Shown here piece by piece: positions 1 through 64,000 of a DNA stretch of 64,000 nucleotides. Below the pieces are notes generated by a model that made no database searches, was not told the origin of the DNA, and saw nothing but the letters and a program-made list of their open reading frames with translations. Positions within the stretch are counted from its first letter, which is position 1, and each line of letters starts with the position of its first letter. A program made the translations under genes and the position numbers. This DNA comes from Cirrosporium novae-zelandiae (lineage: Eukaryota), in contig JAPETS010000013.1 in NCBI GenBank assembly GCA_026023565.1, forward strand, positions 186,001-250,000. The letters run 5' to 3'.

Positions 1-1693
1 TGGCTTTGCGGTTGGCAGCGTTCAATGCAGCCAAACGCTCTCCCTCGGTTGGTCCCTTGGGGGCAGTAGAAGGCTTGTTTTTGGTGAGCGAAGTCCCAAA
101 AGCAAGCTTAGGACCATCCAGAGCTTGAAGTTCTTGATCGCATCTTGCAACCTCGGCTTCATCACCTGCTTCGATGGCAGCTTGGCGACGTTCGTTGATT
201 GAGTTACGCTCAAAGAAAGAGTAGCGGCTTTTGAGGGCCCCTGACCGAACAAGTTTTTGCTGGAGCTCCTCTTCTGTCCAGGCCCGGTTTAGAAGTTGGT
301 TGATGTCGTTGACTTTGCCGACAAGGTATGACTTTGTCTGAATAGGTAGGCTATCAGCAACCAAAGTCTTCTTGTATCTATCAAACTCCGACTAATAATG
401 TATGAGCCAATGAATATACACAATATGGTCATGGATACAAACCTCTGTAAACCTGGCATTTGAACAAGCTAAGAATGGCCATTCTCTTTCGGATTTCCCA
501 ACGGCAACACGTGCATATTGATTCGTATGGAACATCTTTCCGTTTTCCCCCTCCATAGCATACGGTTTGCCTTCCTTAAAGCCTGTTCCCTTAGTGAGTA
601 GGTGTATGCATATCAACATGTTGAGATTATCTCACCCTTGATAAGAGCTAAACGATAAACATTTTGTCCGGATTGATCTGGACCAATGCTGATACGTGTG
701 AAGCAGCCAGTGATGGCTTTTTCAAACCCAGGATAAAAGCAGACTTTGGCAAAGTTGTTACGACCGACCCGTGCATGTTCAAAATCGATTAGAGTGGCGG
801 GTGGCTCATCTCTGGGAGTGGATGATCGACGAGCTGGTCTGTTATCGGCCCAGTCATCATCAACCTCACCTTCTGCGTCAACATCCGAGTATGCTTCGGG
901 ACTCCTTCTATCCCTGGTTCCCAGGTCCCTTCGACGTTGCTCATCGCGCCTAGACTTCTGCTCGCGCTGTCGTTTGTATGCTTCGATAGCACCTGAGGTT
1001 TCTCCAGCTTTTCGGCCACCAAGAGTTGTCTTCTGCCTAGTACTTTTTCGTTGACCCTCATCAAGGTCAGCGGTGCCAGCCTTGCGCTTCTTCTTGTCAG
1101 CAGACTTAGCCTCCTTACGCCCACGATCTTGGATATAGCGGCGGAGTTGTTTGTTTTGGACATGGCGCTCATGTTGGGCAGCTCGATCAGCTAAGATCTC
1201 TTCACGTTTGATCTCAGGTAGAGAGAGAATGTAAGATCTATCTTCTTCATCTTTATACTTGTTTTCAATAGGAAACATAGGGGCATCGTCGTCGACATCT
1301 CCAGGAGATGTGTCGGTGTCGGATTCAGACATTGATGCAGATCGCAGTGAAGATGGTGACGATGCTACTGAAGATCTAAGTAGAAAAATTTATGAGCAAG
1401 TGGGTTGGCGGGTGTTTGTATTCGGTGAATGCTAGGTGAATTAGATAGGCAAAGGAAGGTTGTGCATACGCTTCGCCTTCTTCAGATTCCTCCTTGTGAT
1501 GCTTCTTGCCAGACCTCTTTGCGTGTCCAGGTGTTTTAGAGTCGGAAGGAGCTGACTCATGATTCTGAGAGCCACTCGAAGGGTCGTTCATGGGCGCGGG
1601 TGATTTTGAAGTAGCCTTGGTTGGGACATTATCTTCTTCATCAGAAGAATCTCCACCAGCAAGAGCCAAAAGCTCTGCATCAAGGTCGGCCAT
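1..1693 (-). CDS. RTF1: Paf1 complex subunit Rtf1 (Plus3 domain), 3' end runs off the window
   Basis: Starts MADLDAELLALAGGDSSDEE. Has Rtf1 N-terminal motif 'LPEIKREEILADR' and Plus3-like 'RVGRNNFAKVCFYPGFEKAITGCFTRISIG...YRLALI'. Manual GT-AG introns at about 1376-1469, 583-635 and 392-442. Confidence 0.9.
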
Positions 1694-3059
1694 GGTGATA
1701 TATACTTCCGGGGAATATGGTTAAATAACACCAAAAATGGATGTTGCTATACTGTGAAGGGCCCGCCTTCGAAAGCAGTAGTAGCAGATGATAAAATGAG
1801 GATTAAATGGTATGGTATTTGGCAAAGACAATAGAGAGCGTAAAGGGTGGGAAAATAAATATTTAAAGGGGAGAAATCTCAGTGGTTTTCGCGATCCTGA
1901 CAATGGCTGCAAACAGTGAATAGCTTCTTGTTATTGGGCTGAAGCAAGATGTTCAAGTTATTAAAAGTTGTAATGGTTGCAATGGTTTGGAGGTGGAAGT
2001 TGCGGGCAGAACAGTTTGGTCGCCAACTACTTACTTTGGTTAAAGTTAATATACATTACCATACACCAATCATACGCTTGCGAATACCAAAGAGCAAACA
2101 ATACTAATTACTTTGTCATTCATATTATTCTTATTCTTATTCTTATTAGCATTACTTTACAGCCTTCGATTCATCCTCACTTTATCTTCACTTCACCCTT
2201 ACCTCAGTGGTTTGCAGTCAATACCCATCGATACCGTTGTAACATTCGACTAATTATAAGCTTCAAACAAACACGACCTAGGCCGTTTTAAAACAGATAA
2301 ATTACAGTAATACATTACCCAGATCTAAGAAGGAGTTCCTAGTTTTCTTCAATATCTTAGAGAGAGTGTGTGTATCGCCTATGTCAGCCGTGATGAAGAA
2401 ACAGATTGAAAGCCTAACGGTTTTCTACTACAGTAAATGTATGCAACGCATAGAGTGGTAGGTGACACACCTAGCGGTTAAACATGAAAGGGAATGGGAT
2501 AAATAGAGCTAACATAAATATACGCAAACTATAACATGTAAAAATATTAATTAATAGAGTCGCCATTACTTGAATCACCGACAGGCCCATTTTCGAGAGG
2601 TACCCGACTGCGCTGATTGGTAGAATGGCATATCGTAAATGTTATACATATGTATTTGTGAACCTTAAGAAGAAAAGAGGCTAATAATGCCTCCAAGAAA
2701 TGAGGTACTAATATCAGGCAATTCCAGTATTCTCCATACCCAATTCATGAATCATAATTCCCAAGCCCATCTGCAGATCTCATCTGCATACCCCAGAAAT
2801 GCGAATATCCTCCGTGAAACAACAAAATCATAAACTTTTGGACCTTGATAGGAGAGTGGTAGGGGTCAGTTGGTCGTTGACCCTCGGAGAAATGAAAAAG
2901 TGGCTGGATGGAAAGCATAAAGCTGAATGGAAACAGCAAGTCGTCAAGAGGCTGTGGCTGCTGCAAGAAGCCATTATCAGATTAACGTGGGAATCAAGCC
3001 CGAGTCGAACCGATAGTGGTGAGCAGGTGCTCCATTACATGCTTGCTTGCATTATCACA

Positions 3060-3527
3060 TCATCGTCCTCCAATCTTTCGCCACATCCTTTCTAGGCTTC
3101 CACTCCTGTGGATTCCATCCTCATTCTTTTCATCGTCCCTCTTCTCTTGGATGACTTCGTTTCCCGCACCTCCTCGTCCAATAAACCAGATGTTTCTGGC
3201 TTCTCTTCTCTTACTGACAAGTTCTGCTCTTTCTTTCTCTTCGGATTCACTGATGGTTGGATATTCTGAGAGAGGGTGTATGTTACCAGCACCGCCACGA
3301 CCAGAAGAAAATGTATTGGTAGATGAAGCGTAAGAAGCAGCTGTGCTGATGGAAGAGATGGAGGGAGTGTTGGAATTGATACGGGTCAATGTATTTGGAG
3401 GGCCATTTGCTCTGGGAGTAGATGCGAGAGACACTCGAGTATAATTGCCAGCGCCACCGCGACCAGTATGGACCAGCTTTGTTTTCTCCTTGGTGGTATA
3501 GTATGATGAGAGATAGTTTGATGCCAT
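3060..3527 (-). CDS. Small fungal protein with three GRGGAGN repeats (DUF3602-type)
   Basis: 155-aa intronless ORF with 'TGRGGAGNY', 'SGRGGAGNI' and 'IGRGGAGNE', the repeat typical of this fungal family. Confidence 0.75.
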   Translation of the reverse strand: MASNYLSSYYTTKEKTKLVHTGRGGAGNYTRVSLASTPRANGPPNTLTRINSNTPSISSISTAASYASSTNTFSSGRGGAGNIHPLSEYPTISESEEKERAELVSKRREARNIWFIGRGGAGNEVIQEKRDDEKNEDGIHRSGSLERMWRKIGGR

Positions 3528-4575
3528 GATGAATTGGAGGAAAGATGATAAAGATAGCAGAAGAGAGATAACTATCTAGGTAGTAATAGGTCAATTGAAG
3601 TTCAGAGGCAAATTGGAAATTGGAAATTGGAAATGGTAAAGGACAGTCAGCCATCAATGATGGTATTTATAATTGTGTTGTCTTTCTGTGCCACGCGCTC
3701 TCCAAGTTCGAACAAGTCATCGAGTCATCAGGCAATGGTTCCCCGTAATTCATGGGTCTTTTCCCTACGACATTGGACTTTGCAGTTAATGGCAACGTGT
3801 TAAGAGATATACCAAGAAGCACTTTCCAGTTAATGGCATGGTCCTCCTGAAGAGGAGGTTCTCGGTGTCCAAGATGACCCCTGCTGGAATCATCTGACCC
3901 TGGATTGAAATTAGATAAAAGAAATTTACTTTCAGAAACAAAAAGGAAATGTATTTCTCTCGCCTTTCTAGAATCAAAAGCAGCACGACGACGAAAGGAG
4001 CTTATTGTGGCTTGTGACCGGCCAATTTGTTCTTTAGTTGTTGCTGCTTTGCCATTAAATGCGGGGAAGCTGGAAGCCAAATACGTAAATTAAATTCTGG
4101 GGTTGTTTTCTGGGGGTAATGGAAATCTGCCATAGGATGCCAGGCCACACATGCCTCCATTCGCGCCATCATTGAAACTACACTTTCACACTTTCATCTA
4201 ACTCGTCTAATTTTTGCATCATTTCGCCATTTGATTTCGATTCTGAACTTCTCTACCCGTCTATATCCCTCCATGCCTCCCTGCTTCCATGCCCTCAATT
4301 TCTCACCTTCCCCCAGGCCAAGGCTCCTGAAAATCCCCATCAAGATCCCAGCACACAGACACACCCATGTACATGTGCACATAACAAAGGAGAAGACATG
4401 CCGGGTATCACAAAATTAATGGCTTGTTCGTCAATCACGTAGATAGTGCAAACAAGCAATGAAGTATTTCACTCATGCTATGTATGGTACTAACCGGCGG
4501 AACCTAGATTTCCCCAGAGCGCCATGCTGTTCCCCATTTTCGCCCGTCCCTCTCCCTCTAAAGTCTTGTAGGATA

Positions 4576-5957
4576 TTAGGTGAATTTAGTGTGGATGATG
4601 TCGGGGTTCTCATGCCAGTCGTCGATGCTGACCCACATCTGTATAATTATTCTCATATTAGCTTATCTCACCCATCAATATTACCCGTCAGCAGGAACTG
4701 CACTGGGCACCATGCTTCCGGGATAAAGGGCCGAGGATGCTGGATACTAACCTTTCGGAATGTGCTCAGGCCTGCTAGAATACTTCCTCCGATCCAAGTG
4801 CTATATTTTCTCTCTGGCGGTGCAAAAATCTTGATCCGCATGTCCTTGACCGCCAAACGTTGAACCTCGTGGAGCAATCGATCACCAAACCCTTTGGTCA
4901 AAGTTGTTCCACCTGACAGCACTATGTTTCCAAAAAGGGCTTTTCGTAGGTCCATGTCTGTCCTATTGATGGCATCTACCACAATTTGATGTATACCCGG
5001 GTATTCAAGGCCGATAATCTCGGGGTCGAAAAGTATTTCTGGTGCACGAAACCGTTCTGGTCCGATCTGTTAAGTAATTGTTAACAACGCATCCTTCAAC
5101 CCCGCACAACCTGCAAGGAGACTGACCTTTAGTTTATTTCCATCTGGTAATGTGTATTCCACTACATTGTAGTCTTTCATGCCAGTGGTTCCCAACCACT
5201 CTTTCTCCTCTTTCCGAGGATCCACGGCAATATAACTTGTCTTTTCTTTGATCATTCTGACAACCTCTTTCTCCGCACTTGTGTGAAAGACATAGCCACT
5301 CTTCCGAAGTAGCAATTGCAAATATTCTGTGATATCCCTGCCCGCAACATCTATTCTTCGGATGCTGTTTGGCATTGCAAAGCCTTCATAGACGGGCACG
5401 GCATGAGAAACGCCATCTCCAGCATCCAATACGATCCCAGTAGTTCGACCAGAAGCATATAACGATAGGACGGCCTGGATTGATGTGTAAAGGGCAGGAA
5501 TATTGAACTGTTCGAAAAGGATCTGTGCAGCCGTCTCTCGATTTGACTTGGGGTTTAAAGGAGGTTCTGTTAAAAGTACAGGGTGCTGATCATCTCATCA
5601 GCTTTCCTACTGGTTAAAGGCATGAAAATTCGACGGGAAATCACTACTGACCTCTTCACTCAGCGTCTTCAATTCTTCATTATAGACATATTGCCAGATC
5701 TTCTCCATGTCATCCCAATCTGTTACAATTCCATGTTCCAGCGGGTACCTTATTTTAAGAAGCCCTCGCAGTTCCTGAGCCTTTTGTCCAATGAAGACAT
5801 CACCTTCCAGTGCACCGGCCAGGACTCGTAGATGTTTTGGTCGACCGACAAAGGAAGGGAAATAGCATTTTGGTAGATCTTCCCCTGCAAAACCAGCTCG
5901 AATCGTACCGCTGCCATTGTCCAGGACTATCGGGGCGTTGTGAAGTGTATCGGCCAT
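4576..5957 (-). CDS. ARP1: Actin-related protein 1 (centractin, dynactin subunit)
   Basis: Actin fold motifs '[16 protein letters not shown]', 'DAGDGVSH', '[17 protein letters not shown]'. C-terminus '[13 protein letters not shown]' is ARP1-like rather than ACT1-like. Three introns. Confidence 0.92.
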
Positions 5958-6453
5958 CCTTGAAATATTGAACTGAACTTAAAACAAACGAAAATCGAAG
6001 CGCCAGTCGCAAAGTGGGAAGATATAGAATAAATGTTCTGTTGACGAATAAATCTACTTCCTACCTGTTTCTGGAGAATGTCTTGTTGTTCATTTTGAAT
6101 TGAACTTGAAGGTATGCGGCAGAAAGTTGAAGCTCCGTACTCCAGTAGAGCTCGGGACGCGATCCCTGGCTGATTAGCGGTCTTGGCGCGACAAGCTTAT
6201 TTAGGCCACTGTACTGCTTTCTATCAACTACCTAGGTACCTAAGGTCGGTATTTAACAGTTGACATACTTAGAGATGTCCAGGTTAGCCTTTACAACGGC
6301 TTCATGGTTGGTAGATATTCCAAAATTTCACCCACAAACTAAATATTGCTACTGAGGAATCTTGTAATTTTCGGCAATGGCAAAAGACCAAGTCATCAGC
6401 TACACACCTTATCGGCCTTCGGTATAGGAGAAGCAAGTGAAACCACCGATACC

Positions 6454-8194
6454 TTATGTGCTCGTAGCCGCTGTGAAATTTGTCTCCGTCAAGTCCACAC
6501 TTCCAGGAACAATATACTGTTTCCACTTCGGGATTGCTGCAACCACTTTTGCCGGCAAATGCAATGTATCTTCGATAATCTGTGGCGGCGTTAAACTCAA
6601 CCACTGGTTCATGGAGATGTCTGTGAATTTATCCGATTGCAAGACTTCCAAAAATACCAGGTCCTCTGTTCCTACATTTTCCACATAGTGACTTTGCGGC
6701 ACAGGAATATATCCCACGTCGCCAGCTTGAAAGTCAAAGGTGCGGGAGGCCTCAGGCGCATCAAAGGCAGTTACACGGCCGGAACCACTAATGAAAAAAT
6801 TCCATTCATCAGATGTTGGGTGCCAATGGATTTCACGCATTGCGCCTGGCTTGACTGTTACAAGAGCTGCGCTGAACTTGGAGGCGATCGGGAACGTCGT
6901 AGGGTCGATGATTTTTACGGTCCCAGCATCCACAGTGTAAGGATCCTGCTGCGAGAAATGATAGCTATAAGAGTCGGACACTGGAAGGTACCCCGCAGGG
7001 CCGGTGACATTTTGGGCACTGATATTGTGAGGTGCTGGGGTGCCTATAATTCTATGAGAAGGATCTAAGAGAAATGGGAAAGGGTTAGGATACCGTTGAA
7101 GATATATAGTTGCCCATCAGGTATATCATCAAGAGCAGATACATCTGTCTGTAGGTTTTTTGCTATTACTTCTTTCTAAAAGACATTAACTCAGAATCAA
7201 GAAACATGGGAGAGATAACCATACCGGATTCCGTTGTATTAATTCGGAAGCGAGGAACGTTCCCTCCTCAGAGAAACTACCGTCATCGAATACAAGAAGA
7301 AATTCACAACCTTCATCAAATGCTTGGATGCTATGAGGGACTCCAGAAGCTAAAAATATAGTATGTCAGCAAGAAAACATATTAATTTATGAACCGTGTT
7401 CTGGTAAGGTAATATTTGCACTTACGGAAGAACCAGACATCACCGGCATTGAGATCGTCAACGAAAGTTTCTCCATTTTCGTTCATCGCCTGAATGCGCA
7501 CGCTACCATTCAACATTAATGACCATTCATTGGCTTTATGCCAATGCAATTCTCGGTATGCATGCGGAGCAAGCCTCATATCTACACCTGCCATATCCGT
7601 CGCTATGGGCAAAACAGCTTCATTCTGCTGACGAGCCCAGCCTGCGCCCTGGAGTCCAAGTCGATTGTGACTAAGGCCTAGTGGCCATTTTGCTTGTGGT
7701 ACATCGCCATTGTCTGTCCCTGGGGGGGCGAGTGCATCACTGTTTATAGCGTCATACCGATAGTTGCCTGGACAAAAAAATTAGTCATAGTCGATCTCTT
7801 GGGCCGACCTCTTTCAATGTCGAATCAGACTAAGACAGCGCGTTCATCCCACAGCATAGAAAAGGTTAAAACAGAAGGAAAGCTTACGTGGACCTGGATC
7901 GGTAGCACCCTTGGATCCCCGGAGTGGTTGAGGATTTGAAAGTTTGGTGAAATCAAGATAGAGTCCTAAGTCGGCATCATCTTTTTGACCAGGGGCTTCA
8001 TCGTAATTAGAGACGATTGCACTATCAGCCGTGTCAATTCCTGCACCATCATCACCCAAGAGAGCTTCTGATCCATAAAGGGAACCTGTAGCTGATGGAG
8101 GACCATTGATGTTGCTAGACAGTGGAGCAGCTGAGCTACTACATAGCAATAGAGACGCAAGAAAAAAATCGCGTAGTTTGAGTTGAGGGGCCAT
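6454..8194 (-). CDS. oxdC: Secreted bicupin oxalate decarboxylase
   Basis: Hydrophobic signal peptide, two Mn-binding cupin motifs (YRELHWHKANEW, MREIHWHPTSDEW), lid segment 'FDDGSFSEEGTF'. Multi-exon (about 4 introns). Confidence 0.9.
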
Positions 8195-9605
8195 TTTGCA
8201 AAGATGCGGCGGTTGAAGTTAGGGGGAACGAAATGCGATATCTTAATAATGTCAGGGAGCTTGAGAGATTTTTATATTCCATTTCAAAAGCAACTCTACT
8301 TCGCTCATCTCTCTAGAATGAACCAATGATTGGTATGTCATGTTCAGATGGGGTTTGCCTTAGATCTAGAGTGATAGTGTGAGTAAGGGTTGCTTCGATG
8401 TATAATCAATGATGTCGAGATCCAGGATGTTTGATTCCAAGTTCCGTCAAGCTGTTTGGACAGTGATTCTATGTAGACGATCGGATTAGCGGGCAAGTAA
8501 ATCCGTCAGATCCGCATATATGGCTTGAACATGTAACTATTCAATAGCCTTGCTTTGATCAAGTTTCCTTATAATGCGGGGTTAGGCTAAGCCGGGACGA
8601 AAGTAGCGAGAAGTTGATGATTCGTGTGTGGGTGAAGAGCATTAACAGATACAAGTTGATAACTAGACTAAGCTTTCAATCTCAATCTATCCACGATAAA
8701 GGACGTACTTGAAAGTAGTCACATTTATTGGTGGAGATATAAATGGACATCATACGTAGTAGACCTCAAGTTCGGGGTTTGGCTATGCCGGACACCCGCG
8801 GACCGAAAGCCAAGTTGAACCCTCACGACCCTGTACTACCTATTTACAGAATCATTTGAGATGATCTATAATATATCAAGTAGTAATCTATAGTAGTAAA
8901 TATTATCCTAATCGATTCATAGTATAAATGCTAGGTCTAATTAGAGCCGAAAGAACCACACACGGGAACGCATACAACCATGCATTTCACACATTGATCC
9001 TTGCTTACTGTATTTTGGATTTATCAAGGGAAGCTGGAGACCTTGACCACTGTAAGATCAGCATTGCGGGGTTCCTTAGATATCTCCGGCAATTCCTAGG
9101 CATATGTTTTCCATAATGAACGTCTGGGTTGTCCCATCGACTTTTCGACTGATACCGCGGCACGCGGGGCACACTGGGATGATGATTCGGGCTCCTCGAG
9201 AGTGACAGCAAGGATCTGTCTGCAGCTACTCCAGGTCTATGAATATAAAATTAAATTAATGGGAAAGAGTGGGGACCTTTGAAGCGTCTTCCCTTGCAAA
9301 ATTAAAAAGTTTCTTTTCAATTGTTTTATTTCCTAGGGCTTTTTGAACGTTGATTCGTACACCCGTGCAAAAAAGGGTCTACCTGCATGCCTTGATTTCA
9401 TAGTCAGCCGATGCTATGTTGATCCCGAGGGACAAGATCTCAATGTGCCATCTCCTGCATATCACAAGGACTTTTAGACATACTGTATATACAATGCTCC
9501 ATAAATAGATCATAGCCGTCATAGCCATTTGGCCTATGTCCAACAATGTTGATTTCAATATCGGTCGGACTTATGCCTTGATAGGACACGGAGAATCAAC
9601 ATTCT

Positions 9606-10481
9606 TCAATCAACAAATCCCATTTCGTCATCCATAACACCGGCAAGGCCTCGCTTTGAACCCGCAGTGATAGGAGGCCATGCTTTTTGCTTCTTTCGAA
9701 GTTTTTCGGAAGCGAAAATACCAGCCGCTAGATTCCTAAGAGGAAAGGTCAGCTCTTTAATCTAATATACTGATAATACCGCATAAATAGCAAATGCACC
9801 CTATTTTCCCATGCACCACATAACCCTGCTTTGCTAATTCCACCGCCAGCTCAGCCTGATGGTTATCTAGCAGACTCTCGTTGGGAACAACGATGAGTGG
9901 GACATCTATTCGGAGAGCATCAAGTATGGATCCAGACCCTATGTAACATACAGTCAGACGTGCACGTCAAATCATGTAACCATATTCACTGCCGGTGGAA
10001 CCATTACCACCGGTTGTAATACCCATGGCTTTCATATTTTTGCCGCGTGTGTTTAGTAACCATGGTTATTGTGTGATGCAGATCCAAATGGGCGTTCATG
10101 AAGTTGTGGGATGTTCCTACCTGCGTGGCTGATAACCACCCCTTCTCTTCTCCCTTGTTCTCCTTTGGCTGCTCTCATTTCCTGACCAAGACCTCTCTTA
10201 TTGAAATCGAAGCCATTGATATTAAGGCCATATTGTCCATCAGTACCTTTGGGATGGGTGTGTATGAAATCCTCGAATATATGTTGGCCTTCCTCTTTCC
10301 CATATTGTAGGAGGAGATCTGTATATCCAGCTTGGAAAAGTGCCTCCAAGAAGGGCCGACTTAGTGCTGCTGATAGTAGATCATTAAAAGATGCCGTAGC
10401 TCCGATGGTTACAAAGCACAATCTCTGTTTCAATGTAACTTCTGCCGTTTCATTATCCTCTTGCTTTTTTTCCTCAGCCAT
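9606..10481 (-). CDS. ALG13: UDP-GlcNAc transferase subunit Alg13
   Basis: '[11 protein letters not shown]', 'LLLQYG', '[15 protein letters not shown]', '[16 protein letters not shown]'. Introns at about 9940-10120 and 9736-9798. Confidence 0.9.
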
Positions 10482-10675
10482 AGTGTACTGTATGTAACCA
10501 ACTAAAATGATAGGTAGGTGTGAAAAGACATGGTGAGTTAAGACCTCCGGCCGACTGCGTTTAAGCTCCATCGAGTCAACCGTATACCCCCGAGGACCCC
10601 GACAATCCACCAAAGTCCAACATGGAAACCCCCCAACATGAATTTTCAGCACATTAGGAACCAACTCTCCACTCA

Positions 10676-11899
10676 ATGGCCGCCTCCGCAGCTCGAGAAT
10701 TGGGCATTTTAGCTCGATCTTCCCAGCGAACATTGTTCAGAAGAAAACCACAATGGCCGCCACAGATCCAACGCCGCGCTTTCCGACCAGCAGCACCCTC
10801 TTTCACCGACGATAGTTCTCCTCCCACCACCACTGCCACTACCACTACCACTACCACTATCGAAAATGACCAGGGCGAACAGGGGCCAGTTGGATACGAA
10901 TACTTGTCGCAGGAGGAAAAGGCACAGTTCGACGAACAAGTGAGGTTACTAGATCAAGGAATGTCGACGCCTGCAGTTGCTATGAAGCTGGGAAACTTCA
11001 TGGCTCGGATGGGCCGCGAACTGGAGAATGACTCTCCCGATTTTATTCGACCGCCCAGGGTAAATATGAGCACTTTCTGGCATCATTTGGAGGAGCCGGA
11101 AGATATGGATAAGATATACGAAGAGAAGGACTTTCAGGGAGATGATCTCTCTTCAATGGGTCATGCCGAGTTGGAACAGCATCGCGAGATGAGACATTAT
11201 GCCCGACTTGCAGCTTGGGAGATGCCATTGCTGAGCAGTAAGTCCCCAGGGCATCATCTCCCACCACCCCCAATCGACTCTCTATATTAACATACAGCCA
11301 CCCTAGAGCTCTCCAAACCCTTCACCCCGCCCCCCCTAACCCACCCCCTCCGCTTCCGCTACACAACCTACATGGGCGAACAGCACCCCGCCGAAAAAAA
11401 AGTAGTCGTGGAATTCTGCACCAAAGACATCCCCCACCTCACCGAGCCCCAACGCATCAAGCTCATCAAACTAGCCGGCGTGCGCTACAACCCCGAAACC
11501 GACATCGTCAAAATGTCCTGCGAGCAGTTCCCCACCCCCGCCCAGAACAAACGCTACCTGGGCGACGTCATCGATTCTTTAATTACTGAAGCAAAAGACT
11601 CTAAAGATATGCTCGAGGACATGCCCCTGGATTTCCGCCACCACAAGTTCGTGCACAGGCCCAGGTTCCCTGCGGAGTGGAAAATTACCCCGGAACGGCA
11701 ACAAATGTTGGATGGGCAGAGGAAGGAGTTTGAGGCTGCGGAGCAATCGAGGATTGACTTTGGAAACATCGTCGATGGGACGGAGGTGATTCGAGAAGCT
11801 TTGAAGAGGAGTATCCCGTCTCCGCAGCCGATTCTGGTGGAAGCTAGGGCGCAGACGGGGGCGAAGAAAGCAAGAGGGAGGACGAAGAAAATGAGATGA
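10676..11899 (+). CDS. RSM24: Mitochondrial small ribosomal subunit protein mS35 (Rsm24)
   Basis: Arg-rich mitochondrial presequence. Conserved 'HREMRHYARLAAWEMPLLS' and 'PLRFRYTTYMGEQHPAEKKVVVEF...AQNKRYLGD'. Intron 11238-11306. Confidence 0.9.
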
Positions 11900-12102
11900 G
11901 ATAGATAAATGATTATTAACCTAACTGTGTGTTTATGTATATTAATGAAACGCTTTTTAGGCCCCTGTGTATGCCGACCATTGTATTTCATTGTTATGTT
12001 CTTCTGCACGACATATCGTCTATGTATATTCAAAGAAAGAGTACAGTACATGTACAGTACATACATCTATCCATCTCCATCCCCATCCCCAAACACCCCC
12101 AA

Positions 12103-13708
12103 TCACAACCCCCCCTCCAAAACCCCAACAAGCTGATCCAACCTCCCCACCACCAAATCCACAAACTCATGTCCCTGTCCCTGTCCCCTCCTCTGCAATT
12201 CCAAATTATGTTCTCCAGCCAATAGTACCGTGGTTGCGCCTGCGAGACGACCGGCTGTCATGTCGTCTATGGAATCGCCTACCTATACATAACTTATTTG
12301 TATGTGTGTATAGGGGAAGGGAAGGGAATTAAAGGGGAGGGAACATACCATGATACAATTCCTAGCGTCGAGGTCCCAAGAGTTGGCGATGTGGAGGATT
12401 CCGGCGGGGTGGGGTTTGGGGGGTCGGAAATCGCGGGTTATTATTGGGGAGAAGGTGTGGGTTGGGAGGAAAGTTTGGAGAAGGTGGTGGACTGGTGTGC
12501 TGGGTTTTTGAAAAGAGAGGAGGTTAGTTATTTATTTTGTCCCCCTTTTACTCCTCTTCTCTCCCTTTTCCACGATTTATATATATACCCCTCCCCCTCC
12601 CCCTCACACCCCTCCAAAAAAAAAAAGGGAGGAAACAACAAACTCAAAATTCCTCGTACAAATCCCCAATCGAACCCCCCTCCCCTTCAAAAAATCCATC
12701 ACTTCCACCAATCCAGCTTGCGGCTGCTGCTTGGCCATTGCTGTTCGTTCGATGGTGCGGATTTTTTCCATGGCTTCTTCTTGGGCGAGGGGAGTGGGGA
12801 GGCTGTAGATGTGGTCAAGGATGTCAGTTTTGGGGGTAATGTTGAGGGCGGTTCTGTGTGGGGGGTTAGCTGAAGGGGTGAGAGGGGGGAGGGATGGGGG
12901 GAAGAAACAAACCGCATTTCTCTAAACATGTAGTTCTGGGGGAGGCTGTGGGGAGAGGAAAGGGGGGTTAGTCTCTTTCCTTTCCTTTCCTTTCCTTTCC
13001 TTTGTATGATGGTGCGGGCAAAGCATAAAGAATTCAGGAAGGCTTTGGGAATAATAGAAAACTTATCCTGCTGCATGATGCGAGGAGGAGGGGGCAGCAC
13101 TACAAAATAATAACAGCAAAGCTTGACAGCAGAAAGAAGGAAGACATGCAACGGTAATATAAAAAATTGCTTGCAAATATTCAGATTACAAGACGCAAAC
13201 AGAAGAAGAATATTGCAAACATAACAGTAACAGTTATATCCCCCGAGTTCACAACACATGAAAGCGCAAACCAAAAAAAAAAAGTTTAAAAAATAGAGGG
13301 TAGTGTATACCAACTACATCCTCACATCCTCTCTTACCACAACGTCCCATCAACATCAAAAATAACCCCCTTCAGCACCGGCACCCTCTCCCACTCTCCC
13401 CCTTCTTCCCCCATCTCACCCCCCCTCTTCGGATCTAAAGGGCGGAATCTTCTTCTTCTTCTAGGTTTTCCATCATCACCATCATCCGATAGCAGAGGAG
13501 GAGGAGGAGGAGGAGGAGATGGATCTTGACTTTCGGAGGAGTAGTAGGAAGAGGCAAAGGATTTGGCATCAAAGGATGCGGAGGTGATTGAGGTTGAGGT
13601 GGATGATAACATTGTTTTTGTTTGGCCCTGGTGGATGCGGGAAATGGGACTATGGGGCTGTGGGTGTGGAATGGTTACTTTGTTAAATAATTGGGGGATT
13701 CTGTACAT
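12103..13708 (-). CDS. HAD-superfamily hydrolase (YOR131C-like); start codon uncertain (13708 or about 13612)
   Basis: HAD motif I 'GVIFDVDGTLC-LPQNYMF' spans intron 12946-13337. Motif IV 'VGDSIDDMTAGRLAGATTVLL' is in the last exon. Stop at 12103-12105. Confidence 0.8.
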
Positions 13709-14128
13709 GGATGGGATGAATGGATGGATGGGTGGTGGTTGATAAATTCATGGCTGGCCGATAATGGAGATGACAAGTGGGGGAGGGGGTTCCGTTTCCG
13801 GTCAACTCTATTATCTTTCACTGCGATATGCGCGCTTGCCCGAGAGTTAATAGAACAAGCTTCTACGAAATGGAACCATCCTTTAGGGTATTGTCAAACT
13901 TATCATTTAGAGTAATATATATCTAATAGTGTAGAATACTTCTTTCGGCCCAAAGACATGGATCTCAATCTCAGAAAGCCACCCGATGTTAATGCTAGCC
14001 GGTATAAAGCAACAAATCTCTAGTCCATGTAGGCAACCATCCCTTTCCCAAAACGCCACTCCATAGCTTCGGCCGTTGGCCACCACGAATACCTATACAT
14101 TGACCAGAAAAGACAAGCCCATGCCCCA

Positions 14129-17100
14129 TTACCTTCTCCGCCCTTTTGGCTTTGGATTTGAAGTAGCCGAGCTGACACTAACTGCTCTCGATGAAGCTCT
14201 TGACGGGGCCTTGCTTGACTTGACGGCATCAAGTTGTTTGTTCTAGGAATAATCATGTTAGGAGACATATCAACCCTCAGTTAACAGAGCCTCGTAAATG
14301 ACTGCGACCTACCTTGACACCATTCTTGGCCTTCTTCTTAGCCGGTACGACCTCCTCCTCAACTTCATCAATCGAGTCTTCATCCCTTTCTCGGCCTCTG
14401 CCTTTCCCATTTGCATGGCCATTTAGCTTACTATCACCCTCAAACTCGCGAACAACAGTGTTGACGAGAGTAGTGCATCGTCTGCTAATCTCAACTGGTG
14501 TACGACTCAGAAAGAACCAGTCAAATCGGAAAAGAGGAGATTCCCGGATTTCTTCTCGAATTCGCTCATTTATGCCTTCGCTCTCGATTCCAAATCGATC
14601 CAGCATGACTAGCAGGAAACGATCTTCCTCTTCCGTGTAGACTTTCTTGTTGGTGGTGGAAACAGTGTAGCTGAGCTTGAGTTGCTGTAGGGGAACACGG
14701 TACTGTTCCATTTTTTTCCGAAGCATTTTACGTTGCCAGTCAAGCTTCTTCTGCTTCTCTTCACCGACTTCAATATTGTTGATATACTTGGAATAGTCCT
14801 GTATCTCTGTGTATCTCTTCCAGAACACTTTGGCGTACTCCTTAATTTCGTCGGGTTCCTTGCTATCAATTTCGGTCGAAATCCCTTCCCAATTGTTGCG
14901 CCCAAATTTGGCACAACCATTAATGAATTGCTGAAAGTCTCGCTTGTTCCAATCCGGGAAACCTTGTTCTGATAGACGAGTCTTTTCCTTTTGCTCCTCC
15001 TCGGTCAAGGGGGTTGCTTCGTCAATCTCCTGCTGTTCAAGATCACGCTCCTGGGTTCTCTCCTCGAGTGTTTCCTCCGGGCCATCAGGAAGAGGTACTT
15101 TATAGCTGATTTCCTTTCTGAAATAGGCAGTCTCTTTCTCTTGTAGTTCTTGGAGGCGCGGTGGAAAAAATTGATAGTCGTGAACTGAGACTTGTTTAGG
15201 TGCTCGAGGAGCCTTTGGCTTCGTATCTGCTGTACGACCTCCTGTTTGGATAGCCTGACGGTAGTACTGATTGATGGAATAGTTTTGTTGAGTTCGTTTA
15301 CGTTCCGATGGATTAATCCAGGATATACCTAGTTCCTCCTTTTTCTTGGTAAAATTCTTTCCGTCCCATTCATAAGCGGTGTCAGATGCGAACTTTTGGA
15401 GATCGTCAAGACCAAGTTCCTCATACCGTTGATGTAGTGCAGCCGTCCGCTCTTCACCGCGTTTCAGAATCGCATCAATATCAGCATCGGTAATATCTGC
15501 CTTGGCACCAACATTTCCTGCACCAACATTCTTGTTTTGATCAAAGACCTCTTGCGCACCGTGTTGGATCATATTCAAAAGTTCATCTTTCGAAGCAGCA
15601 TTCTTAGCTTGTGCCTGTGCACGACCTTGCTGAATGACGAGCTGGTCCAAACGTAATTTTTGTGCCGCTCTCTCCAGAACCTTCTCTTCAACAGCCTTTT
15701 CAGTGACAAATCTGTAGACGTATACTTGTTTAGTTTGTCCAATTCGGTGGGCTCGGTCCATCGCCTGTAGATCTGCTTGAGGATTCCAGTCGCTGTCGTA
15801 GAGAACGACAACATCCGCAGTAGTAAGATTAATACCTAGCCCGCCTGCACGGGTTGTCAGCAGAAATACGAATTTCTCAGATCCAGGCTTGTTGTATTCA
15901 TCGATGGCTGCAATACGGTCTTCATGGGCGGTAGAACCATCGATACGGCAGTACTCATGGTTACGCATAACACAATAATCTTCCAGAATATCTAATACCC
16001 TGCTCATTTGCGAGAATATCAGTATCCGGCTGCCTTTATTTTTCATCCTGACCAAAAGTTTGTCTAGCATGATCATCTTTCCTGCATTGTTTACCAGGTG
16101 CTCATCTGTTGTATAGGGTGGTCCTGGCTCGGCACCTTCGAAGAGATATGGATGATTGCAGCATTTCCGAAGCTGCATGACTATGTTTAAAAGCCGTGTC
16201 TTTGACTCACGACCACCCGTAGCTCCATTAACAGCATCGATGTCTTTCTCAAGGATCTTTTGGTACCATTTGACCTGCATTTCAGTCATGCCAATGTACA
16301 GATTGATTTCCTTCTTTGGCAGTAAGCTTTTTTCGACATCGCTTTTGACTCGTCTGAGAAGGAAGGGTCTTAGGACCCTGTGGAGCTGCTGGATAACTTT
16401 ATCCTGGTCATCATTCTGACTGGAAAACCATTGGTCGAAAGCCTCAGAGTCTCCAAACACATCCGGGAGCAAGAAATTAAGCAATGCCCAGAGTTCATGA
16501 AGATTGTTTTGCAAGGGTGTACCGGTGATGAGTAACCGGTTCCGGGAGCTGAATACTCGAATAATCTGTGCCAAGGATGATTCCTCATTCTTGATCCGGT
16601 GTGCCTCGTCAATTATAATATACTCCCAAGCAAACTTTTTGAGATGCGACTTTTCTCTCAGAATCATTTCGTAACTCGTAATGCACACATCGAATTTTTC
16701 GTCAATCAATCGATCATTGATCAGCTCGCGTCGTTCATCCTTGGCGCCCTGAAGGATGAGGACGTCGACTTCCGGAGTCCATTTGGCAAATTCTCGCTTC
16801 CAATTGTCCAAAGTAGATTTCGGTACGGTGATCAGGTGCGGGCCTGTAATCCCACATACATGGCGGAGATAACCAAGAAACGCAATGGTCTGCAAGGTCT
16901 TCCCCAACCCCATTTCGTCTGCTAGAATTCCGGAAATACCGTTTTCATGTAGCGAGATTAGCCAGTTGAGACCTGCAACCTGGTAGTCTCGCATCGTGCC
17001 ATGCACAAACGCAGGCGACTCTCGAAATACAATCTCCATATGTCCACCTCGCTTCTCGTCATGCAACAATTCAGCATCTTCTTCGTGTTCGGTCTTCCTT

Positions 17101-17821
17101 TTTGCAACTGCTGCGCCGCCAGAGCGGGCCGCTTGTTTCTTTTGCCTTGCTGCTTCTTCCGCATTTTGTCGATCGATTTCTGCGATAACTTCCTTAATGC
17201 GCGGATCGGGATTTGTGTCAATGAAATGGCGGAAGAGGTCTGTTAAGCCTAACAGATAGCGAAATCGTCGGATAGAATCATCTTCCTGCAAATCAAAAGA
17301 ATCCATCAGTAATAATTCTAGAAGCTGGCAATATGTAATTCGGCTAGCTTTTGGTGAATCATACCTTGGACTCGTCCAGCCTATTATGTTTCTTGCCAAA
17401 CACACTCTTTCTAAGTTGAGAGGCTTCTGATCGCCTCTTTCGTCCATCAAGTGGAGCTACATCACCCGCGACACTGCCTTCGGTGGTATTAGGATTGGTA
17501 GTCGATTCAGAATCCTATAGAAATTATTAGACAGCGCAAACGTGGCAGGGATTTGTTCATGAACAAACAGTATAATCTGGAGTATCCGCATCCTATAACG
17601 GGAAAAAATTAGTTTCTCTATGCCGTTGCGCCTGAAAATTGTCTTCTCAAGCTCTAGATTAAAGATTAAAGGAATGAAGTGAAGCTTACCACGATACTTG
17701 TATCTGGACGACCAGAGAAACCATTCAATGGCCTTGGTTCGTCATCTGTTCCAGTCATAGGCGTGTCAGCGGGGGTAGTCTCATCTGAGACAGGCGGAGC
17801 TGTTGTAGAAGGAGGAGCCAT
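14129..17821 (-). CDS. ISW2: ISWI-family chromatin remodelling ATPase
   Basis: SNF2 motifs '[11 protein letters not shown]', 'DEAH', '[11 protein letters not shown]', plus C-terminal HAND-SANT-SLIDE region. Three small 5' exons from ATG 17821 and a short last exon ending KGRRR*. Confidence 0.93.
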
Positions 17822-18762
17822 GTTCTCCAGGCCCCGCGTTGAGGCCTCGGTTTAGACTAAACAGTGTAATAGATATATTATACAAGGTGATGAGAATATT
17901 CAGTGTCAAGGTAAAGAGATGGAATAGGTGAAGTAGAGAATGGGGTGAGGTGGTCGGCGTAAGTCAGTTGGCCAGTTGGTGAAGCTGTTGAAGAGGAGAG
18001 TGTTTGTGTGGTTTAAGATGGAAATTCCAATATGAATCCGAGAAGAGCGCGCCTTGGCTAGGGATTGGGACGCGCCTATTCCTTGGAAGCTTTCATTGGC
18101 ACGTTATAGTTAACTAGTGTTAACTAAATACGACACCAATACCAAACCAGATACGCCAGACAGTTAAGCGAAAAATACTATTCTAGTTCCCGCATTTAAA
18201 TGGAAATATAATAATCCGCCTGGGCAGTCCTCTAGACATGCACGTGATAATCAAACCCACCTACCCTCAGGGTCTTATTGAACCGCCCGGAAAGGCCAAT
18301 GAATAGATCAATGAATCATGACTTTGGGCGCTGATTTTTTGTCGTTGGGTTCTGATATTCAACCATTCAACCTGTCCTTTGTGCCCGCTATTAGTAAATT
18401 ACTTGACATTTGTCATACTAAAGGAGTTTATGGAAACTTTCCTACATATATACCAGTATTTTTGTCCTTCGGCTAGTTCTTGCTTTTCAGGTTTGGGTGG
18501 CCACTTATTCACTTATTGTCCCACTGGACCTAGAATCAAAAGCATTTATTCTCCTCTGAAAATTTCTCCCCTTCAACCCCCCAACAATAAAAGGTAAGTT
18601 CTATATTTTCCCCTTAGGTCTCCATCATGTCTCCTTGTTGTGAAATAAGGACTAATTATCTCTTTCCTCCCTAGGCCTTTCGAGTAGCATTTGATTCAGC
18701 TACCAAAGGCAAGGCGCTTGGAAGAACGACGCCTCCCATCCTCGGTCATCACAACACAACAA

Positions 18763-19596
18763 ATGGACTCGATGCGATCTTTAAATAGGTCGCTTCCAAA
18801 GCCCACTCAAACCACCGAAGAGATCCTCCAGGCTTTTAAAGCTGCTGCCCTTTCCGTAACAACTCTTTACAAGACAGCAGCCAGTGAACAGAACCATGCT
18901 CACCAAACCGGATACCAAGAAGCCCTTGAGGATCTCCTGACTTTTCTTGAAAAGGAGAAGTTGGGTTTCTCTGAAGGTGAAGGCTCTAGAATCAGACAAT
19001 GGACAATTCAAAGACTGGATGCAACAAATTCCACAAGTGATACCGATGAGGATCGCAACGAGACAGAAAAGCGGGCACGGTCGTCATCACCTATCATGCA
19101 GAAAAAAACGACTTCTGAATCAGTTCCAGCTAGCCAGCCGTCAAGATCAACATCACCGGTACGAACAGGATCCGCTCCGCCCCTTCTCGCACCCGCGATA
19201 GCACCACCAGCGACACCACAAACAACCCAGGCACCTCAGGCAGCCCAAGCTCCTCAAGCTCCACCACAATTCATCTTTGGTTCTGGCATGGCCCTACCGC
19301 AGCAAGATACCGAGATGCAAACCGATACCACGATAAATAACCCTTTCGACCCAACCCACAACCCACCCTACAACCCCCCGGTTCGGGTGGGCGTTATGCA
19401 GCGTGGAGCTCGAAGTCGACACAGCGCTCTCACACCAAGATTAAACAGCCGTTTAACAGCGCTACAAAGAGGGGAATTTGGGAACGGCGCCGGTTCAAAA
19501 AGGAAAATCCATTTCGCAGATTTCTTTAACATACCAGAGGCAGGGAACGGAAAGGACTGGCCTGGAAATGGCAACAAAAGGGGCAAATATCTCTAG
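18763..19596 (+). CDS. Conserved fungal protein resembling HAPSTR1/C16orf72 (DUF4588-like helix), with basic C-terminal NLS-like patches
   Basis: ATG 18763 (MDSMRSLNRSLP). Motif 'FKAAALSVTTLYK...GYQEALEDLLTFL', S/P-rich tail, 'SKRK' and 'NKRGK'. Apparent 5'-UTR intron 18594-18674 (GTAAGT..ACTAAT..CTAG). Confidence 0.7.
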   Translation: MDSMRSLNRSLPKPTQTTEEILQAFKAAALSVTTLYKTAASEQNHAHQTGYQEALEDLLTFLEKEKLGFSEGEGSRIRQWTIQRLDATNSTSDTDEDRNETEKRARSSSPIMQKKTTSESVPASQPSRSTSPVRTGSAPPLLAPAIAPPATPQTTQAPQAAQAPQAPPQFIFGSGMALPQQDTEMQTDTTINNPFDPTHNPPYNPPVRVGVMQRGARSRHSALTPRLNSRLTALQRGEFGNGAGSKRKIHFADFFNIPEAGNGKDWPGNGNKRGKYL

Positions 19597-20059
19597 TCTA
19601 GTCCAGGAACAATTAGCTTTTGAGGGTTGAGGGTGGAGAGGGAGAATGAGAGAATAGTGCCAAGACTTGATTATTATTTTTGAGGAATTACGGACGACAC
19701 GAACAAACGGAACGATTCAGGTTTCTTGCAAGCAATTGTAGTGAGCCGGCAAACAAATTATATATAGGGTTTCTAACACGGAAAGACTATTTCGAAGGGA
19801 AGAATGGATTAAGTATCTATTGCTTCTACAAAGTCTTCTCTTCCAGGGAACCTATCTATCGATTATGGTTTTGCTATCTCCAAATCCTAGCAATATCATG
19901 TTCAACCATACCCAAAAGACACCAACAACCTATTCTTCCCCAACACCACACCCCGCATTGCGTTGAGGTCGGAGGATTTGGAGGAGGACCACGGCAATCA
20001 TCCCGTCTTGTCCGCTCTTGGAATTAAAAAATCCCCTCACAATTATATCCTCCTCCCTC

Positions 20060-22500
20060 TTTCTTTTTCTCTCTTATCCTTATCTCCCTACTTACCTACT
20101 TTCCATCCATCACCATCACCACCACCACCACATCATCATAAGCATAAGCATAAAACCCACCCAGCCACTCACCCCAACCATCATAACTGCATCACAGGAG
20201 TATTACGAGGCGTTTCGCGCATACATGCATACATATAACCCCAGGCGTTCCCAATTTAATTCCGGGAGTTGAAGAAGCTAGAACCAGCTAAGCATGATTG
20301 AATAGGGAGAGGGGGAAGGGAGGATTTGGATTTATTTTTGTTTGTCAAGTCAGTCAGTCAGTCAGGCCAGTTATGAGGATATCTATATACCTATTTTTCC
20401 TATCTATGCCTATGCCTATGCCTATGCCTATATCCACGTCTTTCTCGTAGCTACCCTACCCTACCCACCTACATGCCTACCTACATCCCACCCCAAAAAC
20501 ACCAAAATCACCAAAAAGGAAAAGGAAAAGTCTGCAAATGTGATTCATCCATCCATCCATCCAACCAACCAACCGAGGTCTTCTCGCCTAAAAGAAATCG
20601 GAATGGAAAACCCCCTATTGTATAAGTATAGTATAAAATTATAAACAGAATAGATATAGTAGTAAGTAGTGAGTAAGTAGTTATAGTCGCATTTACATAT
20701 AATACCTCTCTACTCCCCCAGCCCTTAGAGCGAGTTATACCATCTCATCTCCTCTAGCACGGGAAATCCCAGGACCAGGACCAGGACCAGGGGGGAGGGT
20801 AGTATGTAGTGTAGAGTAGAAAAAGTAACCAAGCCTTTTATTCTTCTTCTTCTTCTTCTTCTTCTTTCTAATACCCTTACATATATATACCGTATTCCAC
20901 ATTCAATTAATTAATTCTAGGGAAGTTTTGTGTGATTGTGATTTATTAAGGGAATTGGATTGGATTGGAGGGGGTTGATTGATTGATTGATCAAGGGATA
21001 AAGGGGGAGGTCTGTTATTGCGATTATTTGGGTGTATGTGTGTGTGTGTGTATATATATATTACTTCTCGGGTATTATATTATGTATCCATCATCCCACC
21101 ATGGCATCATTTCATTTCATCTAACCCTCTAACATTCCAACATTCTAAAAATGTTTAACCCTTTACTATACATCCACAATCCACATCCACATTTACATTA
21201 TAAAAATATAACAACCCCCCCCCTTCCCTCCCCCTACTAACAAAATCTTTTTTCACATACCCCCCAATATAATACCCCCAATATAATATATAACACACAA
21301 TCATCAAAAAGACTATACTGAATAAAATAAATGAAAGAAGTGGTTGACTTCGATAGGAATGAGAATGGAGATCTATATATATCTCTCTCTCTAGTACTGA
21401 AAAAAAAAAAAAAAAAAAAAAAACTTGTAGGTGTGAGGGTTGATTGTTGGTTAGGTTGTGGGTTATGTGTGTGGGTTGTAGGCGGGGGAGATACATCCAT
21501 ACTAATATACAAATACATATACATATACAATTATATATTATATCAACGAATGATTGTAAAAAATGAAAATGAAATGGAATGGATGGTTTCCATGGGAATA
21601 GGAATGGGAATAGAGATCTATCTCTCTTCGGTATTGAAAAAAAAAGAAAGAAAGAAAAAAAAACTCGTAAGGGAGGTTGGTGATTAGGCTACGGGTTGTG
21701 GGTTGTGGGTTGTGGGTTGTAGGTAGGGGAGGTTGGTGATGGATAGGAGGAGGGGATACGAACACACACGCACACACACATGCGCGCGGGCGCCGTCGAT
21801 TGCAAATGTGGTAACACCACATATCTAGGTACAGTACCTAAGTAGTTTACTACTCGAGTACCCGAGTACATATGTATTTCTAACCATAGGATCGACTACA
21901 CCACACCACATCACATCGTATCGTATCACAGGTAGTAAGTACCCCACCCATCCCACCCATCCCATCCCACGTATCTTAAATAAGGCAAAAAAAAATCTGA
22001 GGGTGGGAAATAAGAAAATATCGATTAAAGATAAAGAGAACGAGAATGGGACTTGCTGGGGGTTAGATATTGGATATTAAAAGCAAGGAAAGGAAGGGAA
22101 TAATAAGTAAAGAAGGAAGCGAAAAAGAAAAGAAAAGAAAGAGAATGAAGAGAATCCTTTCTTTTCTTTTCCTTTCCTTTTTTTTAAAAGTTTCGGCTAT
22201 TCGGCGGTTTTTTATGCTTGTATGTGTGTGCAGAGTATATGCGTATATATAATATCCATCATATATATGATTGACAAATTCCTTTAACAGCGCTAGTGGT
22301 GGTAGTGGTGGTGGTACTGCTGCTGATTATTTTCTTCTTGTGGCAAAATATGATATGATATGACATTTTTTAGTATTTGGGTGGGGGGAGGAGAGGGGGA
22401 CTTTGTTGCTTGCTTGGTTACTTGCTTGGAAGGGAAGGGTTTGGTGTTTACTGTATGTAGATATAGATATATCAAGGTCGTATCGGTTTTTGGTTTTTGG
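20060..22500. repeat. Low-complexity, microsatellite-rich intergenic tract
   Basis: Runs of (CAC/CAT)n, (TATGCC)n, (CCAGGA)n, (TTC)n, (GT)n, (TA)n, poly-A at about 21400-21423 and (GGGTTGT)n. No credible coding frame. Confidence 0.85.
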
Positions 22501-23567
22501 TATGTATGTTCAGGACGGTGGAAACGATGTTATAGCAGGCAAGAGTATAGCTAGGGGAGATATGGTTCCCAGCAAGTTAGCACAATGGGCAAGACAGCTC
22601 TCCTAACATAAAGAAATGCCCAAATGTATATAATGAGACTCACGGCATTTCCATCCAATATCCACATTAGAACGTTTTGCTTGCTATATCTATTCTGCAC
22701 GACAGCCTTCTACTACACATCATCCAATTGGAACCTAGTCCGGAGTTATGTCGGTCTTTTGGTAGAGATGTAGGATAGATAGTACTGCAGTGCCAATTCA
22801 TGCATGGTGGATAGCTAACTGGATCTAAACAAGGGGAAACCTTGTATATTCATGGTTGAGTAATCTGAAAAACAAAATAGTAAATATCTAGTTATTTCAG
22901 GTGTCGGTAAAGCCACCTGCGGACGATGAACGGAGGATAGGATAAATGAGGTCGATTTTACTAAAAATAGAAATAAAAATAAAGGGAGGAGAGAAATGGA
23001 CTACGCCGTAGAGGAATGTTTCCACAATCAAAATATTTAGATAGATGATGAATATAACCTTGACAGTTCATAGGAGAGAGAGGCATCCACGATATAATTA
23101 TTCGGGTTCCATTTCCTCGTTATTTGATGATTGTTCGGGAAATCGGGAAACATTTCGGGAAACACCTGAAAGATCGGATAGATAGATAGATAGAGATTAT
23201 CGCTTTGCGGAGCCAGTGGCACAAAAAACATAAAATCAATAACTAAACCATGCCTGCATCCGATATGAGTACTTGCTTTTGTTTATTTTTATTTGATAAT
23301 CGCTGGCTTGATAGGTGACTTGTAGGAATTATGGAGCAATTAGAGTAAAACTAGGCACGGGTTTTTTATTTTATGGTGTTATTTACCCATTTGCGAATGA
23401 TGTCGGAGCTGACCTCCGTGCCACTGTAACCATCTAGGTACAGTACATATACTCAACTTGTGACTCACTAGTTCTACTGTTCTTCTGTCATCTCTAATCT
23501 ATACTTCCAGTCCCGAGTCTAATCACCACTCCGGAATCTCTCTGTCACGATTCAATTGAGCCCCGCC

Positions 23568-24866
23568 ATGACTTCCTTAGACGCTATCTATGTTCAGGCC
23601 GAGCAGGACTTCATTGCGAAGAACCCAAAGAGTCGCGAGATATACAACTCAGCTGTCGAATCACTACCGGGGGGCAACACACGTAGCGTGCTCTTCTATA
23701 AGCCGTACCCGTTAAGCATAATTCGTGCTGAGGGTTGTCACCTGTTTGACGCAGATGGCCACAAATATACAGATTTCTTGGGAGAATATACCGCCGGGCT
23801 ATACGGACATTCGGAACCACGAATAATACAGGCTATTACTGAAACTGTCGCTAATGGTGTGAATTTTGGGAGTCAGCATGCTAATGAGGGTAAACTTGCG
23901 AAACTTATCAAGGATCGCTTTGCGAGTATCGACCTCGTTCGTTTCACGAATTCGGGAACCGAGGCGGCCCTTATGGCATTGGCTGTTGCTAAAATATACA
24001 CGAAGAGGTCTAAGATTATGGTGTTTGAGGGTGGATATCATGGAGGTGCTTTTGTGTTCCATCATGGCAATGACCCAATCAACGTACCCCACGAATACCT
24101 TCTGGCAACTTACAATGACACCTCTTCGGTTGATAGGTACATTTCCCAGTATAATGAAGACCTTGCCGCAATCATCGTTGAACCCATGCTTGGTTCAGGG
24201 GGTGGAATCCCCGCGTCGCAACAATTTCTAGAGCACCTACGTACAAAGGCCACTGAATCGGGAGCAGTTTTGATATTTGATGAAGTGATGACCTCGCGTT
24301 TATTTTCAGGGGGAGGGGTGCAGTCACATTTTGGTATTAAGCCAGATATGACTACTCTTGGTAAATATATTGGAGGCGGAATGTCTTTTGGTGCCTTTGG
24401 AGGGAAACGAGAAATCATGGAATTGTTTGACCCAAGAAGCAATGGGATCAGGCATGCGGGGACCTTCAACAACAATGTTTTTACAATGGCAGCGGGTCGA
24501 GCAGGATTGGAACAGGTGTTCACACCAGATAGGGCAAAGGAACTTCATGCGGCGGGAGAGGAGCTTCGCAGGAAATTAAACGATATTGGAAAAGGGACAA
24601 CGATGAGAGTCTTGGGCTGCGGTTCCATCATGGCATTCCATTTCACCAAAACACCTTTGGAACAGATCCACTCACCAAATGACTTTGAGGACAATCCATT
24701 GCTACTCGATTTACTCCATCTTTACCTATTGGACCAAGGATACTATATTGCCCGACGTGGGTTCATGTCATTGAGTCTGGCATTGAAGCCATCGGATTTG
24801 GATGGTTTGGCGCAGACAGTTGGGAGCTTCTTGAGAGAATATGGCGCCATGGGTCAAATTGTTTAA
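23568..24866 (+). CDS. PLP-dependent class-III aminotransferase (GSAM-like / beta-amino-acid transaminase family), intronless
   Basis: 'PGGNTRSVLFY', 'RFTNSGTEA', 'GGYHGG', 'LIFDEVMTSRL', PLP lysine in 'TTLGKYIGGGMSFGAFGG', and 'HAGTFNNN'. Confidence 0.9.
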   Translation: MTSLDAIYVQAEQDFIAKNPKSREIYNSAVESLPGGNTRSVLFYKPYPLSIIRAEGCHLFDADGHKYTDFLGEYTAGLYGHSEPRIIQAITETVANGVNFGSQHANEGKLAKLIKDRFASIDLVRFTNSGTEAALMALAVAKIYTKRSKIMVFEGGYHGGAFVFHHGNDPINVPHEYLLATYNDTSSVDRYISQYNEDLAAIIVEPMLGSGGGIPASQQFLEHLRTKATESGAVLIFDEVMTSRLFSGGGVQSHFGIKPDMTTLGKYIGGGMSFGAFGGKREIMELFDPRSNGIRHAGTFNNNVFTMAAGRAGLEQVFTPDRAKELHAAGEELRRKLNDIGKGTTMRVLGCGSIMAFHFTKTPLEQIHSPNDFEDNPLLLDLLHLYLLDQGYYIARRGFMSLSLALKPSDLDGLAQTVGSFLREYGAMGQIV

Positions 24867-25786
24867 GAAAATGTGCTATAGAAAGTATATGTGTGGTGGC
24901 GCCCGTGATGGGTGGATAAGAGTGAGCAATGAATGAAATGATGATGCAGTCCAGTTGGGTAAAATTGTTCCTGGATTGATACGGGTGAAGGTTCAGGTAG
25001 CCATGGATTTACAAGCCAATAATGGTAAATGGCATGAAGTCGAAATTACCTAGTGGTGGAACCCATGGATAACAATACGTTTAGGGTTTTGCGGACCCAA
25101 AAAGGTAATCAAGGCCTGAAGATTTGAAGGCGGGAAGTCAACCGGTTGGTTACTGATCATGAATTGTGGCGTAAGGAAAGTCATGACCTTTTTTCTTCTT
25201 TTCTTCTTTTCTTCTTTTTTCTTTCTTTGGTGTTTAACTACCCGAGGTAGATAGATACCTACATGTAGGTAATGATAGCATTACAGGGTATATGTGTATA
25301 TGTAGATGACCACCGAAGTATCAGAATGTTGAGATGCAATAACAGATAAGAATAGTGGGAAGAATATTTCCCCTCAAGATCCAGTGACAGTGGTTAGCGG
25401 TTTATTTAACGGCAATTGACTTATCTACTACTGTGGGGGAACAAGTGTGGCAGTCTAAGGGATTCAATTAATTCATGCTAGATAGATATACATTCAATCG
25501 GTAAATTGATCGGGTCAATTTCAGCTCTGCGAGTAGTCCTGAAGGTTTGAGGCTGGTGAAGCATGAATCCAAAAGCACGCATGCCAAAAGACGCCCCCCC
25601 TTTTTCAAATCATTCAGCATCCAATACTTTGTAGCGATTATTTCAACTTATTAGATATCTAGCATCGACTTGTAGATACATCTCCGTAGACGCCGGGGTG
25701 GTTTGTATCTTGAGCATTGACTCCATTTGGCCCTCTTCCTTCCTCTTTTTTTTTTTTCTCTCTTTCTCTTCTCATATTGATCTTGT

Positions 25787-25840
25787 ATTTTTTATTTTTT
25801 ATTTTTTATTTTTTATTTTTTATTTTTTATTTTTTATTTT
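25787..25840 (+). repeat. (ATTTTTT)n heptamer tandem repeat
   Basis: About 7-8 direct copies read in the sequence. Confidence 0.85.
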
Positions 25841-26737
25841 CTATTTTCTTGCCAGAAATGATTTCATGATGGAGGAGGAAGAATGATGAGGTAAAAGACA
25901 AAAGGTCACGATATTCATTTACATTCCTGTACATTTAAATCACATTCCTCATATTCCTTCACCGTCACAAGTCCGTCCCTCCTTCAACTTGGCTCCAGTT
26001 TCGGAGAAGAGAGTAGTCGTAGCGAGTAACTTAATGAGAGAAAGTACTTGGTAGAAAGTAGAAAAGTAGAAAAGTAGAAAAGTAGATGGCGTAGTTAATT
26101 AACCTGTCCAGTCAATCATGTACAGGTACAGTACCGTAGATAAAAGGCGGTACTGTACCGAGCAGCCCCAAGTTCCCACGGGTCCCTCCTCCGGTCATAA
26201 CTCCCCCCCCCCCCAAGGCCCCAAAAGTGCCCATACCTCATAATCAACTTATCCCTCCCTCATCGCAAGCCACTTGACTTCCCTCTTTTCCTACTTGAGT
26301 TAATGACCGACAATCAATTTGGAAATCCTGTCTTTTTATTTTTTTATCGCTTTGCGCATCATCACTTCATTCATATTCTTTAAACCTCTCATCCCCGAGT
26401 CGGCTGCTTGACGTTGTGGTTATTCGACAAGAAAGTCATCTATCTGAAAAAAAAAATACATCTTTACTTAACGATAGGCGCGCAAATCGGTCTCCTTTGC
26501 GCCAAGCACTGGCCGTCGATCACTGACTGGATTCCAATCCCATATTCCAAGAAAGATACTACGACACAAACCAAAGAGCTCGAGCCATCCCATCATCAGA
26601 ATCTTTTTCGCCATATTCGACATCATCATCACCCATCCCCATCAAATTTCATCATCAACCACGACGGCTCCATCGGTGGCAACCGTAGCCTCCATCTTGA
26701 GTCGCCATTAAGTACTTGGATCAATTGGACTGGAGAC

Positions 26738-28980
26738 ATGGACACAAATCAATCAAATGCTGGTGCAACCAGCAACTCTAGCGATTTTGTGAGTTCCCCC
26801 CTCCAAGACGATCAGAACCCTCCCATGGTTGAATTTACGCTCATCCGAAATAGGTGCGAAAATTATACAAGTGAGCCTGACAAACAATTCCCTCGGCTAC
26901 TCGCTCATCCTTCCCCGGCTTGGCCGCTTTGACCGTTACCCTCTGACCGTCTAACCCCAGAATGCTCGAAGACCCATCGTATTCATCCGTCGTGAGATGG
27001 GGCGATGATGGAGACAGCTTTGTAGTTTTAGAGGTATCAAGAATCGGAAGTGCTCTGAACCGCCAAGTCCAGCTCTAAAGGTTGTCCAGAACGAGAAATT
27101 CACGAAAACGATCCTGCCCAAGCACTTCAAGCATAGCAACTTTGCGAGTTTTGTTCGACAGTTGAATAAATATGACTTCCATAAAGTGCGCCACAACAAC
27201 GAAGAGAGCGGGCAGTCACCATATGGGCCTGGGGTAAGTTGATCAGAAACTGGCAATGGATCCAAACTGAGAGAGGCAGGCCTGGGAATTTAAACATCCA
27301 GAGTTCAAAGCAAACAGCAAAGACACCCTTGACAACATCAAACGGAAAGCCCCCGCCCCGCGCAAACCCCCCCAAAGTACCGACGACGTTGTCCCCACCC
27401 AGCAGATGGATCTGGTAAATACCCAATTGATTGCCACACAGCACCAGCTCCAACAGCTCCAAGAACGATACAGCGAATTAAGCATCCATCATTCCATGCT
27501 GCTGCAGGAACTGATCGGGGTTCAAAAAACCGTAGTCAATCATGAACATGTAATGCAAAATGTCATGAGCTTTCTCCATTCTGTTGACGCCCGCCAAAGG
27601 CGCGATAGTAGACTCACCTTCCATCCAATAGGCAACGGAAATGCCCCGCCTACTATAGATGCAGCTACCCAGCAGGTGGCTCCTAGTGATGAGGAGCCGG
27701 CATCGCCACTTCAGCATGCATCCAAACTGCTCAATGAGCTCAACGCGGATGTTCAGTTGAACTATAAAAATCTGGAACAGACGTTTGAGATACACAATCG
27801 AGCAAACGGGTTGATGTCAACCCCACCCCCGGATTCTGCCTCCCGAAATGGCGCTGGTTCGGCCCGTCCTCCCACTTCGGCCGGCTCAACACATGCAATG
27901 GGATATCCGAAAACATCTGCCGATCTCGACAATGTAGTCTATCCTATCGGACAGACCAATGGTATTGACCCTATGTACAGTGAACACATCAACAATATAC
28001 CGTATCCGATGCCGTCAAAAGATATAGACCCGAACGACCCTCGGAGAGCATTTGCCGAAAGCCGGAAAAGGAGTACTCAAATAGACCCTGGATGGGTACG
28101 GCACCCCCACGTTCTCCTTGTTGAGGATGATGGCACCTGTAGAAGGATAGGGGGCAAGTTTCTTTACTCGTTCAATTGTAACGTTGAAAATGCTGTAAGT
28201 ACAAAAAACCCCTTGCCTTGATCGGAATCCCTCTCATTGATATTTCTAGCTTGATGGTCTGGAAGCCGTGAACAAGGTCAATTCTGGTCAAAAGTATGAT
28301 CTTATATTGATGGATATTATAATGCCTAACCTCGACGGCATTTCTGCTTGCCATCTTATCCGACAGTACGATACCGCGACACCCATAATTGCTATGACCT
28401 CCAACATCCGGAGCGACGACATTGAAATGTATTTTACTCATGGTTAGTTGCCACAGACTCCTTGATGAAATTGACAGAGCTTGACGATTTCTTAGGTATG
28501 AATGATGTTCTTCCAAAACCCTTTACCAAAGAAGGCCTTTTGGCAACACTTGAAAAGCATCTTGGCCATTTGAAGAAGGGCCAAGAGACTATCCCAGCCT
28601 TGTCCACACAGCCCGGCACGCAACCAATCTCTCACGGTTCAGCTGGACAATCCGTCAAGGATGAAAGTTCTCCCGGACAATCGCCTGCCACGCTCAATAA
28701 TTGGCAATCGCCAAATCAGTTTCAAGGAGTGACTCAAGGCGTGTCTCCGGCCCACACCAACATGAGCGCTCAATTTTTGCAGCCAATTAATACGTCGGCT
28801 AGCTATAACCTTGACCAGAATGGTGTCCCGTACCAAACACCCCAGACTCCCATGAGTGCGAGACCTGGTCCACATCGAAGACAGATATCGGACATAGCGG
28901 GACCTGACGACATGGGTGGTGATCCCAAGCGCCAACGCATGTATGGACAACCGATTAATCCCATGACGGGGACTCGATAA
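26738..28980 (+). CDS. SKN7: Stress response regulator Skn7/SrrA (HSF-type DNA-binding domain, coiled coil, receiver domain)
   Basis: HSF motifs 'SSDFVRKLYKMLED' (split over small exons) and '[26 protein letters not shown]'. Receiver motifs 'LLVEDD', '[10 protein letters not shown]', 'VLPKPF'. About six introns. Confidence 0.92.
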
Positions 28981-29666
28981 TGATTTCTTTTGGCCAATCT
29001 CCTTGAACTATTGATCGGCGAAGTAGGATGTATTCCACAAAAGTTGCTAGTGCATGTATAATTTTATCGATATGATCCTTGGGTGAATTTGTTTCGCTAT
29101 TATGATCGCTAGCTATAGTCAACTGCATATGGAATGGCGTTATGAGGGTCTGGGGTTTATATCATTTGGACCAACCAGGGTCGAGGATAGCATGGTTGGA
29201 TATAGGTCAGGACTTTAGGGCTTGTTAGTACAGGTAAACTATTGCCCAGAGACATGTGGGAGGCTGGTGTGAGGGACAGGGCTTCTGGTTATGTTCGATT
29301 GGGAAAAGACGGTTCAGGTCATGAATTCCTAACTGGCGATAGATGATTCCCATCTACGTGACGATTTGTTAGTTGACGCATATTATACCTATTTGCATGT
29401 GAAGAGAATAGGCATTTTCCTATGAGAGCTGTATCAATAAATAAAAAACAGTTATGTCAAAACCCAGGTTCATCGAGGTAGTTGAGTGTTGAGTGTGTAT
29501 TTGGTAAAAAGTAGTTAACTTGAGTTTTGTTTGGGAGATGGGGTGGCTAGTTGGTGTGCGATCTATCAAGAGATAACCTTATTTAATTTTCTGTGTAACT
29601 TGACAACTCTGACGCATCGCCAATATATCATGGTAATGGGAAAGAACATAACTTTCAATTTTCAAT

Positions 29667-31768
29667 ATGGCACCCAAGAATCAGCACCATAAAGGCAAAG
29701 GAGCCGCAAAGTCCAACCAGGAAGAAGTTGAGGAGCCCCTACAAGCAGTGGTCCTGGCTGATACCTACGAAACCCGTTTTAGTCCATTTACGCTTGGAAA
29801 ACCGCGATGTCTGTTACCTTTAGCCAACACTCCTTTGATTGAGTATACCCTAGAATTCCTTGCAAATTCCGGAGTCAAGGAAGTATTCCTCTATCCCGGA
29901 GCCCATCCAGACCAGGTGGAAGAGTATATCAACAATTCAAAATGGAGAAAACCATGGTCACCGTTCCGGAAATTCTCTTTTCTTAAATCTGCTGCTACTT
30001 CTGTCGGAGAAGTAATGCGCGACCTTGATGGAAAAGGCCTTATGAATGGTCATTTTCTTGTGGTTTCTGGAGATATTGTTTGCAATCTACCTATCGAGGA
30101 TGCTTTGACGATACATCGAGCAAGACATGAGGCCGACAAAAATGCAATTATGACCATCATTCTGCGCGAAGCTGGAGTTTCCCATTTACAGAATTCACAA
30201 GGTGCTTGTCCGCTTTTTGTCATAGATCCTACAAACGATCGATGCCTTCATTATGATGAGATGCATTCCAAGCAAAGTGAGGACATCAGCATTGACCCAC
30301 AGCTATTCAAATCTCATCCAGAACTTGACCTTCGACCAGATCTTCTTGATTGTCGTATAGACATCTGTACTCCAGACGCACTAAGTCTGTGGTCTGACAA
30401 CTTTGATTACCAGTCTCCCAGACAGCAATTCCTGAAAGGCGTATTGAAGGACTATGAACTTAATGGAAAAACAATACATACTTATATTGTCAATGATCAT
30501 TACGCTGCTAGGGTAAAGAACTTGCAAGCTTATGTTGCAGTGAGCAAAGACATTATTTCTAGACGGGCCTATCCATTTTGTCCCGATACAAACCTACTGC
30601 CCGGTCACTCCTATAGCCTCGGACGCCGCAACAATTACCAGGAAGGGGGTGTTGTACTTGCTCGATCTTGCGAAATTAAACGGAATACCGTCATTGGGCG
30701 GGGTACTAGCATAGGTGATGGGAGTATAATAGAGAATAGCGTACTTGGACGGCGTTGTCAGATTGGTAAGAATGTCATTCTTGATGGAGCTTATATTTGG
30801 GATGACGCTGTGATCGGGGATGGCTCCGAGATACGACAAGCAATTGTAGCAAATGAGGCGTTTGTTGGGCCACGGTGCAAACTCGAACCTGGAGCCCTTG
30901 TCACTTTTGCAGTCCGTCTGGCAGAGGATACAACCGTTTTAGCTGGAAAGAGAATAGCCATTGACGAAGAAGGACACGGCTATGATTACAATGAATCTGA
31001 CGAGGATGATGAGGATGATCTTGAGAGCGTTGCATCTTCCCGCTTAAGTATACATCCCGTTCTTATGATCTTCGAAAGAAGCTAACTTTTGTAGTGTATA
31101 ACATGGCTAATCTATCACTGTCTGACTCAAGCGTGTCAACCCTACATTCTGAGCCTTCCGAGGAGTCGGAATCTCGGGCAGGTTCTACGACTACAGCTGA
31201 CGAAGGACCTGGTGAGGAACGGTTCCTCGCTGACGTGTCAGCCAGTGTTCTCGACGCTCTTGAAAAGAAACAGGCTTGGGATGTCATACATCTAGATGTT
31301 ATGAGCTCACGTTTGACCTTTGATGCTTCGGACCATAGTGTCAGGCATGCGATCATTATGGCATTTAATAAAAGAATCCAACAACTCATGGAAACGGATA
31401 GCCTCGGTGCAGGTGAAGCTGTGAAAAAAGTCTACTCGGGGTACAAAATGCTTATTGAGCGTGCTGTATCTGATGCAGACAAAGAAGAAAAGCCAGACGA
31501 GGTTGACTTTTTGATTTTGGTACAGCAGGATCTTATTCATTACAACAAGGGTGGAGCGATTCTATTATTTACTGCCCAGGAGCTTTATAACCAGGAAATA
31601 TTTGAGGAGGAGGCTTTCCATCAATGGTGGGAGGATCCCAAGTCAAGTGCAGACGAAGATATGCAGAAGGTACGGACTCAAACAGAGGAGTTTATAAAGT
31701 GGTTGAAAGAAGCAGAAAGTGAAAGCGAGAGCGAAAGCGAAGGTGGAAGTGACGAGGATGATGAGTAG
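29667..31768 (+). CDS. GCD6: Translation initiation factor eIF2B epsilon subunit
   Basis: NT-like N-terminus 'LQAVVLADTYETRFSPFT..PRCLLPLAN', left-handed beta-helix repeats, C-terminal W2 domain 'FIKWLKEAESESE'. Intron 31048-31094. Confidence 0.92.
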
Positions 31769-32572
31769 TAAGGAACAAATACCATGCCTGTCGCTTTCAG
31801 AGGCTGATCAGGCCTGAAATAAGCAGTACTCATGTGACTTAAGGGGTTAACCATAAGAGGCCCTCACTACTTCACCCATAGAGACGAAATAAAAGCGTTC
31901 GGGTCTTGGATTGAGATAATAAAACCAAACATGTAGTCTACTGTACAACGCACTCTTGAATACATGTATCTACACACCTGGGCACGACCCCTACACGTCT
32001 GGAGGGCCCGTACGCCAACACATATGTACATATTAAATATTATTACGGTATTCATTCCTTCTAAAATAATTTTATTTAAGTAACAAGTCCGAGTCGTTCC
32101 TTAACCTTTTCGGATTCTGCCGTCGGGTTAGCAATCCAGTCACCTGCCGAACGTCATTTCCCTACTCCCTCAATCCCTCGTGCCAACCAACCGAACACAA
32201 CTCACAACTTTGTTCAACCTCAATAGGCCGGTACGACTGGACATTCACTTAATTACAACTCGGCTTTACCGCCAGTAAACTTTCTTTTACGTTTTATCAC
32301 CTCCATCGGCCCTCCATATCCGTCTATATTCGCTCCTCATCACTCGTCACTACCCTGCAAGCTCGTGCCGATTCTCGTCAATACGAGATCAGCACGCAGC
32401 TGCCTCGACCTCGCCCAAAACGCCTCCTCTACGGAAAAAGAGGAAAGCACTAGACGAAATATATTCCTCCAAGATCGAAAAGCTCTCTATCAGGAAGGTG
32501 TCCAAGAAGACCAAATTTGACGACGAGGTTGCCCCCGCCACTCCTCTTACCGATCCTAGTACTCCTAAACAG

Positions 32573-34236
32573 ATGGATTCTGAAGACGAATATTTGACCG
32601 ATGCCTCCAGTATGGATGGCTTTGATGGAACACAGGATAGCGATGATGGAAGCTTTGGAGAGGGTAAGTCTAGCCTAATGTCCTTAATTGTTGCTCACTT
32701 CGTCTAACATGTACAATATAGACTTCGGAGATGAAGATATCGGCTTCCAAGATAAAGATATCCTACAATCCAGAAAGAAACCATACGAAGTTGACTTTAA
32801 AGTCTGCAACCCTGATGATATTCTAAAGCAGCAGAAGAAACAGATTGATGAAGTCTCGGCAATTCTCGGACAACCACCGGAAGCCACAGCCATATTGCTT
32901 AGATACACTAGATGGAACCGAGAAAAACTCATAGAGTCATATATGGATCGGCAGGATCACGTACTAGAGGAAGCCGGGTTGGGGCCTACCTTTTCCGTAG
33001 CTCCGGAGACGGTAGTTATTCCTGGATTCGAGTGTGATATTTGTTTTGCCGATGATGCAGATTTAGAAACCTATGCTATGAAATGTGGACATCGTTTCTG
33101 TGTTGGCTGTTACCGTCAATATCTCATGGGAAAAATAAAAGATGAAGGCGAGGCAGCAAGAATACAGTGCCCGGGAGAAGACTGCCGTCTCATTGTCGAT
33201 TCCAAGAGCCTAAATCTTCTTTGCCCGCCGGATCTACGTGAAAGATACCAAACGCTACTCACCCGTACCTATGTCGACGACAAAGACAGTCTGAAGTGGT
33301 GTCCCGCCCCTAACTGTGAGTTTGCAGTTGAGTGTGAGATCAAGAAGCGGGAGCTGGATAGGATTGTTCCTACGGTTAACTGCAACTGCGGACACAGCTT
33401 CTGTTTTGGCTGTACTTTAAATGATCACCAGCCTGCGCCTTGTTCATTAGTTCGGCAATGGCTGAAAAAATGTGAAGATGATTCAGAAACGGCAAACTGG
33501 ATTTCTGCCAACACAAAGGAATGCCCCAAATGCTCGTCAACGATTGAAAAAAATGGCGGATGCAATCACATGACATGCCGGAAATGCAAACATGAGTTTT
33601 GCTGGATGTGTATGGGAATCTGGTCAGAACATGGCACCAGCTGGTATAATTGCAACCGGTACGAGGAGAAATCAGGAGCCGAAGCTCGGGATGCTCAAGC
33701 CCGGTCTCGACAGTCTTTAGAGCGTTATTTGCACTATTATAACCGTTATGCGAACCACGAGCATTCAGCAAAACTCGATAAAGACATATACCTCAAAACT
33801 GAAAGAAAAATGACCGGCTTGCAATCTGCATCCGGGATGAGCTGGATTGAAGTCCAATTTCTTAGCAGTGCATCTCAAGCATTACAGCAATGTCGACAGA
33901 CTCTCAAGTGGACGTATGCCTTTGCTTATTACTTGAAAAAGTCGGACAAAAATAGTCTTACCGAGGTGTTTGAGGATAACCAGAAGGATTTGGAGCTCGC
34001 GGTGGAGGATTTGAGTGAAATGTTTGAAAAACCAGTTGCAGAGCTTTCGGGTCTCAAAGTCAGCATCCTGGACAAGACCGCCTATTGTAACAAAAGACGT
34101 GTCATTGTCCTGAGTGATACTGCCGAAATTCTCAAGAAAGGTATATCTTGTCACTAATTTACCCATTTAACTTGTATAACAAATGTCTCACATCATTCTA
34201 GGGGACTGGAGGTTCTCCATTGATGTTAGTTCTTGA
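32573..34236 (+). CDS. Ariadne-family RBR E3 ubiquitin ligase (Hel1/ARIH1-like)
   Basis: Acidic N-terminus, RING1 (CDICF..CGHRFCVGC), IBR (WCPAPNC), RING2 (ECPKC..IEKNGGCNHMTC), Ariadne domain 'LERYLHYYNRY'. Introns at about 32664-32721 and 34141-34201. Confidence 0.92.
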
Positions 34237-35363
34237 GGCGTTGATATTAGGCGCATTTGCTTTTTAAGCAAGACTGACGATGGCCCGACTTGACGGCTAA
34301 CCATGCATGAGCCATGTTTTCCAACATATTTAGGAAGAGCGGAGTCTTCGTGGGAGGTCCGCATGGGAATGGCGTCAGCATATTGCGGACTCTGACGGGG
34401 CGTTTCTTTGGATGGAGTATCAACTTGTCTATACAGTCTGAAGGAAAGAGCATGGTTACATTGCTCCTATTAGAGATATTTTTTATTTTCCGAGAGTCTT
34501 GCACCAATACGTATATATTTACCATGTTTCAAGGGTCTAGTAAGGCGATTAGACACCATTATTACATTCCTGCTACACGATGGATCTGGTGGATCTATAT
34601 CTCCGTCTGAGTGGAGATGCCGGGGCTGGTAGAGTGGAGCTTGAGTGGAGCTCACGTGCATGGCGTTACCCTCTTTTTCCTTTATTCAACCCCACCTCAA
34701 TCCGAATGCCTGGAAGAAATTAGAAGAAGTAGTAAGGAAGTCAATATCAATTCAAGGGGTCAAAAAAGAAAAAAAGGGTGAATAGACTACCCAATCCCGG
34801 TAACTAGAATCCCAGTAGGGTATCTTGCTCGTATGAACACCCCAGGACTAGCACAATCGAGGGTTGGTTGACAATGGTGAACCTGGTCTGTGCAGTCGAC
34901 AACAGCACAATTGACTTTGACGATAACGGTAATGAAGTTCATGAATCGTTACCTAGGGAGTTAATTATTAGCTACGTCAGATCTACCGAATATATGAGTG
35001 AAGAATAAGGCGTTTATATAGATATATTGTAACAAAGGGCCGAGAACATGGCTATGTGACTAAGACAAGAGCCCCGGACCACCAGAACTTCCGCGGATTG
35101 AAGGGTACACCGGCATGACATCGATACTTTGTACACTTAGCTTATTTCTTCCAAATTGAACTTGTGTGCAGTCATTTTATCCGTTTACAATCAGATCTGT
35201 TCCAATTCAAACAACCCTCGTTGTCCTTGAAATATAGCCATCTTGAATTTTCTACCTTCCTTTTTCCTTCTTCCCCATTATGACCTCTTAAACCGAAATC
35301 CTGGATTCCTCAAAGACCATCGCCCTGCCTCCCGACGTAGGGTCCATCGCCGCCGGCCATCAG

Positions 35364-36683
35364 ATGGCCGCGCCCAACGGTGTCCCAGTCGAGGAGTGGG
35401 AGTAAGACTTTCTGCTAATTGAGATCAGAATGGAATCGCTAACTGGGAATATTAGCTATGAATCGTTGCCAACCTATTCGTTAGGACCCAACATGCTTGC
35501 TGGCGCCTTTGCCGGTATCGCAGTGAGTCGACTCACGGTTGATATGGAAGCATCAAAATTCTCACAGCCCTCCAGGAACATTCAGTCATGTATCCTGTTG
35601 ATCTTCTAAAGGTATATTTCCTTGAAATTTGCTCCAAATGAAATCTTATTGACTTTAGTTGCTTTTAGACCCGGATGCAAGTTATTTCCCCAAGCTCGGC
35701 TACCCTATATTCTGGTATCGGCACTGCGATATCAACTATTCGCCGCGCCGAAGGCCTTCGGACTATGTATCGGGGAATTTCAAGTGTTATTCTTGGGGCT
35801 GGTAGGAAATATAACCTCGTTTTAATTGGGTTGGCGTGCTGAACAGCTTGGGATAGGGCCTGCGCATGCCGTACATTTTGCCACCTACGAGGCGGTAAAG
35901 TCGTTTGCTGGTGGAAATGGAGAAGGAGCACATCCCTTTGCTGCGGGTTAGAAACCGATCCTTTCTATCGCATTAATTGAGACGGCACTGACAATACCGC
36001 AGCTTTGAGTGGAGCTTGCGCAACTACTGCCAGCGATGCCCTCATGAACCCATTTGATGGTATGGATATGAGCCCTCGTTCTGGGCTTCACCCAGCTAAT
36101 ATTATTTCTAGTGATTAAACAACGAATGCAAGTTCAAGGTTCAAACTACAAATCCATTGCCGCCTGCACTTCCCATGTTTACCGGGCAGAAGGACTGGGG
36201 GCATTCTACGTCTCTTACCCGACAACGTTGTTCATGAATGTCCCTTTTACAGCCATTCAATTCCTCGCCTACGACTCCATCTCCCGAGTTATGAATCCTT
36301 CGCAACGATATGATCCGATAACTCACGTGACCGCAGGGGGGTTGGCAGGTGCATTTGCAGCCGGGTTGACAACTCCTCTTGATGTGATCAAGACCCTCTT
36401 GCAGACTCGGGGCACCAATTCGGATACCGAAATTCGGAGGGTGCATGGAATCGCCGGGGCGGCTGCCATTATTAAGCGGAGGTACGGTTGGCGGGGATTC
36501 TTTCGAGGATTAAGACCGAGAATCATTCAAACAATGCCGAGTACTGCAATCTGCTGGTAGGTTTTTTGTTCATCTGAAGATTGATGGTTGCAGCGTATAT
36601 TGGAAGGAAGTTTACTGATCTACCATAGGGGCTCCTACGAAATGGCGAAAGCTTACTTTATTCACCAAGCGAGAGACGTATAA
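35364..36683 (+). CDS. MRS3: Mitochondrial iron carrier mitoferrin (Mrs3/Mrs4)
   Basis: Carrier motifs 'AGAFAGIAEHSVMYPVDLLK', 'GAGPAHAVHFATYE', 'FYVSYPTTLFMNVPF', 'TTPLDVIKTLLQ'. Many short introns. Confidence 0.88.
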
Positions 36684-37741
36684 CATTGGTTGAAAAATCT
36701 CTCAACACACTTCGTGCATCTATACCACTTGACACATACACAATCGCAGAACCCCTTTACGATGAAGCATTTCTGAGGCGAAACAGGCGTTGGAAAAAGT
36801 GACGGCTTCACATGCTACGAAGAACAGGAAATTCACTTGAATAAAGAAAATGGGGGGGCTATTCTGAATCTCGTATGACAGATCTTGAGGCATTTCTTCT
36901 TCCGTTCCTCAGGTCGGTCGATTTCATGTAAGATCAGCAGAAAGGTTCAAGGCGTTTTTATGACATCGGTACTCAAGCGGCGACCTTGAATACTAGGAGA
37001 GGCCTCCTTCATGGATGTGGTCCAGGTGAAGGAGGTATTTGATCATGATTTCGATCAAACTTGTATTATATGTTGGTATGAAGGGGCTAGGGTTTTTTTT
37101 TTTTTGATAGTCAAGAATACCCAACTAGAGGGAAGACGAATGATGGGAATTAATAGTTGAGAAATCCAAGTACACAGTACGGAATTCCACTTTGGTTAAT
37201 GTTTGGATAGTTGTTGGATAATATTTCTGAAGTCGTGTGGTCCCCTGGCACTTGGGTGTGGCATTGTGGCTTGAAATAATGGGAAGGCGGTAAATGGCCA
37301 GGTAGCGTATGTGGTGTGTAACTTGAGTACTTAATGAACTAGTCCTTGCCTTGCATTGTAAGTTACTGCGTGATCTCGTAATTAATCAATTACTCGATTA
37401 CCGACCGGAGACTTTAACTGATGGCTCGTGAAGACCAGTAGATTCACTCAACAGACCCAACCACCACCACAGTCTCACCTTTCACTCTTCACCTCAACGA
37501 AAAGACCATTTTGGAATTGATTGTTCTCCTCACCTTCTATGAGAAGACAAATTAATATCTTTGTTTGAAATAAATTTAAAAGGTTTCTTGACATCCCAAA
37601 GCACAGCCCTGCATGCCCGACTACGTCACAGGTCGGCGCAGGGTTTCTTGCACCATTTGCGACCCATCGTACATACCGACAGATTTCTGACTGCCTACCA
37701 ATACTGTTTCATGAAATGCCCTTGATAGATTCAAAGCTGCC

Positions 37742-40218
37742 ATGATGCGGAATAAAGCGTCCAGCTCCATGCAAAAAACCTATGACGAATGCTATTTAAT
37801 ATGTTCTACGGCCATCTATTTTGAAGGGAAGGTGTGTGATGCCTAGACACCTCGATTACCTTGAGTTCCAATGCAAACTGCCCGCTAACATTGTTTCCTT
37901 ATTTACGTAGAACAACGAAACCGAAGCTCTTCGGTCTTGGAAATCAGCACTCGATCAGATATACTATCACAATGCTTATCGAATTCCCGCAAACTATCAA
38001 CCTAAGAATGAAACCGAAAAGGCCCTTCAGGATGCCTTGCGGGATATGGAGAGGCAATGTAAAGAGCGAGTGGATTTGCTGGAAGCGCTGAAACAAAGCC
38101 GCATTGAATCGAAAAAAGACGATGAAGAGTCAAAAGATGGGAAGAAAAAGGTGCCAGGCACATATCAGTCAACCGATGAGGATGTACCGGGATTCATTGG
38201 AGGAGGGACAATACCTGCCATCAATTATCCTGATATCTCTAAGCCTACACCGCAATTGCCTGCACGGCCGAACACTCTCCGTAAAAGGTCCTCGGATTCT
38301 CCTGGTGCGAGGCCAATAATGACCTCTTGTGAGAACGGGTCCCAGTCTTCCGTACCGAAATCGTCGTCGACGTTTGCGCGCACCTTAAGGACCCCGAGCC
38401 CTGACAAAAAGAGTGGCCGCATGAGAATGACACTTCGAGAGCAGCCAAAGGACCGTCATAAGTCTCGAAGGAAATCTTCAAAGGCCATCAAACCAGCCGC
38501 CGCATCAAAAGCTGCAGGATTGGCGTGGGATGCATTGTCAAGGACACCATCAGCAGGACTACCAAGCTCCACTTCAACCCCTAGGAGTAGCACCGACGGA
38601 CCTCGTGGCGACGGTTCTTATTCCCTGAGGCCTTCCGAGGATGATGTTCCCCAAACAACAAGCCGAAGAAGAACAGTTAATACATCAGACGAGCTTGATG
38701 ATTCTGCTTGGCGAGACATTGGCACTGCTCCATCGAGCTGCACGCCTGAGGAATTTTACTATCGAAATTTACCTACGACAGTGGAGCAGCTAAATCTAGG
38801 AGAACACGCCCAGTCCCCACGTTCTGAGGTGCCACCAACTCTGTCGTCGCAGTCATCTGCCTTGTCTGTGCCTGCCGCTTCTTTAGTCTACAGGAGGGAG
38901 TACCCCGAGGCCTCGAACAGCTCTCGGCGTCGAATGAAGGCTGACCTAGCAAGACCTGAAAGTACTGGTCATATAAATCGCTCTTATCCAGCAGATATTT
39001 TGTCACACACGCAATCGGCACCAGATACCCCGAATCATGCATCTACTAACGCGTCAAGCTCCCGAGTAAATCGGAAACGTGTTCCAAATAGACGGCCCAC
39101 AAGTTCCTCCGGCAGCCAAGAAGAACAAAACGATTCGTCGGATTCTTCAAAGCGACGAGCACAGAAATACAAAGATGAAATGAAGGCAGTCTTGAAACGC
39201 CTACCGAAAGGAGTGGATCAAGAAGCCGCCAAGCAGATTATCAATGAAATTGTCGTCAAAGGCGATGAGGTCCATTGGGACGACGTGGCCGGTTTAGATA
39301 TCGCCAAAACAGCTCTCAAGGAGGCAGTTGTTTATCCTTTTCTCCGGCCTGATCTCTTTATGGGCCTTCGAGAACCTGCCCGAGGAATGTTGCTTTTTGG
39401 GCCTCCCGGAACCGGCAAAACCATGCTTGCCAGAGCCGTTGCGACAGAGTCAAAATCCACCTTCTTTGCCATCTCCGCTAGTAGTCTCACATCTAAATGG
39501 TTAGGTGAAAGCGAAAAGCTTGTGAGAGCGCTTTTTGCGCTAGCGAAAGCCCTCGCGCCCTCGATTATTTTTGTTGATGAGATAGATTCTTTACTTTCTG
39601 CTCGATCAAATTCCAACGAACACGAAACTTCCCGTCGCATAAAAACCGAGTTTCTCATTCAGTGGTCCGATCTCCAACGTGCCGCAGCTGGGAGAGATCT
39701 TTCCGCCTCGGACAAGAAGGAAGGGGATGCAAGTCGAGTACTCGTCCTGGCGGCAACCAACATGCCATGGGCTATCGATGAAGCAGCGAGACGAAGATTT
39801 GTCAGGAGACAGTATATCCCGTTACCAGAGGGAAAAGTTAGGGGAGAGCAGTTGAGAAAGCTTCTGGCCAGTCAAAAACATTGTCTGGGCGACCAAGACA
39901 TTGAAGTATTAATCCGACTCACAGAGGGTATGCAACTTTATAATATAAATATATCTATGTTTTTTTCGAATGACCAGACTAACCAGTATCCAACCAGATT
40001 ACTCCGGTAGCGACATTACCGCCCTAGCAAAAGACGCAGCCATGGGACCCCTCCGAAGCCTAGGCGAGGCACTCCTCTCCATGTCTCCCGATCAGATCCG
40101 ACCCATTTCTTTTAACGATTTTGAAACCAGTATTATGGCCATACGACCGAGTGTCAGCAAAGATGGTTTGAAACAGTATGAAGATTGGGCAAAGGAGTTT
40201 GGGGAAAGAGGGGGTTGA
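37742..40218 (+). CDS. Meiotic-clade AAA ATPase, Sap1/Yta6 (spastin/fidgetin-like)
   Basis: Walker A 'GPPGTGKT', Walker B 'IIFVDEID', SRH '[18 protein letters not shown]', Vps4_C-like end 'YEDWAKEFG'. Introns at about 37832-37910 and 39928-39997. Confidence 0.9.
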
Positions 40219-42187
40219 TTTTTTTGGTTTTCTACTCTATAGGATTTTATTCGAGGAATCAGGCGCATGGGTTTTTTTTTCAATCCTACTTCTGGTGTTG
40301 GGGATGTGCATGCGGACGTTTTGTTTGGGTTGGGTTCCGTTGGGCAAACCTCATGGCAAAACACGAGGAGCTTTTTCTTCTTCTCTTTTTTAAACCTAAA
40401 GAAGGCATTTCCAGGGAGCAATTCTCGGACGTGTAGGTAGGTCGGTTGGTTGGTTGGCTGGTTGGTATCAAAACCTTGAGAGAGAAGATATCGAGGACAG
40501 GCAGGCAGGAAGACTGGCAGGCAGAGACACAAAGAACAATAAATGCAAAACCCCTTCCCTCATGGGGGTTTTCTCATACGTGCAGTTATTGTATTGCACT
40601 GTACCTACCTACCATATCCAACATATATTTAGATACCCATCAAACCCATCAAACCCATCACCGTCACCAAAACTAAAACCAAAACCACTAATCAGTCAAT
40701 TAATCAATCAATCAATTAAGCAGTCACCCCCAGACCGATAATGTAATATAATGTAATTAATTGATGTATTATAATGAAAAGGTATCAACCCGAACTAACT
40801 ACCTAGGTACTATACCAAGGTAACTGAAATTCTAAAAGCATGTTAGTGGTTGTGGATGGGTATGGATGGGTATAATGATGTGTTTTTGTTCTTATTCTTA
40901 TTCTCGCTCTTGTTCCTGTTCCTGTTCCTATTCTTGTTGGTCTTGGTTGAGATGATTACTGTTTTTTTTTTCCCTTTCTTTTGTCTTTGGTTCTAGTTTT
41001 GGTTTTATTTCTAGTTCTAACTGTATATATCTTTTTTTTGGTGTGTTTTCGCCCATGAATTAATTAGGTGACGGAGAAGAAAATAGTAATGACGAAAAAA
41101 AAAATGGAGGAAGAAGATTTGGGTTCAGGTTTGGATTGTTCGATTACCTATTACTCATAGCTATAACTATTCCCCTTCTCATTTATCTTCACCACGATCT
41201 GCAATCCTTCAAACCCCAACGCGACAACCATCCCATCATCCCATCATCCCATACCAGTTCGAGGTGGAGAAAATGATGATAGTGGTGGTGGAGGTGGAGG
41301 GGGTATGAGAATGCAACGGAAAGGAGAAAGTATAGCGGAAAGAGGGAAAAGGGATTTTAGGGTTATGGAGTTATGAGAATAAGATTAAGGGTTATATAGT
41401 TATAGTGATAGGATTATAGGGGAGGTAGGTTTGATTGGTTGGTTGATTAGTTGGTTGGTATCAAAATCTTGAGACAAAGAGAGAATATATCGAGGATAGG
41501 CACAGGCAAACAAAGCAAAATAAATGTTAAAACCCCTTCCTCGTGGGGTTTTCCAATACATACGTATAGACTATTGTATTTTATAGCCTTGCTTGCCTCT
41601 CTCTACCTGTTCCTATATTAGGATCTAGTCTATACAGTACGATCCATTACCAAGACCAGTACCTCGGTTAACCCCTTTAAATTGCACTTTCATTTCAAGT
41701 TGAAATGAAAAAAGACTTGTCCCTTACAATTACTGTCCATCATTATTTTACAGCCCGCAAACCACAGATCCCAACGCCTCTCAATACGCAATTGATTAGC
41801 TCTTCTGGTAAGTAGTCGCGACAGGAATGAGAAAACGCCAGATGGATTTGATTATGAGGTGTTATCAAACAAATGTTAAGAGATATGTCCGCACACAACG
41901 AGAAATTAGAAATCTTGAGAATATAACGAGAGTTGCTCTCAAACACAATGGCCGCAAAGCCTTCAACCCCTATTCCTCCGAATCCTTTCCTACAAACCCC
42001 GCAAATACCTATAATCCCCACGGAAGCAGAATCTTCCAATGTGGAGGTAAGAGATTCCCCTCGACATATCCTTAAATACAAAAGTACCTTGGTTGTTGGA
42101 CATCACTTCTTGGACCTCAGCTAACCAAGGCCCATCCTCGATGTCAGCTTTCTTGAACGTGATACAAGAGTTCTCGTTCACCACCAT

Positions 42188-43149
42188 CTATGGCTTGGCT
42201 AGTTTGTTACCAAAGAAAGCGTTCACATCAATGCCTTCAGCTACCCCAACAATTCCCATACCGCTCTGCTTAGCATTGACGTTGCTGATGTCCTGAGTCA
42301 AGTCCGTATTTTTATGTCCCATGTTGATGCTACCGACTAGCAGCTGACCATGGTCACTCATATCAATTTGCCTAATATTTTGTTTCGTCTGGATACGGTG
42401 GATATCCGACAAGAGCCCCTCTAACACCTTTCGAGAATTGCAAAGCCCAGTACGCTGATCTTTAAGTTCCTCTGCTATTTCTGATGGCTCCTTAGCTTGC
42501 TCGTCAACCTCCTTCAATCTCATATTTACTTCTGTAGTCTGTTTATTCGTCTCTTCAATGTCCTTTTTGAGATTACTCTTTTTTGTCAATAAGATGTTTC
42601 TGATATCTTCTGTAATCATGTTCGAGGAAGCGGTATTAAGCCTTTGGGGCACAACGTTAATATAACTTTTTCTTCTAACTGAATTTATTGGTTCCCAGAA
42701 TAGGTTTGCGCATACAAAGTTGCAGTAATAACTGCTGAGTTGACGGTACTCTTGCACGTATTAAGCTGCCCACTCAGTACTTTGATATCAGGCTCTGAGA
42801 ACAATCCTACTCGTACCCGGTCCCGCCAGTGGATCTGGCCATCTGCAGAGTGCTTCATGCATTTTGTGAGTTTAGTCTGAATTTTTTCGCATACTCCTTT
42901 GCAACTGTTAATAACATGGCCTAAGTCAGTTTTGGTATCGTGATTTAGTGTTTCAAATTCTGGCCCTTGTATTGCTGTATCCAAAGTTGCAAAGATCTTC
43001 TCAACCGCCAAGACATCTTCCTTAAGGTCTCTTATCATTTCTGGTGCCCCTTTAATAGCCTGGATATTCTCACGTAGTGCTCTAATGCTTTGCAAGGCAG
43101 GACCTGCAATGCCAATGGCGCCGGCGGTAATACTAAACGGATCTGCCAT
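42188..43149 (-). CDS. HeLo-like (HELL / Helo_like_N) effector with C-terminal two-repeat HET-s-related amyloid motif, about 295 aa
   Basis: N-terminus MADPFSITAGAIGIAG..APEMIRDL is typical of fungal STAND N-terminal/HeLo-like domains. One intron 42642-42715 (GTATGC..ATTAAC..AAG) joins the two ORFs in frame. C-terminal 17-aa pseudo-repeats QNIRQIDMSDHGQLLVG and QDISNVNAKQSGMGIVG, then aromatic tail DVNAFFG. Confidence 0.82.
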
Positions 43150-43865
43150 GATTGTGGTGGCCGGAGGCGTGCAGTGACGAAAAGGATGGATGGATATTAA
43201 ATATAGGCCTTAGTTATAGATATTGATCTTTGGGAGAAGAGGGGTATATTTCACAACCGTGCGTTCAAGCTCATGGCTAAAATTGGGATCAAATTTCCTC
43301 GAAGTCCATGCTGTACCATATGTGATTATATATGAGGTAATGTGTTAAAGGTCAAAGTAGATGGGTATTCATAGAGCTGTCGAGGGAAGATATGTTGACT
43401 GATTGTTGATGGTTTACCTAGGTATCTAGTTGGGAGATGAAGGGACTTATGTATACCCAGGAGACAACTATTTCAAGTCCTCCATACTTCAAGATTTCAA
43501 CTTGCAAGGTTGTTTCTGCAGTACACTACTATAAGGTGGGGTCTCCTGATCCTCTAGCAGTCCCTCTAGCAGTCGCTACGGCAATCAATGAGCTCCTTCC
43601 TCTCAATTAGTTCCTTTAATATTGACCTACGAGAGGTAAGCTGAGCTTTAGCTCTATCAAGAAAACCACCAAGACTTCGAATGATTGGTGCTATAGACGC
43701 CAGCTATCTTCAAACCCTGCTGTATAGGCCCTAAATCATATATCCAAACACGGTACTCAACTCGGTCTGCGTCTATCCATGCTCTGAACTACCTTGCCAT
43801 TTCAAAAAAAAAAAAACTCGCAACTTTTGCCAAAGTTCTTTACAGCTTTAATCGATCATGTTGCA

Positions 43866-45275
43866 ATGAGCTCGACAGGTATTAATCAGAAAATATCAAA
43901 TATTAAAGCAAGCGATGGCTCGCGGTTGTTTGTAGGAAATAACACAACCAATATCGTAAATCAAAGTAAGTAACGTCTATTTCGGCAACTTGTTAGAGCC
44001 TAGCCTAACTTTACTATGGATGGAGACGCTAGAGACCTGCTCCAGCTGCTTCCTTCCGCTCCTCGGGCGGCGTTTAATGCTTCGGGAAAAGACGACGACC
44101 CTCTTTGCCTTCCTAATACTCGAGTGGATCTTCTCAGGCAGATAAGGACATGGGCTGATGGAGATGATAAGAAGTATATCTTTTAGTTAAACGGTATTGC
44201 GGGCACTGGAAAATCCACCATAGCTCGTACGATTGCCCGTGAATACTACGACAAGAAATACCTTGGGGGAAGTTTCTTTTTCTCTAGAAGTGAAAAAGAT
44301 GTTAGTCATGCCGGCAACTTTGTTGGTAGTATTGCTGTGCAGCTAGCCAGATTTCCAGTTCTTAAGGATGTGATTTCCGATGCAATATCAAACCACAATG
44401 GAGTCGTCGACATGATCCTTCTTGATCAATGGAAAATTTTTGTTCTCGAGCCGCTGTCCAAGTTAGAAATCGATTCGGCATGGCTGATTATCGTGATCGA
44501 TGCTTTAGATGAATGTGAGAACAAGAGCGACATTTGACAAGTTCTTAAACTTTTGGCTAGCGTTCGAGACTTACAAACTATTCGTTTTAAAGTCTTAATA
44601 ACGAGCAGACCTGAAACATCTATCTGATTTGGCTTCTCACAAGTTGAAAAATCCGACCGTCAAGATTGTGCTCTTCACGACATATCTCGGGATTATGTGA
44701 ACCAAGATATTTTTACCTTCCTAGAAAATAAATTCGAAATGATTAGAGAGAAGTATCAGATTGGTTTAGATTGGCCAACCAAACATGATATAAGGCGTTT
44801 GGTCGATAAAGCTGCAGGTTTATTTATATGGGCCGCAACTGCTTGGCGGTATATCGACGAAGGCGACCAACGATTTGCTCGAAAACGATTATCTGATATC
44901 ATCCAAGACTATGGCTCTATCACTAAATCGGAAATCGAACTCAACAAGATATACATCAAAGTTCTTGAGAATCCTGTTAGTCCCCTTTTTGATAAACAGG
45001 AGAAGCGTCTTTGTTACACAGCCCAAAGAGAAATTCTTGGAACCATTATTAACCTATATTCACCACTCTCTGTTTCCTCTCTTGCTAGATTACTGCAAAT
45101 GCCGATAGAAAATATCAATAGGGCGTTAGCAGGCCTCCATTCCGTTTTGAATATACCAGAGGATTTAGACCGTCCAATCTGTCTATATCATCCTTCATTC
45201 CGTGACTTCCTGTTTGACAAAAAACGATGCAGTGATTTACACCTAGTAGACTAGAATGAGGCACATGCAACTTGA
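43866..45275 (+). pseudogene. NACHT-type fungal NLR (HET-E/NWD2-like) with N-terminal amyloid motif, nonsense-disrupted and truncated before any sensor repeats
   Basis: Exon 1 MSSTGINQKISNIKASDGSRLFVGNNTTNIVNQ, intron from 43966 (GTAAGT..CCTAAC). Then 'AAFN..CLPNTRVDLL..I..W', Walker A 'GIAGTGKST', 'LGGSFFFSR', Walker B 'IVIDALDEC', 'LITSRPE', 'AAGLFIWAAT', 'HPSFRDFL'. In-frame stops at 44184, 44535, 44625 and 45252. Confidence 0.88.
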
Positions 45276-45562
45276 ATCTTCTTCCCCCCTTCTCTCTCTT
45301 CCCACCCCCCCACCCCCCCAGTGTTTATTAGCTTTTATAAAACCCTTCTCTCCAACTCCAATCTTCACTCCTGTAACCCTCCCCAAACCCCCAAAGCCCC
45401 CCCACATAAACCCTTCAACCTCCCAATCCTATCCATTTATCCATTCCATTCCTACCTCTATGGATAGGATGGAAATATAATATAAATACCTAGGTAAGAC
45501 GGAACCCCCCCCTCCCCTCCCCTCTCCCTAGGTGACCCTAATATCCATATTAATAATAATAA

Positions 45563-45692
45563 CCCTCAGCCAAAGAAACAAACTCTCCTTCTTCTTCTTT
45601 TTGTCATTCACTTTCCCACCATAAATCCCTCAGCCAAAGAAACAAACTCTCCTTCTTCTTTTTGTCATTCACTTTCCCACCATAAATCCCTC
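45563..45692 (+). repeat. Tandem duplication of a 61-64 bp unit
   Basis: ccctcagccaaagaaacaaactctccttcttc(ttc)tttttgtcattcactttcccaccataaat occurs twice back to back (starts 45563 and 45627). Confidence 0.9.
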
Positions 45693-46832
45693 CACACGAT
45701 CTACAATCCATGATTTCTCAATCCCCCTCAAACTTCAAACTTTAGATTTAAATCTTTAACACGAATAATATCACAGCACGGACAAATTATATCAACCCCG
45801 AACCAGTTCGAGTGAGGGGAAAAAAAAAAAAAAAAAAGGTGGCGGTGTCACAAAGGAAGGAAGAGTAGAGCACTAAGATGAGGCTCTAGGCCTGCGGACC
45901 GAAGGCAGGCGGAACGTAGATGGGAATGTGGCGGCGCTACGTAGCGCCGATAAAAGTAACGCATTACAAATAGAATAGGGATTTTATATAGAAAAAAAAA
46001 AAGAAACTGGGAAAGGCCAGCTTTCAGTCTTGTATTATATTGGTATACTACTATTAAGATACTACTACGTTACGCGCAAGCAACGCACCTGTACCGCTAC
46101 CCACACTATCGGAGCCCAATCCTTGACAATAACCTAGAGCCTGGTAGATGAATAGATATCGATGAAACCCTTTGATTTGATAATATGTGCAAATAAAAAA
46201 AAATAGGTCTGGGGGAATTAAAGTACGAGGAGGGGGGCTGTGGTTAAATAGGTCAGTCATCACCTGTAAATATTATAATCAACAGTCAACTAAAGGGGCA
46301 AACTGGGGGGAGGAAGGGAGGCAAGCTTTCAAAAACTATTCCCCCCTCTCTAAAAAAGTACCAAGTACATCTAGCTGTCCTCTTCCTCATCTACACATCC
46401 ACGGAAAATAAAATGTAGACGAAGAAAATAATAATAAATAATAAATAATAATAATAATAATAAATGTGTGTATTTCACCGAAAAAACAAACGATTCGTTC
46501 ACCCCCCCCTCCTCCTAACCCCCTTCCCCCACGACGCCCATTTATATTAAGCAAATATCAACCAAGCCCAAAAGTTCCTGGTATCGCGCGCAAAGGCATT
46601 AATGATTATTAGCAAGGCCCATCCATGGTTCAAAAAAAATAAAAAAAACCCTTACACCTCAATGCACGTATGCATGCTTCCTGACAATTTAGTAACGCCG
46701 TATCCATCTTGGCGCCGAGCAGAACAATAATACAAAAAAAAAAAAACATGAAGAGCAATGGAAGGAGGAAAAATAAAAAATAGAGGGTTGGAAGTCTCAG
46801 GCTTCCTATCCTACCTTGAACGGACTCTTCCC

Positions 46833-48712
46833 TTAGCCCATGCGCGGTCCTACTATCCCGCTATTCATATTTCTTGTCATTTTATCTGCCTTTTCCCTAC
46901 TTGGGGTCTGTTCTCCTGGCTTGGCCATATGATTAGCCACTTGAACAACACTCAATACAGATTTCTTTGCCTCCTCCAAACCTCCTAGTTGCGCGCCTAA
47001 TAGTTTCTTCGCTACTTCCTCTACCCCCGCACCATCCTCCCTCAACCAATCCACACCAAAACATCTCCCAACAAGCCTCACCGTCGTCTCGTCAGCAGGT
47101 GCGAAATGAGCACTTCTGCTTCCTGAAAGCATTTGAAGAAGTCGTAGAATTTCATCCCGTTTGTAGTGAGGGGGGTAACGGAGTTGGGTGTGTGCTAGTA
47201 GCGGATGAAAGACGCGGAGGTATGTGTGTCTTAGGGATGCGGCTTCTTCGGGGAGGTCGAGTAGATTACGAATCATGACATCGACGAGAACATGTAGGTC
47301 GTTTGTGTAGAAGTATTCATAGGTTTGACGGTTGGTGAATAAAAGGTATAGGAGTTTGAGGATAAGAAGTTGAAGAGAGGTTTCGCCTAGGAGGTGGTTA
47401 GTGGAACCAATAAGGAAATGGTAATAATGGTAGGGTCACTACGTACTCTCGCGGTTAAGAAGTATAATAATGTTTTCGCCAAAGGTCTTGTATTGTAAAC
47501 CATGGTAGGAAAGTACCTTGATAACCTTATTCGTTAACTGAATGGATGGATTTTGTCTAGGTCCTGGATCATGCGCTGCAACCATGTATTGCTCATTCAA
47601 GACCAACTGCAAGTAATTAGTATCTTTCTTTGCAAAATTACCAAAGGGATTCCTACCAATACTCTTATAACGGGGTAGTGATAAGGATCATCTACATCAT
47701 CAGAAAGCTCCTCAATTGTTTCGAATAATGAACATATGAACCCATCTTCGATTAAAGCTGTTCCCGCGAAGTTAGTATATCTCTAGCATCCTGTTATTCG
47801 GCCACCAATATCCCTAGAAACGTACATAAATCGTCAATGTGTATCCTCTGAATTCTAGACATTTCGTAGAACAATTCCAACAGCAGCCGATTCAACCCAT
47901 CATCATCATCATCTTTCTGTGACTGTATCAATTCTAATAGTCTGGGAAAGGCCCCTTCCTGATTCATCATCTCGAAAGTATCTTCATTTTGGCGGCCGTC
48001 CGAGAGGAGAAAGGAGACAACGAGGTGAAGAGTTGCGGGGTCGTCTTCCTATTTGCCCACCGAGTCAGCATTTCCGTATGTAAATGGCTTGAATTTTGAA
48101 TCTTGGAACCACAAACCTGTAAGAGTCCATATATGATCTGTCGTCTTACGTAGTCTTTGTGGGCGCAGAAAAGTGTTGACTGCAATAGCTTGTAGGAGCA
48201 CTTCGCAACGTCATATTCAGAAGGCAAATATTCCCCTGTCCGTTCCAAAAAATGTTAACCTCGTCACTTTCGAGTTATCCGAATAAATGTGGTAATGACC
48301 TTTGTATTTTGTAGTGAAGCTTAGGTATGACCGTAGAGCATTATCAATAAGGGCATGCGATTGACAGTTGGCGGAGACAATGTCATCGATTTCTAATATT
48401 GAGAATGTCAGCTTGCGGACTCGAGTGACGATCAGCTTGTGGTAATGTCTTGCATGCTACTGCCACTCAGATTGACAACTTCTTGACCGCGACCTCCGAG
48501 GTTCCTCCAGCTTTGTTAATTTCGAGTCAACATGCAGTCTTCGTCAGAGTTCTCCTACAGTCCCGTCGAGTCCCTGGAATGGCATTGTCAAGATGGTCGA
48601 ATCCAAGCGGCAGCAGCGTAACGAAAAAAAACGTTAGTACAGCGGGGAAAGAGCACGCACCATCCCAAAATTGCTGCTCATTGTCGAGGGTATAAGAAAC
48701 TTCAAACTCCAT
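46833..48712 (-). CDS. LDB17: Ldb17/Dip1 (SPIN90/WISH family Arp2/3 activator, DUF2013)
   Basis: [24 protein letters not shown], '[12 protein letters not shown]', 'VLNEQYMVA', 'FGENIILLLNRE', '[21 protein letters not shown]...[13 protein letters not shown]'. Multi-exon, intron 1 at 48393-48660. Confidence 0.85.
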
Positions 48713-49221
48713 TCCTAACAAACTCCTAGATGGATTTAGAGGTAAAAATAAAGGTTATCTCAAAGGCATAGTTGTGGTTTGGGTGGTGGAAGCACGTGGC
48801 TGTGTTGCTGGATCGAGCGTAATTGTATTGAGCGTACTCCGTAGCGGATAATTAATTTATTTGAAGAAGTCACGCTGATGATCCCCTGTTTGGGTATCAC
48901 TCCTATTACAGATAGATTACGGAGTCATGGCATTGTCATCATTAATATTCTTTTGAGCTGATGAGTTTTGCACTTGACCAGCTTGAATATACAAAGTGGA
49001 AGACGTTGAATAATGATATACACTCCATACACCAGCTGTTCCAATCCCTCAACTGAAAAGTATTCGTCACGTCTGATCCAGCATCACCACTCAAGACCGT
49101 ATCTAATGAACCCCGCTACTCGAGCCCCTATCCCAACTTAACGCCATTTAAATGCACACCAAGGTACCGTAAAGCATGTATTAACACATAGAGGACCCTC
49201 CGCCCTCCGAATACCTCATGC

Positions 49222-52200
49222 TCAAAACAAAGATGGGGCAGGTCTTTTAAACGGATGTGCTTCCGTATTCCTATACCAGCCAGTCAATACGGCATTTTCT
49301 TATTGAAGTCCCAGGAAAAAACTTACAAAACATAATCGTCCAAGCTCATGACACTCGGGTCGCTGAACAAAAGATAAAAGTATTTTAGCGTCTCCGCTAA
49401 CCAGAAAGACTCCATCTCATCTTTGAATATAGGTGCCTGGCTCGTAACGTCTTTGATTGCTGAATTCCCAAATTCCGTTCTCGTGTAGTTCTGAATGGCC
49501 GTGAACATCTGCCAGCCCTTTTCGCGCCAGTACTCGTCACCGGTGGTTCGGTATAAGATGAAAACCGATTCAATAGCTTCGGGTCTATTTGAAAAGTTAA
49601 TAGGGTTGCTATCTCAACAGGTGGTATGATTGGTTACCTTAAAATATACTTAGGACTCCATATGTTAACAAACCCTGGAGGAAGTCTCTCCTCCTCAATC
49701 TTTGCCTGAACAAACTGCTCGTGTGTAGGGATGGGCTTGGGTGTAAAGGCTGGTTTTATTGGGTTGGTTTTTCTGCCACTACGTTGCCCATCACCATCCT
49801 TTTCAACCACAGGTGCTGCTGCCGGGCTTCCGGTAGAGGGAAGATCATACCCTCTATTGTAAACATCATCACCAACTTGCCTCTTTTTGATATTACTATC
49901 AAGTTGGTTCCTGTCGGGTTCCGCAAGTTTAGCCCTGGGAGGAGGAGCCTGAGGAAGTGTCTGAGCAGCAGATTCATCATCCTCATCATCCTCTTGGTGT
50001 GCTTCTAGAAGCTTTTGCTGGAGTGCTGCAGCTTCGTCTTCTCGCAGTTGACGCCACGGATCGAGTATTTCATGCCACTTGGTTTCATTCCACGGACATT
50101 TGGCCTGATCTTCACAAGGGACAGCAATAAACCCTTCAGGCATTATGCCTGTTGTCGTAGCTTCATAAGCCCATACGCAGCCATCAGTAAGACCTTTTGC
50201 GATGTCCATGTCTTCTGCTAAACCGAATATCTTAGCTCCAAGAGCAAACATTCCGCCAGCAAAGCAGGTAAGATGTTGGCCCTCAGGCTTAAGCTTTAAC
50301 CGGTGATCTCCATCTGTCTTGATGGATCCAGAGAAAAGAACCTTTCTATCCTCGTTGGGGATCATGGCCCTAAAAATTAAATACTTCCGGACAGTCTCCA
50401 TAGAATATTCGTACATGGTCCTATATTGATCGTTCACGCCACCTAGAAGCAAATACTCTTTCGGAAGGTATTCGTAGACAGAATCAGACATACCGCCAAG
50501 GGTGAATTCATCCAAAGTGGTTTTCGGAGGAGACCCTAGGCCTTGAGGTTCGCAAATTTCGCTACTAAGTGGAAGATCTGCTGATTTGAATCGCTCGGAG
50601 GATATTTTTGGCTCTCCGGGTGACTTAGGGGCCTTTGCAGATCGTGCGTCGGGGGAAGTCCCGTTGGTTGAAGTCTCCTGGGATTGTGACTCGTCCGATA
50701 CCGAGAGATCAGTTAACTGTCTCTTGTCAAGGGACGAAGATTGACTTGTCCCTTGCTCCGATGCTGCAGAGTCTCCCCAACCTTGAATTCGACCTTTCTT
50801 GATACTAGCACCGGTGGAAGATCCTTCAAGAGACGAATCTTTCTTGACAGTGTCAGTCCATGGAGTGGTATCGTCGTCATCGCTCTCCTCTTTCGAAGAT
50901 TTCGCTGAAGATGAATCTGAGTTTCCTCCCATCTGCTTACTCTGCCAATGTATCGAATCTTCAAGCTGGCTCTGTGGTCCGTTTAATAATGCATGCTCAA
51001 CGGATGTCGTAGACTGCTGAGAAAGCTTCTTACATCCCGATGCATCAACCGATACAGGCCACATCCCGGCCAGTTTCGTATTGTTCTGCCATATCTCAAA
51101 CTCGTTTGTAATCCGAGCAATTGCATCATAATACTTGGCATCCCTGGTGAGTTGGGCCAATCTGGTAAATTCCATGGATAGGGATCCAATCTCTGCAAGC
51201 ACAACACGGGTACTTGCACGATGAGGCTGAGACATGAACGTTGGCATCCAACGATAATAGGTTACTGGCATGCGGTTCGGAGTATCAAATGCTCCCATAA
51301 GGATCTCTCCGAGTTCGATGGCTTTGTCCAGAAGAGCTCGGTATCTTTGCCCGCTAATATCATAAGCTGCAAGTAAACCGCCCAAATATCTTATAACAGT
51401 TTCGAATAGTGGAATATCCTTCCTCGGGCTTGTAGTGAAATCGATCTTTTCAACTGCATTTACGGCCTCTTCAAATTCGGATTTTTTGCCCATAATCCAT
51501 AATGTATCAAGTGTATCCACCAAAGTCGCAGCCCAACCGCAGAATGGATCTCTGAAATCCCCAGAGACAGGCCTCAATTCATCATGGAGCCAAGCAAGTT
51601 CTTTGTAACCAGACCAAGCGTGGTCAAAGGCCTCCTCGACAGCAGCCAGTCTTCGTTGTCTATCGATCTTTGAATTTGAAGACTCATCCTTGAAATTATA
51701 TTGAATCTTAGGAATCTTCTTGACCTTTCCTGAAGGGATAGGTATAACGGATTCGGAGGGAAGGGGGAAATGCTCTGGGAATTTCGTCCAATGCATCACT
51801 GGTTGTGTAGAAGGGAAGATATTTGGTTCCTTCCTTCCTTGTCCTTGTTCTGATAACTCTTCATCTTCTGTATGTGTACCACTATGTGGATACGGAACCG
51901 TTCCTGCGTCAGAATCTTCCCATGGCTGGTCGGCCAATGTAGCCAAGGACACCGACGAAGATTTCGCGGTGCTTAAACTCGAACTCGTCTCCGAGCTCGC
52001 AATGGTTTTGACAATTGTGCTGGTCGGTGTAACGGCGAGGAAGTCTTCCAGGGTAGATGTAGTCAAGGGTTGACGTTTACTTGTCACAGTAGACGAAAAC
52101 TCTTCAGTATCCAGTTCAGCAGGCTTTAGACCTGAGCCATGTGTTTGGACCGGAACTGATAAAGGAGACGTTGTAATAACTGCATCCGGTCTTCCCCCAT

Positions 52201-52330
52201 AGTTCTTCAAACTTTCGACACTGATATTTGAAGACTCGAAGCTTGAACCACCAATCGAAAAGTAATATATGCCAAAAATCGAAAGAATGGCGAAGACGAG
52301 GAAGATGCGGTAGCGTCTAAGCCGCAGCAT
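49222..52330 (-). CDS. Class I alpha-1,2-mannosidase (GH47), type II membrane protein with long low-complexity inserts
   Basis: N-terminal TM anchor, '[12 protein letters not shown]', '[12 protein letters not shown]', '[14 protein letters not shown]', 'DSVYEYLPK', 'YILRPEAIES', '[15 protein letters not shown]', 'NTEAHPF'. Two 3' introns. Confidence 0.92.
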
Positions 52331-52959
52331 TTTGTTGGATTAAGTAGATTGTGGTAGCTTTATGGTTAAATATCCCCTGTGATGAGGGGAGAACTTGAGC
52401 TTGAGAGCTCAGAAGGAAAGAATCTCAAGAAAGCACTACTCCCATTGAATAATTCGTAAAAAGCCAGACCCAAGTGAGGAGAATTCAACAATTAATTTTA
52501 TTGATAACGAAGGATTTCTAGGTATTAAGGGGAAATAAGTTGATTGAACACAAGAGCTCTCCTCCCTGAAGAGTTGGAATGCTGGGAATGTTACAACTGG
52601 GGGTTTCTTGGCAGCTATGATGTGCTTGCCTGGGTGCTGTTTGGCTACTGTGAGATGAGACGGATCATCTAAAATTCCAATTCTGATAATTACCTCTCAC
52701 CCTCTTTGTGCTAAAAAGTAGTTAGTGACCTCTCGTATTTCGTATTTTGTGAACTATCGCAATTAACTAACCTCTTGTTGAATATTATTCCACTCAAGGG
52801 TTTTTATTCGAGGGACCATTGATATTTTTCTTCAAATCAATAAATTGACTACGGTCAAGCGTCAATCTGCCCTTGAGAGGGCATCCAAAAACTCCACTCC
52901 TTCCTCCGAGAGGTCCTAATAGCAACAACCTCACCATCTCCGAACATACAAATACATAG

Positions 52960-53514
52960 ATGCACAAAATGGTGCTGCCTATAAAATTCGCTAGGGTTGT
53001 CTCCGCGGGCCGCATGGCACGAACCGTCCGTGTCTCCCTACAAACACAAACCTATGATTCCTTCCTTCAAAAATTCTATCCCAGCTCAGTATCTCACCTC
53101 GTTCATGATCCCAACAACTCCCTCATTGAAGGCGATGTCATTCGCATCATCGGTGGCCATCGTGTTGCCAAGCATGTGAAGCATGTGGTGACTGAGATAG
53201 TGGTTCCATTCGGGAAGCCCATTGAAGAAAGACCGCCGGTCCTAAGTTTAGAGGAATTAAAACAGATAGCGGACGAAAAGAGAGAAGCAAGAAGGATACG
53301 AAAAGCCGAGGCAAGCGGAAAAGAAATTGGAGAAAAGAAAAAATATGTCGGGAAGATCAACACGAGGATCATGGAGAACAAAAGAAAAACCATTGAGAGA
53401 TATCAAATGGCATTGGGTAATAGGCAGGCTCTGGGACCGGTAAAGGAAGAGTTGAAGAGGATGGGGTTGGAGGGGATGGACCTCAAACAAGAACTGAAGG
53501 AGCTGCGGAGATGA
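52960..53514 (+). CDS. MRPS17: Mitochondrial ribosomal protein uS17m
   Basis: S17 OB-fold motifs 'VVSAGRMARTVRV', 'LVHDPNNSLIEGDVIRI', 'KHVKHVVTEIV', plus fungal C-terminal extension. Confidence 0.85.
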   Translation: MHKMVLPIKFARVVSAGRMARTVRVSLQTQTYDSFLQKFYPSSVSHLVHDPNNSLIEGDVIRIIGGHRVAKHVKHVVTEIVVPFGKPIEERPPVLSLEELKQIADEKREARRIRKAEASGKEIGEKKKYVGKINTRIMENKRKTIERYQMALGNRQALGPVKEELKRMGLEGMDLKQELKELRR

Positions 53515-54562
53515 ACACACGGATATTCGAATGTATTCCAGAGAAGTAAACGAGTGCGTGTGTATAACCAACCACATAAGACAATTGGCTCTAGAGAGAG
53601 TCCTTGTATCATATTTGGTATTCTCTACGAAGTATCCTTTACTTGTCAAAAATTCCTTGACGACACTCTCTGCCTAATGGTTCTCCTTATAATGTGGTTT
53701 CTTGAGCTACAGTACCACCTAAGCAGTGATTATCCTAACCCTTCTTCCAAGGGAAGAGAATTAACAAGACCCTTTCACCATAAGAGAATCTTGAACTAAT
53801 TTCACAAATGAACGGCATAGTTAATTTGTTCTCGAGCAGACATGCAGTGAAGGTGGTATTGAAGGTGGTATGTATATGTGTTCCCAATTCCCCTTCATTG
53901 GTAGCCAAAAACAATTCTGAGCAAGCAAGCAAGGACTGGACTAGACTCAAAGTCACCTAATATTTAATTATAGCCTTAGGCAGTTCTCTCCGAGTTTGAC
54001 CTTTTTCGTTCGTTCGTATTATATACTTCCTACCTAAAAACCAAATAAACATGTAAGCTTCAATATGATCATCATCCTTCAATAAACGAGGAAAGCAAAT
54101 ACAAATTAAATAGAATGGCTATTATTGAAACTAAATGTTGATTTGTTCTACCATGCAAAGCCTAGGCATAAGTAGTCCTCTTCTTCCTAAAACCTTGATC
54201 GTGAGTTATATTTCCCATAATTACAGGTTTCGAGCTAGCTGGATAATCATTTGAGCTTAAAATTCCGCTGGCATTCTAAACAATGTCCAAAATAACTTCA
54301 CGATTTTGTATTTATTAGGCAATACTTGGGCTACTACTAATGGCCGTTGTTGATAGTGACGGCTATAGGGAATGGAAGCTGGATGCTAACACGGATAGCA
54401 TAACTCCGATCTTGAACTGCTCCGAAAACCCGAAGAGAAATTTTTGGTCTGGAAGCTTGCCAGGAGAACAGATATGTCCTTCGAAAGCCACTGAAAGCTC
54501 CTTTTGTAGTAATCACTGCTCCCCCGAGATTTTCAGATCAACCTGGCATAAACCATGCTACT

Positions 54563-55231
54563 TCACAGTCTTTCTTCACCTTCGTCTGCCGTTCTGGCCT
54601 TTTCAAACAACCCCACAAACACATCTGGATCCTGCGCCCCGCCAACGTTATACTTGTTTTGTATAATAAAGTCCGGTACACCTGTAACATCCCTCTCCCG
54701 TGCTTCATCAACTTCACGGTCAACTTCTTTCCCACCAGCATCACTCTCCAACCATTTCTTTGTCTGCCCTTCTTCCAATCCAGCCAGTTTCGCCGCCTCC
54801 GTCAACGTATTGACATCCGTAATATCCCCTTCTTTCTCGAAGTAGCTCTTGAACAGCTCTTCAACCACACGATTCTGCATCTCCGTCCCCTTTTCTTTCC
54901 CTGTCATCGCAATCAAGCGATGTGATGTCCTCGTGTTTCCTGTATTACCTCCAAAACTGAAATTGATACCTTCCTGCTTGCCAACCGCTTCCAGGCGCTG
55001 GAAAATCATATTTGCGCGATCAGGTCCAAATTTGGAGGCATACATGGCACGCTTTGGGGTGCCGACCTTGGGAGCGGCAGGGTTGAGGTAATATGGATGC
55101 CATGTGATGGTGAAAGTAGTGGCTGGATAGCTATTCTTGTAGGTAGCAATGGCGTTACGGAGACGTTTGAGCCCAATGTAGCACCAAGGACAGACGGTGT
55201 CGAAGGTGACGGCGATAGAGATGTTGACCAT
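54563..55231 (-). CDS. DSBA-like thioredoxin-fold oxidoreductase (FrnE-like)
   Basis: 'FDTVCPWCYIG' CXXC motif, 'WHPYYLNP', 'GNTRTSHRL', cis-Pro loop 'VTGVPDF', 'GAQDP'. Intronless. Confidence 0.88.
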   Translation of the reverse strand: MVNISIAVTFDTVCPWCYIGLKRLRNAIATYKNSYPATTFTITWHPYYLNPAAPKVGTPKRAMYASKFGPDRANMIFQRLEAVGKQEGINFSFGGNTGNTRTSHRLIAMTGKEKGTEMQNRVVEELFKSYFEKEGDITDVNTLTEAAKLAGLEEGQTKKWLESDAGGKEVDREVDEARERDVTGVPDFIIQNKYNVGGAQDPDVFVGLFEKARTADEGEERL

Positions 55232-55804
55232 TTTATACTTGGCTGATTGAGATGATGGGTTTTAGAAGAAAATGGATATTAATTGCAGCGCTATTTCCTA
55301 AGGAGTTTTTGTGTGTAATTTTCAAAGGCTAGATGGTAGCAGTTAGCTAGAAATTTATATCAATTGCTAATCAATATTCCATCATATTGTCGTCGCGGAT
55401 ACGATGATGCTGAATTTGTCAGCTAGAATTGTTTCACTGGAATAAAAAAAACACCGAGACCGAGCTCCGACATAATGTTGTTATGTGAATAGTGAGTGCA
55501 TTGGATATATCTAACAGGAAAATGATCTGACTGTTGAGGAATAAGAAATCTTTTGCTGCTGGTATCTGATTGATTGATCTATCTTCATGGTTAATTCATG
55601 TATCTGTGAATGAGGTACTACCTTGGTAAATGTGTAGTAGACGGGTGCTAGGGTGAGACTCGGAATGTAGGGCTATTTCATTGCCCTAAGACCCGTTGAC
55701 CGGTTATTTTCCGGAAACAACAATTTCCAGTTCTCCGAAGATACCCGGTTCGTTCGCCAAGACATTTGACCGGTTCTAGATTCCCCTGCTCGTACCAGCT
55801 AAAG

Positions 55805-55810
55805 CCGAGG
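55805..55810 (-). promoter_or_regulatory. Candidate FarA/FarB (Ctf1) fatty-acid response element CCTCGG upstream of isocitrate lyase
   Basis: CCGAGG on + strand about 660 bp upstream of the ICL ATG. This hexamer is the known Far site upstream of glyoxylate-cycle genes in Aspergillus, but a hexamer can occur by chance. Confidence 0.35.
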
Positions 55811-56471
55811 TTAAAAGTCCACATGGAATCAACCACGTCCAGCACATCATGACTGATGCAACAGGCAATTGGATGAATGCAGATACAAAAGATCTTCAAT
55901 TCTTGGGCTAAATGTAGCGACTACCCAGACTTTGTATTCACACTCAGTTTATTGTTGTTCTTCTCTGGATCCAATCAATCATAGCTCGTTTAATGGTTCT
56001 TTGTCTAGAAGCATGGGTAGCAGTCATCTTATCCCCACAAGCTACAACCTTTTGTCCGAACGGGGGACAGCCCAGTCATCATGTGTCTGGGGAAAGTTAA
56101 TGGACGTAAGCCTATCATAGGCAGAACCATATGAAAGCCATCCAAGGCTTTCTTAAAGCTCTCACCGTGTATACGAGGTCTGCCGAGAACCGTCTGAAGC
56201 CGCTTGGCCGAGCTCAATCTCAAGGTGACTCTGACACTAAAAGCTTGTGATTCTCTTTTTCTATACCTTCTCCTCCTCTTTTTTCTTCTCCTTCACTCAA
56301 GTTCAATCCTCTGCTCTCTTCTGTGTCTTTTAGTTACACCGGTGTTTTGGCAGACCATCTCCACTCTTATAACTCATTCACATAAACATCCCAACCAAAC
56401 TTTCCACATTTGCTCCTAGATCAACCCTGGCGGGAAAATCAAATTTTGTATACGCTATACCAGTTGACAAT

Positions 56472-58251
56472 ATGGGTTTCCTCGAAGATGAAGATCAGAA
56501 GTATGCCGCTGATGTGCAGGCGGTAAAGCAGTGGTGGTCAGATTCACGATGGAGACACACAAAAAGACCATTCACTGCTGAGCAGATTGTGGCAAAGAGA
56601 GGTAACCTGAAGATTGAATATCCAAGCAATGTTCAGAGTAAGAAGTTGTGGCAGATCATTGAAGGACGGTTCAGCGTATGTTATTGCAAAATTCAAAATC
56701 GTCAATGGCATCTCCTAACAGGCCTATAGAATCAAGATGCAAGTTTCACCTACGGATGTTTGGATCCCACTATGGTCACTCAAATGGCCAAATACCTGGA
56801 TACTGTCTATGTCTCTGGCTGGCAATGCTCGTCCACTGCTAGCTCAACGGACGAGCCTTCTCCAGATCTTGCAGATTATCCTATGGTAAGATTGGTACAT
56901 CCCATCGTTGACGTCCTCCAATTGACTTTTGCATAGAACACTGTCCCCAACAAAGTACAACATCTCTTCATGGCACAACTGTTCCATGATCGGAAACAGC
57001 GAGAGGAGAGAATCACAACCCCCAAGGAGAAGCGAGGCAATGTTGCCAATACAGACTTCCTTCGACCGATTGTTGCAGATGCTGATACTGGACATGGTGG
57101 ATTGACTGCTATCATGAAGCTGACCAAACTTTTCATCGAAAAGGGAGCTGCTGGTATTCATATTGAAGACCAAGCTCCTGGAACGAAGAAATGCGGCCAT
57201 ATGGCTGGTAAGGTCTTGGTGCCCATCAGCGAACACATTAATCGATTAGTTGCAATCCGGGCTCAAGCCGACATTATGGGAACCGATCTTCTTGCAGTTG
57301 CACGAACAGACTCCGAGGCGGCTACCCTGCTTACATCCACCATCGATCCTCGGGACCATGCTTTCATCCTTGGATCAACCAATGCATCTCTCCAACCCCT
57401 TAATGACTTGATGATCGCAGCTGAACAAGCTGGCAAGAGTGGCGAGCAACTTCAAGCAATTGAGGATGAGTGGATGTCACAAGCCGGATTGAAGCTCTTC
57501 AGCAATGCCGTCATCGATGCCATTAATGCTGGTGTGCATGTGAATAAGAAGGGCCTCGTCGAGCAATACCTCAAGGCTTCCAAGGGTAAGAGCAATGCTG
57601 AATGCAGGGCTATTGCTAAGGGAATAACTGGAATGGATATTCATTTTGACTGGGACTCTCCCCGAACCCGAGAGGGATTTTACCGGTACCAAGGTGGTTG
57701 CGAATGTGCGATCAACAGAGCCGTTGCGTATGCTCCTTATGCCGACATGATTTGGATGGAGAGTAAGCTTCCAGACTACAAGCAGGCTGAAGAGTTTGCC
57801 CATGGAGTGCATGCCGTCTGGCCTCAACAGAAGTAAGTTTTTTCAACCCCTATTCGATATAATTGAACAAACACTAACCTGTCTTTCCCTCAGGCTTGCC
57901 TACAATTTGTCACCTTCGTTCAACTGGAAAGCAGCCATGCCCCGCGATGAGCAAGAGACATACATTAAGCGTCTCGCGAAACTCGGATACTGCTGGCAAT
58001 TTATTACACTCGCCGGTCTCCATACGACCGCCCTGATCTCCGACCAATTTGCTAGTGCGTACGCCAAGCACGGAATGCGTGCATATGGCGAACTCGTCCA
58101 AGAACCAGAAATGGCAGCTAAGGTTGACGTTGTGACACATCAGAAATGGTCGGGAGCCAATTATGTGGATAACTTGTTGAAGATGGTAACGGGAGGAGTC
58201 TCCAGCACAAGCGCGATGGGCAAGGGAGTCACTGAGGATCAATTCCATTAG
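56472..58251 (+). CDS. ICL1: Isocitrate lyase (AcuD)
   Basis: Catalytic '[10 protein letters not shown]', '[12 protein letters not shown]', '[11 protein letters not shown]', 'HQKWSGANY', C-terminus 'TEDQFH*'. Three introns. Confidence 0.95.
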
Positions 58252-59007
58252 TGGATGTCACATTGTTCCATTGTCCTTTGGTTGCATTCTTTGAGGTCCG
58301 CTTTGGATATTTTGTTGATACGATTTTGTTCGAAAAGTGGCTTGCTGCTTGGACTTCAGACATGAGGTTAAGCGGCTTCGATATACTTGCATATTTACAT
58401 TGCCAGAGAAACTACGTGGTTTCGAGGAAATTGGATGAAGGGAGAGGGAAGAGAAGGAAATTGTACTATAATACCTCATACTACCTACCAGCTATGGTCA
58501 AATAGCAAAAAAAAAGAAAAAAAAGAAAAGACTTTCTCGTCAACTTTTCGGATTCCCATAAGGATTTAGAATAATGACATTGATGAGCAATTGATGAGAG
58601 ATATTTAAGCAGAATGGGAGAGAAGTAATAGTTGTAATCTTGTGATCGTGTAATCTGGGTTGATGGAAAGGTGAAAGGGGAAAGGTAAGCGTGGTAAGTA
58701 GGTAAATTTACTTTGTGTGTTGAATGAACGATGACTTGGGTGTTTGAGCGATTGAGCGATTGGGTGTTTGAGTGGATAAAAGGCGCAGAAATAGTGGCTT
58801 TCGGGGTGGGGTAAACTTGGCCTTTCATCATTGTTCCCACACTTGGAACAAGACGTGTGTGGCTCAGCAAAATAGCATCTGGAATAAATACCTTGAGTAC
58901 ATATTACTCAATTCTTGAACATTGTCACCCAATTCTTTTTCTTTTTCTTTTCTTTTGCCCTTTTCTCATCCTTGACTTGTTTTCCTTTTTCGGTTCTCTA
59001 ATGGATC

Positions 59008-60544
59008 ATGGTTGTCTTTGTTGATTTCGATGAAACCACTTACGACCCTCGTACCACCAGTTCAGTACATATGTACAGCAATAATGATGACGCGATAGCT
59101 CTAAAACACAGGTTTCAACAGGCCAATGGCTTCCCAATGAATTCAAATGAAATAGAAAAAGAAGAATTAGAACGTCCAAATCCCAATATCAACACTAAAT
59201 TCTCCGCTGCCTTGGGATGTTATCCGTAAGCTCAATCCCTTGCCACCTTTTCCCAATTTCTCCACCCCCGCTTCCCTCTCCTCTCCCCAAACCAAACTAA
59301 CCATCCCCCAGAATTGTAGTCCAGCTCGCGCACTCCCTAGACCTCAACACCCTGCACGCGCTATCCCTAACATGTCGTCAATTCCGAGCCAACCTCCTTC
59401 AATTCCGCGCCCATCTGGTAACACAAACCCTCCGCTGCCAAAACGAAGACGGCTCCGCACCACCACAGGAGCTAGATCTGAGGAATGGGCTTGCAGGTTC
59501 CAGGGATATATGGCAGGTGAATAATGGTAGTAATCTAAGAGTGTTAACTGGGAGAGGGGGCACGTGTGCGAGGGATATGGTGCAGGAGTGTCGGAGGTGT
59601 GGTGCTGTTGTTTGTAGGGTACGTATTCCGTGATGCGTCTCCTAGTACTACTTTCTACACACCTTTTCAAGGATACCAATCAACCCATATATAATATATA
59701 CCAACCCATATATATACCAATCCATATCCACAACCCCCCCACCACCACTAACCAAACCGCCAACCAACTTTAACAGAACTGTACGACCAAACCGCCACCA
59801 CCCCCCCACCTCCCCTCACGCCATCGACGCCTCTGCCGTACATGCGCGCTGTCCCCGCTAACCACGCTTACCCTCCCCCAAAACATCAACACCAACCCAC
59901 CGGCCTTCACAGCCCCCGCCTTCGCGCGCCACCCATGCACCTGCCCAACACATTTCTACCTCTGCATCCCCTGTGGAGCGACGCTCACATCCAGCGACAC
60001 GGACTACCGCCGCGTGTGGAGCTGGCGAACACGATACACAGCCTCGCTCGGGGGCCTCGGTACAGGTGTGGGCGAAGGGGTCGAGGGCGTCAAATGCGGA
60101 CGCGGGGAACACTGTCTAGGCGCCCGAACCGTCGAAGTAGAATCCGATTCCGGCCTCCCACCCGAAGAATACTGCTACAATTCGAATTCAAGCTCCAGCA
60201 ATAACTCCACCCCCCAACCAACATTACCCCTACCATCCCCCTCTCCCTCACCCTCACCCTCCTCCACACACACGCCCTCACCAGCCCACACACCCAATCC
60301 GCGTGCAGGGTACCTCCGCCAAGAAATCCTGGGTATCGGCGGTGTGGTAAAGAAAATCGTAAAGCGCCGCGTGAGGGTTGGGGCGACAGTTCGAGAGTGG
60401 GAAGATGAGAGGGGGGATGGGCAGAAGTGGCTTGAGAGGGAGAGGAATGGACGTGAGAGGAGCTGGTGTGGGTGGTGTGAGCGAGTTATTTTGCGTTTGG
60501 ATGAGGAGGAGGGGGGGAGAGGGGGGGTAGGTGATGTGAAATAG
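59008..60544 (+). CDS. Conserved-looking fungal Cys-rich hypothetical protein with F-box-like N-terminal segment
   Basis: Exons join via introns at about 59226-59311 and 59619-59776: 'ALGCYP-IVVQLARSLDLNTLHALSLTCRQFRANL', 'CARDMVQECRRCGAVVCR-NC', 'RLCRTC', 'CTC..LCIPCG', 'WRTRYT', 'RSWCGWCERV'. Confidence 0.7.
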
Positions 60545-60968
60545 ATGGATGGGTTGTTGAGTTTATTAAGTGAGAGGAAAGGGAGGTTCAGTGAATACTT
60601 CCATTTCCATTTCCGGTGCCGGTGCCGGTGCCATGGTTCGGCAGGACTGGAACTAGATTGGGTCAGGTTGGGGGGCCTTCAAACAAACGACCGGGTATAA
60701 TGGCTCCATGGGGTGGTTATATTGCATACCAAGCATACATACAGGCATACAGACATATAGCCATAAAAACAGAAGAAAAAAGAAAATATATCAATATAGT
60801 TATGAATATACGATTTGAACGACCTACGGTACCCGTCGATATCTACTGTACTCATAGAGAAAAAAAAATCTCATTCATAAAAATCAGGGAGTCCTATTCA
60901 ATAGAAACTCCACTTGGGGGGGAATATATCTCCAAAAAAGCTATGGACTTTCTCTCTCCCTCTGGGCT

Positions 60969-61025
<57 letters not shown>

Positions 61026-61217
61026 CATAATAAAATATAAACACCAAGTCCGCGATTAAGCGTTTGAATTTGTGAATTAAAAAAAAGGAAAAAGGGGGGG
61101 AAGGTGGAGAAGGGAAAACAAATAAACACAGCACAGAAGCTCCCTAATCGCTTTCATAAAAAAGAAAAAAAAAGACCATTGTGTACTTCCCCTATCCCAT
61201 TTTTCGTTTTCCAAAAA

Positions 61218-63890
61218 TCAGTAATATTCATTGACGATATCGCTCTTTCGCAGTCGTCCACTTTTCCTTCCACCCATGCTTAGACGTGCTGGTCCTGCAA
61301 TGCTCTCTCTGGTTGGCTTCTTGAAGCTTCTTCTGGCCACCATGTCGACTTCGTTTGGTAGGGCGACAATGACGTTCTTGTCACTGCCGAATTTGAAGTT
61401 GTCGGCCTTAACCTCCTCTGCGTATCGCTTGATGGTGTATGGGTTTTTGTCTCCTCGAAGCAGCTTCTTCATGTTCCATGTTACGATGAAGGGGCCTGTG
61501 GCCGTGACGATGTTGGTTTCGTTGCTCTCGACGCCCGTATTGAACCGAGCTGTTGTAAACGACAACGGTGCTTTGGTTTCATGCTGGAATTGTGCAACGT
61601 GGGCCGGTTGCAACGCCAAACGACGAGGTTGAGGTTTGGCGTCTTTGGGGAACGCTTTCTGAAACCCGAGCTGATTTTCGTATTTTCCTGATTTTTGCAT
61701 TGCATCGACGAGGAGAAGGTAGGTTTTGCAAGTAGCAAGGACCCAGTGGCCGTCGGCTGACACATCTAATCCAATAATCTCTTCACCAAGGGCGGGAAGT
61801 GATGTTTTCGCTCTCATACCCAATTTATCAAACAAACGAATGTCTCCTTTGGTTGAGGCGACAGCGATAAACCCTTGTTCGGTTGTTGATGCAGCAGAGA
61901 AACCGGTTTTTCCAGTATATTGTTTGTATTCTGAATTGACAAGCTTATTACCAGTCAGGCGTGGGTCGATTCTGAAGAGAGCATTCTTAGAGAGACCTAA
62001 GAAGGTTTGTTCTCCAGTCATCTGAGCGAATTTCTGTTGAAAAGTTAGCTATCAGTTCAAAGTAGAGGGGAAACGGTGCTCACATTTTCAGGAGTAAAAA
62101 TGTTCACTGGAACATCATCATCAATCTTCCACTCATCGACGACCTTTCCGTACTCTAGATCCATCCTATATAGTGAATTTAGGTTATCTGGGTTTTGTAG
62201 GATCAAGTTTGTATCTTCCGCATGTAGCATGACCTTTTTGGGTTGGAACAGCTTTCCCTTGGGAGTTTCGACTTTGGAGATATTAGTCGTAAATTCGAGG
62301 TGGTTACTTGGCGTATGTTTAAAGACGCCAATCTTAGATCCTCGGACGACAAAAGACCTGTCGTGCTTGTAACCAACAGCCAACTGGGAATTGACATTTC
62401 CATCCTGAGGGCGAGTCTCGACATCGTCCTCTGACTCATCTGAATCGTAATGTTCGCTCCGAGGCCGATCATCATCTTCTTCGATATCTTCTTCTTCGAT
62501 ATCTTCCTCTTCTTGCTCTCTTTCCCGTGCTTCTGAATCCTCCATCGTGAGGTCTTGGAATGCTTCGAGCACATAGTCACGTTCATCATCCTTCGTTTTC
62601 ATCCATTTTATCTGATTCAGGTTCTCCCAAAGAGCTTGCATAAGGCCTTCTTGGAAATTTTCTTCTGTTTCTTGGTCCTTAAACCGCAGAAGCCAAGAAT
62701 ATGCTGAGCCATCTTCAGTGTAGTGGTTGAAAATGAAGGATAAAAACTCAAAGTTGAATACAGGGTTTATATCAGGCACAACAGGCTGCCCCAGCCATTC
62801 CCGATCATTTCCACTTATCTGTAGCCAATAGTTCCAATCACCAACTTCAAAAACAGTAGCAGTGACTTCCGGGTCCTGCTGCACGAATGTCCCGCTGGGA
62901 AAATCAAATAGATGAAGCTCTGCTTTCTCCTTCGCAAGCACTTCTAGACATTTGGGTATCGCAGCTGATGGAGGCGCAACAGTTGGTGTCTCATCTACTT
63001 CCTCCACCTCGACTTCTTCCACCTTCTTAGCCAGAGCCTTGCCCTTTCTAAAGAATTTCGGTGTCATTGTTTTGGGCTCTTCGGCTTGTATGGCGTCTAA
63101 ATCTAATGCGGCTAGTTGATCTAACCTTGTAGCCGACAACGGTGATCTTGCTGGCGATTTTATGGTGGGGCTGGCGATAGGGCTCGCAGTAGGAATTGGC
63201 TCTTCTTCCTCAAAAGAAAATTCCTTTAATTGGTCTTCGGTCGCCTTATCGTGACTTCGCCGATACTTGCGTTCAAATTGACACTGGACGGCAGCAATCT
63301 CAAAAGTCGAAACTTGACTCGGTGGAACTGAAGGGTCGCACACGAATTCGTAAAGGTCGCCTTCGTCGCCGCTGAGGTCTCTCCACGCAAGAACTTTTTC
63401 TTCTCCTTCTCTAATCTCAGCTCGAAAATGTAGAGTCTCGTCAAATAAAAAAGTCTTTTCGTCCTTTTCACCCCCTAACCTGGTTGTAGTGCCGCTCTCG
63501 TCGTCGTCGTCAGCAAGTAGCTCCTCCTCACCTTCTTCGTAGGCTCGTTGTATTACTAGCTGGTACTGGAAATCTTGTCCTGTCCGCCGAATACTGGCGG
63601 CGGCGTCTTTGAAGATAAGCTCCGAGTAGCCCTTGGGGGAGAGTGGGCGGACAAGGTAAAGCTGGCCTTGTTGTATTTCGACAATGGATTCTTTCGAAGG
63701 GTCGCCAAAGATATACTTGGTCACTGAGATAAAAATAGAGTTTGGCATTAGCAGATGAACCAGACCAAAAAATGAACAAAATCCAAATTCCTAAGTTGGT
63801 GCGACCATTGGGTGTTTGTAGGATGTGGGAGGTGATAGGAGCCGACAAGGGAATTGGAGGGGTAGATTTACCGTTCCTGAGCATAAACAT
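61218..63890 (-). CDS. VID27: Vacuolar import and degradation protein Vid27
   Basis: MFMLRN exon spliced to VTKYIFG, 'GQLYLVRPLSPKGYSELIFKDA', PH-like region, acidic linker, WD-like C-terminus 'NSQLAVGYKHDRSFVVRG', 'GKVVDEW', 'NALFRIDPR'. Introns at about 63725-63871 and 62034-62083. Confidence 0.92.
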
Positions 63891-64000
63891 GTTGGATGTT
63901 TATTCTGTGGATGTAGCGACTTGCAAGACTGGATGGAATTAAAGCTTTAACAAGAAGCTACCATCCAGATGATTTTAAAGGATCATGGCATAGAAAAATC

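Follow-up and report, generated by a model that had tools for sequence, protein, structure and literature searches.

An HRAM2-like HELL effector gene divergently paired with a truncated NACHT receptor pseudogene in an assembly of Cirrosporium novae-zelandiae

Gene layout and the HELL effector

The window, the whole 64,000-nucleotide stretch of Cirrosporium novae-zelandiae contig JAPETS010000013.1 that was analyzed, contains two divergent genes with start codons at 43149 on the minus strand (an effector) and at 43866 on the plus strand (an NLR). The 716 bp of sequence between the two ATGs (43150..43865) presumably forms a shared promoter region. The Podospora genes het-S and nwd2 have the same divergent arrangement, with 0.6 kb between them (PMC4344463). 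The gene orientation, the 716-bp spacer, a 100-nt first exon in the NLR gene, an intron in the effector gene and the three repeats R0, R1 and R2 were all found where the initial annotation had placed them.

The effector gene was modeled as an 888-nt coding sequence that specifies 295 amino acids and has no internal stop. Exon 1 (42716..43149, minus strand; 144 codons plus 2 nt) encodes a HeLo-like (HELL) domain, identified with PF17111 and by full-length alignment to the N termini of six homologues. It is followed by a predicted 74-nt intron (42642..42715, minus strand; GTATGC...TAAC...AAAG), removal of which restores one open coding sequence. Exon 2 (42188..42641, minus strand), examined with the repeat profile and AlphaFold2, encodes a helical hairpin, R1, an 8-residue loop, R2, an aromatic tail and the stop codon. 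Judged from the sequence, the gene is probably spliced as modeled. The junction (...ITATLLNTASS...) aligns without a gap against homologues, and the product is collinear with six full-length homologues of 291–307 aa from Penicillium and Aspergillus (33–39% identity).

The prediction that the effector N terminus is HeLo-like was borne out by PF17111, which matched exon 1 over residues 2–143 with an E value of 2.7e-19 and a score of 69.8 bits, well above the gathering threshold of 27.2; among the 30 family members scanned, all six full-length members matched it as well. PF14479, the HeLo family of the HET-S type, was not among the listed exon-1 matches at E ≤ 10, and 2wvo, the HET-s N-terminal domain, aligned to the full-length profile over 17 residues only (E = 0.27). 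The AlphaFold2 model of exon 1 is a helical bundle (pLDDT 71.9), and a fold search with this model returned generic helical bundles only. At one site of the HELL domain, the effector has C where six of six full-length homologues have W.

HRAM repeats in both genes

R1 (TKQNIRQIDMSDHGQLLVGSI; 42326..42388) and R2 (LTQDISNVNAKQSGMGIVGVA; 42239..42301) are 21-residue HRAM repeats encoded on the minus strand within the last 71 residues of the effector. They are separated by the 8-residue loop NMGHKNTD, and R2 is followed by the aromatic tail EGIDVNAFFGNKLAKP (...NAFFGNK...). The NLR gene contributes a single repeat, R0 (INQKISNIKASDGSRLFVGNN; 43881..43943, plus strand), at residues 6–26; NLR-borne HRAMs mostly lie at positions 5–9 (PMC9815663).

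Homology among the three repeats was assessed with an HMM trained on the R1 and R2 copies of 29 homologues, with the repeats of the window itself excluded. It was searched against 2,509 six-frame stop-to-stop ORFs (minimum length 15 aa; 104,080 residues in total) covering the whole window. Effector exon 2 was recovered at E = 2.2e-12, with 23.8 bits for R1 and 23.6 bits for R2, and R0 at E = 9.1e-8 with 28.1 bits; the best unrelated ORF among the 2,509 reached E = 0.65 and 7.2 bits. With an R1-only profile, R1 scored 28.5 bits and R0 26.6 bits, while an R2-only profile gave 35.8 bits for R2 and 15.2 bits for R0, placing R0 nearer R1 than R2. Identities over the 21 residues are 8 for R0/R1, 7 for R0/R2 and 5 for R1/R2. 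The pattern Q-x-I-x-x-[IV]-x-[AM]-x3-[GS]-x3-V-G matched R0, R1 and R2 and nothing else in the six frames of the window.

Effectors with HRAMs have been described as HeLo, HeLo-like or SesA proteins of fewer than 310 aa whose last 80 or so residues contain a pair of ~21-residue pseudo-repeats, with G19, hydrophobic residues at positions 5, 8, 10, 16 and 18, a loop of 6–18 residues and an aromatic/glycine tail past r2 (PMC4518210). In the window, each of the three repeats carries G19, the G19 of R2 being invariant across 30 of 30 aligned sequences, and the five hydrophobic positions are filled in R0 and R1; position 16 of R2 is G, a family-wide feature of that repeat. Residues 16/18 are thus L/V, L/V and G/V in R0, R1 and R2. 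All three repeats have Q at position 3, as the initial annotation had seen, but the Q-led motif it described as a variant is not new, having been published in 2015 as the hallmark of the HRAM2 class (Daskalov, Dyrka & Saupe, PMC4518210). Position 3 is N in HRAM1 and H in HRAM3, and a core Q is found at position 16 in HRAM5 and at position 18 in HRAM4 (PMC4518210). Within HRAM2, the r0 of the NLR tends to resemble r1 more than r2 (PMC4518210). By these published text criteria (PMC4518210), the repeats of the locus are HRAM2-like.

The repeat family comprised 52 cluster representatives at E ≤ 1e-3, 16 of them at E ≤ 1e-10. Both repeats were kept in all 29 aligned homologues; among 23 matches outside the profile set, 12 had two repeats, 9 had one and 2 had none. 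A search with a 7-sequence alignment, the 30-sequence alignment being too diverse, yielded one related metagenome locus, with a subtilase gene upstream of the effector relative and the contig end 400 bp downstream. The HET-s_218-289 model gave no match: PF11558 did not match the effector C terminus or R0 at E ≤ 10, and it matched 0 of 30 family members at E ≤ 1. Among published HRAM effectors, only 38 of 155 match PF11558 (PMC4518210).

Against the PDB, the family profile aligned over R1–R2 with 6eka_A, a solved P. anserina structure (E = 0.001, 22.3 bits; E = 0.017 with the full-length profile), its sole sequence match outside coiled coils. Comparison of the aligned chain with the published description suggests that 6eka_A is HELLF(209–277). 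The AlphaFold2 model of exon 2 (pLDDT 84.1) has helices at residues 11–48, 54–85 and 139–146 and four strands on the repeats, at 87–94, 99–105, 116–123 and 128–134 (pLDDT 80–88). Foldseek with this C-terminal model found nothing at E ≤ 0.001, with HET-s 2rnm at rank 13 (E = 0.98, TMt 0.38); the fold matches were dominated by the helical hairpin, and a second look (VIA) spanned residues 4–86 only. The ESM Atlas gave no usable match.

A decayed NACHT receptor

Exon 1 of the NLR gene (43866..43965, plus strand; 100 nt) encodes the N-terminal 33 residues including R0. A predicted 60-nt intron (43966..44025; GTAAGT...CTAAC...GGAG) containing two in-frame stops separates it from the NACHT region, to which it is probably spliced, as the sequence signals suggest; a second possible acceptor, also in frame, is at 44034. 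The NACHT/NOD remnant (44026..45254, plus strand) matched PF24883 with 93.6 bits and PF05729 with 32.6 bits against 26.7, and includes a Walker A motif (GIAGTGKST, 44193–44219) and IVIDALDEC (Walker B). Its best homologues are NACHT-WD40 NLRs, with 56% identity over 99% of its length. The effector and NLR genes accordingly constitute the pair claimed by the initial annotation, a HeLo-like effector and a NACHT NLR with a common HET-s-related motif, as judged by PF17111 (69.8 bits), NACHT/NPHP3_N and the repeat profile.

The NACHT reading frame is interrupted by three in-frame stops: a TAG just before Walker A (44184..44186), where 119 of 120 homologues have W; a TGA after Walker B (44535..44537), where the homologues have R (88/120), Q (21/120) or another residue (11/120); and a TGA in the 'SRPE..I' stretch (44625..44627), where 116 of 120 have R. 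All three nonsense changes can be read as single C:G>T:A substitutions. The frame ends at 45254, right behind the NOD region, with no repeat domain after it, while each of the 120 homologues extends beyond this point by 87 residues or more (median 411). In tblastn searches with three homologues, matches were confined to 44034..45269. No WD40 coding sequence was found anywhere in the window. Where the WD40 sensor part would be expected (45255..46830), there is non-coding, low-complexity DNA with no NLR-like ORF and no dispersed repeat, the sole repeat being a 64-bp tandem duplication at 45563–45692; no dispersed repeat or transposable element was found at the truncation point within the window. 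The next gene, SPIN90/Ldb17, lies on the minus strand from 46836. In the assembly, the NACHT receptor gene is a truncated pseudogene.

Three other accounts of the stops were considered. Introns hiding them were rejected because each stop falls within continuous homology and aligns to a conserved residue. A neighboring 898-aa ORF is open in the standard code and 100% identical to a deposited protein, and an alternative genetic code was therefore rejected. For RIP, a candidate source of the stops, the indices (TpA/ApT 0.80, composite index 1.19) were not raised relative to the rest of the window. The stops and the truncation had been overlooked in the initial annotation.

The repeat type of the locus was detected at E ≤ 0.01 in none of the 120 closest NACHT homologues. 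When only the R0 region was used as a query against long proteins, two candidates emerged, neither of which scored. By eye, many of the 43 NACHT homologues with short N termini bear other HRAM-like or PP-like motifs.

Could the module nevertheless be fully functional, with the stops and the missing C terminus arising from assembly or consensus errors in a metagenome-assembled genome, or representing a strain-specific allele? R0 is perfectly preserved and outscores both R1 and R2 on the family profile, the remaining NACHT region is as well conserved as the identity given above indicates, and the assembly is the sole source for the stops and the truncation. In P. anserina, an NLR gene that is a pseudogene in one strain is sometimes intact in another (PMC13449251). 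Against this stand the nonsense codons, which number three and all fall on conserved residues, and the abrupt end of homology at 45269, beyond which 1.5 kb of low-complexity DNA separates the NLR from the next conserved gene. The neighboring 898-aa ORF, open and 100% identical to the deposited protein, also speaks against it. Substitution errors like those needed to create the NACHT stops are also unusual in assemblies. We consider a functional module unlikely, and the stops, as read from the assembly, are probably real in the organism.

Interpretation and comparison with known systems

The domain identities, repeat homology and gene order, together with the stops and the truncation, are established by the comparisons above. 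Their best explanation, in which we have good though not complete confidence, is a pair formed by an HRAM2-like HELL effector and a divergent NWD-type NACHT NLR, in which the receptor is dead and the effector an orphan. Since the receptor is a truncated pseudogene, the locus represents a known family in an unremarkable way and in partial decay; since the NACHT gene is dead, the module cannot work as written; and with the receptor dead and the effector ORF whole, the effector is left an orphan. The cell-death module of the initial annotation therefore stands as a type of gene pair but not as a working system in this assembly, given three NACHT stops and nothing past the NOD.

In working relatives (het-S/nwd2 and hellf/fnt1), ligand-induced oligomerization of the NLR gathers copies of r0, which fold into a β-solenoid rung and template r1/r2 of the effector; this templating in turn frees the N-terminal helix of the HeLo/HELL domain and leads to membrane damage. 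By homology, the effector predicted here may form amyloid, be templated by an r0 and be toxic. As an orphan, it may be decaying, or its activation may depend entirely on a different NLR or a prion seed that acts in trans and has a compatible motif.

How much the open effector frame says about constraint is limited. At the NLR rate of 3 stops per ~443 codons, about 2 would be expected in 295 codons, and by our arithmetic the probability of none is ~0.14, so that the open frame is weak evidence of constraint. The whole locus could then be a relic, with an effector that is neither expressed nor functional and has stayed open by chance. Such a reading accords with this probability, with an effector expression that is predicted only and with the replacement of the conserved W by C. 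The effector has nonetheless kept canonical splice signals, its start codon, the N-terminal helix, both repeats and the aromatic tail, and we regard a complete relic as quite improbable.

Only one dead partner NLR has been studied well, namely nwd2, which all het-s strains carry as a pseudogene (PMC4344463), as do all wild het-s isolates (PMC4344463, PMC13449251); a change in the HeLo domain of those strains abolished toxicity (PMC4344463). A similar exaptation of the window's effector, following or accompanying the loss of its receptor, as a self-propagating prion or allorecognition element, no longer an NLR-controlled executioner, would fit the loss of the receptor and the C in the HELL domain, but the W-to-C contrast is a sequence comparison with six homologues, the locus is known from a single allele and simple decay of a dispensable module accounts for the same facts, which makes this reading very improbable. 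There is a similarly slim chance that the het-s route has been taken independently a second time here, with the receptor lost because the effector was exapted and with a HELL W-to-C change that may disable the toxin. The fungus would then belong to a little-studied class, Xylobotryomycetes, as the label of a neighboring protein with 100% identity indicates.

The decayed pair that we favor adds to a mechanism already known and opens no new one. In fungi, amyloid templating from an NLR to a pore-forming effector is well documented as a mechanism of immunity and cell death, with parallels in mammalian RHIM and ASC signaling, and the present type of locus, in which a HeLo-like pore former and a NACHT receptor have a common HET-s-related amyloid motif, has already been described. 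The locus increases the number of HRAM2-type pairs by one and apparently comes from a fungal class for which such systems had not previously been discussed. It offers a clean case of receptor decay next to an intact effector and a data point for the turnover of NLR/effector pairs. It also helps annotation, since the short R0 exon escapes standard gene calling, which would get the NLR wrong as well.

With het-S/nwd2 of P. anserina (HRAM1), the locus shares divergent genes about 0.6–0.7 kb apart, a NACHT NLR bearing one repeat at its N terminus, a two-repeat effector and a receptor that is a pseudogene, there in some haplotypes. It differs in having a HeLo-like domain where het-S has HeLo (PF14479), Q in place of N at position 3 and no match to PF11558; moreover, nwd2 was broken by a transposon scar, whereas the NLR of the window was broken by point nonsense changes and 3′ loss. 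With hellf/fnt1 of P. anserina (HRAM5), it shares a HELL domain, two HRAM repeats and an adjacent NLR (bioRxiv 10.1101/2020.07.06.188508), but HELLF has a third strand with QxFG and QG sub-motifs, whereas the window's repeats have QxI with LLVG, GIVG or LFVG and no core Q. The resemblance to HRAM2 pairs extends to an effector of fewer than 310 aa, two 21-residue repeats, Q3, G19, the hydrophobic core pattern, an 8-residue loop, an aromatic tail and an adjacent NLR with an r1-like r0; an adjacent NLR with one r0 copy was reported for 98 of 155 effectors (PMC4518210). The window departs from these pairs in the G16 of R2, in the lack of the preferred R/K at position 15 in R1 and R2 and in an NLR that is a truncated pseudogene.

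A divergent HeLo-like effector and NACHT gene pair

On the minus strand, a HeLo-like (HELL) effector begins at the ATG at 43149 and comprises exon 1 (43149..42716), a predicted 74-nt intron (GTATGC...TAAC...AAAG) and exon 2 (42641..42188). Joined by these coordinates, the exons give a coding sequence of 888 nt and 295 codons with no internal stop. The start codon of the NLR lies 716 bp away on the divergent strand, at 43866, on an exon of 100 nt directly followed by a predicted 60-nt intron (GTAAGT...CTAAC...GGAG) with two stops inside; a NACHT-type reading frame continues from 44026 (+). This layout of genes, spacer, 100-nt exon, intron and repeats had been described in the initial annotation, and the window sequence agrees with it. 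An ATG-led ORF of 65 codons (MVVNENSCITFKK...) at 41993-42187 (−) begins on the base directly after the effector stop codon, terminates at a GT that is a possible splice donor and has no Pfam match.

Effector exon 1 matched PF17111 with 69.8 bits (cut-off 27.2); this family is presently named PigL_N, and its accession is the one used for HeLo-like domains (PMC9815663). In the same Pfam scan SesA fell under its cut-off and HeLo was not among the families listed. The spliced effector aligned as a single segment to six full-length homologues from four Penicillium and two Aspergillus species (291-307 aa, 33-39% identity), from residue 1-5 to residue 288-292, and this collinearity supports the intron model. 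AlphaFold2 modelled exon 1 as a helical bundle (pLDDT 71.9) and exon 2 (pLDDT 84.1) as a long helical hairpin leading to four strands and a short helix on an aromatic tail. The strands, at exon 2 residues 87-94, 99-105, 116-123 and 128-134, coincide exactly with the two C-terminal repeats, R1 (42326..42388, −) and R2 (42239..42301, −), and pLDDT across this block is 80-88.

Conservation and class of the repeats

A HMMER scan of 1.84 billion proteins with effector exon 2 returned 52 cluster representatives (16 at E ≤ 1e-10), 29 of which were aligned with the window sequence. Both repeats are kept in all 29 aligned homologues, with two invariant glycines, so the pattern proposed initially is conserved. 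Among the 23 matches outside the profile, 12 have two repeat matches, nine have one and two have none. A repeat profile was built from the alignment columns covering R1 and R2 in the 29 homologues only, leaving out the window's own sequence, and was searched against the six-frame translation of the window, which comprises 2,509 stop-to-stop ORFs of 15 aa or more. Effector exon 2 scored E 2.2e-12 and the ORF carrying R0, the single N-terminal NLR repeat (43881..43943, +), scored E 9.1e-8 (28.1 bits); the next-best ORF reached E 0.65 (7.2 bits). On the joint profile R0 outscores both effector repeats, and the regular expression of the initial annotation matches only the R0, R1 and R2 sites in the window. 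The repeats are a real observation and exceed chance. In a metagenome contig (L001, 3550-4560), an effector relative also retains both repeats in exon 2; a subtilase gene on the other strand is its neighbour upstream, where the ORF list showed no obvious HELL-domain ORF.

In the text of the 2015 catalogue, HET-s-related amyloid motifs (HRAMs) are defined by two 21-residue repeats that have G at 19 and hydrophobic residues at 5, 8, 10, 16 and 18 and in which R/K is preferred at 15; the loop spans 6-18 residues, and the tail is of the aromatic or glycine type (Daskalov, Dyrka and Saupe 2015, PMC4518210). The same text separates subclasses by position 3 (N, HRAM1; Q, HRAM2; H, HRAM3) or, for HRAM4 and HRAM5, by a Q in the core at 18 and 16, respectively. 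In this numbering R0 reads I1 N2 Q3 K4 I5 S6 N7 I8 K9 A10 S11 D12 G13 S14 R15 L16 F17 V18 G19 N20 N21, with R1 and R2 in the same register, an R1-R2 loop of eight residues and the tail EGIDVNAFFGNKLAKP after R2. The three repeats depart from the definition in two places: R2 has G at 16, a family-wide feature, and R stands at 15 in R0 only. Q3 without a core Q would place the motif in HRAM2, as judged from the catalogue's text criteria; the 'Q-led variant' of the initial annotation therefore belongs to a class already named there. R0 scored 26.6 bits against an R1-only profile and 15.2 bits against an R2-only profile, in line with the trend for HRAM2 described in that text, in which r0 is closer to r1.

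The Pfam HET-s_218-289 model, a comparison suggested at the outset, matched none of the 30 family members, which rules out HRAM1 membership. HRAM membership itself is unaffected, because only 38 of 155 HRAM proteins match that model according to the catalogue's text (PMC4518210). Against PDB sequences, the family profile matched 6eka_A over R1-loop-R2 (E 0.001, 22.3 bits; E 0.017 with the full-length profile). This 78-residue chain from P. anserina chromosome 3 is probably the solved HELLF amyloid, since the sub-motifs QxFG and QG occur in its aligned part and its beginning agrees with the cloning primer given for HELLF(209-277) in bioRxiv 10.1101/2020.07.06.188508. At the level of sequence, the match is independent support for HRAM-type repeats. 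Foldseek with the exon 2 model gave nothing at E ≤ 0.001, the helical hairpin filling the match lists; the sole beta match among them was to the HET-s fibril 2rnm (rank 13, E 0.98).

Decay of the NLR

The frame from 44026 matched NPHP3_N (93.6 bits) and NACHT (32.6 bits), and its best relatives are Pezizomycotina NACHT-WD40 NLRs, with identity of up to 56% over 99% of the query. Three in-frame stops interrupt it on the plus strand: TAG at 44184, where 119 of 120 homologues have W; TGA at 44535, with R in 88/120 and Q in 21; and TGA at 44625, with R in 116/120 (residues from pairwise alignments with the 120 homologues listed). Introns hiding these stops were ruled out, as each stop is inside continuous homology. 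Each could have arisen by a single C:G>T:A change (TGG>TAG, CGA>TGA); RIP indices are not raised.

All 120 homologues listed run at least 87 residues (median 411) past the end of the window's frame, and tblastn of the whole window with three long homologues matched only 44034..45269. The 1.5 kb after the frame (45255-46830) occupies the place expected for the sensor domain and is C-rich and A-rich low-complexity DNA with a 64-bp tandem duplication (45563-45692), in which no coding remnant, transposon-like ORF or dispersed repeat was found. Beyond it, on the strand opposite the NLR, are a gene for a SPIN90/Ldb17 leucine-rich-domain protein (PF09431 by Pfam; 46836-47687, −) and a GH47 alpha-1,2-mannosidase gene (49637-52330, −) whose product shares 100% identity with a protein that NCBI labels MAG Cirrosporium novae-zelandiae, class Xylobotryomycetes. 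Because of the three stops at conserved sites, the missing 3′ part and the lack of a coding remnant, the NLR as it reads in this single, apparently metagenome-assembled genome is a truncated pseudogene. The initial annotation had overlooked both the stops and the truncation.

No R0-type repeat occurs among the 120 nearest NACHT relatives, all from other species, which have other N-terminal motifs instead; using just the R0 region as query gave no match. The N-terminal extension is shorter than 70 residues in 43 of the 120 closest NACHT homologues listed (P0007, P0025, P0083, P0123 and others). On visual inspection, other amyloid-like motifs (HRAM1/3-like ...GSVHIG..., ...AQLGD... and PP-like N.G.Q) are present in many of these, and the NACHT clade thus appears to swap signalling motifs.

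Present state of the module and known systems

By homology with het-S/nwd2 (PMC4344463) and hellf/fnt1 (bioRxiv 10.1101/2020.07.06.188508), the ancestral module would have acted through NLR oligomerisation, after which r0 would fold and template r1/r2 and the HELL domain would release its N-terminal helix; we infer every step at this locus from that analogy. As predicted from its present sequence, the receptor cannot drive amyloid templating. The effector ORF is intact, which is weak evidence of constraint because, at the NLR nonsense rate, ~2 stops would be expected in it and the probability of none is ~0.14 by our arithmetic. Most likely, the effector would be a decaying orphan, or one that a different NLR bearing a compatible motif could trigger in trans.

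Effector residue 97 (42859-42861, −; ...TKCMKH..., HELL domain) is C, versus W in 6/6 full-length homologues. A single HeLo-domain change decides HET-S/HET-s toxicity, so residue 97 is worth testing. In het-s the effector was exapted into a prion and its receptor nwd2 is a pseudogene (PMC4344463, PMC13449251). A similar exaptation might apply here, for which the substitution at residue 97 is of note, an outcome we consider highly improbable beside that of an orphan or trans-triggered effector.

HeLo-like effectors with HRAM repeats beside r0-bearing NLRs were catalogued in 2015, with adjacent NLRs in 98 of 155 cases by the catalogue's text (PMC4518210), and again in 2022 (PMC9815663). The locus adds one example to these known pairs, from an unusual lineage and with a decayed receptor; it is chiefly useful for annotation, given its short R0 exon and pseudogenised NLR, and as an illustration of how NLR/effector pairs turn over. 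For this decay het-s/nwd2 is a direct precedent, the receptor being a pseudogene in both: according to the same two papers on that system (PMC4344463, PMC13449251), every wild het-s isolate carries nwd2 as a pseudogene, and related species show the gene at differing stages of decay.

Follow-up and report, generated by a model that had tools for sequence, protein, structure and literature searches.

We describe a two-gene locus of Cirrosporium novae-zelandiae that is very probably a routine instance of HRAM2-class amyloid signalling between a fungal NLR and its effector, in which the tail of the effector consists of two HET-s-related pseudo-repeats (r1 and r2) and the adjacent NLR carries a third copy of the same motif (r0). 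The locus lies within a 64-kb stretch of DNA, analysed as a whole and referred to throughout as the ‘window’; all positions are counted from its first letter. The placement in HRAM2 is one that draws on glutamine at motif position 3, on the anatomy of the repeats, loop and tail as read from the sequence, and on homology to published proteins from species scored as carrying HRAM2. The locus contributes to the catalogue an effector/NLR pair of HRAM2 type from the Xylobotryomycetes, a class of ascomycetes that has been sampled poorly, and little beyond annotation; what stands out is the lineage of the host, the scarcity of charge in the repeats and the decay of the NLR partner, and it offers an example of partner loss, in which an intact effector adjoins what reads as a dead NLR.

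The effector gene and its C-terminal repeats

The effector is encoded on the minus strand by a two-exon gene (42188-43149), the spliced product of which, at 295 aa, is 100% identical across all 295 residues, splice junction (...ITATLLNTASS...) included, to a database protein (P0003) that bears the title ‘MAG: hypothetical protein M1834_001329 [Cirrosporium novae-zelandiae]’. The host belongs to the Xylobotryomycetes, a class of ascomycetes. The reading frame is open through all 295 codons and the intron is clean; the features of the gene are as follows.

42716..43149, minus strand: effector exon 1, encoding the N-terminal HeLo-like (HELL) cell-death domain, with the start MADPFSITAGAIGIAG
42642..42715, minus strand: effector intron of 74 nt (GTATGC ... 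AAAG), removal of which gives 295 codons identical to P0003
42188..42641, minus strand: effector exon 2, encoding a charged linker and then the prion-forming-domain-like C-terminus, with the stop codon at 42188-42190
42326..42388, minus strand: repeat r1 in a 21-residue register (residues 230-250), TKQNIRQIDMSDHGQLLVGSI, with Q at position 3, G at position 19 and hydrophobic residues at positions 5, 8, 10, 16 and 18
42302..42325, minus strand: inter-repeat loop of 8 residues, NMGHKNTD
42239..42301, minus strand: repeat r2 in a 21-residue register (residues 259-279), LTQDISNVNAKQSGMGIVGVA, with Q at position 3 and G at positions 16 and 19
42191..42238, minus strand: C-terminal tail, EGIDVNAFFGNKLAKP, which includes EGIDVNAFFG and a conserved pair of aromatics

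Over the first 145 residues there is a match to Pfam PF17111, with E=4.5e-20 for the exon 1 product and 8e-25 for the full P0003 sequence, and there is a weaker effector match to SesA (PF17107, 3.8e-6). PF17111 is now named PigL_N, having earlier been the fungal STAND N-terminal / HeLo-like domain. A length of 295 aa (the HRAM size limit being <310), a motif lying within the last ~80 residues and a HeLo-like/SesA N-terminus together place the effector within the size and location bounds used for HRAM proteins.

A preliminary description of this DNA had proposed that this cell-death effector carries a prion-forming domain built of two repeats and related to that of HET-s, a proposal that our analysis supports. 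Its two repeats are found exactly where it had put them, at 42332-42382 (QNIRQIDMSDHGQLLVG) and 42245-42295 (QDISNVNAKQSGMGIVG), both on the minus strand, with starts 87 nt apart and hence the 29-residue spacing that it gave; the linker SINMGHKNTDLT and tail VAEGIDVNAFFGNKLAKP are likewise exact, the stop codon at 42188-42190 coming next. The HET-s repeats that it quoted for comparison agree with the 2RNM row in the supplement to Daskalov, Dyrka & Saupe 2015 (Sci Rep 5:12494; PMC4518210).

In the 21-residue register the glutamines at position 3 are Q232 (r1) and Q261 (r2), confirming the earlier claim that Gln stands where HET-s has Asn, and the glycines at position 19 are G248 (r1) and G277 (r2), a residue invariant in 19/19 aligned relatives. 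The core positions 5, 8, 10, 16 and 18 are occupied by I, I, M, L and V in r1 and by I, V, A, G and V in r2, such that Gln is absent at positions 16 (L, G) and 18 (V, V) of both repeats.

A third copy of the motif and the family of relatives

Judged within the effector alone, the likeness of r1 to r2 is not above chance: aligned without gaps the two score 20 under BLOSUM62, with 5/21 residues identical, and 972/1000 shuffles of the protein contain an equally good pair of 21-mers. This lack of internal significance is what a chance likeness would give, with a Q/N/G/V-rich disordered tail happening to mimic two repeats, but that reading sits badly with evidence from outside the effector, the nearest of which is found in the neighbouring gene. 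A NACHT NLR gene, divergent from the effector and on the plus strand, starts at 43866, 717 bp away, and comprises the following.

43866..43965, plus strand: NLR exon 1, MSSTGINQKISNIKASDGSRLFVGNNTTNIVNQ, with a single r0, INQKISNIKASDGSRLFVGNN, at 43881-43943
43966..44025, plus strand: putative NLR intron of 60 nt (GTAAGT ... CTAAC ... AG), which would link the r0 exon to the NACHT reading frame without a frameshift
44026..45254, plus strand: NLR NACHT/NOD remnant (Pfam NPHP3_N 1.8e-18, NACHT 4.9e-6)

The r0 copy occupies residues 6-26 of the NLR, with Q8 at motif position 3. When this 21-mer is compared with the effector, the two top-scoring windows are exactly r1 (score 30, 8/21 identities) and r2 (score 27, 7/21 identities), the next window scoring 14, and a score of 30 is reached in just 9/1000 shuffles. 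A trend for r0 to be closer to r1 than to r2 has been published for HRAM2 (PMC4518210); the comparison here points the same way, by a difference that is trivial.

A single-repeat profile of 21 columns, for which the r1 and r2 copies of 139 other proteins were used and those of the window excluded, was then compared with 2205 six-frame segments of the 64-kb window, and matched just r0 (2.5e-7; 27.3 bits), r2 (4.2e-5; 20.4 bits) and r1 (1.5e-4; 18.7 bits). This six-frame scan found no fourth copy of the motif in the window, the next match having E ~2. That the 64 kb should yield three matches and no more, with one falling at the N-terminus of the divergent NLR, is hard to square with a chance likeness.

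The wider family speaks in the same sense. A word-based search gave 8 full-length relatives (the self-match included) and a search with a profile of the tail gave 18 proteins, the named sources of which include Aspergillus, Penicillium and Periconia. A profile of the linker plus tail, or prion-forming domain (A2), searched against 1.84 billion cluster representatives, matched 270 of them at E≤1e-3, 125 at E≤1e-10 and 12 at E≤1e-30. From these searches 168 proteins were gathered, 155 of which match a tail-only HMM, with 140 spanning both repeats; as the gathering profile itself contained the motif, conservation within the 140-protein set is partly built in, and the counts that follow are to be read accordingly. 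Glutamine stands at position 3 in 111/140 proteins for r1 and 109/140 for r2, and glycine at position 19 in 137/140 and 138/140, respectively. Positions 5, 8 and 10 are hydrophobic across the family, with Thr sometimes found at 10, and Gly is the most frequent residue at position 16 of r2 (G 55, A 46), as it is in the window. The alignments of the 140 relatives thus retain the terminal Gly as well as the pattern of hydrophobic residues, the loss of which among homologues had been named beforehand as an observation that would count against the proposed architecture. The loop is of 8 aa in 104/140.

Across the family, the profiles of r1 and r2 are alike just in register, with a mean column score of +0.98 at shift 0 and of -0.44 to -1.00 at shifts of +/-1-6. 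Residues at the same position of the two repeats also tend to carry opposite rather than like charges: 61 opposite pairs against 1 same-charge pair at position 4, 38/0 at position 12, 31/3 at position 9 and 21/1 at position 13. At position 15, for its part, the tendency is towards a basic residue in the two repeats alike (shared positive charge 34 vs 5). This pattern of charges matches the published covariation, and is that expected if the repeats were to stack parallel and in-register.

Set against the 270 representatives at E≤1e-3 and the equivalence of r1 and r2 just in register across the family, the chance reading has a vanishingly small probability in our estimation; the family profile search, the scan of the window and the register test refute it. 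Given the outside evidence provided by r0 and by the family profile, the motif in the effector does, at the level of sequence comparison, amount to more than chance.

Placement within HRAM2

Features common to the HRAM superfamily, as set out in the 2015 analysis, are a perfectly conserved G19, hydrophobic residues at positions 5, 8, 10, 16 and 18, loops of 6-18 aa (in 154/155 cases), aromatics that are frequent in the tail following r2, and, in 98/155 cases, an adjacent NLR with one r0 (PMC4518210). This locus presents these features: two 21-residue repeats, G19, the hydrophobic positions, an 8-aa loop, an aromatic tail and an adjacent NLR with r0. Five subfamilies were recognised within the superfamily, in which position 3 is N in HRAM1 (a and b), Q in HRAM2 and H in HRAM3, whilst HRAM4 and HRAM5 have Q at positions 18 and 16, respectively; HRAM2 was defined in that work (PMC4518210).

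The HRAM2 effectors described there share with this locus a HeLo-like N-terminus, two 21-aa repeats, Q3, G19, a loop of 7-8 aa, a tail of the [DN][IVF]-x-x-[FLM] type and an adjacent NLR with one r0. Its supplement lists effectors with Q in both repeats, 7-8-residue loops and [DN][IV]N..F-type tails (PMC4518210). A Fusarium graminearum row reads TKQNIRDVKTTGNSIALAGLI, an 8-aa loop, VEQNISQIHTDGHSISVAGVA and the tail KNLDINSMF; a further row reads RGQRITDVEMSGKGKALVGRV, an 8-aa loop, LYQEIHNVKATTGGKGIVGVV and the tail KGLDINAFFKD, with the r0 ITQHISGVNAESGGKVFAGYV; a Penicillium row (jgi Penbi1) has the tail RGVDVNAFFKS, and NGVDLNAFFK is another published tail of the NAFF type (all PMC4518210). 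The ‘shorter loop’ and ‘FF tail’ that the preliminary description singled out are therefore present, but they are the HRAM2 norm, as the 8-aa loop of most relatives indicates, and are not peculiar to this effector.

Table 1 of the 2015 paper scores F. graminearum as having four HRAM1 and two HRAM2 proteins, and Aspergillus fumigatus as having HRAM2 alone (PMC4518210). The six F. graminearum rows of the supplement divide in the same way, into four N-type rows with 15-aa loops and two Q-type rows (EYB22904/FGSG_11..), the Q-type rows having the anatomy of the window effector. The C-terminus in the A. fumigatus row (Afu8g057..) is that of a protein in our set (P0032) over the 75 residues printed, and P0032 is matched by the profile at 4.2e-33. 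A second protein (P0048) has a C-terminus identical to the supplement row CDM2951x. Aligned with the window effector, P0048 matches end to end with 34% identity (E=1e-48), the prion-forming domain being ungapped. A review of 2017 gives Penicillium roqueforti W6Q0M1/W6PZN6 as an example of HRAM2 (PMC5485727). From its accession prefix, row CDM2951x is probably this P. roqueforti protein.

Differences from the published HRAM2 proteins are as follows. The window r1 begins TKQN where most relatives have TGQR, and its K2 and N4 are unusual, G2 being found in 77/140 and R/K4 in 81/140 family members; position 15 holds Q (r1) and M (r2) where K/R is the rule; the partner NLR is a pseudogene; and the host belongs to a lineage, the Xylobotryomycetes, that differs from theirs. 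The absence of K/R at position 15 of both repeats is shared with 56/139 other proteins, and the absence of any in-register opposite-charge pair (0 in the window effector) with 19/139 others.

In HET-S/HET-s with NWD2 of Podospora anserina (HRAM1; 2RNM/2KJ3) the N-terminal domain is HeLo (PF14479), whereas here it is HeLo-like (PF17111); position 3 is N there and Q here; position 20 is N there, and S and V here; the loop is of 15 aa there and 8 aa here, with repeat periods of 36 and 29; and the tail is GKGFW there and NAFF here. Among 36 long relatives, PF17111 was found in 33/36, and PF14479 (HeLo) and PF11558 in 0/36 (E≤0.01). With neither a PF11558 match nor Asn at position 3, and with PF14479 in none of those relatives, the effector falls outside HRAM1. 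HELLF of P. anserina (PDB 6EKA) is the HRAM5 representative, and its hallmarks, as given in a 2020 preprint, are QxFG at the start of the repeat and QG(QI) at positions 16-18 (10.1101/2020.07.06.188508). Both hallmarks are missing from the window repeats, whose first residues are TKQN and LTQD and in which positions 16-18 hold LLV and GIV, placing them outside HRAM5 as well.

Such distance from HET-s and HELLF might be taken, as it was in the preliminary description, for the mark of a genuinely new HRAM subfamily, apart from HRAM1-5. The effector does not match PF11558 (HET-s_218-289) at E≤10, its tail alone matches nothing relevant in Pfam at E≤10, and a phmmer search with the 70-aa tail against all PDB sequences (E≤10) returned three unrelated weak rows and neither HET-s nor HELLF; to this may be added the odd K2 and N4 of r1 and the Q and M at position 15. 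The PF11558 miss is nonetheless expected, because just 38/155 of the published HRAM proteins match that model (PMC4518210). A new subfamily is not supported, because Q at position 3 is already the published hallmark of HRAM2, and the supplement rows quoted above share the loop and tail anatomy. It is also at odds with the profile match to the row of a species scored for HRAM2 only (P0032), with the alignment of P0048 (the C-terminus of row CDM2951x) noted above, and with the motif scores, as isolated 21-mers the window repeats lying near the family median (25.3 vs 25.5 bits for r1, 27.7 vs 26.4 bits for r2). We regard a new subfamily as highly unlikely, and retain HRAM2.

At position 3, glutamine stands in for the asparagine that HET-s has at the entry to the first strand, and it is among the residues that give HRAM2 its identity; presumably it also confers on HRAM2 a seeding specificity of its own. 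The authors of the 2015 analysis proposed that HRAM subfamilies no longer cross-seed (PMC4518210), and a cross-seeding barrier between HRAM1 and HRAM5 prions has been described (10.1101/2020.07.06.188508). Whether HRAM2 folds like HET-s, and whether a Gln class is insulated from HRAM1 and HRAM5, are general questions posed in 2015 and 2017 (PMC4518210 and PMC5485727). Our full-text search of the literature found no HRAM2 structure, seeding test or other experiment; any HRAM2 tail, that of the window included, could serve for a structure or seeding experiment.

Predicted fold, proposed mechanism and the decayed partner

The last 80 residues of the effector were modelled with AlphaFold2 from an alignment of 19 sequences. 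The model (mean pLDDT 73, pTM 0.58) has strands at 15-24, 29-35, 44-53 and 58-64, with the second pair offset from the first by 29 residues, and a short helix on the NAFF tail (model residues 69-74). Compared with 48,161 PDB chains, it matched, weakly, just the fibril structures of HET-s and HELLF. A Foldseek search of the PDB with the model returned nothing at E≤1e-3, HELLF (6eka) ranking 4th (E 4.2) and HET-s (2rnm) 15th (E 8.7). The scores are modest, HET-s structures were among those that AlphaFold learned from, and a fibril is poorly represented by a single-chain model; it is suggestive, all the same, that the sole two structural matches should be to the two HRAM fibrils that have been solved. 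The model is consistent with a two-rung beta-solenoid fold for the effector tail, and the fold proposed in the preliminary description is a reasonable one, in agreement with the literature.

We can, by analogy with NWD2/HET-S and with HELLF, outline how such a pair might work. The effector would be a HeLo-like, membrane-targeting cell-death protein, with its last ~70 residues serving as the prion-forming domain. In the soluble effector the tail would be disordered; an activated and oligomerised NLR would gather its N-terminal r0 copies into a cross-beta template, upon which r1 and r2 of the effector would be converted into two stacked, in-register beta-solenoid rungs. With this conversion the HeLo-like domain would be set free, and by attacking the membrane would kill the cell. 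The sequence itself shows the gene model, the domains, the three copies of the motif, the membership of the family and the lesions of the NLR; the amyloid fold, the templating, the cell death and the seeding specificity, along with the failure to cross-seed HET-s raised in the preliminary description, are all features that we infer for this locus.

The NLR of the window does not look equipped to play its part. Its frame is interrupted by three in-frame stops, at 44184-44186 (TAG), 44535-44537 (TGA) and 44625-44627 (TGA), the first immediately preceding the Walker A motif (GIAGTGKS), with the Pfam matches falling on the Walker A segment between stops 1 and 2. The frame ends at 45252-45254, after the NOD module, and the translation shows no ANK, WD or TPR repeats beyond it. 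From its sequence, we read this NLR as a pseudogene, with three premature stops and missing sensor repeats; since it has both of these defects, the effector is probably orphaned beside a dead partner. An orphaned effector could be silent, or be driven by an unlinked HRAM2 NLR, or be heading to decay.

The last of these possibilities, taken further, makes of the locus a decaying relic, in which the NLR is dead and the effector tail, no longer signalling, is subject to drift, its frame surviving as a leftover that encodes no working prion-forming domain. An NLR with three in-frame stops and no repeat domain, a tail with neither an in-register salt-bridge pair nor K/R at position 15, and surroundings that are somewhat AT-rich with low-complexity flanks would all fit such a history. 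The effector itself does not look the part, however: its 295-codon frame is intact and its intron clean, Q3 and G19 are kept in both repeats, the motif scores are at the family median, 19/139 relatives do equally without a charge pair, and the indices of RIP fall short of the usual thresholds for effector and NLR alike. On balance we think a relic improbable.

We would also hold out little expectation, whilst finding it worth stating, for a more adventurous version of the orphaned effector, namely that it is a functional HRAM2 module, kept after the death of its NLR through an unlinked HRAM2 NLR or as a free-standing, het-s-like prion or allorecognition element, with charge-poor, Gln/Asn-rich repeats that are perhaps a variant of the solenoid in which polar ladders replace salt bridges and which has its own seeding specificity. 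The ordinary HRAM2 pair, with its NLR since decayed, remains the reading that we prefer.

The stops in the NLR look like transitions, judging from the motif context. RIP is usually recognised by a TpA/ApT ratio > 0.89 and a substrate index < 1.03. As the origin of the NLR stops it was considered and rejected, the NLR having a TpA/ApT ratio of 0.80 and a substrate index of 1.19, values that do not reach these thresholds; nor do those of the effector (0.88 and 1.36). Past the NLR, inspection by eye of 45255-46830 (~1.6 kb) found no long frame, just short and low-complexity ones, and two short tandem duplications lie within this interval.

The NLR partner gene

The effector gene encodes a HeLo-like cell-death protein; its partner, a NACHT NLR (window 43866-45254, + strand), is a pseudogene with three in-frame stops:

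44184, +, stop 1, TAG, immediately upstream of the Walker A motif GIAGTGKS
44535, +, stop 2, TGA
44625, +, stop 3, TGA

The NOD module forms the last part of this frame, which terminates there, with no ANK, WD or TPR repeats following it within 43866-45254. The RIP indices of the NLR, computed as dinucleotide ratios, are unremarkable (TpA/ApT, 0.80; substrate index, 1.19).

The tract 3' of the NLR

The expected place of the NLR repeat domain is occupied by 1.6 kb of low-complexity DNA (window 45255-46830), rich in homopolymers (poly-C, poly-A and AAT runs) and showing no long reading frame by eye, within which lie two short tandem duplications:

45563-45599/45627-45663, duplication 1
45588-45631/45649-45692, duplication 2

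Flanking genes and a direct repeat

The neighbouring genes, of which the latter two lie downstream, are as follows:

38037-40218, +, AAA ATPase gene (PF00004, 6.5e-39)
46833-48750, -, gene of several exons encoding a SPIN90/Ldb17 leucine-rich domain (PF09431, 5.2e-31)
49323-49613, -, gene of glycosyl hydrolase family 47 (PF01532, 2.1e-41 for a single exon)

The PF00004 match covers residues 450-595 of the ATPase's 656-aa frame, which has a long, Ser/Pro-rich N-terminal region and appears to resume in 39970-40218, beyond a short intron. The AT-richer DNA separating this gene from the effector holds a 38-nt direct repeat, whose copies may mark the two ends of a small repeat element or be what is left of one:

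40444-40481 and 41437-41474, 89% identity, copies spaced 993 bp apart, GGTTGGTTGG...TATCAAAACCTTGAGA
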